Shown one piece after another: positions 1 to 64,000 of a DNA stretch of 64,000 nt. Each line of letters begins with the position of its first letter. Within the stretch, counting starts at the first letter, position 1. The position numbers and the translations under genes are program-made. The notes beneath the pieces are model-generated. The model searched no databases. It saw nothing but the letters and a program-made list of their open reading frames with translations, and had not been told where the DNA came from. This stretch comes from Neophaeotheca triangularis (taxonomy: Eukaryota), in contig BAAIJX010000001.1 of NCBI GenBank assembly GCA_054600435.1, forward strand, positions 930,001 through 994,000, written 5' to 3'.

Positions 1-953
1 CTGGGCGATTGGGGGGAGTTCATCTGACTCGTCTTCGTTTGATAAGTGGAACTCCGGGGCGTCTGGGTTAATCTCCTGTAAGCGGGTTTGCGAGGAAGGG
101 TAGTGTAGGGCTGGGGTTGTCGGTGCCGAGGCCGCCATGGGATCGTCTAGCTCGTTGAGTCGGCTTAAAGTTGTCGCCAGGTGACCGTTATAGAAAGCGT
201 ACGAGTGCATCTTCATAAACAGCGCGAGCAGATGCAGAGTGAAGAAGACTTGCGCAGTCCACGTCCAATCGCGAATAAAAGGCCAGCTGCACCAAAACGT
301 CAGCCAGCCAGCCTGATAGAGGCTTTGCACGACGACACCACCCCTACTCCATGCCAGCATCTTGCTCTTCCTGTATAGTAAATGCAAAGGCAGACTCAAA
401 GCGACACTGCCAGCCATCACAGCATCGCTCGCCGCCAGCTCATAGATGTTCTCGGTAAACAAAGGCCACTGCTTTATGTTGATGATCTTCCCCGTCTCCT
501 TGAGGTTCCGCAAAGACGCCGTGATGGCCATGATGGCCAGCCCGATCCAGAATAAGACGAAGAAGCCCCTGAAATCGCCGTACGTGGAGTTGGGATCGAA
601 GTGCGAGACGCGCGGGCTGTATTCAATTGATGGGAAGATGCGCCGCTTGTTCTTCTGGCGTAGTTCCCTGCGTGCTGCGGACGTTGCTTTGACGGACGGC
701 GGCGCATCTTCAGGTGGTGCTGGCGTGCCTGGGCTGACCTTGCGTTAGTATCAAAAGCAGACCACATTCGCGGCACGTGTGCACAACCTTACCTTGAAGC
801 TGGTACGCTTGCGGCACTGTTGGATGCGCCGGCCTGGGTGTCGTCCTGGTATGCTCGCGCGACATCCGGATTCATGGGTCTCCTGGCACGAGGCATGTGA
901 ATGTTGCCGCTATAGCCATTGCCTTTGGCAATCTCTTTCTCCATGCTGGACAT
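1..953 (-). CDS. ARE2: Sterol O-acyltransferase (ACAT/ARE-type, MBOAT family), 5' part; runs off the left edge
   Basis: ATG at 953 (MSSMEKEIAK...). Intron 792-734 (gtaagg...ctaac...gtcag). Exon 2 translates as SHFDPNSTYGDFRGFFVLFWIGLAIM...WTWTAQVFFTLHLLALFMKMHSYAFYNGHL, the ARE/ACAT signature. The frame stays open to base 1 and is absent from the ORF track. Confidence 0.9.
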
Positions 954-1398
954 GGTCTCTTCTTGAGTGCAGTTGGTGTTCGCGTTGCTTGGGAAAGTCT
1001 CGATCGATCAGAAGATCTTTGGCGTCGGCGCAATGGGTAAGTCTTCTTCTTAGGGCGAAGAGCAGCGACGTAGGTTTTCCATACCAAGAGACAGGAGGTG
1101 GACGGCTTCTTCTGATCGGAGTACGGCGGGAAAATGAAGGCTTGTGACCAAAGTGAAGGTCCAAAAGACCGAGCCTTACAAAAACACGCGACTTGCGACA
1201 CTTGCGACCTCGCGAGGTTCGCGCTTTCTCGGATGACGTCGGATCCTAATAAGATGCGACAACTTGACTTGGAAGGTTTCCAAGGTTGAAACTAGCGACA
1301 TGTTTCATCTTTAATTTCATGGCCTCAGGCATCTCTAAAATCGAAGCAAAGTAGTCCTCCTATAAGCGCCTTGAGGCCATCCCGAATCTAACACGACC

Positions 1399-2873
1399 CT
1401 ATCGCTCGTCTTCGCTCAACTCCAAAGCCCTCCTTCGCCTTCTCAACCAACTGATCGTCGGCGGGTTCACTATCTCATTGAACACTGCAGTCCCCCACAC
1501 AAGGAGGGCGAAACCGACAACCTGCAGCCATTTGAAAGTTTCCCAGCCTAGACCCAGCGAGACAATCCAGATGAACAGTGTTCGACACGTGTCGATTGTG
1601 CTACGCGATGTCGCCGAGATGCTGCGTGTTACGGAGAGGCCAAAAAAGTTGAAGCCACTGTAAAGTCGCTGTCAGTAATGTCAACGCAACAAAACCAGAT
1701 TGATCGAATGACACTCACCCAATCGACACCATAATCAACAAAGAAGTCACGGCGATGGCTCGGTTGTGGAAGACTTGTGAAAAGCCCTCTCGTGCGTCGA
1801 AGATGCCACCTCTGCCCGAATCAGTGCTCCCCTTAACACCATGCAAGATTCCGATGCCAAGCAGCGTCACCAAGAATCCAAATACACCTTCCCACCCAAC
1901 GACCTGTATGGGATCCATGCTGTACTTCTCCATAATGCTCTCCTCGAGCACAAACTGCGTGGCCGTGAAGATTTGCGCTCCAGCGATGAGGAAAACACCC
2001 AGCACTGTCTCAGCCGGCGTGTGCGCCTCAAGGGTCGAGACAGCCTTTCGTACAACCAATAACGCAGGGTGCAGGTCCATCCCATGCTGCGGGTCCGGAA
2101 GAGGATCTCCAGGCAACTCAATAGGCGACGGGTCCTGCTTGTCCAAAGCCCCGGCCAAACCAACAACAGCAACCCCCAAGACCACAATAACCAGACTCCC
2201 CCATTTCCAAGCCCCCAAATGCCTCTTCAAGAAAACAACACTGAACAACCCAACAAACAGCACCAAAGCACCCCTCGTCATCTGATAAATCGAAGCCGCC
2301 ACCAACAATAACCCCACATTCATCAGCGTCGTCCCGCAGATGTCGCACATGGCCGGCAAAGCCAAGAGCGTGACATTCCAGCCCTCTAGCGGTCGTCTCT
2401 CGACAGGATTACCCTCGTTATCGACCAAGCTCTTTGCGACGACATTGGTGGGATCCACGAGCGTCTGCGACGAGCTCAAATCTCCCACGGGCTCGGAGTC
2501 GCTGCTCCCCGGCCGTTCGTCTTCGTCGCTGTCGCGCGTTTCGACCGGTTGGTATGCCGTCTGGTCTGCTGCGCTTCGAGGGGAGGTGCCACGGACACGG
2601 GTGATGAGGTAGGAGAGGAAGACGACGAGCCAGCATCCCGCCTCGCCGATGAACATTTGGAGGGTTTGGATGACAGGTTGTTCGAAAGTTTTGGGTTTGG
2701 AAGTGTCGCAGTCGTGGACGCATTGCATGTCCTAATATTGGTGGTCAGCTTATGATCAGGACTGAGCTAGGCCGTGGACTTCATACCTGATATTTGGTCA
2801 AGAGAGTGTTGCAGACTCCCGTTAGCAGCATCATCCCCACTAGGAAGGGGATCACTGCTTTGCTCGTCGCCAT
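1399..2873 (-). CDS. SLC35F6-like nucleotide-sugar/drug-metabolite transporter, 3 exons
   Basis: Exons 2873-2787, 2731-1719, 1657-1399. Motifs MLLTGVCNTLLTKYQD, FEQPVIQTLQMFIGE, LALPAMCDICGTTLMNVGL, SIYQMTRG, FNFFGLSVTRSISATSRSTIDTCRT. Multiple hydrophobic helices. Confidence 0.88.
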
Positions 2874-3482
2874 GGTTATGAAGTAGGGTGAAGTTGGGGA
2901 GCTGGGAAGCTCCTGTTGTGATGGGTGTTTAGTCGTGTATGTACAGGCTATCTCCCCATGTCGAATCTGAAGAGGAACGATAGTAGTCACGCGAAGGGGG
3001 GCGTAAGGTCAGGTAGTCTTCTCAGGTCAGGTCCGGTCCGGTTGCTTATCTCGAGCAGCTGATATGATGTCTGTCTCGAGTCTCGAGCCCGTGATCGGCA
3101 TTGTCGTATCAATGCGGCTACGGCTGGTCAAACGCCGAGGCAAGGGCCCAAGCTCCTTCCTTGTTTGGCACAAAGGCATCGACGACATCAACACCCGTGG
3201 ACCACTCTCGACCCATCCATGTCAACATTGACGGCAACGAATACAGGTCCGGGACGTGCGGACATCTCGAACACGTGTCGAATTGAGTGTGACATCTCAA
3301 TAATTGCAATGATCCAGGACACGATCAAGTAGGGAAGATGGATGCGACCAGCTCGTCGTTTAGCAGGACTTTATACCGTCTCTTGAGCTGTCTTGGGGAG
3401 GAACGTTTCTTTGTTCTCATTGCGGAACAACACGCGCTGTGACAGAGTTGGAAATCAACAGCTCTTTCAAGAGGCTCCAAAC

Positions 3483-4256
3483 ATGCAACCAGGTCAATTG
3501 ACAGCCACAGAGCGGACATTCGCCACAGCGGAACTGCTGGAAGTCATACTGCTTAAATACCTCGATCATGTCCAAGACATAGACGACCAAGAAGATCCGC
3601 GATCTCCAAGGACTCATCGCAACGCAGAGATCCTTCAAGGCTTGCTCCACTGCTCCCGAGTCAATCGAAGCTGGTACCAAGCCCTGCAAGACTCCGGCCG
3701 ACTGCGACGAGCTCTATACCTCGACCCAGACCACCTCACCACCCGCAGCTGGACACATTACCCGCGTGTCAAGAAATCTGATGCAGGAAACACCCTGGAT
3801 CCGCCGACGACTGCAACATCGACCACGCAAGAAGACCCTCACCAACGCTCTCGCCAAGTTACCCCCCTCCTCAACCCAATAATCCAAACCACTTTTCCAT
3901 CCTTCATGTTCCGCTTCTGGCACCTCAGCCCCGAACATAGCGGCAACAAATTCTGCGCCTATCTGATAATCACCAAACGCGATTCAATCGCCCTAAATCG
4001 CGAAGCGCGCAAGTGCAATGGACAAGGCCGCACGCTCGCGCGCATGCTCCTATCGCAACCGCCTTGTACGGGGCTCGAGGCTACGATCTGGGAAGAGCGC
4101 GATGAGACGAAGGATTATACGGGGCGGACTTGTGAGTTGGCGGAGCCGGTTGTGAGGCGGCAGGAGGGGCTAAGATTAGAGATTGTGCTTGAGTGGGTTG
4201 GGGCGTTGTTTGGAAGGTATCCTGATTTGACTGCTATTAAATTGACTACTTTGTAA
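3483..4256 (+). CDS. Hypothetical protein with F-box-like N-terminus
   Basis: Intronless ORF from ATG 3483. TFATAELLEVILL...LLHCSRVNRSWYQALQDSGRLRRALYL resembles degenerate fungal F-box motifs. Coding-like codon bias. Confidence 0.6.
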   Translation: MQPGQLTATERTFATAELLEVILLKYLDHVQDIDDQEDPRSPRTHRNAEILQGLLHCSRVNRSWYQALQDSGRLRRALYLDPDHLTTRSWTHYPRVKKSDAGNTLDPPTTATSTTQEDPHQRSRQVTPLLNPIIQTTFPSFMFRFWHLSPEHSGNKFCAYLIITKRDSIALNREARKCNGQGRTLARMLLSQPPCTGLEATIWEERDETKDYTGRTCELAEPVVRRQEGLRLEIVLEWVGALFGRYPDLTAIKLTTL

Positions 4257-6285
4257 TGACTTGTGTAATCGATTGCAAGAGGACGGACAGATGAGGATTC
4301 ACCATCGAAGCTGGACTTTGAGTTAAAACGCTCTCGCACAGTCTGAGTTCTCATCGCAAAAGTGCACCGATCGCGGCCGCCTTCTTGACCGAAAAGAGCA
4401 GCGCCCAGCTCTCTAGCGAGAGAGAATGTCTGACGCAAGAAGTACTCGGGTCTACGGTCCAAGCACAGGATGCCTACGACTACACGATCGGACGGGCACC
4501 GGTATTCCATCGTCAAAGGCCACCTACTGTGCCAACCTCCCCGAACCCTCGACTTCTCGGGCGCCGTTCAAGAAGCTCCTCTTGCCACGGAGGCAATACG
4601 AGCAAACCGAGCGAATTTGAATTCGATTGCCTCTGAAATGGCAAATGCGTTGAAGCAAAGGTATGCCATTGGGAGTATAGTTGAAGCGGAGTGTTGAAGA
4701 GTGGGTAGACAGTCGCAATGCGCATAATGTCAGTCGTCCGAAGAAAGATCGCTCTGAATGCCCGAGATCAAGCGTCGAGTTGCTTTGAAGTACCCATACC
4801 AAGTCAATAGTCCCAGGCCATCGAGTCCATGTTATTATTGCCCACCGGGTAAGCAGGCAATCAATCTACCCCTTATCTCGCTGATACTATAGTACTGGAG
4901 CAATAAGCACAGTCTTGAAGGGCCTGCAACAGCCATGTCTCGCTCCCTAAACGCCTTGAGACGGGTACCTCGTCCGGTTCCATACGATTGCGCAAGCATT
5001 GAACGCGTGTAAGACGGGAGCGCTGTCCGTCAGCTGCTTAGCATCCGCTGCCGGTTCCCACAATTTCTTCGAGTTCAATCATTGCCAGGCTGTCTGAAAC
5101 GAGCTTTATGGATCATCAATCGACACGTACGTATTCCTCGAGCTCGGGTGGATTGTTGTCCGAAGACTGGGCATGATGTGGCACTTAGGCTCATGCTGAC
5201 GCCGAAAATTCCACCGTGGGTATGTCAAAAAGCGAAATCGTGGGAGTGTTAGTGTACAGCTGATGTTTGGAATAAGTAGTACCATAGGTGCTTGAAGCAG
5301 CCGGACTTGGTGAACTGGCTGACTGTTTCAACAATAATAATGATGCGAAAACGCGCGCGGGAGATTGGGATGTGATAAGCGACGTGTAATGGGTCGCAGT
5401 ACCTAGGTATTATTATTGCTGATCTCTTGTTGATCTGGATGAGGCATCCCCCCGAGCAATGCCGTTTTCAGGCATCTGTGGGAAGCCAACCCGCTCTGCT
5501 TTCCTAGACACAGTCTACCGTGTACAAGTTACCGTCCATGCTGAAGCTGTCTGTATGCGATGCGATGTGATGCTGGCAAAGAGCTTAGAGGGAGGAGAAA
5601 GTAGAGCAGAGTGACAAGCTTTTGTGACTGACCGCCGAACAGGGGAGCTGTTTGGTGAGTGACAAGTGCTCGTAGTAGAGAGGGAGTCGGTCAGAGGAGC
5701 TTAAGGTTGTCTGCCTCGCGTTCACAGGCAAGGCGACGGCGTGACGGGCCTAGGTTACGGGGATGCTACATCAAGATTTAACGGGCGCCGTGCGTCCATG
5801 TATCGGCGGGGGGAGGGTTTTGTTTTTCGAGGGGCTGCCGCGGGAGCAAACACGACCAATGGCCCAATGGGGCCGTAGCTGTGATCACTGATTGGGTGTC
5901 TGCTGTCTGGTGATTGGGCGGTAGGTTTACGACAAAATAATTATAACGAAAAGGGAAAAAAAAAAGGGAAAAAAGGAAACAAAGAGATCGACGCTGATGC
6001 AGACCGTTGAAAGCGCACGTGTTGAGGGAAAAGATGGTCCGATGTACAGTATGCGTAGACCGAAGGGCCAGTAAAATTGACAGAATGATGCAGGTTGAGT
6101 GGGACCGGTGAGAGAGAGGAAGAGAGAGTCCATACATTTAGGGCAACGACGGTAAGGCGGGAAAACTTGTAAAAGTTGTGAGATGATAGGTGATCGACTG
6201 CAGAAAGACTGCGCAAGGACAACCATCTATTAACCAACCCAAGTCTAACGGCCCAACTCCCGTAGGTACCTTACCTTACCTAGGG

Positions 6286-6303
6286 TCTCTCTCTCTCTCT
6301 CTC
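6286..6303. repeat. (CT)n microsatellite upstream of the MAPKK
   Basis: Pure tctctc... run; (ACT)n and (CAC)n tracts follow at about 6415-6440. Confidence 0.8.
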
Positions 6304-7046
6304 TAGTATCTCTGAGAGTCTCGGCGGTTCACCAATCACCAGCGCTTGGGGCGTCATGTCACTACTAGGCAGACTACTAGTAACCTTTTAACTAGTTAGC
6401 ACAGTGTTGTTATACACCACCACCACTACTACTACTACTACACCTCTCCACCTCACACTTTCTCCCTCGCAGGCAACAGAGATAGGTTACTACCTACCGC
6501 CAGCACCACCACCGATCGAGACGCTTTCCAATCCTTCCAACATCCTCCCATAGACTAACGAAGCGTACGGCTTTATGACATGACATGACATGACCTGACA
6601 CCCACCTGCACCTGGGCACCTTGAGATTCCACGGCGCCAATACTCCCCTCCCTCTCGTTCAACACACCCTTGTGGTCAATTGACCACATCGACCTTAGAC
6701 ACAGCGTTTCAGACAGCGAGGAACCTCGTCTTCACCATCAACCAGTACAAAGTGCATGCCGTAGCAGCAAAAGCAGTGGCAGTGACTCGGTTCGCGACAT
6801 ACATGCACGCATGCCGAGCGACCCTACGTGCATGGCTGCAGCGCGAGGCTTGATCACACCCTTCTTGATACACACTCGCTAGTTATCTGACCTCCATCTC
6901 TCGACTCAGAGCTGTGGTGAGAGAGCTGCTCTGGTGGAGAAACACGTCTACTCGATCCAACACCTACACCGCCGCCCACCGTGGCAGCACCACAAGACCA
7001 GGAGCTGCGGCCTCCCGGGGCCGTGGATCCGCGGTCTCACGTCGAC

Positions 7047-8651
7047 ATGTCGTCCCCAGCGCCTATGCTACGACCACCGATACCAGGCCAACGCCAGCAA
7101 TCGCGAGGGAAAGTGCCGAGCCTCGGCCTCGCCATTCCGGCCTCCCCTAACCAAAGACCCGTCAACAGCAATGCCGCGCCTCCGTTAGCAGCAGCACCCA
7201 TGCCACCACTCTCGATACCGGCCCGGCAGCAGGCTCTGCCGAAGCTGAGTTTGAAGACGCCAATGGGCACACATGCGACGCCGCAAGAAAACACGCACGT
7301 AGGGGCAGCGAGGAAAGTGCCCAGTCTGGGACTACAAATAGGTGCGGCTTCCACTGGTGGTGGGAGCAGTGACGAAAGTGCTGGCGGTAACAAAGCGGGT
7401 GGGTCAGTGTCGACAAACTCGTCGTACGACTATGTCCGCGAGATACTGGGCAACCCCAGCGATCCCGAATCGGCGTACAGCTCGGCTTCGGCACATTCGA
7501 TAGGAATGGAGAGGGAAAATAGTATGCAGAGTCAGAACTTCCTGCCGGATCTGGAAAAACTCAGTCTGGAAAAGGGGAGACCTTTAGACGTGCACGACCT
7601 GGACGATACAGGCTGGAAGGCTGCGAGCAAAGAAGGGAGGATCATAGAGCTGGGCAGTCTAGGCGAAGGTGCAGGTGGTGCAGTGACTCGGTGCAAATTG
7701 CAGGACGGCAAGACCGTCTTTGCGCTCAAGGTATGTTCACCGCATCACCTTCTCAGCAAGTCATTCCGCTAAATGAACGTCGTATTCAGATCATTACCAC
7801 GGATCCGAACCCCGATGTCAAGAAGCAGATAGTGCGCGAATTATCTTTCAACAAAAGCTGCGCCAGTACGCACATATGCGAATACTACGGCGCCTTCATG
7901 GACGACACACACGGCACCATAGGCATCAGCATGGAGTTTTGCGAAGGAGGTAGTCTGGATAGCATCTACCGGGAAGTGAAGAAGCTCGGCGGTCGAACAG
8001 GGGAGAAGGTGCTAGGCAAGATTGCAGAAGGGGTACTACACGGCCTGACTTACCTCCACAGCCACCGCATCATCCACCGCGACATCAAGCCCTCCAATAT
8101 TCTACTCACGCGAAAGGGCGAGGTTAAGCTCTGCGATTTTGGTGTCTCGGGCGAGTTCGGAACAAAGGGCGACGCCAACACTTTCATCGGGACTTCCTAT
8201 TACATGGCACCTGAGCGCATCACGGGGCAGAGTTATACCATCACAAGCGATGTGTGGAGTCTAGGCGTGACGTTGCTGGAAGTTGCGCAACATCGCTTTC
8301 CTTTTCCAGCTGATGGGACGGAGATGCAACCCAGAGCGGGTTTGATCGACCTCCTGACATACATCGTCCGGCAGCCGATACCGAAGCTCAAGGACGAGCC
8401 GGAGGAGAACATCAAGTGGAGCGAGGGTTTCAAGTACTTTATCGAGTGCTGGTGAGTTTTATTTAGTCTCCAACGCGTCGCTGCCCCGATTTTGTGGATG
8501 GTGTTGCTAATGTCTGTGTCACTGCAGTCTCGAGAAGGAATCGACTCGCCGCGCTACACCGTGGAGAATGCTGGAGCACCCCTGGATCAGTCCGCCGAAG
8601 AGAGTCAACATGGAACATTTCCTGCGCAAGGTGTGGGAATGGCAGGAGTAA
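7047..8651 (+). CDS. MKK1: MAP kinase kinase of the cell-wall-integrity pathway (Mkk1/Mkk2/Pek1 type), 3 exons
   Basis: Exons 7047-7730, 7790-8451, 8528-8651. Kinase motifs [57 protein letters not shown]. Pro-rich N-terminus. Confidence 0.93.
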
Positions 8652-10285
8652 CATGGAACAGAGATACGGTGGTGGCTGAAGAGTCAGTGTTCAATCGCCA
8701 CCAACACGATGGCATGGGTTCGGAAGTGAGATCCTCTGCGGCAGCGTAACGAAGAGTCAGCATTAATTGGCTGCAGATGAGGCGAGAAACGTCTTTACAA
8801 CTGAAGACAAGGAGGGAGCTCGAATGGCCATCGCTCGGTCGCTGAAGGAGGTGCACGTCGAGCCCACTACCACAATATGGGCTCGCTTACTGGCCACGGC
8901 CTGCTTGCGCTCTTGCTTCCCGGTGCCTCGAGTACTGCGTGACGTTGGCGCCGTAGAGATCGTTGCTTCTATGGGCTTGTAGCTAGTAACGGAACGGCTG
9001 TTGAACAGCGAAAGAACGACCTGCGCACGTTCCGGCGCAACCGCCGCATACTATGCTATAGGTATGCTATGCTATGCCACGACGTTTCGAGCTGTTGATT
9101 ACTGGAGGCGAAGGCGATAGGCGCGTGCGTTACGTCGTCGCGCTCGTGATACTTTCCCACGTGGTCGCTCTGACATCGCCTCTTCTTGTAGGCCTCCTTG
9201 AACCAATCATCCCCAAAAGAACGATGAAATAGCCATATCGTCGAGCGGACGTGTGCAGTCCTGTTTCAATCTCCATCGAAGCCCATGTAGAGTCGAATCC
9301 GCAATTCCCAGCACCAAACACTGCTCGCTCCAAGTGATTCAAGAGGGGAGACCGAGCCTGTCGCAACACCCGACGACAGCTCTCGCGGGAAGAAAGAGTC
9401 CAAATGGACGGAAACGTCGGCATCATCGCCCCGTTCTACTAATCGGCTGTTCAAGGAGGCATCCTACAGTCTCACGGTGCTAACAACTTTAGCACCGCGA
9501 ACCGGGCGCGCACGCGACCGGCCGGCAATTCCAGCATTCCTCTCGGACGAAGAATTGCTAGTGCTGCGTGATGGTCGCGGTGAGTCGTGGCGGGAGAGTC
9601 GGCGGCCATGGTTTTTCATGATGGTCTTGTGTTGGTCACACCTAGCCGGTTGGGCGTGGGCGTGTTGGGCTGACTCGCGCTTCCGTGGGACACTACTCCG
9701 CTACGCCGCGGATGGAGACGCAGGCCGGGCAGAGGGGCTGGTCGTAGTTCGTTCCGTCGGCGAGCTGAAGGAATACGATATGTCTAAGCCGGAACCGATC
9801 GGTCGGGCGGTGGATATAAATGTTCCATGTTTTGTTGGATCAGCATGAGCTCAGCGGAGCCCCATCATCGTCCAAGACGGCGGATTGCTAGGCTGAATCA
9901 TGGTGTGGGGATGGAGGCGGAGCGTCGCACATGCCGAGAAGTTCTGTCTTCCAAGTGTCGTGGGCTGACTCGATGGATTCACGTGGATTGTCGAGATTGT
10001 TACCGCCATCGAAGATGATTTGCGTTGGCGAGCATTGGCGGCTACAAGCTGGGCGATTCCTACGCGCCGCGTCGCTTGGCTCCGTTTGATGTCTTACCTC
10101 ATCTCCTCCCGAAGGTACATAGTTAATAAGCTGCGTGTGGGACTCGCGTTCATGGTAGGATCTTTCAAACGTTGCTGTGTTCGTCGGCTAGTCCCCTCTG
10201 TCGTTGTTTACATTCGCTCGCAAAGTACCCTTCTATCACTAAATAGCAACGTCGCGAACCCCGCCGCGAATCACTACCAGCAACC

Positions 10286-11302
10286 ATGCACGCCTACACT
10301 GCACTCGTTGCCGCCGGCCTCAGCGCCGTCCAGGCGCTCCCTCAAGAGCCAGCCCCAGGCGACGGCGTCTTTGCTGACACACCCACCCCTACCGATGTCG
10401 AATCACTCTTCTCAGCCGGTGTCGAGCAAATCGACAGCTACGTCTCCTCGGCCGTCGAACCCGCCATTACCACCTGGGCCCCAGCCGCCCTGGACCAACT
10501 GCAAAGCCTCATCGTCTCGATCGCCCCCTCAGCCCAAGTCTCCGACATCGAATCGGTCGCCTCTTCTGCCCTCGCCTCCGGCCAACCCCTCAGCTCCTCC
10601 CTCCAAGCCTACCAAGCTGCCATCGAGAACTTCGCAAGCTCCTACGGCGGCGCCCTGAACTTCGGCCCCGGCCAGCTCTCCCAACTGCCCGCTGCCATTA
10701 CCTCCCTCACCGACCAATACCTCACCCTGGGCATCGGCTACATCAACGCCCTGCCCGGCTCCTGGTACCTCAGCGACCTCCCGGCCCAAGTCTCCGCGGG
10801 CCTGCCCACCCTGATCCCCGAAGCCCAAACCGCCATCATGTCCGCCGTCAGCAGCCTCTCCTCGGCCCAAGAGCCCATGATCCAATCCTTCGTAGCTTCC
10901 GCCCAAGTCTCCGCCGGCGTGCCCGAGGAATCCTACATCGCCGCGCTCGTGTCCTACGCCGACACGGCCTCCTCGGCCGTCGACTCCGCGCTTGCGGACC
11001 CGCAAGCCTGGCTCGCGGCAGCCACCGCTACCGCTTACGCCGCCGCAGAGACGGCCACCAGCGTGGCTTCGGGGTACCAAACCGAGTACATTGGCGGCGC
11101 GGAAAGCACGGTGACGGCCACCAGCGCGACCGCTGGGTACCAGACCGAGTACATCGGCGGCTCGGAAACCACGGCCAATGCCACGACGCCTACGGTTTCC
11201 GCACCCCCGCAGGAGTTCGAGGGCGGCGCTGCCTCGGATAGGAGCTTGGGTACTGGGGTGTTTGGCGTCTTGGCCATGGTTGCTGGGGTTTTGATGTTGT
11301 AG
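10286..11302 (+). CDS. Secreted, probably GPI-anchored Ala/Ser/Thr-rich cell-wall protein
   Basis: Signal peptide MHAYTALVAAGLSAVQALP. C-terminus EFEGGAA plus hydrophobic tail GVFGVLAMVAGVLML. Strong C-ending codon bias; intronless. Confidence 0.8.
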   Translation: MHAYTALVAAGLSAVQALPQEPAPGDGVFADTPTPTDVESLFSAGVEQIDSYVSSAVEPAITTWAPAALDQLQSLIVSIAPSAQVSDIESVASSALASGQPLSSSLQAYQAAIENFASSYGGALNFGPGQLSQLPAAITSLTDQYLTLGIGYINALPGSWYLSDLPAQVSAGLPTLIPEAQTAIMSAVSSLSSAQEPMIQSFVASAQVSAGVPEESYIAALVSYADTASSAVDSALADPQAWLAAATATAYAAAETATSVASGYQTEYIGGAESTVTATSATAGYQTEYIGGSETTANATTPTVSAPPQEFEGGAASDRSLGTGVFGVLAMVAGVLML

Positions 11303-11567
11303 AGATCTTGCATGGTGGGCTGTCTCGTCGTGCTGGTGAATAGTGGATGTTGGGTCAGTGGGGCTAATTAATGTTTATACGGATTTTAACGAAGCTACGG
11401 CTGATGCAGCATTGACTGTGTGTTGTGATAAGTGCAGTGATGGATAGCGCGTAATAGGGGTTTGATGTGTTGGACAAATGTTCTCAAGTCAAATGCATTG
11501 TGAGAGGTATCTACGCAGCGTAATGGACAGTACCTTATTATACACGACAGCTCCAGCCACCACGACC

Positions 11568-14500
11568 TCACGATCCGGTGAAGCCTATCTCATCACGGTT
11601 ATCATCAACAAGCCTGCCGTACCTGCGCGTCACAAAACGTCAGCAAAACCAAATAAACTCGAAAGGGGGCTCGGGGAAAGAACTCACTCAAGCAGCAAGC
11701 GAAAGAACCAAGCCTCAAAATCCTCCTTCCTGAGCGCCTTACCTGCCCACTCCCTCCCGGCCTCCGCCATCCTCTCCCCCTGCGCCATCCCCTCCTTCTC
11801 ACCGCTAAAATACCTCACAGCCTCCAGAACCTCCTCGCTCCTCAAACTCAGCGGGATGTAATGCACCCAAGGCTTGATCCACTCCTCATGCCACTCTCTA
11901 AAGACCGCCATCTTGAACACCAAACTGCGACTCTGCAGAAACGCATAAAAACGCCCGGAAAAAGCGTTCCCGTCCATGTCGAGAAGGTACTTGAATTTCC
12001 AAGCTTCTTGCTGGTCGCTGGGCTCGACGATTTCGAACTTCTCACGCTGCGCGTCGCAGTCGCCCGGGTCGCATTGGCCTACGTGCGAAAAGTGCACGTC
12101 CATGAGGTCTTTGTAATCTTGACGCGGGACGTCCTTGGTGCGCCACTCAGGGGTGTTGGTGTCGGAGGTTTGGGACACGTCGGTGAGAATCTGCGCCGTG
12201 TCTTTGGCGTTGATCTTGCCGACGATGTGTTGGCGGTGTTGGCGGCGCCATCCGCCGTGGCGGCTGAAACCGCCTGTTGTGCTGCCGCGCCACCAGAGCT
12301 TATTGGCTTTCTCTCCCCAAGCGAGGTCTTTCTTTTCTTCGTATTCTACTTTGCCGAACCAGTACCAGGGGCTTGGGTAGACTATGTCTTGGAAGCTGGA
12401 GATTTTGCTTTGGCTGAAGATGGGGAAGAGGTCGTGAACGATGTTGAAGGCGTTGGGGCGGTTGAAGAAGCCATAGGAATTGCCGAAGGAGGGTGAGTTA
12501 CACACATCCGAGAAGGCCGTGTGGTTGTAGATGAATCCCATATCGGTGAGCGCGTATGCTGTTTGGTTGTCGCTGGTTTGCGTGTCGTCCAAAGCTCTTG
12601 CCCGACTTTCTGGCGAGCACGACATACGCGAAGGAAGCCATACAGGCTGATGTGCGTACTCGTTGAACCTGGTGATCTTGACTTCTTCGACACGTTTTGA
12701 CATGCTGAGATCCTGGGGGCGAGGAGAGAAAGTGTTCTTCGGGTGCGGGTTGGATGCTGCCGGCGGTATGCTTCGGTTGACAGCTGCGTCGATCAATCTG
12801 GAGAGCTCATCATGCGGCACCACTACTCGCGGTTCGTCATGGATATTGAACGCGAGATCCATATCTGGCAGGTATTGCGCGAATTGCTCCATCATACCTA
12901 TAGTTGCCTCTTGCTGCCACTCAGGGCCTCCCTCGACGTGAAGGGCCTTGCCGTCTCTGAGCATCAAACCTATCAACTTGTTGTCGAATCCTATTGCCTC
13001 CCGCGTTCTAGCCCGTATAGTAGCCGGCGAAAGCGCCCAGAATGGCAGGAGGGAGTGGTAGATTGTGTCGTACTCATCTGTCAGTTGTACACCTTTTTGC
13101 TGGGCAAACTCGAACCACTTGTGAAAGTTTGGCGGTGGAGGCATTCCGTATCGGCGTCTGTACTCCGTAACGGCTGCTTCGAGCGTTTGTGACTGCGTTT
13201 CGAGGGTGTGAAGCCATTCCTGTTCGGCATTCCGTACTAACTCATCGATAGGGTGCACTCGAGGGTCTGTGAATTGCAAGGGGGAAAGCGGTTCGGTTGC
13301 AGGGCCAACAGCGATGGACTTGGCCGGTGCATGCGTGTGCAGGGGATTTTGAAGGTGTACTATTGCCAACCCGATGAAGGACACAACTACAACCAGCGTG
13401 AAGACTCTGCTCAACTTCAAACGCATCCTGCCGCCCGTGGAGAATGGTTCTTGATCGTTGATGAAGATGTAAGCCGAGCAGGCACTCAGTAACGAAAACC
13501 ACAGGCGCGAAAGCGAAAAGGTCGCGATCAGCTGTGCTACTAGAGCTGCCGAGAGGGGCAACAGACTGGTAGTAAAGGCGCCTTTGCGTTGAAGCTGAAG
13601 TGGAAATGTTAGCCTTGACTCATCAATAACTTGTTTGGAGTTGTTGAGGGGCAGAGTTGGTGGTGAGAAGGTTGGTCGCTGCCCTTTCAGCCTGAACTAG
13701 TGAGGTTCCGACATCGAGCAGGTGCGAAGCGCGCAAGAGCCAGGGTCGAGAACGAGGCAGATGCACGCGAGCATTACAGACGCGGTTTGACGAGTTATAT
13801 GGTATGTACTTACCAAGACCAGCAAAGCACTGCTGGCAACCATGTGTGTCAACACAATTCCTACGCCGAAAATCAACCCAATCACCACATCGCGCAACTC
13901 CCTCTCACCATCCGTCTCTCGTCCAGTCACAGCCCGAACACCGGCGTTGCCCACGTCAAAGCTTTCCATAGTGATGGCAGCAAGCCCAGTTGCAAGCGCT
14001 GCTGCGAACGATACGTCTCGAGCGACGACAAGTTTGATTGACTCGAGTGGTTGCTGACCATCAGCAGGCTGAGCAAGGAAACCGTTTGCAGAGTATATCA
14101 CACTCGACCCTGTCTGACGTTGCGATTGCGCTACCGTTTTGATGCTTGCGATCAGGAGGAAAGCTAGCGCTGAGGCGAAAGCGTACGACAACCCCAAAGC
14201 CACGGTCATGTTGGAGCCTGAAGTGGAATATACGGCGGCAATCGCAGAGGCTGAGAGGAGGACCATAGGACTCTTGGAAGTTGAATGTAGTGGCGGGCTC
14301 TCCTTTTCTGGGCTCGCGGCTGGCACATCCAAATGACCCGAATCGACGTCGCTAAGGAGGCCACCATCTTTAATAGCAAAGATGAGTAGGGGTATCAAAG
14401 CCTATATGGTACTTGTCTCAGTCAGAGCTCCCATCGACGCAAGTTTCTTGACGAATGACCTTTGCCCACCATATGCTCCTTCCCTCGACCGCTCGCTCAC

Positions 14501-14759
14501 AGACTGCTGCTAGAGCCAGGAGACCCCCAGCGCACCATGCCAGCTTCTGCGCAGGAGTGGACCCCAACAGCGACTTGTGCCCGGTCCTCAGTGTCAAGTA
14601 TGTACATATTGACAGCCAGGCGGTTGTGCTAGTGAGAAGGGCGTGTTTCCATGGCGTTCCAGTGTAGACGATTAGGGAGGAGGCGAGGAAGAGGAGAGGG
14701 AGGACTAGCGACGCGCGTGTGCTGCCATCGGGGGAGTAGCGCGACAGCAACGATTGCAT
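11568..14759 (-). CDS. CAP10-like glycosyltransferase family 90 (beta-1,2-xylosyltransferase-like) with N-terminal membrane domain, 4 exons
   Basis: Exons about 14759-14460, 14401-13814, 13594-11689, 11622-11568. Motifs YRRRYGMPPPPNFHKWFEFA, LPDMDLAFNIHDEPRV, WWRGSTTGG, KYLLDMDGNAFSGRF, PWVHYIP, RLLLEYGRLVDDNRD. Confidence 0.88.
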
Positions 14760-15173
14760 GAGGAAGACGAGGTCGGGGTGGAAAGGGTCGTTGTCGGGGA
14801 GTCATGGTATAGCACCAGTCAAGCGCCTTCAAGTACGAGTACGGAGTTGGTCAAGTAGAGTAGCACAGTACGAGAGTACCAAGTACCTGATCCTGGACCC
14901 TGGTCAGTCCTCGCTCGGATCGGGATCGACCGAGACACGAAGCGAGTGCCTTATCGATAGCGCCTCACGGACCACTCGTTTGTTTACCTGCCCAAACAAA
15001 GCCGAGCTCTAGCTCGCTCCAGCTTGTTCAATAATTTGCGCCGTGCCATGCATACCTGACCTCGACCAATCGCCTGTCACATTGCCCTCTTGACCACCTG
15101 AACCTTGCCTTCTTCATACCACTCTCGCATACAAAGGCATTGTCAATTGCGCCTTCGGTACTCATAAACAGTC

Positions 15174-17774
15174 ATGGCTCGCCGTTCGTCGGCTCGCCTG
15201 CGAAACAGGAGCTCTACCACCCCCAAACGCGTGAGCCTCTCCAACGATGCGCCCAAGCGCACACCGCGTACCGTACCGGCCAAGCTCGCTTCTCTCAATG
15301 AGGCTGAAGATGAGGACATGCCAGGCGCCTTTCCACGATCCGTCTCTCCACCTGCTGTTGCCTCTCCCTCCGCCATGAGAGGCCGTCCCGCTCAAGTTCA
15401 AGACACCCGTCAGACCACGCCGCAAAAGGCTACCCCCGTCAAGCCGTCATCCAAGGAACTCCATCCCGACCACTACCATCAAACTACCGCCAAACCCCAC
15501 GAGGATGCGCGTTGGCTAGGCTTCTCCAACATGGCCCCGCAGACCGAGCCTCCCAAACACAGCAGCAGGATTGCCACCTACCAGGGCACCCCGACCAAAG
15601 CCCAGGTCAAGCAACCCGAGAAGAGCCTCAACGACCTAAAGTCACCAGACTTCAAGTTCACATTCCAGCGCGAACACTCGCTCGAGCTCAGTCCAGAGGC
15701 CAAGAAGCTGATGCTTGAGAAACGCGAGGAGGCAGCCAATATCCGCGCACAGATGGCCGCCAGCGGTGAAAAGGCTCAGGACATTGACGAGGCAATCGCA
15801 AGGAAATTGGCTACACCAAAGGGCAAGTTTGGGCGCTTCGACGAAGCTCACATGAAGCAGTTCAATAAGATGGAGTCGATTGCTGGTCATGCATCAAGCT
15901 TCAGAAGAGGCACCAGCAAGATTGCTATCACTACTCCGTCGGCTCAACAGACCTTCTCAACAACAAAGCCGACTCAGCAGCCTAGTCAAGGCTTGAAGAG
16001 GAGCCCCTCCAAGGCTCAATTCGATCAGCCTTCGCCAGCAGGTGCCAAGCTAGCTCGCAGCCCGTCAAAGCCAGTCATGACCCAAGCTCAAAGCCAGCTT
16101 CCTCGCTCGGCCTCCACCAAGAATGTCCATGCCAGAAACGAGGAGTCTGCCTCTCCGGCCAAACGTATGAAGCGAGCGGATGGCGATGATGCATCTTCTT
16201 CGCGTCCACTCTACGCAGAGGGGCATGAGCAGCCATCTACACCTCAACAAACAAAGCCTTCAAAATCTGCCGAGTACCCCGACATTTCGCATCTTACGAC
16301 CCCGACCCAATCTTCCATTGCCCGCGCCAAATCAGCCACTACTTCTAAGATACCCGGATTTGGTGCCTCCCCTCACAAACCTGCCGCGTTCGGCACCCAA
16401 GCCGCCGCTCAGCCTGCAAAGCAGCCTGAGTCCCTACTCTCTAAATCGCCCTCCAAGATGTCTCTCTTCGGTGGCAAGGATGGGAAGCAGGCAGAACAAC
16501 CGAAGGAGCCCGCGCGCTCACTGCTTTCTCGCTCTCCATTCAAAGGTGCTGCTAAGACACCAGTCGATGGCGAGGGGGAGATTCAGCAGAAGCCAGAGGA
16601 GGCACCCTTACTTTCCCGCTCACCTTTGAAGGGATCTGTCGCTAAGACCACGGAACCCGACGAAGGTGCTAGCAAAACCTCGTCCATTCCTTTTCTGGCC
16701 CGCTCGCCTGCGAAAATGTCTACCACTGGCAACCTGTTCAAGACTGGTGACTCGGAAGCTATCACCCAGACGCCCGGAAAGCAGAATAATCTGATGGGTC
16801 GTTTCAACCTCCTTCGCGCTTCTCCGGTCAAATCCATCCTTCGCACACCTCAGCGCCTCTACTCGGACGACCCCGCCAAGATCGCTGCCGGCACTCATGT
16901 CGCCACACCAGAAGGCAAGAACAGCGGGATCCCGTCTCTGGCCCTCCCTAAACCACCGGCCACCGCACCAGCGCGCAAACACGTCGATTTTTCCTCCTCT
17001 ACGAAAGCGAGGCACGAATCGGCAGAGAGCACCAGTACGCCCTCCAAGAGCTCTACACCCCCATCCAAGCAACCCACCGAAGCCAACACAGTTGAATACC
17101 CAAACCTCCCATCACCCTCCGTTTTCGCATCGCCCAGCCCTCAGAAACGCCGCCAAACCGTAGCACCAGGCGACTTCACCTTTCGCGCGGGCAGTGGCGC
17201 TATCACTTTCGCGCCCTCACCCAACGCACCCACCAACACAACGTCAAGGCGCCCTTCAATCCGCCACGTCTCCGCCGAACCCGCCATTCCCCCACCCCCG
17301 CCCGCCACCGGTAGCAAAAAGCGCAAATTCGACTTCGAGAACGAGGAAGGCGCGCAAGACGATTCCGCCAAACCTGGCAACTCTTCCGAAAAAGAGAACT
17401 TCACTGCGGCGGCGAACGCTTCGCCCAAAGACGACGATCGCGAACAGGACTCCCGCCCCGCTAAGCGTTCGAAACCAAATTTCGCCGCGCCGACCGCTGC
17501 TAGCAAGGAGAAGAAGCAGTCTGCCACTCAAGACACCTCGCCTGCTAAGAGAACGGCTACGAGTACGGCGACGACGCGCATGCCGACTGCGGGCGTTCGG
17601 CAGAAGAAGGACGGCAAGCTGGTCAAGGAGAAGACCAGACCGAGACCTAGTGTCAGGCCTGGTGGCGCTGGAGCCGGTGGTGCTTCTGGTGGTGCGGCTG
17701 CTGGCTCCGGCACGACCATCAGTCAGGCGAGATTGAATGCGCTTGCTATGCCTAAGCACAAGAGGGGAGAGTAG
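15174..17774 (+). CDS. Basic, disordered Ser/Pro/Lys-rich protein (866 aa); candidate microtubule/spindle-associated protein
   Basis: Long intronless ORF with coding-like codon usage, many S/T-P-x-K sites and an NLS-like KKRKF. The function is inferred from motifs only. Confidence 0.75.
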   Translation: MARRSSARLRNRSSTTPKRVSLSNDAPKRTPRTVPAKLASLNEAEDEDMPGAFPRSVSPPAVASPSAMRGRPAQVQDTRQTTPQKATPVKPSSKELHPDHYHQTTAKPHEDARWLGFSNMAPQTEPPKHSSRIATYQGTPTKAQVKQPEKSLNDLKSPDFKFTFQREHSLELSPEAKKLMLEKREEAANIRAQMAASGEKAQDIDEAIARKLATPKGKFGRFDEAHMKQFNKMESIAGHASSFRRGTSKIAITTPSAQQTFSTTKPTQQPSQGLKRSPSKAQFDQPSPAGAKLARSPSKPVMTQAQSQLPRSASTKNVHARNEESASPAKRMKRADGDDASSSRPLYAEGHEQPSTPQQTKPSKSAEYPDISHLTTPTQSSIARAKSATTSKIPGFGASPHKPAAFGTQAAAQPAKQPESLLSKSPSKMSLFGGKDGKQAEQPKEPARSLLSRSPFKGAAKTPVDGEGEIQQKPEEAPLLSRSPLKGSVAKTTEPDEGASKTSSIPFLARSPAKMSTTGNLFKTGDSEAITQTPGKQNNLMGRFNLLRASPVKSILRTPQRLYSDDPAKIAAGTHVATPEGKNSGIPSLALPKPPATAPARKHVDFSSSTKARHESAESTSTPSKSSTPPSKQPTEANTVEYPNLPSPSVFASPSPQKRRQTVAPGDFTFRAGSGAITFAPSPNAPTNTTSRRPSIRHVSAEPAIPPPPPATGSKKRKFDFENEEGAQDDSAKPGNSSEKENFTAAANASPKDDDREQDSRPAKRSKPNFAAPTAASKEKKQSATQDTSPAKRTATSTATTRMPTAGVRQKKDGKLVKEKTRPRPSVRPGGAGAGGASGGAAAGSGTTISQARLNALAMPKHKRGE

Positions 17775-18388
17775 AGATAGGGAAGCGGTGGATGCACGGG
17801 GCATGGAGTAGGACGAAACGGAAACGCGGTTTTGGACGTGCGAAGGGTTGGCGGAAGGGACATGAAGAATGACTATCAGCAATCAATATTTTTAGCGAGG
17901 CGTTGGGGTTGGAGTGTTTTGGATTGCAAGACCAGGCTGTGGCAGGACTTCTGCCGATGGGCGTGCATGATTGCAATGCCCCTGGTTTGCGTCCGCTCTC
18001 GTATTGTACTCAGACTGGTGCTTTCAAATTGGACAAATTGTCATGATATCAATAAAGTTTCTATCCTTTGAGGAACATGTACATTCCGACTCGGTTGAGT
18101 TTCAAACCCCTTCGATGCAATACTCGATAGTAGGCAACAGACCACTTGGGTTCCACGTACGCAGGCCGTTGAGGAGGATAGCCTTGTACTGTTTCGCTCT
18201 CTCTACGTCTATCGTTCCTTTGAATCCGCGCGCGACTAGGCCGTGGCCAGACACCCAGCCTTGATTCTATCTTACCGCTCATTCTTAGCCCAACACACTC
18301 AGGCTGCCTTTTCATGATTTGACCGCTTCAGTAACGCCATTGGAACTCCTCCCATTCAAATACGCTTGGCTTCGCACGCCGCCCATTC

Positions 18389-19724
18389 TTACTTCTTCAC
18401 AATGGTCAAGATATCCTCATCAGCCAGCTCATGCGACAACCCAACCTTTTGCGGCTGGTGCTTGACACTCTTGCCCCACACGACAGCCACCCGGAAATCT
18501 TCAATAATCGTCTTGTGGATGGCATTACAAAAGTCCTCGACAGTGCAGGCATGACTCCTCAGCACCACAGGCGCCGTGTAATCGGGCAATCTGCCCTTGG
18601 GTTTCGTGTAGACGCGGCGCAAGTTCAGCTTCTCCCACATTTGCTCGAGCAGCTCGTCAACGTTCCAGCCGTGCTCGCTGCTGATGGGGCAAGCGTTGGG
18701 GATACGGTAGAGGAGGTCCAACTCCTCGATGGAGATGGCGTCGATTTTGTTGAGAGCGTAGATGACGGGGATGTAGGAGCGGGATTTGGCTTCGATGACG
18801 TCGATTAGGTCGTCGACGGTGGCGTCGCAGCGGATTGCGACGTCGCAATTGGCCATGCGGTATTCGTTCATGACGGCTTTGATCTCGTCGTTGTCGATGT
18901 GCGTCAGGGGTTGGGTTGTGGTGATTGAGATGCCGCCCTTGTCCTTTTTGGTGATTTTGATGTTGGGCGGTTGCTTGTTGATACGGATGCCGAAGCCTTC
19001 CAACTCAGTCTCGATGACACGCTTGTCCGTCAGGGGCTTGTTGACGTCCAGGACAATGAAGATGAGGTTGCAGGTTTTGCTGACGGCAATGACCTGGCGA
19101 CCACGTCCCTTACCGTCTTTGGCACCTTGGATGATACCGGGCAGATCGAGCATTTGTAGCTTGGCACCATTGTAGACGACTTGTCCGGGTACCGTTGTAA
19201 GGGTTGTGAATTCGTAGGCCGCCGCTTCGGAGTGCTGCCCTGTTAGGCGGGACATGAGTGTTGATTTGCCCACTGAAGGGAAACCGATGAAGCCCCTTTC
19301 GCTGAGTTAGGTCCATGATACTGCTGGAGGGAGGTGTTTCTACTCACACACTGGCCACACCCGTACGAGCAACATCGAATCCAGCTGCCATGCATCGTTA
19401 GTCCTCCCGTAGACAAATCTCACGTAGTTGGCGTATGCTTACCTCCACCACCACCCCCACCGCTGGACGGAGTCAAGAGCTCCTTTTTCAGTTTCGATAG
19501 CTTGGCCTTGAGTTGTCCTGTTCGCACCTCTTAGCTTCAGCTCCCGCATGCGCCCAGGCTACTCGATATGCGCACCCAAATGAAACGATGTCGCCTTGTT
19601 CTTCTGCGTCTTCGCCATCTCATCCTCAATCTGCTTGATCTATTCCGCACAATGTCAGACGTTGTCCCAATGCTGTGCGATTTCTTTCTTTCGTATCCCT
19701 CACCTTGTCGACGGTGGTCGCCAT
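18389..19724 (-). CDS. RBG1: Ribosome-interacting GTPase Rbg1/DRG1 (OBG family, TGS domain), 5 exons
   Basis: Exons 19724-19704, 19639-19576, 19517-19443, 19384-19348, 19295-18389. They splice to [35 protein letters not shown]...[24 protein letters not shown], then [27 protein letters not shown]. Confidence 0.95.
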
Positions 19725-20146
19725 CTTAGGCTAAGGTCAGGTTCGTAGGCCGCAGTCGGCAGGATAGTCTCGTGATTTGAGGTGGCCGAGCGGCGTATGT
19801 ACTCGTGAGTCTTTTGTTGTTCGCAAAGGTTGACTGCGCAGGCACGGTGATTCTGATATGTGAAGCCGTTCACAATCGTCAAATGTCGAAGTCGAAAATG
19901 ACGATAACGGACGCCCCCGCGGTCGGAAGTAGCCGAAAGAGTGGGGGCCAGACTTGCACTTTCGGGCACGGGCGCATCTCTAAGTGCACGACTCGCCGCC
20001 CTGACTTAGCAGAGCCAGACCAGACTATCACTTGGGCATGTCAAGCCATTACACCACCCTCAAGAATAATCTGCAGACTATCGACATACACTTGCAGGAA
20101 CCAATACATCTATGCACCGGTAGCATGTCCACCGTCACATCGAGCC

Positions 20147-23023
20147 ATGGCACAAGGATACCAGCGGCCCGGGAAGCATTCTCGTCAGGCCAGTAGGATC
20201 GCTACCCGCTTCAATACTTCCACCACACAAGAATCAAAAGGCGACACCTCCCCTACAAGCGGATCTCCAGACCAAGCTACAATTGCCTTCGTCAAACATG
20301 TTCTCTGCTCTGGGCCTAGCGATCGCAGTGTCTCCGATGGCGATAACGGCTTCGAGGTCGACTCGCAACCACTGGGAGAGCTCCTGCCGCCATTGACCAG
20401 CTCCAACGAGATCGATGTACAGCTGTACGCTCTGATCGCTGTGATCCTCAATTTGTTCGTACAAGCATGGTACAACAAGATTACCCCCGATCAAGACTTT
20501 GCCGGTGAAACAGTGCAAATAATCGCTCATTGCACGCGAGGCCTTGAGCAACGCCTGCGAAACTCCGATCTTGAAGCATTCATCTTCGACGAACTGCCTG
20601 AACTATTGGAAGCGCACATTGAAGGCACGAAAAGTCCCTGGGGTACTCGAGACCTGTCTTGCTAACGTTTTGCAGCCACCAGGACTGCATCACGATTTTC
20701 AGTAAACTCGCCTAACAAGACGAGTGCCAGAGCCATCTTCCACAGCTTGCATCCACATTCTGCATTGACTCCCGTGCCGGATGACATGGGCCGTTGTCTT
20801 GAGCAAGACGCCAACGAAACATTATGGAGTCAGCTCATGGTGTCCAAGGTGCTTCAAATGCTACTCCCACCAGAGGATTTGCGCAACCCCTGCCTGAACG
20901 TTCTCGTTTCTGAGATTTTTGCCGAGACCGTAGTCCACAGAGGAGTTTGCGGCAAAGCTTGTGAGAGTTGGCTGATCTGGGAAGGTGTCACCAAGTTAAT
21001 ATACTTCTTCCGGCCCGAGTTGGCCCCTCAGCCCAACGTGGATACCTCTCCGAGCAGACTTGAGCAGTTCGGGTTGTTGTCGTCAGCAGCAGAATCGACT
21101 GCCAAACACACTGGTCAGAATACGGGACGCAGCATTATTGACTCGACAAGTGCAGCTTTTTGGTCCTTGCTGCAAGGCATCATGCTGACATGGCTGCTGG
21201 CTCGGACCTTCTTTGCCGCCCTGTCGCAGGCCTCGTCACTTGCATCAAGGACGAGTCAGTTCAGCGACCATGAGGCTGCCGGTGAGGGTGCGCTGGGTAA
21301 TGGTCGCCCCAACGCTCACCCACCCAGGTATGAGAGTGGAGGAGCGTACGTGCCTCCACACACTACAAAACCAATCGTTGGGATGCAAACCTGGCCCTTC
21401 GCCTCGAATCTGGTTCTGTTCCAACAGCGGATGCCATGGTTCAGTGGTGTGCTGTCGCTGTTGCAGTGGCTGCTGTTGTTTGGGCCTGGGCGCTTGTGCC
21501 GCGTGGACAGCGCAATGGACAGGTGAGTCTTCGTCGTGCGTTCCTTGCTGCCCCTAGCTTTGGGTCCATCTCGATGCATGACACAGCCAGTGCATGTCGT
21601 TCATCCAGTTCCGGTCGAGGCATTCCACTCCGCTCTGTCATTCGTGGATGTCAAAAGCCACTAAGTGGACTTCACCTTAGCCTCGCATGACCTTGAAGTC
21701 ATTTGACTTCCCGCTGGCCAATGCCATGAGGCAACGGGCCGCCCGCGCGAGCTGCCGTCTCAGAACTGCGACATTGGAGCGTTCATCAATGTTGCTTGGC
21801 ACGCCTGAGGGTCGCAACGCATCCTCATCCCACTTTGCTGCGAGCTCGCTCGTTGAGCGCAACCAACGATACTGTCGGCAAACGCGGACAGCATCACGAC
21901 CATCTCGTGTATCTCTTTACCGGGTATCGTTTGATCAAGCGAAGCTGGTACGTTGGGCAGCGAGATTGTCAGAAAGCGGGGTACCCTTGCAATCGACATC
22001 GAATCGCCGGCTTGCACAAGTACCCTCTTCCCCAAGGCTCGGTCCTCACCGACATCCTCGCCGCTACCCACGCATGCCTTGCATATCAACATTACTGCCA
22101 GCAGCGACGCGACGGTCCATCACGAAGCCACAATTTGCTCGGTGATGACGCACCCCCACGCTCTGCCTAGAGGCCGGGAAAGGATGCTGGCTCGCTACCA
22201 TATTGCATCTGCATCGTCCAGTAATATCGCGATGGGGTCAATATCTCGTCTGATTTGCTGGTGCCGAGCCAATCAAATTCGCTCGATACCCTAGTTGGGC
22301 TTTTATGAGATTCATGACGCCTGCCCGCCTCAGAAGAGACCTACTCGCATTTCGCTTACACGACTTGAGCCCTACCTTTTACCCAGACAATGCATCGGAA
22401 AATGCACCTTCGGCGCGATAGCAACGCTCTACGGTGTTCGGCCGGAAGTATGCGTGACTGCACTTCTTCTCTTCAGCGGCCTCACGACCTGTTTGATTAA
22501 ATGTCCATCTGCACGCGGGCGCTAGCCGCAGGATCCCCGGACCTGGGCTTTTCCGTTTATGGCCGTCGTTCAAACGCAAAGATATTGCGAAATATATTTT
22601 CAATTGTCTGCGTAGCGTGGAAAGAAGGTACCAGTTGGCTAACGTGTCCATGCCCCATGCAGACTGCTTTCCGAGCAAATACACAAGCGCATACTGAACC
22701 CAGAGCTCTTGCCGCCCTTGCTGCGCGCCCTGCGCAGCACTCTCTTCCCCGCCAACGCCTTAGCACCTGCACGCGTGCCGCCGACTGCCGAAGAGGTGCT
22801 CGAGATCAAACATGAGTGCGCGCGAGTGGTCGTCGAAGCCGTGCCCGCGCCTTTGCGAACCCGCTTCTTCGCTACACACGACTTGGAAGCCATGAAGACG
22901 GATGTCGAGGGCATACTGGACTTGTTCGGCGACTCGTACATCAACAAGCATCTTGTTGTCTCAGCGGTGGATTTGTTGGTCGTTCGCCTGTTTCCAGAAC
23001 TCGGCGGAGAAGGTCGGCCGTAG
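20147..23023 (+). CDS. PXA-domain protein with sorting-nexin C-terminal-like tail, 3 exons
   Basis: Exons 20147-20624, 20676-21522, 22663-23023. Motifs LLPPLTSSNEIDVQLYALIAVIL..FVQAWYNKITPD, HSLHPHSAL, LLPPEDLRNPCLNVLV. Last exon LRSTLFP...LDLFGDSYINKHLVVSAVDLLVVRLFPEL is in frame across a 1140-nt intron. Confidence 0.8.
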
Positions 23024-23796
23024 CCAGCCCAGGGTATACTGCATGAAGATCGTCGTCAGTGTGCACGTAGGTATCCGTCAGAGACATAACTTGCCCAACG
23101 AGCAAACCACGTGGAGCATTCTCAAACATGTTTTTTTGACTTTTACCTGCAACAAGGGTGCGCGTTTGGTATTCGAACAAGTCATGCAATTCTTCGCGTT
23201 GGGCTGCCGTGACAAGATATTACATGCTGCTCGGAACCCGTCCCAGAACAATGTCCATGGGTTGCGCACCACCGAAAAAGGCCCAGGCAAAAAGCATTCC
23301 CACCCCCCAACAACGCTATTCGCTGCTCTTCGTCATGGCGCCAATGCAAACCAACCCATCCCGTAATCGCTCGTGGCTGTGAAGCCTTGTTTCCCTCTTG
23401 ATCCCGAGTCCCCCCATCTCCCAGCCCCGTACATCATGTCCCCCACTGCCCGTAAAAGCCGAAAAAAAAAAAAAAAGACTGCCATCTGCAGCCGAGCCGA
23501 AAAGCGCGCGCTCGCTCGCTCGAGCTCCGGGGAGGGGGTATGATGAAGTAACGCAATCCATATCAAGTAAAGTCTCGCGGGAGTGGGTATGGTGAAATGT
23601 AGAAACAAACAAAGAAAGCAAAAAGAAGAAAAGGCAAAAGCCTGGGGTAGGCGCCAAGTCCCACAAATGAAGCTGTGTCGTTCGCAAGGCTTGCTTGCTG
23701 GCTGGCTGGCTGGCTGTCCGTCCACCCGTACGTCCCGTTCTGCGCCGTTGGAGGCCCGACCGGCTCGTTAGCCCGCTCCTCCCCAATCCTCGCAAT

Positions 23797-25530
23797 TCAC
23801 CGCGTCTGCAGTTTCAGCTTCTCCATGAGCTTGCCAATCGTCACGCTCTCTTCCAAGTCCAGGAAACCATTGGGCTGCTGCTGGAAGAAGCTGAGCACGA
23901 CTTCCATGGCTCTGCGCGCTTCCTCCGGGCTCGTGAAGGTCTGAGTTCCTTGGCCGGCTGCGTTGGCCGTTTGGCTCTCGTGTTTGGCGTGTCGGATTGG
24001 TATCGGTGGTGGCCGCATAGTCTCCAAGGGCGTCACTGTGTTCGGTCTGTCGTCCGTGGCGCTCTGTTCGCGTATGTGGTCGTCGATGCTCGCGAGAGCG
24101 TCGAGGGCTTCTTCCATGGGGGAGTCGAGGACTGCCATGCTCTGGAATTTGGGTGTCGGGAGGTCGGTGTTCATGTATTCATTGTGAAGTGGGAAAGTCT
24201 GGCTCCGCGGTCGCTGGTTGTTTGATCCCGGTGTTGCTGGTAAGATTGGTCTGGCGGTCTGCGGTGGATTTGGTATGAAAGGACTGGGTGCAGTACCCGA
24301 ATCGGGCGTGAAGAATGGTGATGTCGGGCTCAGGGGTCCTGGTGAGAAAGACGACGGCGCAGTGTCCGCAAAGGCGCTGTTCAAGGAGTTGGTGCTTTGG
24401 GAATGGAAAGGCGCATGTCGGTTGCTAAACTCGACGAAACCATCCGGACTGTTCGTCTTGAGGCTATCCTGGCTTTGGGCACTGCGTAAATCAATCGGCG
24501 AGGGCGAGCGTAACTCATCCGGAGAGATGGGCGACGTATCGCCAGGGGTGTGCGCGGATGAAGCGACTGCCGATTCAGGCTCGGAATCGTTCGCGAGTGA
24601 GCCTTTTCGTGATCTTGCACCCATCAAATTGTTCTTCAACTTGAACTTCTCGATCCAAGTGGCACTGATTGTTGCGTGATCTTCCGGTCGGCTTGTCGTT
24701 GTCGCCGAGAACTTCCGCGCCTTGTCTCGTATAATGTCATCCGTCAATGGCATCCCTTTCTTCTCCTGCGCAAAGTCAGACGGTTTCTGCCATCGTCCGA
24801 TTGATCAACCTACGTGATTCTTGGCCCAAACAGCGAGGGCACGCTCAATGTCAGGCGAACGGCCTTTGGCTCGTTTGATCGGCGAACGACTTCCATCGTC
24901 CTGCAAGAGATACTTGTCCTTTTGCCGCAAGACCTTCGATACGGTACTTTTGATAGGCGTTAGTTTTACGTCCACCATTTCAAATAACATTCCCAATCTG
25001 CTCACCTTCTCTCAACTCCAAAGATAGCTAGTAAGGTATTAGAACGCTGATAGTAAAACGGACATGGATCGTATCTTACCTCCAATCTCAGTCTGCTTGC
25101 TGGTGGGGTGCTCTTCAGCATACTGACACATTCGTTTGCGATCATTGTCCGTCAGAGTCTTGCGCGGCGTTGAAGCTGATCGGTTCGAGGTTGCGGAGAC
25201 TGGCGTCTGATAGGGATTGACGGCCATGGGTTGCATCGTCTGGACAGGTGGCGGATAAGCTTGCTGGTAGGTCGAGTGGGATTGACTGCTGAGCATCGAG
25301 GGCCATTGCGGCATGATCAATGGCTGCAATTGAGCGTGCACTGGTCGTTGATGGATGCCACCGCCACTATTCACGAAGGGACCCGAGTCCATTGGTGGCG
25401 ATTGCGAGCCAAAGTGGAAGCCGCCGAATTCCTGCGCAGGCGTGCCATGGTGTGAGTGTGGGTAGATGTGTGTGGTCCAGGAATCGTGTTGCGAGGACTC
25501 GTAAACGACTCGGTCATCGTCGTCGGCCAT
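23797..25530 (-). CDS. CENP-B/Psq-type HTH DNA-binding protein (no DDE domain), 4 exons including a 22-nt microexon
   Basis: Exons 25530-25080, 25027-25006, 24946-24814, 24765-23797. They splice to RKTLTDNDRKRMCQYAEEHPTSKQTEIGAIFGVERSTVSKVLRQK...PDIERALAVWAKNHEKKGMPLTDDIIRDKARKF...WIEKFKLKNNL. Confidence 0.88.
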
Positions 25531-25533
25531 GGC

Positions 25534-25572
25534 GTCGAGTCGAGTCGAGTCGAGTCGAGTCGAGTCGAGTCG
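25534..25572. repeat. (GTCGA)7+ pentanucleotide tandem repeat immediately upstream of the HTH gene start codon
   Basis: gtcga x7 plus gtcg, ending 3 nt before the ATG on the minus strand. Confidence 0.95.
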
Positions 25573-28370
25573 TTGCTTTGGAGTGAGGCCTCAGGCGCGC
25601 GGCCCTAACGAGAACAATGGGATAGTATAAAGAAGTGTGTTTCCGTGACTAGCAGCAGCACATAGGCTGTGGCTCAACGCTTACGGCGGCACGGCAGCGC
25701 CTGTCCCGGTGCTGTTCCTACAGAAGCGAGCTGCAGCACTCGAGCAGGACGTGTGCGACGGCTGGCTGACGAGCCTGCTGCGTAAGAAGGAGCAGACATG
25801 CAGGCTGAAGAAGGGAGAAAAGGCGAGGCTTAGGGTTGTCTATCAGTGCTCGGACGGTGGAGGTCTGGGTTCGTGTGGAGAGAGGGAAGCCTGGGGTGGT
25901 GTATACAAAAGTTGCGGTCCGGCGCGCTGGAGAAGGTTGGAGGAACGGACAGTGCTGGACGACAGGGGGAGGGGGGTTTAGAGAGTAGTGTATGTAGATG
26001 GTATCTCATGCTCTTTTGGCGGGTACCTTGGCTGTGAGCTCATACATACCTAAGGTAGCATTGATAGCGTCGCCTTCTCTTTCCCGCTAACCTACCCTAC
26101 CCTACATAGTACATACCTCCTACTGCTGACAAGACCCATGACCTGCGACCCTCACTAACCACTGGGGCAGCGGGACCCTGCTGATGCCGGCATACTCGAT
26201 AGGGCACAGCAGAACAGCGCAAGTGTCCGAGGTAATTGGCGAACACCTCCACTGGCACGACGGAAAACGGGGAGATGCGCAGCAAGTTGCAACGTCCGGC
26301 GACTCGGTAAGGCGGTGGCGGTGGCATTAACCCGTTATTGTTATTGTTATTATTATCATTAATTTAATATTTCGAGGGTGGGACGGCCGGCGGTGCTGCG
26401 ACCGCTTCAAGGCCAGCGCATGAGACGAGTAGGGAGCGTTGGCGATCGTCGCGCATTACAGTACAGTAGCAGGTAGTAACGCCGTCGATCCCTCCCTCCC
26501 CCTACAGTCTGCACGACACTAGTAATTGACCAGTAGCTACTACTAGAAGATGTTGTATGTAGTTGCTAAGGTAAGGTAGTTGCTAAGGTAGTTAGCCTTC
26601 CAATTAAGTATTCTTGTTGTTTCCACTTCCGCATCTGATGCCCGAACGCTGCGTGTTGTTGTTGTTGTCTTAATATCACTCACTACTATACAATTACCTA
26701 GGCGAACAACGGTCCAATAACGCAGACAAGCTCACATTTACGCCTTCTATAGGCCAACGCGCAACCGAGTCGGCGCAAAAAGCACCTCATGCTGCATGCC
26801 GTGTTATTGCTATCTACACTCTCCGCAGTAGATACGATAGCTAGGTAAGAGCTGCGTTACCATGTAAACCAAGTCGATTCGACGGGCGGGCGGGCGGGCG
26901 ACGATGTATCGCAAAAAAGCGGCAGTCATGGAAGACGCGGGCCAGTACCTATAAAGTACTAGCAGGTGCACCCAAAGGCCACAGAAAAGGTCACATATGC
27001 AGTCTACTGCATGAGTGTGGGTGTAACCACCAACCACTTTCATTAACAAGTAACCAAACAGCCTAGTCGACTCCCGTCGTCCTTTGGGTCAAAAAAGAAA
27101 AAGCGCCAATCAAGACGTTGGAACGGTCGAAGCACCGCTGCTCGCCAGGCCTACTGCATCTATGATTTCAATAACATTATTATTTATTTACTTCACTAAA
27201 ATTACTAGTACTGCAAGTTCGAGCCATCCCACCCCTCGCCCTTCTGCCTTCTGCCCCTGAGCCGTTTCTTCACGAGACCCGGCCCGGCCGGAAGCTTTGC
27301 CCAACGGCCCAAACCTTCGACATCGACAATTCCTAGATACTGTACCACGTGGTAACTTACACAACGGTCCGCCGCCGCCTCGAGAAAGGAACATTGTTGC
27401 TCATGGACCATTCGATTCTCAAGCAATTATGTACGAGCTCACGTTGTTTCGTCGCTGCCCGAGCCGGTCTCCATGCTTTTCGCACGGAGAGATATACATA
27501 CCTATAGGTACCTACCTACTTCACGGCACGCGTCGACGAGAGCTCGCTCTAGCCTCCAAGCAGGCCCTCCCTGCCGCTTCCGTCCTTCAACAATATCCTC
27601 TCCGAATCAGCAGAACTCTGCTGTGTGACAAAGAGGTCGATTGCTCGTTGGGGCGGGGGCGGGAGAGGGTTGGGTTGCGAACTTTACATCCCGGTTTGTT
27701 TGGCAGCAAGATCAAGTCCTGGCTGCCGAATCCGACCAGCGACGAGGCTGACACTTTCTAGCCCAACCTACCAGTCGCGCGAAGGAGACGGCATGGCGTT
27801 ACGAGGGCGGTGTCTCGGATATTTGTTTCCAGCTTTAAACGTGCGGTTTCGCGATGCAGATGGGAGCGTTTGGCGCGGCAAAAATGGATCCAATATTCTT
27901 CGCCGCCTAAATTTCATCCCTACGACGCCACCTCGAGAAGGGCTGTGAGTCCGCGAGAAACTTTGGGGACGCCATTTGCCGTTTATCGTATCCGTGGCCG
28001 GGAGGCTGTGAGGCGCTAATGTCAGAAATTGCGAATTCTGTGTGTAGTGCGCAGAGAGCGAAGCAAAAAGAAGAAAGAAAAGGTAAGAGCGCAATCGTGA
28101 AGCCGAGGAACCTGTCAAAGCAGGTACCTTACGCTGAAGCTGCCGGTATTTGTTTCATCACCTTCGAGTCAGGGAAAAAAGCCGATGCAGGTCAGCCAGC
28201 AGAGGCACTGCATTGCAGGACAGTCACGTGAGGGCAAAGTCTCGACATCCCTTGGACGTTACGGCCAAAGCCGACGTACACACACATCTCATGCCTATTT
28301 GCAGGTCGTTGTGGACCCTACTTGTGACGTCTTCTGTAACCTGCTGAGTTATATGGACGGAGCAGCTCTT

Positions 28371-31229
28371 TTACCAGCCATGGCCCTGCTGGCCTTGCCC
28401 CTCCAACGGCGCGCTGAGCGGCAACTTCCTCGACGAGCTGCCCACATAAACCGTCTTGGCATAGTCCGAGACGATCCAATCCTGGGCCGCCGTGTCCCAG
28501 TTACTCAAGTCCCTCCTGGTGATATCGGCGTGGAAAGTCCTGCTCTCGCCGACGGGGATGCAAAGCTTGTCGAAATTGCGCAAGACAACCTTTGCGTCCT
28601 CTGGGCCGCCGAGGTTGACGTAGAGTTGAGCCACTTCGGCGCCCTCGCAGTCCCCCGTATTGGTCACCGTGGCTGAGACGCTGTAGAGGACGTCGTAGAG
28701 CTCGACGTTGCCGCCGGGTGCTTTCTGGCTGCCTGCTGCGAGACGTGGTTGCGGGCTGCCATCGTAGGCGCCGGCGGGGAAGTTGTAGTCGATGCCGTAG
28801 AGCGGGTCGCCGCTGGACTCGGAGAGCGAGGTGGTGTTGAGGTACGGGTAGATGTAGCCCTCGACTCTGTTGATTGAGTCCGGGAACAGGTAGTCGGAAG
28901 TCATGTTGCTGACCGTGCCGACCGTGGGCGCCGCGCGTGTCTGGCCGGTCGTTGGCTCGTATGGACGTGCGCTGCGGGCTTGCACGTTCAGATCAGAGTA
29001 TGAAAAGCTAGTGTAGGACAGCCCAAAGCCGAACTCGTAAATCGGGGTTTCGTTCTTTCTGTCAAAGGCGCGGTAATCGATGAAGATTCCCTCTTCAAAG
29101 TTGTCCTGCGGAGCAAGGATGCCGTTGTTGGGCTCATACAGTATGTCGGTGCCGTATGCCTCACGAGAGGCGCCCCATGTAAAAGGGGTCTTGCCACTCG
29201 GCTGCTCATGGCCATAAAGAATATCTGCGATAGAATTGCCACTCTCTTGGCCGGGGAGACCTGCCCAGATAATTGCGGTCACATTGGGGTTCTCGTAGAA
29301 GGAGTCGACAAGGACAGGTCCGACGCTGTGGATGACGACGACCGTGTTGGAGCATTCGCTGGTGACGTTTCGGATCAAGTCGTCGCCGTTGTGCCACAGG
29401 GTAAGATTGTTACGGTCCCCTTCATTTTCGTCGACTGTGATGTAGCTGTTGAAAGTCAGCGTGAGAAGCCACAAACTGAATCGCCTGAGCTTGAGACTTA
29501 CCCTTCGCCCGAATCGCTGTTCACAAACGCCAAGCAGACGCCACTATCAAGTTGGGACACGCGCCTGGCAAGCGCGGTTATCCTCGAGTAAGCGTAGTCA
29601 TCCGTAATAGCCTGGAATGTCTGGCCATTGGCATGTACTTCAGATTTGATGGCTTCGATCGGGGTGACGAGGTAGGGGAAATCAGCAGTACCAGAGCCCC
29701 ATCCCATGGCGAGTGTGCCCATATCACAGCCACGGTCCGCACAGCCGTTTGCGCCCCACGGGTTTTGCCCTGCATCAGAGCCAAAGACTGCCGTCAACTT
29801 CTCCTGTCCAGTGAGGGGAAGAGCACCGGTGTTCTTAAGAAGCACAGTGCCAGCGGCAGCTTGCTTCCGGATGTTAAGAGCATGGTAGCCACGCACATCA
29901 ACATGAGAGTTGATCTGCTGGTAGTTCTCCTTTGCATAGTAATGTTCGAAGCCAAAAGTATCGGTAGTCCAGGAGCTGAAGTTTGGTCCACCTTCGACCT
30001 GGTGTCCGGGCCGGTCGACGTAGTACCAGGCAGCAGCGATACGGACACACATGTCGTCGAGTCTCCATTGGGGGACTGTGCCATTCAAGACCGAGATAGT
30101 CAAGTTCGTGCCCCAGAAGGCATCGCCGCTGTTGAATGCAGTATCACCTGGGGCAGCCTGTTCGCAGTTAGATCAATCTTGCGATCCGGACGTCTTCTTC
30201 GCAACTCACCATGTCAAGTCCAGCGAGGGCGCTGCTAACGCCTGAGTGTTGGGCGCCCCAGTCACTGTCACGCTGTCAGTCTTGTCATGATAAAAAGTCA
30301 TATTAGCGAGCCCTATAGGGGAACGGCATACCTGACAATGAAGCCCTGGAAACCGAGTTCGTTCTTAAGCAAGTAGTTCTGAGTGTACGAGTTTTGGCAC
30401 GCATAGCTGTTGTTGATCTGGTTGTAACTGCACATGACGCTTGCAGTGCCCGCACGAACGGCGTCCGCAAAAGGCCATAGGTAGAGCTCGTGCATAGTCG
30501 TGTCATCCAAGTTGGAACTGATCGCTGCAGTCAGATTGCCACCGCCTTGCCGGAAGTGTTCTTGCTCGTTGAGGATGTAATGCTTGGTGCAGGCCATGAT
30601 TCCAGCGTCTTGCATGCCCTTGATGGTTCCTTCGACGGCAATTCCAGTGAGCACTGGATCGGGCGAGAATCCCTCCTTGGTACTTTGTTAGCTGTGGTCT
30701 AAGCTCAAGGGACAGCTCGTCAACTAACCCAGTTGCGACCCCCTTCAGGCGACCTGCCAAGTGGGCCTATCGCTGGTCCCAGCTGGACATCGACGCCCTT
30801 GTCCCTATGCTCAGAACCCATGTCGTAGCCTCTCTGGTAGAAGAGTGCCCGGTCCCAGGTGGCGGCAATGGTGCCACCTGCAGGAAATGCCGAGACGAAA
30901 TCAGCATACCTCACGCCCAAGGGCGAATCCTGCAAGCACAAAGCTTTGAAACCAAGTCGAGGGATAGCCCCCGTGTTTGCCACGCATTTGTCGGATTGCC
31001 AACCGGTACCGGTCGTGAGATTGACTTTTTCGGTGAGCGTGAGGTTTGACACAAAGTCGATTGCTTGTTGGTAAGCCTGCTGCCAGTCACCTAGGCCTTC
31101 AGTCCAAGGAGAGGGGTATTCTGGCGGGGAGGTTGCGTTTGCGAGATTCGGACCATTGAAGGTATTGTTGGATTGGCCGAGCGCCAGGGGCAGCGCTGCG
31201 AGCAGGCCTGCCCGGCTGAGTAGACCCAT
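28371..31229 (-). CDS. bglA: Secreted glycoside hydrolase family 3 beta-glucosidase (BglA/Bgl1 type), multi-exon
   Basis: Signal peptide [18 protein letters not shown]. Motifs [68 protein letters not shown] (catalytic nucleophile across an intron), [17 protein letters not shown] and a C-terminal FnIII-like domain. Five introns. Confidence 0.95.
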
Positions 31230-32369
31230 GTTAAGCAGACAAAGAGACGCCCTTTTGATACCAAGGACCAAGGTACGTTGGGACTATGAGAGACTGAAGA
31301 TCACAAAAGGATTCGGTAGAGGCGGGAAGGGCCTCTACTTGTACTTTACACTCCTCCATGACGTCCTGACACAATCACAACAACCAAACGTGGAAGTTTG
31401 TATGATTTCGAGGCCGTTTGCCGAAGAGAGTTCAGTGTGCCCTTACAACCCGCGCATCCCGCCCTCTCTCTGTTGATCAATTCCGAAGCTAGTAATGTCC
31501 CGTCGTTGTCTATTAGTATTACGTTGCGTGCCTGGCGGACAAGCACGGCAAGGTGGACCAGCCTGAGCTTATACGTGCTTATCGGACCAAGTAAGCGTAG
31601 CAAGCTCGCGCTATCATTGGTTCGATGAGGCATAGTGGTGGTATATATGGTAGTAGGAGGTACTACAGTACTATAGGTACTACTAGTAGTAATGTATACA
31701 GTAGACTGCAGGTGGTGAAGAGCGGAGTGGAGGCCCCGTGTCTCCATGTGGGCATTCGAGGCATTCTGCGGGGCTCCGTCTCCAATGTCCATGGTCCGAG
31801 CTGGGCTGGCGGTGGTTATACGAGACGGGCGCTCTTACCAGACTGCCTTGAACATGAGGTGGTGAGGTGGAGATGCTGCCGTCTTATTACTTCCTTCGAA
31901 GAATCATCTGAGGCCAGCCAGCTTGTTGCATCCATGTATGCTGGAGACGACTCGTGACTACTTCTTGCACCGTAAAGCAGCACTCAAATTGCTCTAGACA
32001 ACAGCGACCACGATCGAGTAGCGCTAGATGATAGGCTTTCTATAAGCCCTTCATCTCCCCACCACGGGCCGTGCAGAAACCATGCTCTGGTGTGAGCTAG
32101 TAGGTACTCTGTCTGTGGATGAAGAAGCCGCCGAGAGGTGGTCGTCGTCGTCACACTACTGTCGGGCTAATGTGCTCCGAAAGAAAAACAGGCTCAAAGT
32201 GGACATCGCCATCAGACGAAAAGGTTACATACTGTTGCGGCGTTGAGAGGGCTAGCCTCGTATGGCCCAGCTTCGAAAGTTGTTTAATTTCTACGGTATC
32301 GTATCGGTAATTGACAACGGATAGCGTCACGGCTTTGTATTAAATGCCTAGCACGTCGATCGCATCACA

Positions 32370-33287
32370 TCAGCTTGCAGACTGTACTTCATCCGCCAGT
32401 CTAGCTTCTTTCTCCTTCGCCGCCTTGGCCGCACGCTCTTGCCGCTCGCTGAACCGATCAGAGAAGAGATCAAAGTGCCCACGCATCACAATAGTGTATT
32501 TCACCAACTCCTCCATGCAGTCTACAAGTCGGTCCCGGTTTCCACTGGGCATCATCCTACTACCCCCTTCAGCAGCATCCGGTTCGGTAAACTGTTTGAA
32601 AGCTTGCGGTACCGAGCTTTGGTTTGGAATGGCGAACATCCTCATCCATCGACCGAGCATGCGAAGCGTGTTGACCGTATTGAATGACTGCGAGCCACCT
32701 GACACTTGAGCGATGGCGAGCGTGCGACCTTGCGTAGGCCGTACACTACCAGTACTCAGAGGAATCCAGTCGATTTGATTCTTGAAAACCCCCGTCACCT
32801 GACCATGCTGCTCCGGCGAAATCCAAACGTGACCATCGCTCCATCGGCTGAGATTTCGCAGCTCTTGGACTTTGGAGTGGTCATGCTGGGCGTCGTCTTT
32901 GACTGGTAAACCACTGGGATCGTATACTTGGACATCGCAGCCGAGCCGCCAGAGGATCCTAGAGGCTTCAAAAGCAAGCAACCTTGAGTAGGAGCGTGAG
33001 CGCAGGCTGCCGTACAGGACGAGTATCTTGAGTCGCTCGCCCCCTGTGGTGTTGAGGTCGGTTTCTGCCATCTTCGTGGCCGTCGATAGCTCCAGCTTGG
33101 ACACCCAATCATCTCGAGCAACGCTTTCTGGAAGGAGAAAGGGTCGATGTGTGCTCCGTACAACTTGCTCGTCGTCCGATTCAGATATTGCTAGGCTTCG
33201 GTGGGCGTAGTCGGACTCTGGCGCCAGCGTCTTTGTCTTTCGCATGGCGCCCACATTGTTCAGGTCGCCGTTGGCACTGGGAGCCAT
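32370..33287 (-). CDS. arsH: Arsenic resistance protein ArsH (NADPH-dependent FMN reductase family)
   Basis: Intronless. Motifs [83 protein letters not shown]. Confidence 0.95.
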
Positions 33288-34088
33288 GGTTATATAGGGA
33301 TCTCTGCTGCGCTTAATCGAACGAGGCAAGATGAATCGACAACGTCCAAGCACATTCATCTGAAAGACTATTAGAAAGCTGCTTGGTGCAGAGGGATGAA
33401 TGTAAAGAATTCTGTTTCAAGGTCGTTGACGGCAATGGAAATACGTTTGTTCCGCGTGGGATACCTCCCAATAATGCTTGATGGCTCGATTTCCCAAGCC
33501 GCACCAAGGGATAGTCAATTTACCGGTACGACTCGAGTGACATGTATGCGGAAGGCATCTCTATCTCATCAGTACCAGTACCTAGTCTCAGAGTGCCAGT
33601 CTGCCGCCACGTGAGGCATAATGCCACGAGCAGGGCAGGCAGGGTAATTCGAGAATGTCACTGCCAAGCGAGCGCAAGTGACATGCTCCGACATGGCGAT
33701 ACCACGTGCTGGTTCCCTCGTCTTCTACTCGCTGCCATTCCGGTGACATTATTATTACTACTATCTGCCATCACGAAAGAGAGGGAATCGTTACGGCTGC
33801 TTTCCGCTCCTGAAAAGGTTGACATGTCGCTGGCACGCTGCCAATGCTCCCGGCTGAGCAGCATGTCTTCGCTCCTCTCTGATTGGTCGCTTTGCTTTAA
33901 TCGCCACACGACATTCGTACACTTTATGCGTGCAACAAATATGGTTCAAAAGTGGCCATCCAGCATAGGATTGCTGACGATTCATAAAGATGTGACGCTG
34001 TGTTCTGTCCTGGACGAGGCGTGCCCTTTGCAACCTCAAAATCAGCTGAGCCGACAACGTCCAGCGCGCCAAGAAATCTCTGAGCAAC

Positions 34089-35363
34089 ATGGCACTCGAT
34101 CCTCGAACGTCGTCCCGTCTCGAGACTGCCGAGTCGTACCCTGAATGGGAGGCGAAGGAGGGCAAAGCCGCTCCAATACCAGGTTGGACCCAAGATCTCG
34201 AACGGCAGTCAGAACGAAGCGACTCGAACGAAAAGGCCGACGACGAAGACGACGACGAGCCATCAACATCTGCATGGAAAGGACTCGGCTGGCTCGACCG
34301 CCTACTGGCACTCTGGATCCTCCTGGCCATCATCGTCGGCATGGTGCTAGGAGCCTTTGTCCCGGGCATCCACGACGCCCTCGAGCAAAGCACCTTCGCA
34401 TCCGTATCGGTGCCCATCGCTTTAGGTCTCATCATCATGATGTACCCGATCCTGTGCAAAGTCAAGTTCGAGACGTTGCATCTGGCCTTTCGCACCAAGC
34501 AGTTGTGGAAACAGATTGGGTTCAGCATCGTAGTTAACTGGATAATCGCGCCGCTTTTTATGCTGGCTTTGGCGTGGGCGTTTCTGCCTGATCGACCGGA
34601 GCTGCGCGAAGGCTTGATCCTGGTGGGAGTTGCGAGGTGTATCGCCATGGTACGTGACTTCGAGTCAGCTTGAGACAAGACATGGGTTTGCTGACAACAG
34701 TAGGTGCTCATCTGGACCGGACTGGCAGGTGGTGATAACCAATACTGCGCCATCCTCGTAGCCATCAATTCCCTCTTGCAGCTCGTCCTCTTCGCTCCCC
34801 TGGCCATCCTCTTCATCAACGTCATCAGCGGAGCCGGATCGTCGCAAGTCTCGCCCTCGTATTCTCTCGTGGCAACCAGCGTTGCAGCGTTCTTGGGAAT
34901 ACCACTGGGAGCCGCCGTAATCACCCGCTTCATACTACGCAAGCTGGCCGGTCCAGATTTCTACGACAACAAATTCGTCAAGTGGATCTCCCCATTCTCC
35001 CTGCTGGCCTTGCTATACACCATCATAGTCCTTTTTGCCTCCCAGGGCTCCCGAGTCGTGGACCAGATCGTTGACGTCGTCCGTGTCGCCGCTCCGCTGA
35101 TCGTCTACTTCGCCGGAATTTTCGCCATCACGTTATTCGTCACGCATAAGCTTGGTTTTGGCTACAAGCTCTCCGCGACACAAAGCTTCACGGCTGCGAG
35201 CAATAACTTCGAACTCGCCATCGCGGTTGCTGTAGCTACCTATGGTGCTGAGAGCAACCAGGCACTAGCTGCCACCGTGGGCCCGTTGATCGAAGTTCCC
35301 GTTCTACTCGGCCTAGTTTACGTTGTTAAATGGTTTGGAAAGAGGAGGGGTTGGAAAGCGTGA
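34089..35363 (+). CDS. ACR3: Arsenite efflux transporter Acr3, 2 exons
   Basis: Intron 34650-34703. Motifs LDRLLALWILLA, GLIIMMYPILCKV, NWIIAPLFM, ARCIAM/VLIW, SFTAASNNFELAIAVA, GPLIEVPVL. Confidence 0.95.
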
Positions 35364-36976
35364 AGCCGTCACAGGGCTGCTATCATCCATACCAAGTAGC
35401 ACCGCTGGACCCACCTCACACTGGGCTGGACCGAATGTACGAACTCGCTGGCCCTGCTTCCTGGAGTCTGCCATCGAAGCCTTTGCCGCGCGTTGGTACA
35501 CTGTTGAAGACCCGACTGAACAGCTGCTCGACGGGCTGCAAGCGCCTCGCTTGGAACCTTTCGCACTTAATCGGGACGACATCAAGGTGTTTGAAGTTCA
35601 GCCTGCCTCTTCGACCGTCGCCATCCACAGCCACCTGCCATGCCGCACTCAAGTCGTTGCAGATGCACTGCAGCACGAGCGCACAGCCATCGACAGAACT
35701 TCCACGGCTTCGAACGATAAGCCTGCCGTTGCGTTGTTTGACACGCCCTGAGCGCGTGGACTAGCCGGGAGACGAATTGACCGACGGATTGGCCGATGGG
35801 AGGGTCGAGTATCATACCCTCTGTGAAACGAGGGATGCAAGCAGTGAAGGTGGTCATGGTGAGGCCTGAAGGCTGTCTCTGTTCAATGGATTGGCAGGGG
35901 AGGAACGTTTAAGAGTAGTCCAGCGATGTGTAATCGGCTCCTTTCCTCTTCTCTCAGTGTGCCTTGCTTGTAGTGTGTCGTGTCCCGGTATTTTGTCTCT
36001 ATGAGCGCGATTTCCAAGACTCAGAAAAACGAACACTTCATCAAGCGCCCATGCAGCCAAAATCACGCCTGAATAATCCCCAAACAACTCCAAACCCAAA
36101 CCCCACCCAATACCGACATTCATCCAAATCGACCAACCATGCATCGAACCACGCATCATGCGTAGAAAAGTACTAGCACAGTAAGGTAGGCAGTGGGACC
36201 AAACAGCCAGCCCAAACCCTTACCCTCCCACTCGACCCCTCCCCTCCCAGGCTCCCACCCAAGCCGTCCCGGTCCTCGCTCGGCATCGCAAGCGTCGCCC
36301 TGTGCTAGGGCGAAAGCGGCCAACCGCTAGCGCCGAATGACGAGAACCCCTCGTTTGTCTGGTAAGGATGGGTGGTGGCGTCTAATGCCCAACCACCTGT
36401 GATACTATACTTGGGTAGCAAGTAGGACCGGCTGATAAGTGCCTGCAGAGGAGAGAGAGAGAGAGGGAGAGAGAGCAGAGCAGTCAGGGCGGCCAGGGGG
36501 GGGAGCCAGGACAATGTGCCCTGGGCTGTTGCGAGATGTAACTGTCGGTGGAGATACCGTATACGATAGATGCCAGGCAGGACTCGAGCAAGTGAGTAAG
36601 GTACCGCATGGAGAGAGTCAAGCGCCCTTGGATAGTCAAGCAAAAGGATGGCGTTAACAGGACACGCTTTCGTCATCGTTGCCGAGTATAGCTACCTTAG
36701 CTACCGTACAATTTGCCATCCTGGGCGAATGACACACTGGCCTTGTAAATTAACGCGCGACCGCGACAAAAACGAACTACCCGACGTGTTTTTGAAAAAA
36801 AAAAAAAAGGCCGCCAAGAGGGTATATCCTGTTCCCGAGGAACCGAAACAAAGAAAGAGAACGCCCACCACGCCATCGCTAACCCAGAGAAGAGAAGCCC
36901 AACCAGGAAACTCGAACGTGAAAGAGCGTCGGTTGAGCACACATCCCATTCCCACCCACCCTTTAGTTCAAAGCGC

Positions 36977-39900
36977 TCACTCGTACCCAAAAATCATCTC
37001 CCAATCCAACTCGCCCCTTTGGCGCCCAGCGTCCCCGAGCTTCCCCTCCTGTTTCCCCTCCTGCAACCTCCCAGGCGCCTTAGCTGCACCGCTCTCATCT
37101 CCCGCCTCCCCCATCCTCACATCCCCATCACCAGAACGCGCAACCTCATCAAAGCCCAGATCCAACCCGCCAAGCCCCTCAGGCACAGCTGTGTCACCCA
37201 AACCCCGCGGATCCCACTTAAGCGCCATGAACAGGCGGTCGCTCTCGCTGACGTCACTGCCGGAGGAGCCCTGGCTACTAGGAGTGGATTCGGTCGGGGG
37301 ACTGTAATCGCCGAGCAGACCGCCCGTGAGCTCGGGTTCGAGATCAGCAGGGCGCAGGTTCCAGGTGAAGTCGTCAGAATTGGTGGCGGGGAAGAAGTCT
37401 TGGGCGGCGAATGTGGGGTCCAGACCTGCGAGCTCGGTGCCCAGATCGAGATGTGTCGAGAGTAGATCTTGCCAAGCCGCGTTGTTGTCGTTTTCACCTG
37501 TAAGGGCTGGGAGGGACGAGTGGGGTTTGTGAATCGTGGGTGTGTTGTTAGGGGGTGGCGAGGGCAGTGTGAAGCCCATTTGCTCGGCCATGGCGTCTTT
37601 GAGCGATTTCGGGGCCTGCTCGATGGGTTGGTGTTGTTCGGCTGCTGTGGACACTGCTTTGTTCTCGCCCATGGGACGGCGACTAGCGGCCGGAGTGGTG
37701 CTGGTTTTGCCCGCAAGCTTGCTGATTGTGCTCGTGGAAGGCGTGTCAGGGGAGCCCGACACGCCTGCTGCTGCAGCCGAGGGAGTGAGCGCTTCTTGCT
37801 TGATAGCTGGAGTGAGGCCTTCGCGCTTGACGCTATTTTGCAAAGCACCTGCGGCTGAAGATTTCGCCTTGACTTGCAAAGGCGCCTTAGCAACGGACAC
37901 CTGCGCTTTCGGGTTGCCTTCGGCATCCACGTTGAGCGCATCTGCAGCGCTCTCCAGCAGATACTGCAGTGGGTCCTCGTGCGGCTTGTGTTCGGCTTCC
38001 ACATGCTTGCGCAGCGCTTCCTCCGTCTCGAAGCCTGAAATGTAGGCTTGACAAAAGGGATCACCGCGACACTTGAACTTCTGTTTCGCATTCTGCTGCT
38101 CTTCGGCCTCTGCTTTGAGTTGCTGCGGCGTCTTCCGCATGAGCTCTGGACTTGCGCCTTTGATCCCGCCGCTAGCGAGAGGACTCTGCGCGACGATGCC
38201 AGGTGTACCGGCCTGGCTGACCGGTGTAGGCGCATGGCTATTAGCCTCCGGATTGGGCTTCTGCCGCTTGCCCGGGGGCATCTTGAGCTTGTCGGGTGTG
38301 AGTTCATCCTTGCGTGAGTTGGAATAATTCGGCACACCGTGTGGGCTTGACACGCTCCGCTCAGGCCAGTCAAAGGTCTTATTGGCATCCGTAGGTGCCG
38401 GTGGAGCCTTGTTTGACGCATTCTGAGACTTTTTGCCTTGCCCGCCCTGCTGTGCTTTCTTGCCAGCCTCTTGACCCTGCGCCTTCTTCTGATCCTGAGG
38501 CTTCGCAGTGGCAACCTGCTGTTGCGCAGGCGCCTGTGCCGGGGTAGGCGGCTTCGCTGAGCTTCCCGCATTGTTAGCATTCACATGTGCCCTGAACTTA
38601 GACAGCGCCCCAAAGTAAGCCAAGATGATCTTTTCGTACTGCAAGATCTGCTCGAGATTGATAGACAAGTGTCCTTTGATATTGCCATCTTTGTCAGCAA
38701 CGTTCTGACTGAAGATGAGTGCTGCCCGCATTGCACCCTTGATGGTTTCATCGCTTATGAACGGTGCAGTCATAGCAAAATTATACGTCGTCGAGATGCG
38801 TTTGACCGGCTCAAACATGCGGCCAAGGATTGGGCGAGCTTGTTTCATCGCTTGCGCATCAAGCTGGACCGGGGGCCCTTTGGGAGTCTCTTGATCAATC
38901 TCGCGCACAAAGCTTTCGATCTTCGCCTTCACGGCCTGATTCGGATTCGGAGCTGGTTTCTGAGCCTGCTGCTGCTGCTGCTGTTGTTGTTGCTGCGCCT
39001 GAGGCTGCATTTGCTGGCCAGGCTGTTTCGTGGACGCGTTGGGACGGCCTCCAACCTTCCGGAGATTGTCATTCTTCATACGTTGCAGTAGTTCCGCACG
39101 CTGCGCCTCGGGTAAATGCATCATTTGATCCGGAGTCGGCATTTGATAGCCACCTGATCGGTTAGCTTGCATTGGCGGTGCTTGCTGGGGAGTTTCCTGT
39201 TGGCCATTGGGATTTGGTATCTCAACCAGCTCGTCATTCGCGGTCGAGGGACGCTTCTGTCCAGTTTGCTGCCCAGGGGACTGCTGGGATGGGCCCCTCT
39301 GACCAGGGGACTGCTGAGCTCCGTTCCTGGGCATCTGAGGAGCGGCGCCTTTGTTATGCTGCAATTGTGCGTTGCGAATCGCTTGCTGTTGTGCCAACTG
39401 CTGCTGGTTCTGGGTTTGCTGGAGAAAGGCTCGCCTGCGACTCTCCGTGATGTACTGTCGAATCTGCTCATCCGTCTGATTGCCCGATTGTGGGAACTTA
39501 TGACGAAAGGCCTGCAATTCTTGATCTGAAACATTCATGTTAGGCCCACGAGGTGGCATTGGCGCACCACCTTGCCCCTGGTTATGCGGCGCTTGCATTG
39601 GCGTTCCCATGGGCGCAGTCGGAGCCGGACCGCCAGGCATGCCGGGCATGGGTGTGTTCGGAGGGCCGAAGCCTTGACTTTGCCCTTGATGTTGTTGCGC
39701 TTGTTGCTGTTGCTGTTGCGCCTTGTGTTGTGCCATGACTGCTTGCAAAGCGGTGTGCAATTCTTGCTTGTTGTGCGAAAACCATTGACCTTGCCCTTGG
39801 CTCAGCTTGTCCAAGGTGTTGGGAGGCATCTGGCTCTGGTTCTGCAGTACATGTGATTTGAGGTCGCCCCACGACTGGATGTTCTGAGGCGCCGAAATAT

Positions 39901-42221
39901 TTAAGCTTGACAGCATTTTCTTTGGGAATGGACGCGAATCCATGGCTTTTTGACGGATCATGATCTGTTGCTGTTGTCGCATGCGTTCTTGAATCTGGGC
40001 TGATTGGTTTTGACTAGGATTCTGGTTCTGACCATTCATCTGCTGGTTTGCTGGTGGCTGTGAATTGAAGTCTGGGACCGAATTTGCCATGTTTTGCTGC
40101 ATGTTGTTCATGCCACCAGGCTGACCTGGCTGAGACATTGCATTGTTCATCCCAGGCGGCATGCCCATCGGCATGCCTTGACCGGGCATACCGACGCCCT
40201 GTTGTTGTGCCATCGCACGATTTTGCTTCATGTGCATTGAGTGCAATATTCCCTGCACTTGCTCGGGCGTGAAGGTTGCCAACTTTTCCCTGAATTGCGG
40301 TGGCATGCTGTTGATGAGGTTCTGTGCGTCGCCTTGCTGCATCTGACCCGGTACACCCTGAGGCATAGGCTGACCATTGTGATGTGCGTTCATCATTTGC
40401 TGGAAGTGCGCTTGCAGCTGTGTAGGATTACTAGAAGGCGTCGGAGGCATATCTTGCCCTCTGTTTTGCTGTGGCGTGGAAGGATTCTGCTGACCAGGAG
40501 GTCCCATTGGCCTGTTCAGCATTGGCATCTGAGCTGGGCTATTGACCTGCCCAGCAGAGCCACTCATGTTGGTGTTCTGTGCATTCAAACCGCCAGGCTG
40601 ACCGGTCAATTGATTCGGGCGATTCTGCTGCTGTGGCAGTGGTTGCCCTTGTTGTTGTTGTTGCTGCTGCTGCTGCTGACGTTGTTGATGAGCGAGCTGC
40701 AGCGCTTGTGCGTGTTGTTGAGCGGCCTGATTCTGCTTCTGCTTTTCCTGTTGCTGCTGTTTGGCCCGCATAAGCATCTCTGCTTGCATTTGTTGGTTCA
40801 CTGGCTGCTGCGGTTGCTGAGGCCTCTGCTGCTGTTGTTGTTGCTGACCACTTTGCTGGACATTCTGATTCCCGAGCAGCTGAGGGTTGACGCTTTGCGA
40901 CCCATTGTTTTGCTGCTGCTGGCCACCACCCGCATTATTGCGGTTATTGGGATTATTGGGATGATTCGGGTGGTTGGGGTTGTTGCTCGCCGGCACCACT
41001 TGTTCGCCGGACTGCTGCATTTTGATTGCATTGGCCTGCTGTCCCTGGAAGTTGGTGAAATCCGTGTTTCCAGTGCTTTGCTGCATGGGATTGCGGTTGC
41101 TCATGCCGCTATTGTTGCCAGCTTGTGCCACATTCTGGCCTTGTTGAGCATTGTTCGCTCGGCGCTTCTGAACCTGCATGTGGGCTTGCTTGATGACCAT
41201 CTGGAAGAGGGGGTCTTTGCCTCGGATTTGGGCTCGCTGCTGGTCGTTAATCTTCAACAAACACTCGTTCCTCAGCTGTTGTTTTCGTGATTCATTCATG
41301 TTGTTCATCATTTGCCGAGCCTGCGCCAGGACCTCGGGATCAATTCCTTGGGCTTGACCCTGACCTTGCCCCTGCCCTTGTTGCTGTGGATTTCGCGAGT
41401 TGGCGTTCTGCATCTGGGGAGCGCTCATATTGGGCGGCATCTGCTGAGACATCTGCGATCCCTGCAGCGCAGAAGGATCCATGGTATTGCCAGTCTGCTG
41501 AGGAAGCGGCGTCGGCTGCATCGGCCGCTGGAGATGTGCTGGAAAGCCTTGACCCTGTTGACCACCATTGGGCAAGTTCATCTGATTCGGCGGCATGCCA
41601 ATCCCCTGGTTTTGCATGTTCATCCCACCCATCCCGTTCATCTGCATATTCCCAAATCCATGCATGCCGTTCTGCACCATGCCCATGTTGTTGCCCATGT
41701 TGTTCGTCGGCATGTTACCACTCATCTGGCCCATTGCATTCCCGCCCATGCCGTTATCGTTGGGCATACCCATTCCTCCGTTGGTCATGTTCTGTTGCTG
41801 TGCCTGCTGGTTGCGCCTTTGCATAACTTCCTGCATCTTGTGCTTCATAGTGTTGAGGTACATGTCCTTGTTGGCGCTGCTAACCATAGTCTTGTGCTCA
41901 AAGTTTTCGGCGGTGTTTAAGCAAGCGCCAATATTGGGGTTGAGTATTCGTAGTTGGGAGATTCTGGTGACTTGAGTCAGCAGGGGTCATTACAGATCAA
42001 ACGTTGTCTCGGGTAGCTGTTACGCACAGTTGGATAATCTGAGCAGCACGTTCCCGCGCATCCATGGTACATTGCCACCCCATGCCGGTCGCGGGCTGTC
42101 TGGACAAGTCGTCCATGACCTTGGCATGTAGTTGCTGGTTCAAATTACCGGATTGAGGCCGCTGCATTTGGTTCATGTTGGGCGGCGGCATGCCGTTGGG
42201 CATCATGTTCGCTTGCTCCAT
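36977..42221 (-). CDS. MED15: Mediator subunit Med15/Gal11-like (N-terminal KIX-type domain, Q/N/M-rich body), 2 exons
   Basis: Intron about 42027-41964 joins WQCTMDARERAAQIIQL to ISQLRILN...AENFEHKTM...KDMYLNTMKHKM (KIX-like). Polyglutamine tracts and a C2H2-like CRGDPFC...EEALRKHVEAEH near the C-terminus. Confidence 0.78.
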
Positions 42222-43456
42222 GGTGGAGGACGAACGATTGCAAGAGCAAGGTCGGCGAACGACTAGGTTGCACTAGGTATAGCAAATTTCGAGCGTAACA
42301 TTCGTCGTCGTCGTCGTCGGCGGCGGCTTTCCGGTACTGAAGATGGGCCTTTTTGGCTGGTAGCGAGAAGTAGAAAGCAGGGTTGATCGCAAAACGTCGG
42401 TCCTGCGGTGAGGGAAGGCAGGTTAAGGTAAGGCAAGGCGATAGATGACACGGCGGCGCGAGGAGTCACAGCAGTAGAGGGCAGGGCGTACGAGAGCGTG
42501 GCCTCGCTGACCTGTGACTGGACTGGTGTGCTGTTGGCTGCGGCCAGCGCGGCTTGTGACCGTGGAAAAGTAGTGGTCGTGGAGGCTATGTTGGCGGGAG
42601 GGGGGTGAAGAATGGTAAGTGAGGTGAAGCAAGGTCAGGTAGGGAAGTAGAGAAAGAAGCAAGAAGCTGGGCGTGAGTAGCAGTGTAGAGGAGAGAGAGT
42701 GTGTTGTAGAGTAGGTAGTAGTAAGGTGGTAGTAGAGCTTGTGAATGTGCGGATGATCACCACAAGGCTCCCGTCCTCAGGGTCGCTGTCAGTACCGAAT
42801 AAGGTACAGTACCTAACCTAACCTAACTTATTACATTAGTCGTGGGCTCGAGCGTCGGGTACTCTGCGACGATCGGCGACGGCGACACGGGCGGTGGATT
42901 ATTATTATACCTATATTATTATTATTATAATATATTATAATATATCGTTCAACTGTATTTCACCTGTCACACGTCGAGTCTAATAAAAATCTAATTCTCT
43001 GCATGCAAAATATTCACCATCATCATTTCCATCCATTCTTTTCTTATGATTTAAAATACCTCGCACGTATTGCGTTCTTCTATAAGTAATAATTGATGGC
43101 TACCCAACCATTACCAATTAAATCTTCTACTAAAGTCGTCGCTCCAAAGGACGGGATGGAAGAGACCCCAAATAAAGTGCAAGCCGGTTGGAACAGGACA
43201 AGCATATGTGGTGGCTTGCTTGACTCGCTTGAAGCCGGGCTTTCGAGCCTGTTTAAGAAGCTCTCTCACTCCACTGTCTCACTCTCACCCGGCCTACGAC
43301 GACGACTACCACTTGTGTTTCAGCGATTAGGTAGAGCTTCTAGTTCTACCTTTCGTAGGACTGCTCGCTAACGTTCACCCTCGCCGTCGTCTTGGAATCA
43401 ACGAGACAATCCTCAGATTGCTGAGCCGCGCCATATCTCTGCCTCTGCCCCAAAAG

Positions 43457-44388
43457 TTAAGGCATGACCTCGATCCCCTTAAACTCCTTGGTAACCCCAG
43501 TGATTGCCTCCTCCACTGGCAGACGCTCCATACTGCTCGCGCCAAAAAACCCATGCACCCCCCGACACCTACTAAGCACAAACCTCGCATCCTCAGGCCT
43601 CGCAATCGGGCCCCCGTGACATAGCACAATCACATCCCCCCTGACCTCCCTCGCCGCATCCCCAATCGCCTGCACGTCCCTCACGCACTGCTCGAGCGAC
43701 TTTCCACTCTTCGCGCCAATGCCCCCACTACTCGTCAATCCCATATGCGCAACAACAACATCCGCACCCGCCTTCGCCATCAACCTCGCCTCCTCAGGGT
43801 TAAAAACATATGGCGTCGTGAGCAGACCCATCCCAGACGCCAATTCCACCATTCGAACCTCACACTCCTCGTAACCCATCCCCGTCTCCTCCAAATTCGC
43901 CCTAAACTGCCCATCCACCAGCCCAACCGTGGGGAAATTCTGCACACCCGCGAACCCCAAGCCTTTCAGCTCTTGCAAAAATCTCTGCATATCGCGAAAA
44001 GGGTCTGAAGCGCACACGCCCGCTATGACGGGGGTGTGTGAGACGACGGGTAGGATTTCTTTGGCCATGTCTACGACGACGTCGTTGGCGTTGCCGTAGG
44101 GCATTAGGCCCGCTAGGGAGCCGCGGCCGGCCATACGGAAGCGACCGCTGTTGTAGAGGATTAGCAGGTCGCCGCCGCCTTGTTCAACGAATTTGGCTGA
44201 GAGGCCGATGCCTGCGGATGTGAATTGGTTAGTTGAGAAGTTTTTATAGTCGGGGGGTTGGTTTCCTTGTTCTGGTTCAAGGACTTTTTCGCAACCTTAC
44301 CAGCTCCAGCCCCGACGATGGCTTTACCATCCTTGATCTGCTTGCGGAACCCTTCGAGTATTTGCTTCTTATCGGTTGGTGGCGACAT
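43457..44388 (-). CDS. TIM-barrel signal transduction / PEP-hydrolase-like protein (Tm-1 C-terminal domain family), 2 exons
   Basis: Intron 44300-44212. Spliced [49 protein letters not shown]; also [54 protein letters not shown]. Confidence 0.92.
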
Positions 44389-44894
44389 GGTGAATTTGAG
44401 ATACCGACGAACTCAACTGCTGCGAGAGACAGCTACAAGCGAGCCTTTCGGACTGACTCAACCAGAATTGGTCAAGTAGCGGTTGTGTATAGTCTGGAAA
44501 GCGCTTCAGCAGAGTGTCTTCGGCAAGAATGAGAATTGATGCAGTATCTAGGTAATTTTCGATACTCAATTATTGAAGCAACGAGAGAAGTGTCGATCGG
44601 ATGATGGAAGTCGGTTCGGGTTGCTCTGCATGCACCCCAGCATCACTCGGCTCCACAACAGCTACATAAGGTAAGGTACCTACCTGGTATTCATTAACAT
44701 CATACCTTACCTAGCCACGAAAGTTCTATCAACGACCTCTACGAGACCGCAAAGTACCAAACCGACCACCGCCAAGGCAATTCGACATACCCAATAACAA
44801 ACATTCACAAATCTATCGAGGCATCCTTCATCAACAAATCCACTGCCTACCAACCCCAAAACTCAAACAAAGTCGAAAACCAACCCAACCAACC

Positions 44895-46178
44895 ATGCCA
44901 ACCATCCTCCTCCTAGGAACCTTCGACACCAAACTCACCGAACTCCTCCACCTGCACTCGCAAATAACCCGCGCAAACCCAACAACCCACACCATCCTCC
45001 TCGACGTCGGCCGCACACCAACCACGCACCCAGCAATCACAATCCCCCAACCCCACCTCGCCACAACCTACGCCCCGGACCCGCAAAACCCCAAAGACCC
45101 CTCAACCCTGCCCCGCGTCGAAGTGATCAAATACATGACCGCGTGCGCTTGCAACTACATCCGCGAGCACCTGCGCCGCGCCGAGCCCCTTCACGGTATC
45201 ATCGGCGCCGGCGGCAGCGGGGGCACAAGCCTCGCTGCGGCAGTGATGCGCGAGGCCCTGCCTACCGGGTTTCCCAAGTTGATTGTGAGTACCATTGCTT
45301 CCGGCGATACGCGAGCCGTGGTGGGCGAAACGGATGTCACGTTGATGTACTCGGTCGTTGACGTTGCGGGGTTGAATTGGGTTTTGAGACGGGTTTTGGG
45401 GAGTGCGGCGGGGGCTATTGTGGGGATGGCAGAGGCTTATGAGAGGGGGTTGAGGGAGGAGGAGGAGGAGGGGGATGGGGTTGGAGGTGGCGAGCGAAAG
45501 ATGCGTGTCGGTTTGACCATGTTTGGGGTTACGACGCCGTGTGTGACTGCCGTGAAAAAGTTTTTGGAAGAGCAGTATGCGGTTGAGTGTTTTGTTTTCC
45601 ATTGCACGGGTGCTGGGGGTAGGGCGTTGGAGCGGTTGATTAGGGAGGGCAAGATTGATGCGGTCTTGGATGTTACTACGACGGAGATTTGTGATTTTCT
45701 GTTTGGGGGTACTATGAGTGCTGGACCGCAGAGGTTGGAGGCGGCGTTGAAGGCGGGGATTCCGAATGTTGTTAGCCTTGGGGCTACGGATATGGTGAAT
45801 TTTGGCACCAGGGAGACGGTGCCTGAGAAGTATCGGCAAAGGAAGCTGTATGAGCATAATCCTACTGTTACGTTGATGAGGACTTCGCCGGAGGAGTGTA
45901 GAGAGATTGGGGAATTTATGGTAGGAAAAATCAAGGATTTTGCAAAGGAAAGGGGAAATGTCGAGGTCGTGCTGCCTAAAGGGGGCGTAAGCATGATTGC
46001 GGTCCCTGGGGCTGCTTTCGCGGACAAGGAGGCCGATGAAGCAATATTTGGCGCGATAGAGCGAGGGTTACGGAACTCCGGCGTCTTCGTCATTGCTGAC
46101 GACCGGCCGATTAATGACGAGGCATTTGCCATTGACCTGGCTCAGAGGCTGGTACGCAAGATGGGACTTGAAAAGTAG
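44895..46178 (+). CDS. UPF0261 / Tm-1-like ATP-binding domain protein
   Basis: Intronless. Motifs LLGTFDTK, GAGGSGGT, LPTGFPKLIVSTIASG, MYSVVDVAGLN, GLTMFGVTTPCV, VFHCTGAGG, LDVTTTEICD, GATDMVNFG, HNPTVTLMRTSPEE, INDEAFA. Confidence 0.93.
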   Translation: MPTILLLGTFDTKLTELLHLHSQITRANPTTHTILLDVGRTPTTHPAITIPQPHLATTYAPDPQNPKDPSTLPRVEVIKYMTACACNYIREHLRRAEPLHGIIGAGGSGGTSLAAAVMREALPTGFPKLIVSTIASGDTRAVVGETDVTLMYSVVDVAGLNWVLRRVLGSAAGAIVGMAEAYERGLREEEEEGDGVGGGERKMRVGLTMFGVTTPCVTAVKKFLEEQYAVECFVFHCTGAGGRALERLIREGKIDAVLDVTTTEICDFLFGGTMSAGPQRLEAALKAGIPNVVSLGATDMVNFGTRETVPEKYRQRKLYEHNPTVTLMRTSPEECREIGEFMVGKIKDFAKERGNVEVVLPKGGVSMIAVPGAAFADKEADEAIFGAIERGLRNSGVFVIADDRPINDEAFAIDLAQRLVRKMGLEK

Positions 46179-46790
46179 AGCGTGAAATGTCTTTCTTGGA
46201 GCTGATACAAGCTTGCAAATATGCTCAGCCGAGCAGTCTGAGTCGTCTGTGTGATGTCAAGGAGGACAAGGATTCTGATCACACTCCGTGAATGTAACCA
46301 CTAATGTGTCGCTGCACGCTGCTCGCTGGCCCAAGGCTCAAACGGGGATATCCTAACTTTTCACTCACAAGCTCTCTGAATTGCAGCGAAGTGCACTGCC
46401 ACCGAATCCTTTAGAACCCAGGACGATGAGTCTTTTTCAATAGCCGTGCGATCAATCACAAGCCTACGAAGCACGATCTGGTCGGAGAAGGAACTCGATG
46501 ATGTGCTTGATTTTCTGCCTTGGGAACTCGGTATCCGAGCGAGACAGTACCCAAGGAACCACTTCAAGTACCAGGAGTAAGAGGCGCGGTCATCCAGATC
46601 ATGTGCCAGTAATTCCGCTGATCGCAAGACACGAAGAGGGCATTGCCGGGAAGTCGAGGGCACTTTGCACCCGTTATCCCAACTATCGAAGCTCCGGGCG
46701 TTGTCGAGACGAAGAGCTGAGACAGCTTGTGGAAGCGGGCGCCTTCTGTATCCAAGTAGAACATCGTGGCAGCAAAGCGTGACCTTGAGT

Positions 46791-47231
46791 TCAAACGGAC
46801 TTCTTATCAAGCCCAGCAAGTCTCCTATGTTCAAGCAAATAAGCAGACCACATCATCGCCACGACAACCGTGAACATGACATCCTGCGGCGGCTTCTCAA
46901 ACTCGGGGTCGTTCCAATCGGTCCCGGGATACAGAATGGCAACCAAGCCGGCAGCACAGTAGAAGCTGCCAACAAGGGCGGCGTTGAAAGTGTTCTCTTT
47001 CGCTTGTTGTACGGTGGCGGCAGGCCGAAAGGCAAAGTACAGGCTCGTCAGGGAGAGGAAGACACCCAGGGTCATGGTTTGGCCGTTATGGAACTTGGCG
47101 TGAGGTGGCCATCTTGGATTGAGGACGTGGGTTTCCGACCAGTCGGCCACGAAGGCCCCTACGCCGTAGAAGAGATTACCCAAGAGGATGAGGATACGGG
47201 CTGGTGTGATGGGAGGAGAGATGGCGGCCAT
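46791..47231 (-). CDS. Small multi-pass membrane protein of unknown function (DUF6640-like)
   Basis: Intronless, 146 aa, four hydrophobic segments, with the conserved-looking ADWSETHVLNPRWPPHAKFHNGQTMTLG motif. Confidence 0.75.
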   Translation of the reverse strand: MAAISPPITPARILILLGNLFYGVGAFVADWSETHVLNPRWPPHAKFHNGQTMTLGVFLSLTSLYFAFRPAATVQQAKENTFNAALVGSFYCAAGLVAILYPGTDWNDPEFEKPPQDVMFTVVVAMMWSAYLLEHRRLAGLDKKSV

Positions 47232-47885
47232 GGCGGGTGTCGGATGGAGTTCAATACGTCAATAGTCGGTCTAGACGATTGTGAGGTCGTTTCTGTTATA
47301 TCGTGATGTCTTGATGTTCGTGATGTCTTGATGTTGATGGTACGAGTAAGGAACATTTCAGGTCAGCGTATCTTATCGATAAGGACCCACATGAGGTGCC
47401 AGGTGCAACAGGTGCTATCGGATGGAAGCTCGAGCATCATGAGTGTCCCGATCGTCACCATACCACGGCATCAGCACTACCCGGAAGCCACCTCATCCAT
47501 GCATCTAGCCGTCTGAGACAAAACTTCGCACAAGGCATACCTCCACCTCCTAATCACAGAGTTTCTCTCGAGTTTGTACAAACCATCACAGATCATCAGC
47601 TTGCAAACCCTCAACGGCTGCAGCTGCCTGTTCTCAGACCGCCTCCAGCCTTGTCTCTTCCTCATCTCACCAAAGCCATCACCGGCCTCCCACTACTACC
47701 TCCTCAACCTCCTCCTCTCCATCCCTATCTTACCGTTACCAATCAACCACGAGACACCAACGAGAGCGAGCTACCTCGATCCAGCTTACACCACCCAGCT
47801 TCCATATTAGTTCCCCCCTGCAATCACCGACACCTCCAACAACAGCTGAAACAAGCCAAACTACCCTCAGGGAGCCCACGTAGCA

Positions 47886-48326
47886 ATGGGTCTCGCCTAT
47901 AACGTCTACCTCAACACCAAGCGCATCTACGGCTGCAAGAACTGCAAAACTCACCTTGCCGACCACGAAGAGATCATCAGCAGGGTGAGTCCATGCCCAT
48001 CGACCCGTTCCCCCACCACCATCCAGAGTAAACAGCCTAATCACCCAAGACATGCAAACAAGCCCCCAACTAACATGTACATGCGCCCAAAGAACTTCCG
48101 CGGCCAGCACGGCAAAGCCTACCTCTTCAACAGCGTCGTCAACATTCTCGCGGGCGAAGCGGCCGAGCGCAACATGACAACTGGCCGCCACGTGGTTCGC
48201 GACATCTGCTGCCGGCAGTGCAAAGAGACAGTTGGCTGGAAGTACGACCGCGCGTACGAGAGCACGGAGAAGTACAAAGAGGGCAAGTTCATTCTCGAGC
48301 AGGAGCTGATGTGCACGGTGACTTAG
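47886..48326 (+). CDS. MOH1: Yippee/Moh1 zinc-binding protein, 2 exons
   Basis: MGLAYNVYL...YGCKNCKTHLA...IISR / NFRGQHGKAYLF...MTTGRHVVRDICCRQC...VGWKY...KYKEGKFILE. Intron 47985-48092. Confidence 0.92.
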   Translation: MGLAYNVYLNTKRIYGCKNCKTHLADHEEIISRVSPCPSTRSPTTIQSKQPNHPRHANKPPTNMYMRPKNFRGQHGKAYLFNSVVNILAGEAAERNMTTGRHVVRDICCRQCKETVGWKYDRAYESTEKYKEGKFILEQELMCTVT

Positions 48327-49277
48327 GCGGGACTGTAACTTCGACAGTCGAGTTAATGGGTGGAGGGATAAATGCTTCGTTTGCTTCGATGGGTACTTCA
48401 CTTGAAGACTGAGCGTCAGCTTGAGCGTCAAGTATGGGCAGTCATTTCCAAGGATGGGATAGCGGAGTTCGAGGGACCGGAATCGGGGCGTAGTAATGAC
48501 ATTGGTGACCGAGGCGTTTGAGAAGGCTTGCGAGCTACGACAGACATGACACCCAAGTGTTACCTTCTTCGGTACTCAGAATGGAATTCTTCAATGACCC
48601 AGACGAGAGTACTCTTGACATCGCATTCAGTCCTAAGCCATCCTCATTGTGAGCCACCTAAGACAAGAAGCTGTAGATAGGTTCGACGGCAAGCCCTGCC
48701 TATCATGCCCATCACTAAGTATACGTCCACACGCTTCGATAGTTGAGATTCGACAAGCGGTTAGAACACCTTGAGACGTGTGGCCACTCGGGTCGAGCTC
48801 AAGGCAACTTGGCTGCTTGCAGGTGCTGGGGTTTAATATCAATAATAAATGTAAATGCCCGTACTCATACCAGGTGCAACAGGCTTCAGCCATCCGTCCA
48901 AGCCGTCGTCAGCTGTCAGCTATGTAGCTGTGCCAGAGAGCAACCCCACCATTTGCCCCACCTTTAAGCAACGGTTCGGCCTCGGTTTCGCTGGACGCGA
49001 TCAGACAAACATTGGATAGAAATTGACCGAGACAGTCCTGGAGCTCTTCGAGAAGAGGAGTCCTCGGGTAGTCACGGTAAGCAATGGTAAGTTACAGTAG
49101 ATTGAACGCAGACGAGCCATGCCTCTCTCCATCAGCCCCCCATCTTCGACAATCCCTCTCCATTCCCACGCACACGCACACGCACACGCACGCTACGCAC
49201 TCACACGTTCACCATACCCTTACATTGACAGCAAGAAGAGCTAGTTAGCAAAGCATCGCGCTTCCACTCCAGCAAAC

Positions 49278-50464
49278 ATGGGCGACACTATGAAAGCCGT
49301 CATCTTCAAGGGCCCGCACAAGGTCGAGCTCGAGGACCGTCCAATCCCCACTTGCACGGAGCCCACGGACATTGTTCTGAAGGTCGAGTACACGGCGCTC
49401 TGCGGTTCGGAGTTGCACGTCTTTCGCGGCCACCAGCCGTCGCCTACTGGGTGTAAGTGTCTCACTTACCTGACCGTACGTTGGATGGGCAGCCATAGCT
49501 GACGAGAAATCAGTCATCATGGGCCATGAATTCACCGGCCGGGTCCATGAAATCGGCGCCTCGGTCAAGAATTTCCAGAAAGGTGACCTTGTAGTCTCGC
49601 CCTTCACCGTCTCCTGCGGCGAATGCTTCTACTGCACCCAGGGCTACTCGTCCCGCTGTGAGAAGTGCAAGCTCTTCGGCTCCGGGCCGCTGGACGGCGG
49701 ACAAGCGGAATATGTGCGAGTGCCGCTGGCCGACAGCACCGCCATGAAAGCTCCCGAGGGCATAAAGGAGAACGTGCTAGTGCTCATGGCGGACATTTTT
49801 CCCACGGGGTATTTTGCCGCGTACAATGCTTTCAAGGAGCTGAACGAGAAGCAGCGGAGCGAGGCGACTTGCGTGCTTATTGGTTGCGGTCCTGTGGCAC
49901 TCTGTGCGCTGTTGAATATTTTGGATTACAAGCCGAAGCATATCTTTGCGGTTGATAGCGTTCAGTCGAGGTTGGATCTGGCGGAGAGCTTGGGCGCGAC
50001 GCCGTACAATTTCCAGACGAATCGCAAGGGTTTGGATGAGAAGGTCAAGGAGGTTACGAATGGTAGGGGAGCTGATGTAGTTGTCGAGGTCGTTGGATTA
50101 AGCCCAGCACTGCAGATGGGGTTTGAACTGCTGAGGCCTTGGGGTGTCATCTCGTCGGTGGGAGTTCATAACGGCGAGGTATGTTTGCTCCTTGTGAGAT
50201 GCAGCGTGATGATTTCCTTGCTAACGTTCAATTCATCAGATCCCATGGACCGGTAACCAGGCCTACAACAAAAATCTCAGGATCCAGATGGGAAGATGTC
50301 CTGTGCGATCCATCTTCCCACAGGCGTTGGCGAAGCTGAAGGAGAACCAGGATAAGCTTGGTTTCATGTCAGACAAGATCATGCCTTTGAGGGAGGCTAT
50401 TGAGGGGTATGAAATCTTTGATCAAATGAAAGTGCAAAAGGTTGTGTTTGATCCGAGAATATAA
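49278..50464 (+). CDS. Zinc-dependent alcohol/formaldehyde dehydrogenase-like (MDR superfamily), 3 exons
   Basis: Motifs ALCGSELH, GF/IMGHEF, CGECFYC...SSRC, GGQAEYVRVP, ADIFPTGYFA, GCGPV. Introns about 49453-49513 and 50179-50239; stop at 50462-50464. Confidence 0.9.
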
Positions 50465-51240
50465 TGATCTTCGGTCGATGATGAAGTGAGGGGGATGAAG
50501 GAAGGATTGGGGGTGTTTGGCGTTGTTGTTCTTATGATATGCCATCAAGGTCGCCCATTTTCGAGCAAGGTTATGTGCTACTGCATCACGTGCGGCCACA
50601 GTGAAAAGGGAGACAGTAACATTGGATACCAACTTGCAGAACATGTGATTAGGTAGTGAAGTAAGAAAGGCGTGAGGTACTTTGATGTTGATTGCTCTGC
50701 TCCAATTCACGCCTGGCAGTCGCTCCTTTGTTTGGGACTCGCTTGTTGTGCCTCCCACACACCACAAGCCTCCAAGGTTGCGCCCGAGCTTCTGTGGGTT
50801 GGTCCCTTCTCTGCAATTATTGACACTACTTTCTTCTTAACTTACTCCTCCGACCACGACCACCTACCTTCAATTCACCTCTCTTCACCTCACCTCACCT
50901 CACCTCACCTTTACCACCACAGATCACCCCAGCTACTCACCGCCGCCAACACCACCCTTTCTCCTCTCTCTCTCTCTTCACACACCTTACCGCCCCCACT
51001 ACCAACTCCTCACCTCACCCACCTCCTACCTCTCATAACTCAGCCGGAACTCGCTTTTCCCGCTCCCGCAGCCTGTGAGTGAGTACCCCACTCCCGGCCA
51101 GCTAACCCAACGACCCTGTTCCACTTCTAATGCCATTGGTTTTCTAGCTCTCCTACCCAGAAGCCACCCTCTTCACTCGGCTTCCCCAAACACCGGACCG
51201 ACCTTCGTACAAACTTCTCACCCTCCACACTCACATCAAC

Positions 51241-52407
51241 ATGTCTGCCGAAGATAACTCCGCACCCATCGACTCTGGCGTCGACAACATCGCCGACAAG
51301 ATTGGCGCCTTGAACACCGACGAGCACCCTCGCTCTGATGAAGAGTACGCCGAGGCCCAGCTGACTCTCCGTGCAATTGTTACTTCCAAGGAAGCCGGCG
51401 TCATCATCGGCAAGGGCGGGCAGAATGTGGCCGACCTCCGTGACAAGAGCGGTGTCAAGGCTGGCGTTAGCAAAGTCGTGCCTGGCGTGCATGACCGCGT
51501 TTTGACTGTCACTGGCCACTTGACTGGCATCAGTGAGGCCTACGGTCTTGTTGCCGATGGCTTGGTCAAGGGAGCTCCACAGATGGGCATGGGAGGCGTT
51601 GTTGCGAACCCAAACACTCACCGTAGGCATTCTCTATCCCCAGATGATTCAGATGATGAGCAAGAATGGGAATGGGAATGGTACACTAACAGGCCTGCAG
51701 CCATCCGCCTTCTCATCTCGCACAACCAGATGGGGACCGTCATTGGTCGCCAAGGTCTCAAGATCAAGCAAATCCAGGACGCCTCTGGAGTTCGCATGGT
51801 CGCGCAAAAGGAGATGCTGCCTCAGTCCACCGAACGTATCGTCGAAGTCCAAGGCACGCCCGAGGGCGTCCAGAAGGCCGTCTGGGAGATTGGCAAGTGC
51901 CTTATCGACGACGAGCAGCGCGGCTATGGCACCGTTCTCTACAGCCCAGCTGTTCGCGTACCAGGCGCTCCAGGTGCGCCTCCCATGAACAACGGCGCTG
52001 CCCCCTTCGGTACCCCTCGCAGCTTCAACCGCACCGGCAACGGTGCAGACTTCACTGGTGGATCCGCTGGGTATGACGGTGGCCACCGTCGCAGCGAGGG
52101 AGGAGGTACCAACGGCGGTCCTCCACCAGCAGTCGAGGAGGGCGAGGACATTCAGACCCAGAACATCAGCATCCCTGCCGACATGGTTGGCTGCATCATT
52201 GGCCGCGCCGGCAGCAAGATCTCCGAGATCCGCAAGAGCTCCGGTGCTCGCATCTCAATCGCTAAGGCACCCCATGATGATTCTGGCGAGCGCATGTTCA
52301 CCATCACCGGCGGCCCCCAGGCCAACGAGAAGGCCCTTTACCTGTTGTACGAGAACCTTGAGGCGGAGAAGATGCGCCGTAGCCAGATCCCCGAGGCGGC
52401 TGCGTAG
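51241..52407 (+). CDS. Three-KH-domain RNA-binding protein (Rnc1/Pbp2/hnRNP K-like)
   Basis: Three KH GxxG loops: AGVIIGKGG, MGTVIGRQG, VGCIIGRAG. CDS intron 51623-51700. Probable 5'UTR intron about 51075-51147 (gtgagt...gctaac...ctag). Confidence 0.9.
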   Translation: MSAEDNSAPIDSGVDNIADKIGALNTDEHPRSDEEYAEAQLTLRAIVTSKEAGVIIGKGGQNVADLRDKSGVKAGVSKVVPGVHDRVLTVTGHLTGISEAYGLVADGLVKGAPQMGMGGVVANPNTHRRHSLSPDDSDDEQEWEWEWYTNRPAAIRLLISHNQMGTVIGRQGLKIKQIQDASGVRMVAQKEMLPQSTERIVEVQGTPEGVQKAVWEIGKCLIDDEQRGYGTVLYSPAVRVPGAPGAPPMNNGAAPFGTPRSFNRTGNGADFTGGSAGYDGGHRRSEGGGTNGGPPPAVEEGEDIQTQNISIPADMVGCIIGRAGSKISEIRKSSGARISIAKAPHDDSGERMFTITGGPQANEKALYLLYENLEAEKMRRSQIPEAAA

Positions 52408-53757
52408 AATGGCTACCCGCGCTCTGGCTACGTTGCTAACACCGCTGCTGCGCACTGAACAGCAACCAAGTCCAGCTGGGTTCTTGGAGTCCCTATGGCC
52501 GAAAGGATGACGGAGCTCTTTTGCGTGCGATACCCGCGAGCGTATTCAAGAACAGGCCGCTCCTCCACCATTAACCATCTCCACGGACTCCTTGAACGTT
52601 GTAATGACCCAGCTTATGATTTGACGACAACACCCACCCACACCAAGCGTCTGCCACCTGCTCAACACCCGAAAACCGCCGCTACCGACTCCGTAATGCT
52701 GCGACAAACCCACAAAAAAACATCAACTTTCCTCCTTTTGCGATTTCGACTCAGCAATTCTACTCTCACTCATCATCTTTGATCACTCATCCTAATCCCA
52801 GGCGCGCCCCATGGGAAACGACACTGGCAACGGCAAATTTCCCGTGGGCATCCCACAGCATGTTTGTGGAAAGTGTTTCTTGCATAGCGCTATACCATTT
52901 CGTTATGTACGTGGTACAGGCTCTGGATGGCGTGGAAGTGGGGTTTGTGAGGAACATTGGAGCCTGTCTTGCTTACCTGCTGAAATTGCTGCTCTCGGTG
53001 AATGGTAAAAGGCATGAGATACCAGAGAATTTACAAAATCCACTTTCGACAGTCTTTTCGTTTCACATCTCTATCGTGTGGATTTGCTATTCGTTGCTCT
53101 CTTGAATGGAAGCTCTCTCTTGCTTGCCACTAATAGTCACCCTCCCACTTGAATCTCCTATCACCCATGAAGCCAATATCGGGCAGTCTTATTGGGCAGT
53201 TTCTCCGCCTCTCCCATCCCTACCCTGGGTACTGCCTGCTAAAATTATCAGGGCATGGAACTTCCTCGGAGAATGTCATTGTCTTTCTCGGAAGGTCTTC
53301 GCTACACAGATATCACCTGGTCAGCAAGGTTGATCGTGCAGGATGCTGGGCACTATCATTACGCATGACACTGAAGACGAAGCGTCCATCCATGGATATC
53401 TTCAGCACGTGAAGCAAAGCTGCCCACCTGCAGCTTCTGGCCAACCCCTTCTCCACACAAGCTCACGCGAACCTGGCAGCTGGGCCGCGCAAGCGCCACA
53501 GCGACGTCAGTGGGGTACAGGTGGTGTCGGGAAGAAACATCAAGTCCTGAGGTGTGGCTGCTTGCTCTCTGTCTCCTTTGATATAATTACGCCGAACTCT
53601 ACCTACCAACTACTGAAAAGCAGACTCATAGCCTCTCTTCATCAAAAGTCAGTAACATCCGCCCAAGCCCGCTCTCGCGTACGGGACGACGCACTGACAA
53701 CTAGCTCAGACCTATACACCACCCTACCCCACCAACACCCAGAACAAACAAGCAACC

Positions 53758-54384
53758 ATGGCCGGCGAGGGAACCAGCAAGTGGAACGCCATGAGCGAAG
53801 ACCAGAAGAAGCAGACCTTCGACAGCCTGCCCGAGTCGCAGAAGCAGGGCCAGTCCTACACCGAGTGGATCAAGCAGGGCTACCAGCACCAGTACGAGAA
53901 CTGGATGCCGTGGATCGAGGACCAGTACCTCAGGTGGTTCACCAACGACAACAAGGCTAGCTACGCTACCAAGGGTACGTCATCGGCCCCATCTCCATAC
54001 CACCATTATGCAGTACCCAAGCCGCAAGAATCGGAATTTTAGCGGCTGACGATCATGTGTACAGATACCCTCGACAAGTCCAAAGTCACGGGCGTCGAGC
54101 AAGTCGACACGCTGCAAGACAGCGTCAACAACGCCGTGGGCCAGCAAGTCGGCAAGGGTGGCGTGTTGCAGCCCGTCGGCGACATGGCGAGCAAGGAGGG
54201 CATCAACCGCGCCGAGCGCGGCGGCAAGGACGACAGCGGCTCCTACGCTTCCAGCGTCCCCGGCGGCGAGACTGTGAGCAGTGGGGTTTCGTCTGCGGCA
54301 GGCGCAGCGCAGAATGCGGGCAGCAGTGTCGCGTCCGGTATTAGTGGGCTTATGGGTGGTGGGGGCAACCAGCAATCGAAGTAG
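53758..54384 (+). CDS. Small hydrophilic Gly/Ser-rich fungal protein (LEA/stress-protein-like), 2 exons
   Basis: Intron 53975-54064 joins WMPWIEDQYLRWFTNDNKASYATK to DTLDKSKVTGVEQVDTLQD...SKEGINRAERGGKD. Strong codon bias. Confidence 0.75.
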
Positions 54385-54701
54385 ATGGTTTTGGGCACGG
54401 GGATCATGATGGTATGATTCACGGCTATTGGACTGAGGATAGTTCTTAGAGACTCTAATGCTCGTACTTATTGTATTCGATGATTCTCGAGGTGATCTTT
54501 CCCTCTTCAGGCGTGCCACGAGCTCAGTGAATAAAGGCAGTAATGGACTTTGCTTTCCGCTCTACCTAGCAAGATGTGCTGAAGAGGGACGGGAGATTTT
54601 GAAACGACGTAAGAAGCTATCGACGATCATCGACTTTGCTTCTCGGTTAAGCCCAAAGATCAACAATCGAAAGCATCTTTGACGCTGAACAAAGCGAGGT
54701 A

Positions 54702-55270
54702 ATGCCGGAACTCTACGACCACGAGGGCAAAGCAGTACACCGCGGGCGTGCTTGTGTGCATGGCATCCGCATGCGTCATGTCACAACAGGAGCTGCCGCA
54801 AACCCAGCACTGGTGCTCCTCCGCGGAACGCCCAAAACTCATTACTACTGGTACAAGCTGCTGTCACTCTTAAGTCCACACTTGCGAATCGTAGCCTCCG
54901 ACCTTCGAGGCTGCGGCGCAACGGATAAAACCCCGACGACCGTCTAGGTGCTGGCACGTTCCTTTCTTTGTTATACCGCATTTGCCTGAGATGTTGATCT
55001 CGGGCAAGGACGATGAAATCTGGCGGCAATTCATGGAGGCCGAGTGTGACGACCCAACTGCGATAGGAAAGGAGGCTGTCGCCGAATGGATCAAGTGCGC
55101 GAAGTGCCCGGGTGGGCTCAGAGGCATTCTGGAGACCTACCGTGCTGCGCTCAAGAATGCTGAAATCAATCGAGAGTGTGCTAGGGAGGCTCTCGCGTGT
55201 TCGGTCATGACTATTGGAGCGTCTGATTGAGTCTTGGATGAGAGACGAGTCGTTGCCTTTGCTGACTTGG
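54702..55270 (+). pseudogene. Decayed alpha/beta-hydrolase (epoxide hydrolase/haloacetate dehalogenase-like)
   Basis: N-part VHGIRMRHVTTG..PALVLLRGTPKTHYYWYKLL..LSPHLRIVASDLRGCGATDK ends at a stop (54947). The cap-domain-like part AEMLISGK...PGGLRGILETYRA...VMTIGA follows almost directly, with the nucleophile segment missing and a further stop at 55230. Confidence 0.78.
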
Positions 55271-56010
55271 GTGTTGTAGGTCCTTTGGCCCGACCGTGGA
55301 AGGGCAGGTGACAAAAGTCGATGGTGTGCCTCTGAAGTTTGTTCTTTCGGAAAATTGTGATGATCCTCTCTCTTTAAGAGGCGCCGGGAAGGATGGCAAT
55401 GGGGTTGGGACTTCTTGATTCCGGATTGACGGAAGGCTTAGTCTGGATGATCCCAAGTGGCTGCAATTGCCTTTTACTTGAGCACAAGCAAGACCTCTTC
55501 CGTTAGTAGGTGCGAAGGGAAGAATGGCAATGAAATAACGCATACTTTGTAGTACCTTATGTAGGTAGAAAGGTACTCCCGAGGTCCTTATCGAGCATTG
55601 TATCGGACTTGGCGGGGCGTCTACATTCAGTTCGGGCCGGAAGCTTCATTGGCCGACTGGCACCGCCCAGGGCTCAACTCCCAAACGTCACTCTAACTTA
55701 TGCCCTTCCCAAACAACTTCACCTCAATCTCGACATCCCCCTCCCTGCTGAAACTGCTAGAACGCAATATTGACAACACGTAAGTGGTCAACGACCCTGC
55801 CAAGCGCTTACAGAACCATCCACCACCATCCCATGTGAACCTGCTCCGAGCCGCTTCTGGTGTAACACCGTGCACACTCCGTCGACCAACTTCCGCGCGA
55901 CCTCTTCCACCAAAGCACCTTGCCCGCCGAACAAGAGGGCTAGATCTGCGAGTGTTAACGGCAGCCAACGTTCATACCCTTGCATATCCTTTCCAACTAC
56001 CCACACCAAC

Positions 56011-58233
56011 ATGGCCCGCGCCAGGCGGATGCAGCGCGCATCGAGTGGCTCCGGCTCTTCGTCTTCTTCCACTTCGCCAGAGCGTGGTGTCGACGATGAT
56101 GGAGACTCTTTCATGCTCCAGGCCAATGACTCGGCATCTTCCTTGGGCATGTCCCTGTCACCAGAGCTCTCGCAAGACGCTTCAGCGCGGAGAGAGTACG
56201 AAGAGCGTTGCCGCGTATCCCCGGTCCACAGGCTCCCCGCTGAGCTACTCATTGGCATCTTCTCCAGACTTAGTGCGCCCAAGGATCTTCAGGCGTGTAT
56301 GCTGGTGAGCAAAGAGTGGGCTAAGAACAGTGTGGGTTTACTGTGGCACAGGCCTTCAATGAACAAGTGGGAAAGCATACACAGCGTGTTACAGACGATA
56401 AGAGGGGCGGACAAGTTTTTTGCATATCAGGATCTCGTCAAACGACTCAACCTTTCAACACTGGGGAACCACATCGCAGACGGAGTGCTGGTGGGCATGA
56501 GGGAGTGCAAGCGTATTGAACGTTTGACCCTCACCAACTGCACGAAGCTTACGGACTGGAGTATCGTACCGCTTGTGGAAGGGAACAGGAGCCTTCTCGC
56601 TCTGGACGTGACCGGCTTGCAGTGGCTTACGGACAACACAATCTTGACCGTCGCGGAACACTGCCTCCGCCTGCAAGGTCTCAATGTGACCGGCTGTAGG
56701 GCGATCACGGACAAATCGGTCGTCGCGATTGCTAAGAGTTGCCGCCATCTCAAGCGGCTGAAGTTCAACAACTGCCACCAGCTTACAGATACTGCGATCC
56801 TCACTGTCGCTCAACACAATACCCATTTGCTGGAAGTCGATCTCTATGGTCTTCCCAATCTTGAAAGCCCTTCTGTAACCGCGCTTCTCATGTCATGCCC
56901 TCACCTTCGCGAACTTCGGCTGGCCCATTGCTTACGAATCGACGACGCAGCTTTCCTTTCGATACCCAACGACCCCGAACTCCCCATCATCTTTGACTCG
57001 CTCCGCATTCTGGACCTCACGGACTGTGGCGAGCTAGGCGATAAGGGGGTTGAGAGAATCATCCAGACATGCCCCCGCTTACGAAACCTTATCCTGGCCA
57101 AGTGTCGACAAATCACCGATCGAGCTGTTTTTGCCATCACAAAACTAGGGAAGAACCTCCACTACATCCACCTCGGGCATTGCGCAAGAATCACAGATTT
57201 GTCGGTCGAAGCTCTCGCCAAAGCTTGTAACCGCATCAGGTACATTGACCTGGCGTGCTGTAGTAACCTTACAGACGCTAGCGTCGTGAGACTTGCGGGA
57301 CTTCCAAAGCTCAAAAGAATAGGATTGGTCAAGTGCGCTGGGATCTCTGACCGTAGCATTTACAGCCTAGCCACTGGCGAGATTAAGAACGGTCGACGAA
57401 TCAATGGCATCAGCGTCCTCGAGCGTGTGCATCTCAGCTACTGCACCCTTCTGACTCTCGACGGCATCCATGTTCTTCTCAACAACTGCCCGAAACTCAC
57501 CCACCTCTCTTTGACTGGCGTCCAGGCCTTCTTGCGCGAAGACATCTTGGCATTCTGTCGCGAAGCGCCAGCAGAGTTCAACGACCACCAACGTGATGTC
57601 TTCTGCGTCTTCTCTGGAACTGGCGTCACTCGTCTCCGCGACTACCTCAACGAGCAAAAAGCCTACGCCGCCGAGCTCGCTGGCTCCATGACCCCTTCAG
57701 TCGAGAGCGACTATGGCATCGACATGGATGATGACAACGGTGGCGCACACGGCCACCTAGGCAGCAGCAGCGCAACCCCAATCGTCAACTTCGACGTCGC
57801 CGGCCAGAATGGTTTCCCCCCCGGCGGCACGCCCATAGCCCCTATGGCGAGCCCAAGCACCGGTTTGCTTTTCGCGCAAGCCCTGCAAAACTCCCACGCA
57901 AATTTCCTCAGCCAGCACCAGCTGCCCCCTGGGCCGATTACGCATCTTAGTCAGAGCGCACCTGCCGCCACGGGGCCGAATTGGGCGCATTATCTCGGCG
58001 CTCCTGGAGGGAGTGGGCCGGGAGGAGGTGGTATCGCCGCGGCCCATCAGCAGCATGTACCCCATCCTCCGCAGCTTAATCAAACGCATGTCGGTGGGCA
58101 AGGTGGAGGTGGCGTTGGGCCGGGCGGCGGTGGCGCACAGCAGGTCACTGGTATGATGGGTGCCACGCTACTCGATGATGTCGATGAAGGTGATGAGGCT
58201 TTTGGCGAGGGCAGTGAGATGATGGATGCTTGA
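56011..58233 (+). CDS. GRR1: SCF F-box/leucine-rich-repeat protein Grr1
   Basis: F-box SPVHRLPAELLIGIFSRL...CMLVSKEWA...LLWHRP. LRRs CKRIERLTLTNC, LRILDLTDC, LGKNLHYIHLGHC, LPKLKRIGLVKC, LERVHLSYC, EFNDHQRDVFCVFSG. Confidence 0.93.
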   Translation: MARARRMQRASSGSGSSSSSTSPERGVDDDGDSFMLQANDSASSLGMSLSPELSQDASARREYEERCRVSPVHRLPAELLIGIFSRLSAPKDLQACMLVSKEWAKNSVGLLWHRPSMNKWESIHSVLQTIRGADKFFAYQDLVKRLNLSTLGNHIADGVLVGMRECKRIERLTLTNCTKLTDWSIVPLVEGNRSLLALDVTGLQWLTDNTILTVAEHCLRLQGLNVTGCRAITDKSVVAIAKSCRHLKRLKFNNCHQLTDTAILTVAQHNTHLLEVDLYGLPNLESPSVTALLMSCPHLRELRLAHCLRIDDAAFLSIPNDPELPIIFDSLRILDLTDCGELGDKGVERIIQTCPRLRNLILAKCRQITDRAVFAITKLGKNLHYIHLGHCARITDLSVEALAKACNRIRYIDLACCSNLTDASVVRLAGLPKLKRIGLVKCAGISDRSIYSLATGEIKNGRRINGISVLERVHLSYCTLLTLDGIHVLLNNCPKLTHLSLTGVQAFLREDILAFCREAPAEFNDHQRDVFCVFSGTGVTRLRDYLNEQKAYAAELAGSMTPSVESDYGIDMDDDNGGAHGHLGSSSATPIVNFDVAGQNGFPPGGTPIAPMASPSTGLLFAQALQNSHANFLSQHQLPPGPITHLSQSAPAATGPNWAHYLGAPGGSGPGGGGIAAAHQQHVPHPPQLNQTHVGGQGGGGVGPGGGGAQQVTGMMGATLLDDVDEGDEAFGEGSEMMDA

Positions 58234-59449
58234 TTTGAGCGAATGTCCGACCATGGGCCGTGAACCGCGCTACAGGCGCGAAGGCATGGGACACATGCTG
58301 AGTTTCTGCAAAAGCAAGGGTTGTTCTGGTGCTTCTCTTGGGGTCCAGGGACAGTCACTGCTGTCTTAAGGCGTTTGCTGGTTTTTTCTTCTTCTTGGAA
58401 TGGGTCGAGGAGCATGTCCACTGTTGACACTGCTAGGGAGTCGTGTTGAACCGACAGGTTTTCCTTTTCTTATTTTGGCTGTCTAAATGATTCCCACGGC
58501 TGAGACGACGGCCTTGCGTAGGTAGCTTGCGTAGCTATCAATTTCATTTTTTTATTTTATCCTCTTTCTGGAGAGTGGAACTAGTGAAGCTGCTGAACAC
58601 TGGCTATAAGACAGCTATTCATCATAGGCATGATCCCAATCAATGTACCTCCCGGGCTGCATCGCTCATGGTGCTCTATCTTCAGCTACGATGCTACAGG
58701 GTGCTCCAGCATTGCCCCCAAGCAATGGGCAAGAAACTTCCTCTATCGTGGAACGTGAAGACTGCACCAGAGAAGCATCCATGCTGGCGCTGCTCATCAT
58801 CTGCAGTAGCTTCGATGGCTTGCTTTGGATTGTCGAGACTTGGCCAAGTTCAGCCATTGCAGCACAAGGGACGGTGCGAAGCAGTGGCCAGGATCTGCGG
58901 TGGCACGACATGTGCAATGAGCGCAAGCAGGCCTGGTTAGACGATCGGGAATGTGTGAAGCAGGCCAGATTACCATGGGAACTTAGAATCAGTCTATGAA
59001 TTGCGATCAATTGGTACGCGTTCATGGGTGCCTAAGGAGAATGCCAGCCCCAACAGTCCATCGAAACATACACTCCTTCTGCATATCCGCCTCCTCGCTC
59101 TCAGCGAACGAGCGCTCTAAGGTATCTCAAGCTAGCAAGCTGGCGTGCTACTGCGCAAGCCACTGGTACCACGCTCTTGCACCATGTCACCTGCAAGAAC
59201 CACCCTACCTCTACTGAGAGAGCTTCAAGCGCGGGTCCACGAGAAAATCTGACCACAAAACCCGCTGAGGTTGGAATGGACGGTCTGAGTCCCTTGGCAA
59301 AGCAGTAACGGAAGCGATAAGAGAGGCCATTCGAATCTCTTTCTCGTTCGCTTCAGCTCTTTCCATATCAACCCAACACCATCCAATACCCCCGAGCATC
59401 CAATATCACAATCTTCCAACCTTTCAACACTCCGTTCATCCCATCCAAA

Positions 59450-59988
59450 ATGCATCCTGTCGTCCTCCTCACCGCCCTCGCAGGCCTCACCTTCTCAACC
59501 GCCAGCCCACTAGACCTCGAGATCCGCCAAATTGCCAGCCCCAGGCCCGTGAGCCTCGGTCCAGCCCCCTCAGGCTCCAGTCGCATCGCCAATTTCTGCA
59601 CGAACCCGGACGCCCTGACCTGCTGCACCACGCTCCTCGCTGGTGTCGCCAGCAATGTGCCGACGGCGCTGGGGTTCAATTGTAAGATACACTAGTGTCC
59701 CACCGCACTCACCGAGTCCCTCTGGGCGATCGGATGGTCTTAACACCACATGGCCGGCAGGCGTGGACGCTAGAGTTGGTGGCGATCGGGGACTGCTGTT
59801 TGGCTGTTGTCCCCAGGAATCGGGGAGGAGCTATTCACCCGTGTGCTGTGCGGTTCTAGTAAGTAGTTCCCTCTGCGCGGTATCTTGCCTTAACGAAGGA
59901 CATTGATGTTTTGTTGCAGGTTGGTGCCGGAAGCTACGCTGGCTGCGCTACCCCCACGCAGCTTACGATTCCAGAACAGTGCTTTTGA
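59450..59988 (+). CDS. Hydrophobin-like small secreted cysteine-rich protein, 3 exons
   Basis: Exons 59450-59681, 59761-59858, 59920-59988. Signal peptide, then ...FCTNPDALTCCTTLLAGVASNVPTALGFNCVDARVGGDRGLLFGCCPQESGRSYSPVCCAVLVGAGSYAGCATPTQLTIPEQCF*. Confidence 0.8.
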
Positions 59989-60385
59989 GAAACGTCTTGG
60001 GATCCAGGAAGGGGATAGGCAGGATGCGTGAGCGGCGAGAGGACTCTGGACGCTGCTTTTTTTTTTCCGACGTCGTAGTGATTTGCACTCGTTCGGTTAG
60101 AGAACATGATGATGATGATGATCGTCCACGAAGGACTCCTTTTTCAACCCCCCTCCCCATAGTGACTAAAGCTAGGTAAATGATAAGCAAAAGCTCTCAT
60201 CTCCGCCCGGTCACAGCTCAGTGAACCCTGAATGTCGCGCTGAAGCTGACACTCTCAATCCTGTTCGCATGGTGGCTCTCACGCTTTGAGGGCTTCAGGA
60301 GCGTACCAGCTCGTGTCCAAGCTTCTCCCGAACAGAAAGACGAGGTCGATGAGCTATTATATTACATATCACAGCCTTCACCAGC

Positions 60386-60504
60386 ACATACGACCACAGC
60401 TTAGTGAATCTAAGGCATCCCGTCCGCTCTGCCATTTTCAAGCACTAAAGCGGGTGATTAGTACTACGGTGGGTGACCACGTGGGAATCCCACCTGTTGT
60501 ATGT
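60386..60504 (+). rRNA. 5S: Dispersed 5S rRNA gene (divergent type)
   Basis: About 119 nt. Ends ACATACGAC / GTTGTATGT pair as helix I. Conserved TCCCGTCCGCTC, TTAGTA, GGTGGGTGACCAC and GAATCC. TATA-like tattatatta about 30 nt upstream; T-tract terminator downstream. Confidence 0.93.
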
Positions 60505-60534
60505 TTTTTGGCCTTTTTTGGCCTTTTTTTGGCC
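60504..60534 (+). terminator. RNA polymerase III terminator, three T-tracts separated by GGCC
   Basis: tttttt-ggcc-tttttt-ggcc-ttttttt-ggcc directly after the 5S gene. Confidence 0.8.
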
Positions 60535-61343
60535 GGGTTTCGGTTTTCTAGTCCAGTTCGGTGGTCGGGGGGAGTACGGAGTGTTTTTCCGCTTAGAAGG
60601 ACCGAGCTTTTTTGATAGAGTCCGTGCGGCTGTCTGGTCGGGTTAGAGTTTGGTTACTCCTTTCTATGGATGGTGTAGGGTGTATATCAGGTTGACGAGA
60701 TACTGACGTCGTTGAGCATTGTTGCTGTCCTTGTTTCGAGTTGTAAGCGGACCGAATGGCATCGAATTTACAAGTAATGGTACAGGCTGAGCACCGCCAA
60801 AGCCAGTCAGGGACAGCTCTATTTTTCAAACGAGCACCTTGAAAATGCGCGCCTCGAACATTAACAAGAGATGCTCTCGGTGTCTTACCGCTCGCTGCAG
60901 GGCCAGTCAGGTGCATGCAAATATCTGAGGTTGTTCGTGCCAGCATGAGAATTGGTCGCACCGCAAGAGTAACGTATGCACAGATGTCGATTGAGCTGAC
61001 CATGAAGTCGCAAAAGCGAGAAACGATATTGAGCCCTAACATGTGCCTTACAGACAAGGCATCAACCCAAGTGACGGCAGCGCGGTGATGCTTATGCGTG
61101 GTAGTCAAACTGACATACGGGTCGAGAGCAAGAACATGCGCCATTGTATGCATCCCGATAGCATGCATGAAAGGTATTGAGACTTTGATGTAACGTCAGA
61201 TGCTCAAGCAGGTCAGCTAGTTTAAAACACATAGGCCTCTGCAAGTCGTCTGTCGCAATACCTCTGTTGCCGCCTGCTCAGTCTCTCCATCGTAATCGAA
61301 GACATCTCGTCTGAGCACGACCGAGGTTGTTCTGGGCCTCTGG

Positions 61344-64000
61344 CTATGCGCGCGGGCGGTCCGGGGGGACCTCTTGTAGTGAAAGAGTCTGATCGGCGGC
61401 TCCGGCCGTGGAATAACTGCTGTGTACACCTGGCTGGTATGGTGAGCCGTAAACTGACTGTGGTTGGGCCGCCTGGAACTGTTGGCCTGCTACCGGCTGA
61501 GACGAATGGAACTGCTGGACAGGTGGAGGCTGTGATGTCTGAAACTGCTGACCGACTGAAGCCACACTTGCTTGATAGAGTCCGCCTGGCAGATGCTGAG
61601 CATACTGAGCCTGTTGTGGACCATGCGCAGACGAGATGTTGAAGTGAGGTGGTTGTTGGCCATTGCTATACGAAGCTGGCGGAGTCGAGTTGTACGGTGA
61701 TCCAGTCGCAGTCGTGTAAACAGGCTGCTGGTGAACGAACTGTGACGGAAAGCTTTGGAAAGGGCTGGTGTTCGGCATTGCCGGTCGCATAGGCATTGGG
61801 GTCTGGCTGGGAGGTTGGAAGTAATGCGACTGGCTCTGAGGAGCGCCTTCAGCGAAGGTATCCGGGCTAAACTTGTCATATCTAGACTGGACCTCTTTCG
61901 CAATGTCGGCATCGGTGCGGCCGCTCTTGACTTTCCAGATATATTGATTGAACTCGTTAGAAACTTCGGCCACAGTCTTGAAGTGACGCGGTTCGACCAT
62001 GACTTTCGCGTCGGTGCTGGCGCTTTCGCTGCGTGCTAGGGCAATCGCACTTTGGAATGCGTTGCGGATCTGACGACCGTTCCAAGCTGGTCCTATGGAG
62101 TTGATGTTCTGGTTTTGCTCTCCATAAAGTTGCCGTGCAAAGGCGATCAACGAATCTGGATTGCACTCCAGCTCCATTGGTGACTCGCATGCACGCCGCA
62201 TCAGGTTCCGCCAGATCTTCTCGGTGGTCGGCCAATTCAGCGGTGGGTAGTACAAAGCCATATGTATCCTGGATTTGAAAGCCTCATCAAACACGCCGAT
62301 CCTGTTGGTCGTCAAAAACCTAATGAACATGTTAAAGAAGCTCACGGTCATAAAACTATGGTTCTGACTTACAGGATGCCTTCGTAGTACTCCAGAATTC
62401 GCAAAAAGACACTCACGAGGGCGTTTCGTTCGATATCCTGATTTGTGCGCTGCGCAAGAAAGATGTCCGCCTCGTCGAGAAGCATTACACAGTCCCATGC
62501 TTGTGCCAATTGGAAGGCTGTCTCTAACGTCGTCTCGACTTCCCTGGGTTTGAGCCCCAGGTCGCCGCAGGTAATGGGCAGAAGAGGCTTGCCATACGAG
62601 GCAGCCACACACTCTGCAGTCGCAGTCTTGCCGACGCCAGGTACTCCATGAAGTAATACGATGACTCCTTTGCCCTTTTCGCGGACAAGATCGAATTCCG
62701 CGTTTCTCGACTTATCTTCCGAGAAATGAGTGTTGATGAGCGCCTGGACGATGTTTTTATGCCCAGTAGGAATCTCAAGGTCTTGCCAGGGGTCGCTTCG
62801 CTGGTCGACATGAGTGAGATGCTTTCTACCGGAGTCGTCGGCACTGAGTCGTAGACAAGCTTTGTGTTCGGTCAGTTCTCTTCTGTCGGTCTGGTGGTCG
62901 CGCAGACTTACCCCAGCTCCGTGTACGTAAGACGTAACCAAAGACCCTGTCGGGGAGAAGTAGAAGGTCATCGCCATCTGGCGTTGCCTCGCCTTTGTTC
63001 CACCGCTGCCGTTTCAGTTCCTCCGCCTTTAGAAAGTCCTCGCTGACTCTCGCATCCCAAACGTTATCTCTCGCAGCCCTCTCAATCCCGTCGAACAACT
63101 CGGCAACGTCACTTTTCCACCACTGTGGCTCGGTAGTCGCAGGCCCCCACTCCGGGTTCGCTTGTATACCGCGTTCGAAATCGATGACCACCTGACTTTC
63201 CACTCGTTCGGTGAACAATCGATGGGATTCGAAGTCCTCTTTATCCCGCCGGTAGAGAGGCTCTCCCCCTGGTGTTTGTGTTATTGTTGTGCCTTGATAG
63301 TACCGATGCTGTGGTTTCATATAGCCCAAGAATTGTTTCCCCCTTTCGCGAAGATATTTCCGGCTCGCAACGTGGCCTATGTCCTCAGCGACTGCAAGAG
63401 GGATAATTGGAAGGCCTGCAATAGACATAGAATTCTCGAACATTTCGATCTGGAACTGCCGATAGACCCGAATGAAGTTGGCGCCATCATGATCCAGGTA
63501 ATAACAGTCTACGATGAAGGGACTAAACTTGCCCTCCCAATCTAGAATGTCTTCGTTGGGCGTGCTCAGATATTTTCGGCCCCCAGTGGCTTGGACGACC
63601 TTCCAGATTTTCTGCGGCGTTGACCTGTCCATGGCATACGCGAGAGATCCAATGGGAAAGAGATGCCAAATGTTGCTGAAATTTATTGAAGTCGGCTCGC
63701 TGTTGAAATAGGTCCAGACAGGTTGCAAGTACTCGCTAATGAAGCGAACAAGACATCGAAAATCATCAACGGCTTCCTTGACTTCTGACAAGGTAAGCTC
63801 GGACCAGTCAGTGCCCGTGAGGAATATCATGTCCTGTGGAAACTTTCGTTGGGCCAATGATTCAGCTTCCTGCTTGGATTTGTTGTCCTTGGGCTGGATC
63901 TCAGTGTTCTCTTCGGTGTCGAAATCTTTGGCGTCGGTCCCGTGAATCCTTTCACTTTGCTGTTCGCAAGCTGCTGCCATAGGTTCGAGCGATTGACTGA
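61344..64000 (-). CDS. Fungal AAA+ ATPase family protein, 3' part; the start probably lies beyond the right edge
   Basis: Walker A LLHGVPGVGKTATAE, Walker B MLLDEADIFL, then RNALVSVFLRILEYYEGIL/FLTTNRIGVFDEAFKSRIH and WNGRQIRNAFQ. Introns about 62911-62862 and 62372-62320. The frame is open to the window edge; Q/P-rich tail. Confidence 0.9.

What the first reader, a model, noticed from the sequence alone, without database searches (positions are those of the whole stretch)
43457..46178. Split Tm-1 module: TIM-barrel gene and UPF0261 gene head-to-head around a 506-bp spacer
Seen: two intact genes transcribed divergently from the spacer 44389-44894. Established: the tomato tobamovirus resistance protein Tm-1 is one polypeptide with an N-terminal UPF0261 ATP-binding domain, which binds viral replication proteins, and a C-terminal TIM-barrel domain. 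The two families are also neighbours in many prokaryotes, and their native biochemical role is unresolved. Inference: here the halves are separate but co-regulated, so they likely form a two-subunit system, either an unknown ATP-dependent metabolic or signalling step or a mycovirus restriction factor. An AT-rich patch on one side and an uncharacterised membrane gene on the other are compatible with an accessory island.
Basis: partly seen in the sequence, partly recalled or inferred. Interest (0 to 1): 0.8.

Follow-up and report, generated by a model that had tools for sequence, protein, structure and literature searches.

The report
Fungal split Tm-1-type gene pair
This is an ordinary fungal copy of a widespread, already described two-gene unit, a kinase-like gene beside a barrel-enzyme gene, which plants carry fused as the virus-resistance protein Tm-1; what the unit does chemically is still unknown.

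Summary
A 427-aa UPF0261 gene (44895-46178, +) and a 280-aa PF09370 TIM-barrel gene (43457-44388, -) are transcribed divergently from a 506-bp spacer. The barrel gene has one 89-nt intron, and an RNA contig confirms its splicing.

The pairing is not chance. Of 13 fungal-type metagenome loci with enough upstream DNA, 12 show the same head-to-head layout, with spacers of 204-528 bp and no other shared neighbour. Five named Dothideomycete genomes give the two genes consecutive locus tags. Of 80 named prokaryote genomes, 70 have the genes adjacent on one strand.

Much of this is already in print. Yang et al. 2016 described the split state and the co-evolution in fungi. A 2022 profiling paper ranked the pair third among fungal co-occurring pairs. 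Hall et al. 2025 showed that a UPF0261 protein (MarK) is an ATP-to-ADP small-molecule kinase. This scan has met the pair before on bacterial DNA.

The window protein keeps the ATP-site lysine and the acceptor histidines but not MarK's specificity residues. The best reading is a co-expressed kinase plus barrel module acting on an unknown polar metabolite. The antiviral and accessory-island readings have no support.

The parts
44895..46178 (+). UPF0261 gene: single exon, 427 aa plus TAG stop. Tm-1 N-half / MarK-type ATP-binding, kinase-like protein.
   Evidence: ORF. Pfam PF06792 plus PF23189. NCBIfam NF002674 at 410.5 bits against a cut-off of 335. PDB Tm-1 3WRY 9.3e-73 and MarK 9MPY 2.3e-47. 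RNA contigs of runs X2 (45502-45713) and X1 (46012-46228) and a contig of X4 (45298-45995) lie on it.
44389..44894 (.). 506-bp spacer between the two start codons; presumed shared bidirectional promoter.
   Evidence: Sequence read. Homologous spacers in 12 fungal-type loci are 204-528 bp. No k-mer is shared above the shuffle control, so promoter function is inferred from geometry only.
44301..44388 (-). TIM-barrel gene exon 1: 88 nt, the first 29 codons plus one base.
   Evidence: The same 29-residue head (M.PPT.R..IL...GAGA) is found upstream of the barrel in 12 of 12 fungal-type loci. The RNA contig of X3 covers 44300-44370.
44212..44300 (-). Intron of the TIM-barrel gene: 89 nt, GT..AG, phase 1.
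   Evidence: A spliced RNA contig skips it. The intron sits at the same position in 8 of 12 fungal-type loci and is absent in L003, L012, L013 and L014.
43457..44211 (-). TIM-barrel gene exon 2: 755 nt including the TAA stop. PF09370 'PEP hydrolase-like' / TBST barrel.
   Evidence: Pfam PF09370 9.4e-106. PDB 2P10 (Mll9387) 6.7e-105. Model pLDDT 77.4, pTM 0.77. Fold match to 2P10: Foldseek E 8.9e-30, VIA Z 26.1.

Best explanation
The locus is the Dothideomycete orthologue of the ancient UPF0261 / PF09370 two-gene module, the split form of plant Tm-1-like proteins.

Shown here: there are two intact genes. One is spliced and is seen in RNA. Neither has an N-terminal extension beyond the Pfam domain. 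They sit head to head across 506 bp, and this layout is kept across fungi while all other neighbours change.

Inferred, step 1: the short spacer acts as a shared bidirectional promoter, so the two proteins are made together.

Inferred, step 2: the UPF0261 protein is an ATP-to-ADP small-molecule kinase, as shown for MarK. It keeps the ATP-site lysine (K13, equivalent to Tm-1 K20 and MarK K16). It also keeps the glycine and the two histidines that hold the phosphoryl-acceptor oxygen and stack on the substrate in MarK (G211, H236, H321).

Inferred, step 3: its substrate is not MarK's phenolic ketones, because four of MarK's seven pocket residues differ. The invariant pocket is polar and charged, so I expect a polar, probably anionic metabolite.

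Inferred, step 4: the TIM-barrel protein binds or converts the same molecule, most simply the phosphorylated product. I put about even odds on the two proteins forming a physical complex, against acting in sequence.

Overall this is a conserved metabolic module, not a defence gene and not an island.
For: Family assignment.

Catalytic residues:
- In the 49-row family alignment, G8, T9, D11, T12 and K13 are conserved in 90% or more of rows. G211, H236 and H321 are invariant.
- The mapping to MarK G195, H219 and H304 was counted by hand on the HMMER alignment.
- Their roles in MarK, and ADP as the product, come from passages of PMC12624787.

Conserved linkage in fungi:
- 12 of 13 fungal-type metagenome loci with at least 985 nt upstream have the barrel gene head to head.
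- Six more fungal-type loci were too short upstream and were not scored.
- Consecutive locus tags occur in Cercospora berteroae, C. kikuchii, Zasmidium cellare, Elasticomyces elasticus and Meristemomyces frigidus.

Linkage in prokaryotes:
- 54 of 61 non-fungal loci anchored on UPF0261 have the barrel gene adjacent on the same strand.
- 70 of 80 named genomes anchored on the barrel have UPF0261 on the same strand, 68 of them within 600 nt; one more has it on the opposite strand.

Fusions in the same domain order: about 750-aa plant proteins, and one 758-aa Aspergillus rambellii model.

Only the pair is syntenic, and composition is uniform.

Bacterial context points to uptake-linked metabolism: 16 of 48 loci have a co-directional ABC-transporter ATPase ORF upstream.

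Expression: a spliced barrel transcript and a UPF0261 RNA contig occur in two runs of one metatranscriptome study.

Pairwise distances of the two proteins correlate: r = 0.91 over 49 loci, r = 0.90 over 42 bacterial-type loci, and 0 of 999 permutations were as high.
Against: - No physical interaction was tested, so the complex is inferred only from linkage and fusion.
- MarK is active alone as a homodimer and has no barrel partner. A UPF0261 kinase therefore does not need one.
- Four of MarK's seven substrate-contact positions differ here (T196/V212, F283/M300, I285/N302, H348/I368; hand-mapped). The substrate is unknown.
- The barrel's chemistry is unresolved. After 2P10, the next structural neighbours are close together: an uncharacterised phosphate-binding barrel at Z 16.1, triosephosphate isomerase at 15.1, phosphonopyruvate hydrolase at 14.2. 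A profile search reaches FabK/NMO-type barrels only at E 0.03-0.09.
- Exceptions to linkage exist. Fungal-type locus L007 has 4 kb on each side and no barrel gene. Six Planctomycetota genomes have a barrel gene with no UPF0261 within about 5 kb or more.
- No sequence motif is shared by the fungal spacers above the shuffle control, and no co-expression series was available.
- The distance correlation is expected for any two genes inherited together, so it is weak evidence for binding.
Confidence: 0.6

Rival explanations
1. The UPF0261 protein is not a substrate kinase here. It is an ATP-binding switch or activase that regulates or matures the TIM-barrel enzyme, and the barrel carries the only chemistry.
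For: In MarK the ATP site lies about 25 A from the substrate site, and how the phosphate is transferred is unexplained (passages of PMC12624787). Wild-type MarK has Glu at the lysine position and is about 1600-fold slower. Tm-1 uses bound ATP to bridge a protein-protein contact. The barrel is the more conserved partner: mean column identity 74% against 58% over the same 49 loci.
Against: The acceptor-binding Gly and His residues of MarK are invariant across the paired family. That is hard to explain if no small molecule is phosphorylated. No activase of this fold is known to me (recalled, not searched).
Confidence: 0.15
2. The pair is a signal-transduction module, as the old family name 'TIM-barrel signal transduction protein' implies.
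For: Only the database name (PIRSF/InterPro wording repeated in PMC5028733) and source names.
Against: The Pfam scans show no sensor, receiver or output domain in either protein. The barrel's closest solved relative is a structural-genomics enzyme-like barrel. Bacterial neighbours are transporters and metabolic regulators.
Confidence: 0.05
3. The pair is a mycovirus restriction factor that works like Tm-1, by binding viral replication proteins.
For: Homology to Tm-1's inhibitory N-terminal domain (9.3e-73).
Against: - Tm-1's antiviral activity needs only the N-terminal domain and depends on a small positively selected patch, residues 79-112 (PMC3855732 introduction). It is therefore a derived property of one plant lineage.
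- The fungal genes are single, widely kept orthologues: about 60% identity for UPF0261 and 72-83% for the barrel across Dothideomycetes.
- The same pair sits in metabolic or transport operons in bacteria.
- There are no PADLOC hits, although that library covers bacterial systems only.
Confidence: 0.03
4. The genes are part of a recently acquired accessory island.
For: A 500-bp stretch of GC 0.43 lies left of the barrel gene. A DUF6640 membrane-type gene lies to the right. The barrel is 58-72% identical to bacterial ones.
Against: - GC is 0.50-0.62 in every 1-kb bin of the window.
- Thirteen ascomycete barrel sequences, including the window's, form one clade with 98% SH-aLRT support.
- The UPF0261 sequences of the fungal-type loci form one clade with 99% support.
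- The intron position is shared with 8 of 12 fungal-type loci.
- Orthologues are present throughout the Dothideomycetes.

Any transfer from bacteria was therefore ancient, as Yang et al. 2016 argued.
Confidence: 0.02

Closest known systems
Plant Tm-1 / Tm-1-like proteins (tomato Tm-1, 754 aa; PDB 3WRV-3WRY for residues 1-431)
   Same: The same two modules in the same order when fused: UPF0261 N and C subdomains, then the PF09370 barrel. UPF0261 matches Tm-1 at 9.3e-73. The barrel is 64-68% identical to the plant C-terminal domains. The ATP-site motif G-T-x-D-T-K is kept.
   Different: Here the modules are two genes on opposite strands, not one polypeptide. There is no evidence of virus binding. 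In my barrel tree the fungal sequences form their own clade, separate from the plant clade, but the backbone is unresolved.
MarK (Saro_1862) of Novosphingobium aromaticivorans, PDB 9MPY
   Same: Same fold and family (2.3e-47). The equivalents of MarK G195, H219 and H304, and of the activating lysine K16, are present.
   Different: MarK stands alone in an acvCDEF operon without a barrel partner. Four of its seven substrate-contact residues differ here. The window protein is closer to Tm-1 than to MarK.
Bacterial UPF0261-PF09370 operons, including Mll9387 of Mesorhizobium loti (PDB 2P10)
   Same: The barrel matches 2P10 at 6.7e-105, with 63% identity in the Foldseek alignment. The two genes are adjacent in 70 of 80 named genomes.
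   Different: In bacteria the genes are co-directional: 64 UPF0261-then-barrel, 6 barrel-then-UPF0261, and only 1 divergent. They are often preceded by ABC-transporter genes. In fungi the genes are divergent, carry an intron and have no fixed neighbours.
Orthologous pairs in annotated Dothideomycetes (for example Cercospora berteroae CBER1_04642/04643, Zasmidium cellare PRZ48_000749/000750)
   Same: These are direct orthologues: UPF0261 about 60-62% identical, the barrel 75-83% identical, with consecutive locus tags.
   Different: Nothing of substance. The window's spacer (506 bp) is at the long end of the 204-528 bp range. The window lacks the NmrA-like gene that follows UPF0261 in 5 related loci.

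Membership tests
UPF0261 (PF06792 + PF23189) | Both Pfam domains above the gathering score, full length | tested here: met
   197.2 bits (cut-off 27) and 303.1 bits (cut-off 27). Profiles covered 1-175 of 176 and 1-217 of 218.
UPF0261 (PF06792 + PF23189) | ATP-site lysine (Tm-1 K20 = MarK K16) in the N-terminal G-T-x-D-T-K motif | tested here: met
   K13 in the window protein. The local alignment to Tm-1 residues 9-32 is weak on its own. It is backed by conservation of G8/T9/D11/T12/K13 in 90% or more of 49 rows and.
UPF0261 (PF06792 + PF23189) | ATP-dependent phosphoryl transfer to a small molecule | not testable with these tools
   Shown only for MarK E16K (PMC12624787).
PF09370 (PEP hydrolase-like / TBST barrel) | Pfam match and similarity to the family's only solved member, 2P10 | tested here: met
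   353.3 bits (cut-off 33.8). 2P10 at 6.7e-105. VIA Z 26.1, rmsd 2.2 over 226 residues.
Tm-1 / Tm-1-like protein | UPF0261 and barrel in one polypeptide | tested here: not met
   The two genes are on opposite strands.
Tm-1 / Tm-1-like protein | Binding of viral replication proteins | not testable with these tools
This property is allele-specific in tomato.
MarK-type aromatic kinase | The seven substrate-contact residues of MarK (G195, T196, H219, F283, I285, H304, H348) | tested here: not met
   3 of 7 are kept (G211, H236, H321). 4 of 7 differ (V212, M300, N302, I368). Hand-counted on the alignment.
MarK-type aromatic kinase | Location in an acvCDEF-type acetovanillone operon | tested here: not met
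   The neighbours are the barrel gene, a DUF6640 gene, a Yippee-type gene and a Q-rich ORF.
Isocitrate lyase / PEP mutase superfamily (for the barrel) | Closest structural neighbours, after its own family, belong to this superfamily | tested here: inconclusive
   Members score Z 12-14 and TMq about 0.6. An uncharacterised phosphate-binding barrel (Z 16.1), triosephosphate isomerase (15.1) and other barrels score as high or higher.
Known anti-phage / antiviral defence systems (PADLOC-DB) | Match to any defence-system protein model | tested here: not met
   0 families for either protein at E up to 0.01. The library covers bacterial systems only.

The most novel reading that the evidence does not exclude
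The two proteins form an obligate heteromer. An ATP-to-ADP kinase hands a phosphorylated polar metabolite directly to a phosphate-binding barrel. This would catalyse a still undescribed metabolic step that Dikarya have kept under one bidirectional promoter since their common ancestor. In some Dothideomycetes it would be extended by the NmrA-like reductase gene found directly downstream. Solving it in a fungus would also give the long-sought native function of plant Tm-1.
Probability: 0.3. Interest if true: 0.55.

Novelty: new member of a known kind. Interest (0 to 1): 0.3.

Why it matters
The native function of Tm-1-type proteins is still unassigned although Tm-1 has been studied as a resistance gene for years. 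The pair occurs in bacteria, archaea, fungi and plants. This window adds no new kind of system.

The survey done here does make one small point that I did not find in print. In fungi the two genes are held head to head across 204-528 bp while everything around them is reshuffled. That is good comparative evidence that they work together. It also gives a compact two-gene unit that could be deleted or expressed as one piece in a tractable ascomycete.

The searches behind the 'not in print' statement were made, plus the passages and sections of Yang et al. 2016 read. Papers from subscription journals are not covered by these searches.

Tried and rejected
- Heterodimer prediction. Complex prediction (alignments A2 + A3) was never accepted. 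Nothing was folded, so this says nothing for or against binding.
- Substitute test. I tried to fold the natural 758-aa fused protein P0243 with 42 fused relatives (alignment A4) and read its pTM.
- Whole-genome search. No genome is held for this window.
- First metagenome scan, with the single protein. None of the 588 pattern matches was confirmed as a relative. The second scan, with alignment A1, worked.
- Spacer motif search over 12 fungal spacers. The best 8-mers occur in 4 spacers, and the shuffled maximum is also 4. No shared element was shown.
- Flank conservation. The window's DUF6640 and Yippee proteins, and six-frame searches of both flanks, found nothing in 22 fungal-type or candidate loci.
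- PADLOC. No hits.
- Assigning the barrel to a superfamily failed. Foldseek and VIA rows after 2P10 are close together. The profile search reaches only E 0.03-0.09.
- RNA runs. The four coded runs hold only 6-20% of the sampled words, and all are contigs. They show presence and one splice. They give no expression level, no transcript ends and no co-regulation. Parts of the stretch without cover mean nothing.
- Supplements of the brown-rot transcriptome paper. No occurrence of the family names in the 4 files held. Whether the barrel gene rises together with the UPF0261 gene listed in that paper's table is therefore unknown.
- Earlier notes of this scan, searched by place and by sequence. Nothing was found.
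- Variability test for an arms race. I looked for a hypervariable patch in the region matching Tm-1's selected residues 79-112. Residues 61-105 are among the less conserved parts (0.49-0.67 majority fraction in 24 fungal sequences), but so is the inter-domain linker. I draw no conclusion from this.
Full report
WHAT IS THERE

One search lists a 427-aa ORF on the + strand (44895..46178) and two minus-strand ORFs (43457..44134 and 44161..44388). Reading the minus strand shows that the two minus-strand ORFs are one gene:
- Exon 1 is 44388..44301.
- The intron is 89 nt (44300..44212, GTAAGG...CCGCAG, with a CTAAC-type branch motif).
- Exon 2 is 44211..43457.

The spliced CDS is 843 nt = 280 aa without an internal stop. 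It is collinear over residues 1-278 with 5 of 5 annotated fungal orthologues compared, at 70-83% identity.

A contig from an RNA-seq run (X3) joins 44210 to 44300, skipping exactly these 89 nt with GT..AG ends on the gene's strand. It has 4 other letters in 246. So the splice is real, in a near-identical relative or strain.

RNA contigs of X2 (45502-45713) and X1 (46012-46228, labelled RNA only as a guess) lie on the + gene.

FAMILIES

The + gene matches both UPF0261 domains over their full profiles (PF06792 2.8e-58, PF23189 1.1e-90). It also matches NCBIfam NF002674 above its cut-off.

Among solved structures it matches the inhibitory N-terminal domain of tomato Tm-1 (3WRY, 9.3e-73) and MarK (9MPY, 2.3e-47).

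Exon 2 of the minus-strand gene matches PF09370 (9.4e-106) and Mll9387 of Mesorhizobium loti (2P10, 6.7e-105).

I made an AlphaFold model of the exon-2 piece (250 of 280 residues; mean pLDDT 77.4, pTM 0.77). It superposes on 2P10 at Foldseek E 8.9e-30 and VIA Z 26.1. After that, the neighbours are close together:
- an uncharacterised 'conserved phosphate binding site' barrel, 4ML9, at Z 16.1;
- archaeal triosephosphate isomerase at 15.1;
- phosphonopyruvate hydrolase at 14.2;
- many others at 12-14.

A profile of 49 barrel sequences reaches FabK/NMO-type FMN barrels only at E 0.03-0.09. The barrel's superfamily, and so its chemistry, stays open.

Three model segments have pLDDT below 50 (residues 22-30, 96-112 and 161-167 of the piece). 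They coincide with invariant motifs of the family. This may reflect mobile active-site or interface loops, or the missing first strand.

WHOSE GENES

The nearest UPF0261 proteins are Dothideomycete:
- Cercospora, Pseudocercospora, Hortaea, Zasmidium, Friedmanniomyces and Aureobasidium at 57-62%;
- the best non-self hit is 72%, from an unnamed assembly.

The nearest barrels are also Dothideomycete. Meristemomyces frigidus (family Teratosphaeriaceae, order Mycosphaerellales) is 82-83% identical. Many sources already name the barrel gene 'ToMV susceptible protein tm-1(GCR26)'.

IS THE PAIRING CONSERVED?

I anchored a metagenome scan on UPF0261 (alignment A1 of 24 fungal sequences). I then located the barrel gene in all 80 loci by tblastn.

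Nineteen loci are fungal-type (UPF0261 identity 50% or more to the window: L001-L018 and L075).
- Thirteen have at least 985 nt upstream. Twelve of these carry the barrel gene on the opposite strand, head to head (L002-L005, L008, L009, L011-L014, L017, L018).
- L007 has 4 kb on each side and no barrel gene.
- Six loci (L001, L006, L010, L015, L016, L075) have 0-698 nt upstream and were not scored.
- The rows are not all independent. L017 and L018 are near-identical, and L002, L005 and L011 are close relatives.

All 12 scored loci encode the same 29-residue first-exon peptide. Eight share the intron position, and four (L003, L012, L013, L014) lack the intron. Spacers are 204-528 bp.

Eukaryotic neighbours confirm that these are fungal loci: Med5, a HET domain, GH76 and ferric reductase.

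Five named genomes give the two genes consecutive locus tags.

Nothing else is shared. The window's DUF6640 and Yippee proteins and both flanks find no match in the fungal loci.

Of the other 61 loci, 45 have UPF0261-then-barrel and 9 have barrel-then-UPF0261 on one strand. Seven have none, some of them with short flanks.

A reciprocal scan anchored on the barrel in 80 named prokaryote genomes gave the following:
- 64 UPF0261-then-barrel;
- 6 barrel-then-UPF0261;
- 1 divergent (an Isosphaera MAG);
- 9 without UPF0261.

Six of those nine have about 5 kb or more on both sides, and all six are Planctomycetota.

So the linkage is ancient. The divergent layout is the fungal form of it.

FUSIONS

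A search for longer proteins found the fused form almost only in plants (about 750 aa, barrel part 64-68% identical). There is one 758-aa Aspergillus rambellii protein, P0243, with the Tm-1 domain order.

In a 98-row barrel tree (quick IQ-TREE, SH-aLRT only):
- the 13 ascomycete rows, including the window and P0243, form one clade (98);
- P0243 groups with a split Aspergillus barrel (89);
- plants form a separate clade (99);
- the backbone is unresolved, and L017 sits on a long branch elsewhere.

Yang et al. report plants and fungi as sister groups. My tree neither confirms nor rejects that.

P0243 still contains the start peptide of the split barrel genes in its linker. A merged model of two tandem genes therefore cannot be excluded.

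WHAT IS ALREADY KNOWN

Yang et al. 2016 (PMC5028733; abstract, sections 9 and 10, and passages read) reported the following:
- The two domains are encoded by separate genes in bacteria, archaea and Dikarya.
- 61 of 68 fungal genomes with a barrel gene have exactly one of each.
- The distance matrices of the two proteins correlate (r = 0.81 in fungi).
- Two Aspergillus genes are fused.

In the text I read, the paper does not mention physical adjacency in bacteria or fungi. The words operon, synteny and neighbour occur only in other senses.

Fukunaga and Iwasaki 2022 (PMC8963296; one passage read) list COG5441-COG5564 as the third-ranked co-occurring pair in fungi, with a STRING score of 0.988.

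Hall et al. 2025 (PMC12624787; abstract and passages) showed that MarK is an ATP-dependent kinase of acetovanillone and related phenolics, with ADP as product. MarK is a stand-alone UPF0261 homodimer in an acvCDEF operon. They call this the first catalytic activity for the domain.

Kato et al. 2013 (PMC3855732; introduction read) state three things. Tm-1 is 754 aa. Its N-terminal domain (1-431) alone is inhibitory. Residues 79-112 are under positive selection.

A Sclerotinia preprint reports host-regulated alternative 3' splice-site use in intron 1 of the barrel gene (one passage).

A brown-rot transcriptome table lists a UPF0261 gene among late-upregulated genes.

This scan has met the pair before on bacterial DNA (eight notes). 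I used those notes as leads only.

MECHANISM

On the HMMER alignment, I counted by hand which window residues match MarK's contact residues.

Residues kept:
- MarK G195 and H219, which hydrogen-bond the phenolic oxygen, correspond to G211 and H236.
- MarK H304, which stacks on the ring, corresponds to H321.
- All three are invariant in 49 paired-family sequences.
- K13 matches Tm-1 K20 and MarK K16, and is conserved in 90% or more of rows.

Residues that differ:
- MarK T196, F283, I285 and H348 correspond to V212, M300, N302 and I368.

The invariant residues around the pocket are mostly polar or charged: T213, T214, D259, T262, T263, E264, D267, R280, D299, N302, R316 and R329.

I therefore read the protein as a competent kinase whose substrate is a polar, probably anionic metabolite and not MarK's aromatics. 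This is inference.

The barrel most simply acts on the same molecule. Whether the two proteins bind each other is open.

The distances of the two proteins correlate (r = 0.91 over 49 loci; r = 0.90 over 42 bacterial-type loci; 0 of 999 permutations as high). Any two genes inherited together would show this.

In the bacterial-type loci, 16 of 48 have a co-directional ABC-transporter ATPase ORF upstream. Nine have a flotillin gene, four an SRPBCC (Polyketide_cyc2) gene, and two each an IclR regulator, a GntR regulator or a solute-binding protein nearby. These counts come from crude ORF calls on 150 ORFs. They fit uptake-linked metabolism.

In 5 of 14 fungal-type loci with enough downstream DNA, an NmrA-like reductase gene follows UPF0261. 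The window has none.

WHAT IS NOT SUPPORTED

Defence. There are no PADLOC hits. The genes are single conserved orthologues. Tm-1's antiviral action is a lineage-specific property of the N-terminal domain.

Accessory island. Every 1-kb bin of the window has GC 0.50-0.62. The GC 0.43 patch is 500 bp of intergenic DNA between the barrel gene's 3' end and the next gene's 5' region.

WHAT COULD NOT BE DONE

The complex predictor was never available. No genome is held for the window. No annotated fungal genome collection was on hand, so the fungal survey rests on metagenome contigs and on locus tags.

VERDICT

However, the locus is an ordinary orthologue of a gene pair whose split state in fungi is published. 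The only modest addition is the conserved head-to-head layout in fungi. Interest is 0.3.

Noticed in passing
L001:2609-2983, L002:5814-6776, L004:5543-5761, L005:5246-6190, L015:1455-1703: An NmrA-like (PF05368) NAD(P)-binding gene lies directly downstream of UPF0261 on the same strand in 5 of 14 fungal-type loci with enough downstream DNA. The 64-kb window has no homologue. It may be a third pathway gene in some Dothideomycetes.
   Followed up: partly
L081, L083, L105, L109, L147, L150; L134: In six Planctomycetota genomes the barrel gene has no UPF0261 gene within about 5 kb or more on either side. An Isosphaera MAG has the pair divergent, as in fungi. Pirellulales barrels are the bacterial ones most similar to the fungal barrel, at 70-72%.
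   Followed up: no
P0243 (Aspergillus rambellii, 758 aa), residues about 470-500: The annotated fused protein keeps the start peptide of the split barrel genes (M-A-P-P-T...) inside its linker. It may be two tandem genes merged by the gene model and not a true fusion. Either way, the genes are co-directional in that species, unlike the head-to-head form.
   Followed up: partly
L007 (fungal-type, UPF0261 59% identical): This UPF0261 gene has 4 kb on each side, no barrel gene, and no recognisable neighbour families. It is either a translocated copy or a stand-alone paralogue.
   Followed up: no
window 43460-44209 (-), model residues 22-30, 96-112, 161-167: The three least confident loops of the barrel model (pLDDT below 50) coincide with invariant family motifs. 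Possible explanations are mobile active-site or partner-binding loops, or an artefact of modelling without the first 30 residues.
   Followed up: no
window 36977-41887 (-) and 41997-42221 (-): A 1636-aa Gln/Asn/Pro-rich ORF with a further short upstream ORF, and no Pfam match. It is the next gene on the barrel gene's strand, and its 5' region holds the GC 0.43 patch.
   Followed up: no
window 46791-47231 (-) and 47886-48326 (+): A 146-aa DUF6640 gene (1.7e-25) lies tail to tail with UPF0261. Next to it is a Yippee/Mis18-type zinc-binding gene (5.8e-14) whose Pfam match spans a long insert, suggesting introns. Neither gene is conserved beside the pair in other fungi.
   Followed up: partly
L023, L024, L030, L035-L037, L039, L045, L046, L052, L054, L055, L062, L064, L067, L070: In 16 of 48 bacterial-type loci an ABC-transporter ATPase ORF lies upstream of the pair on the same strand. 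Three of these ORFs are about 850 aa with the ATPase domain near the C-terminus. Nine loci have a flotillin gene just downstream.
   Followed up: no
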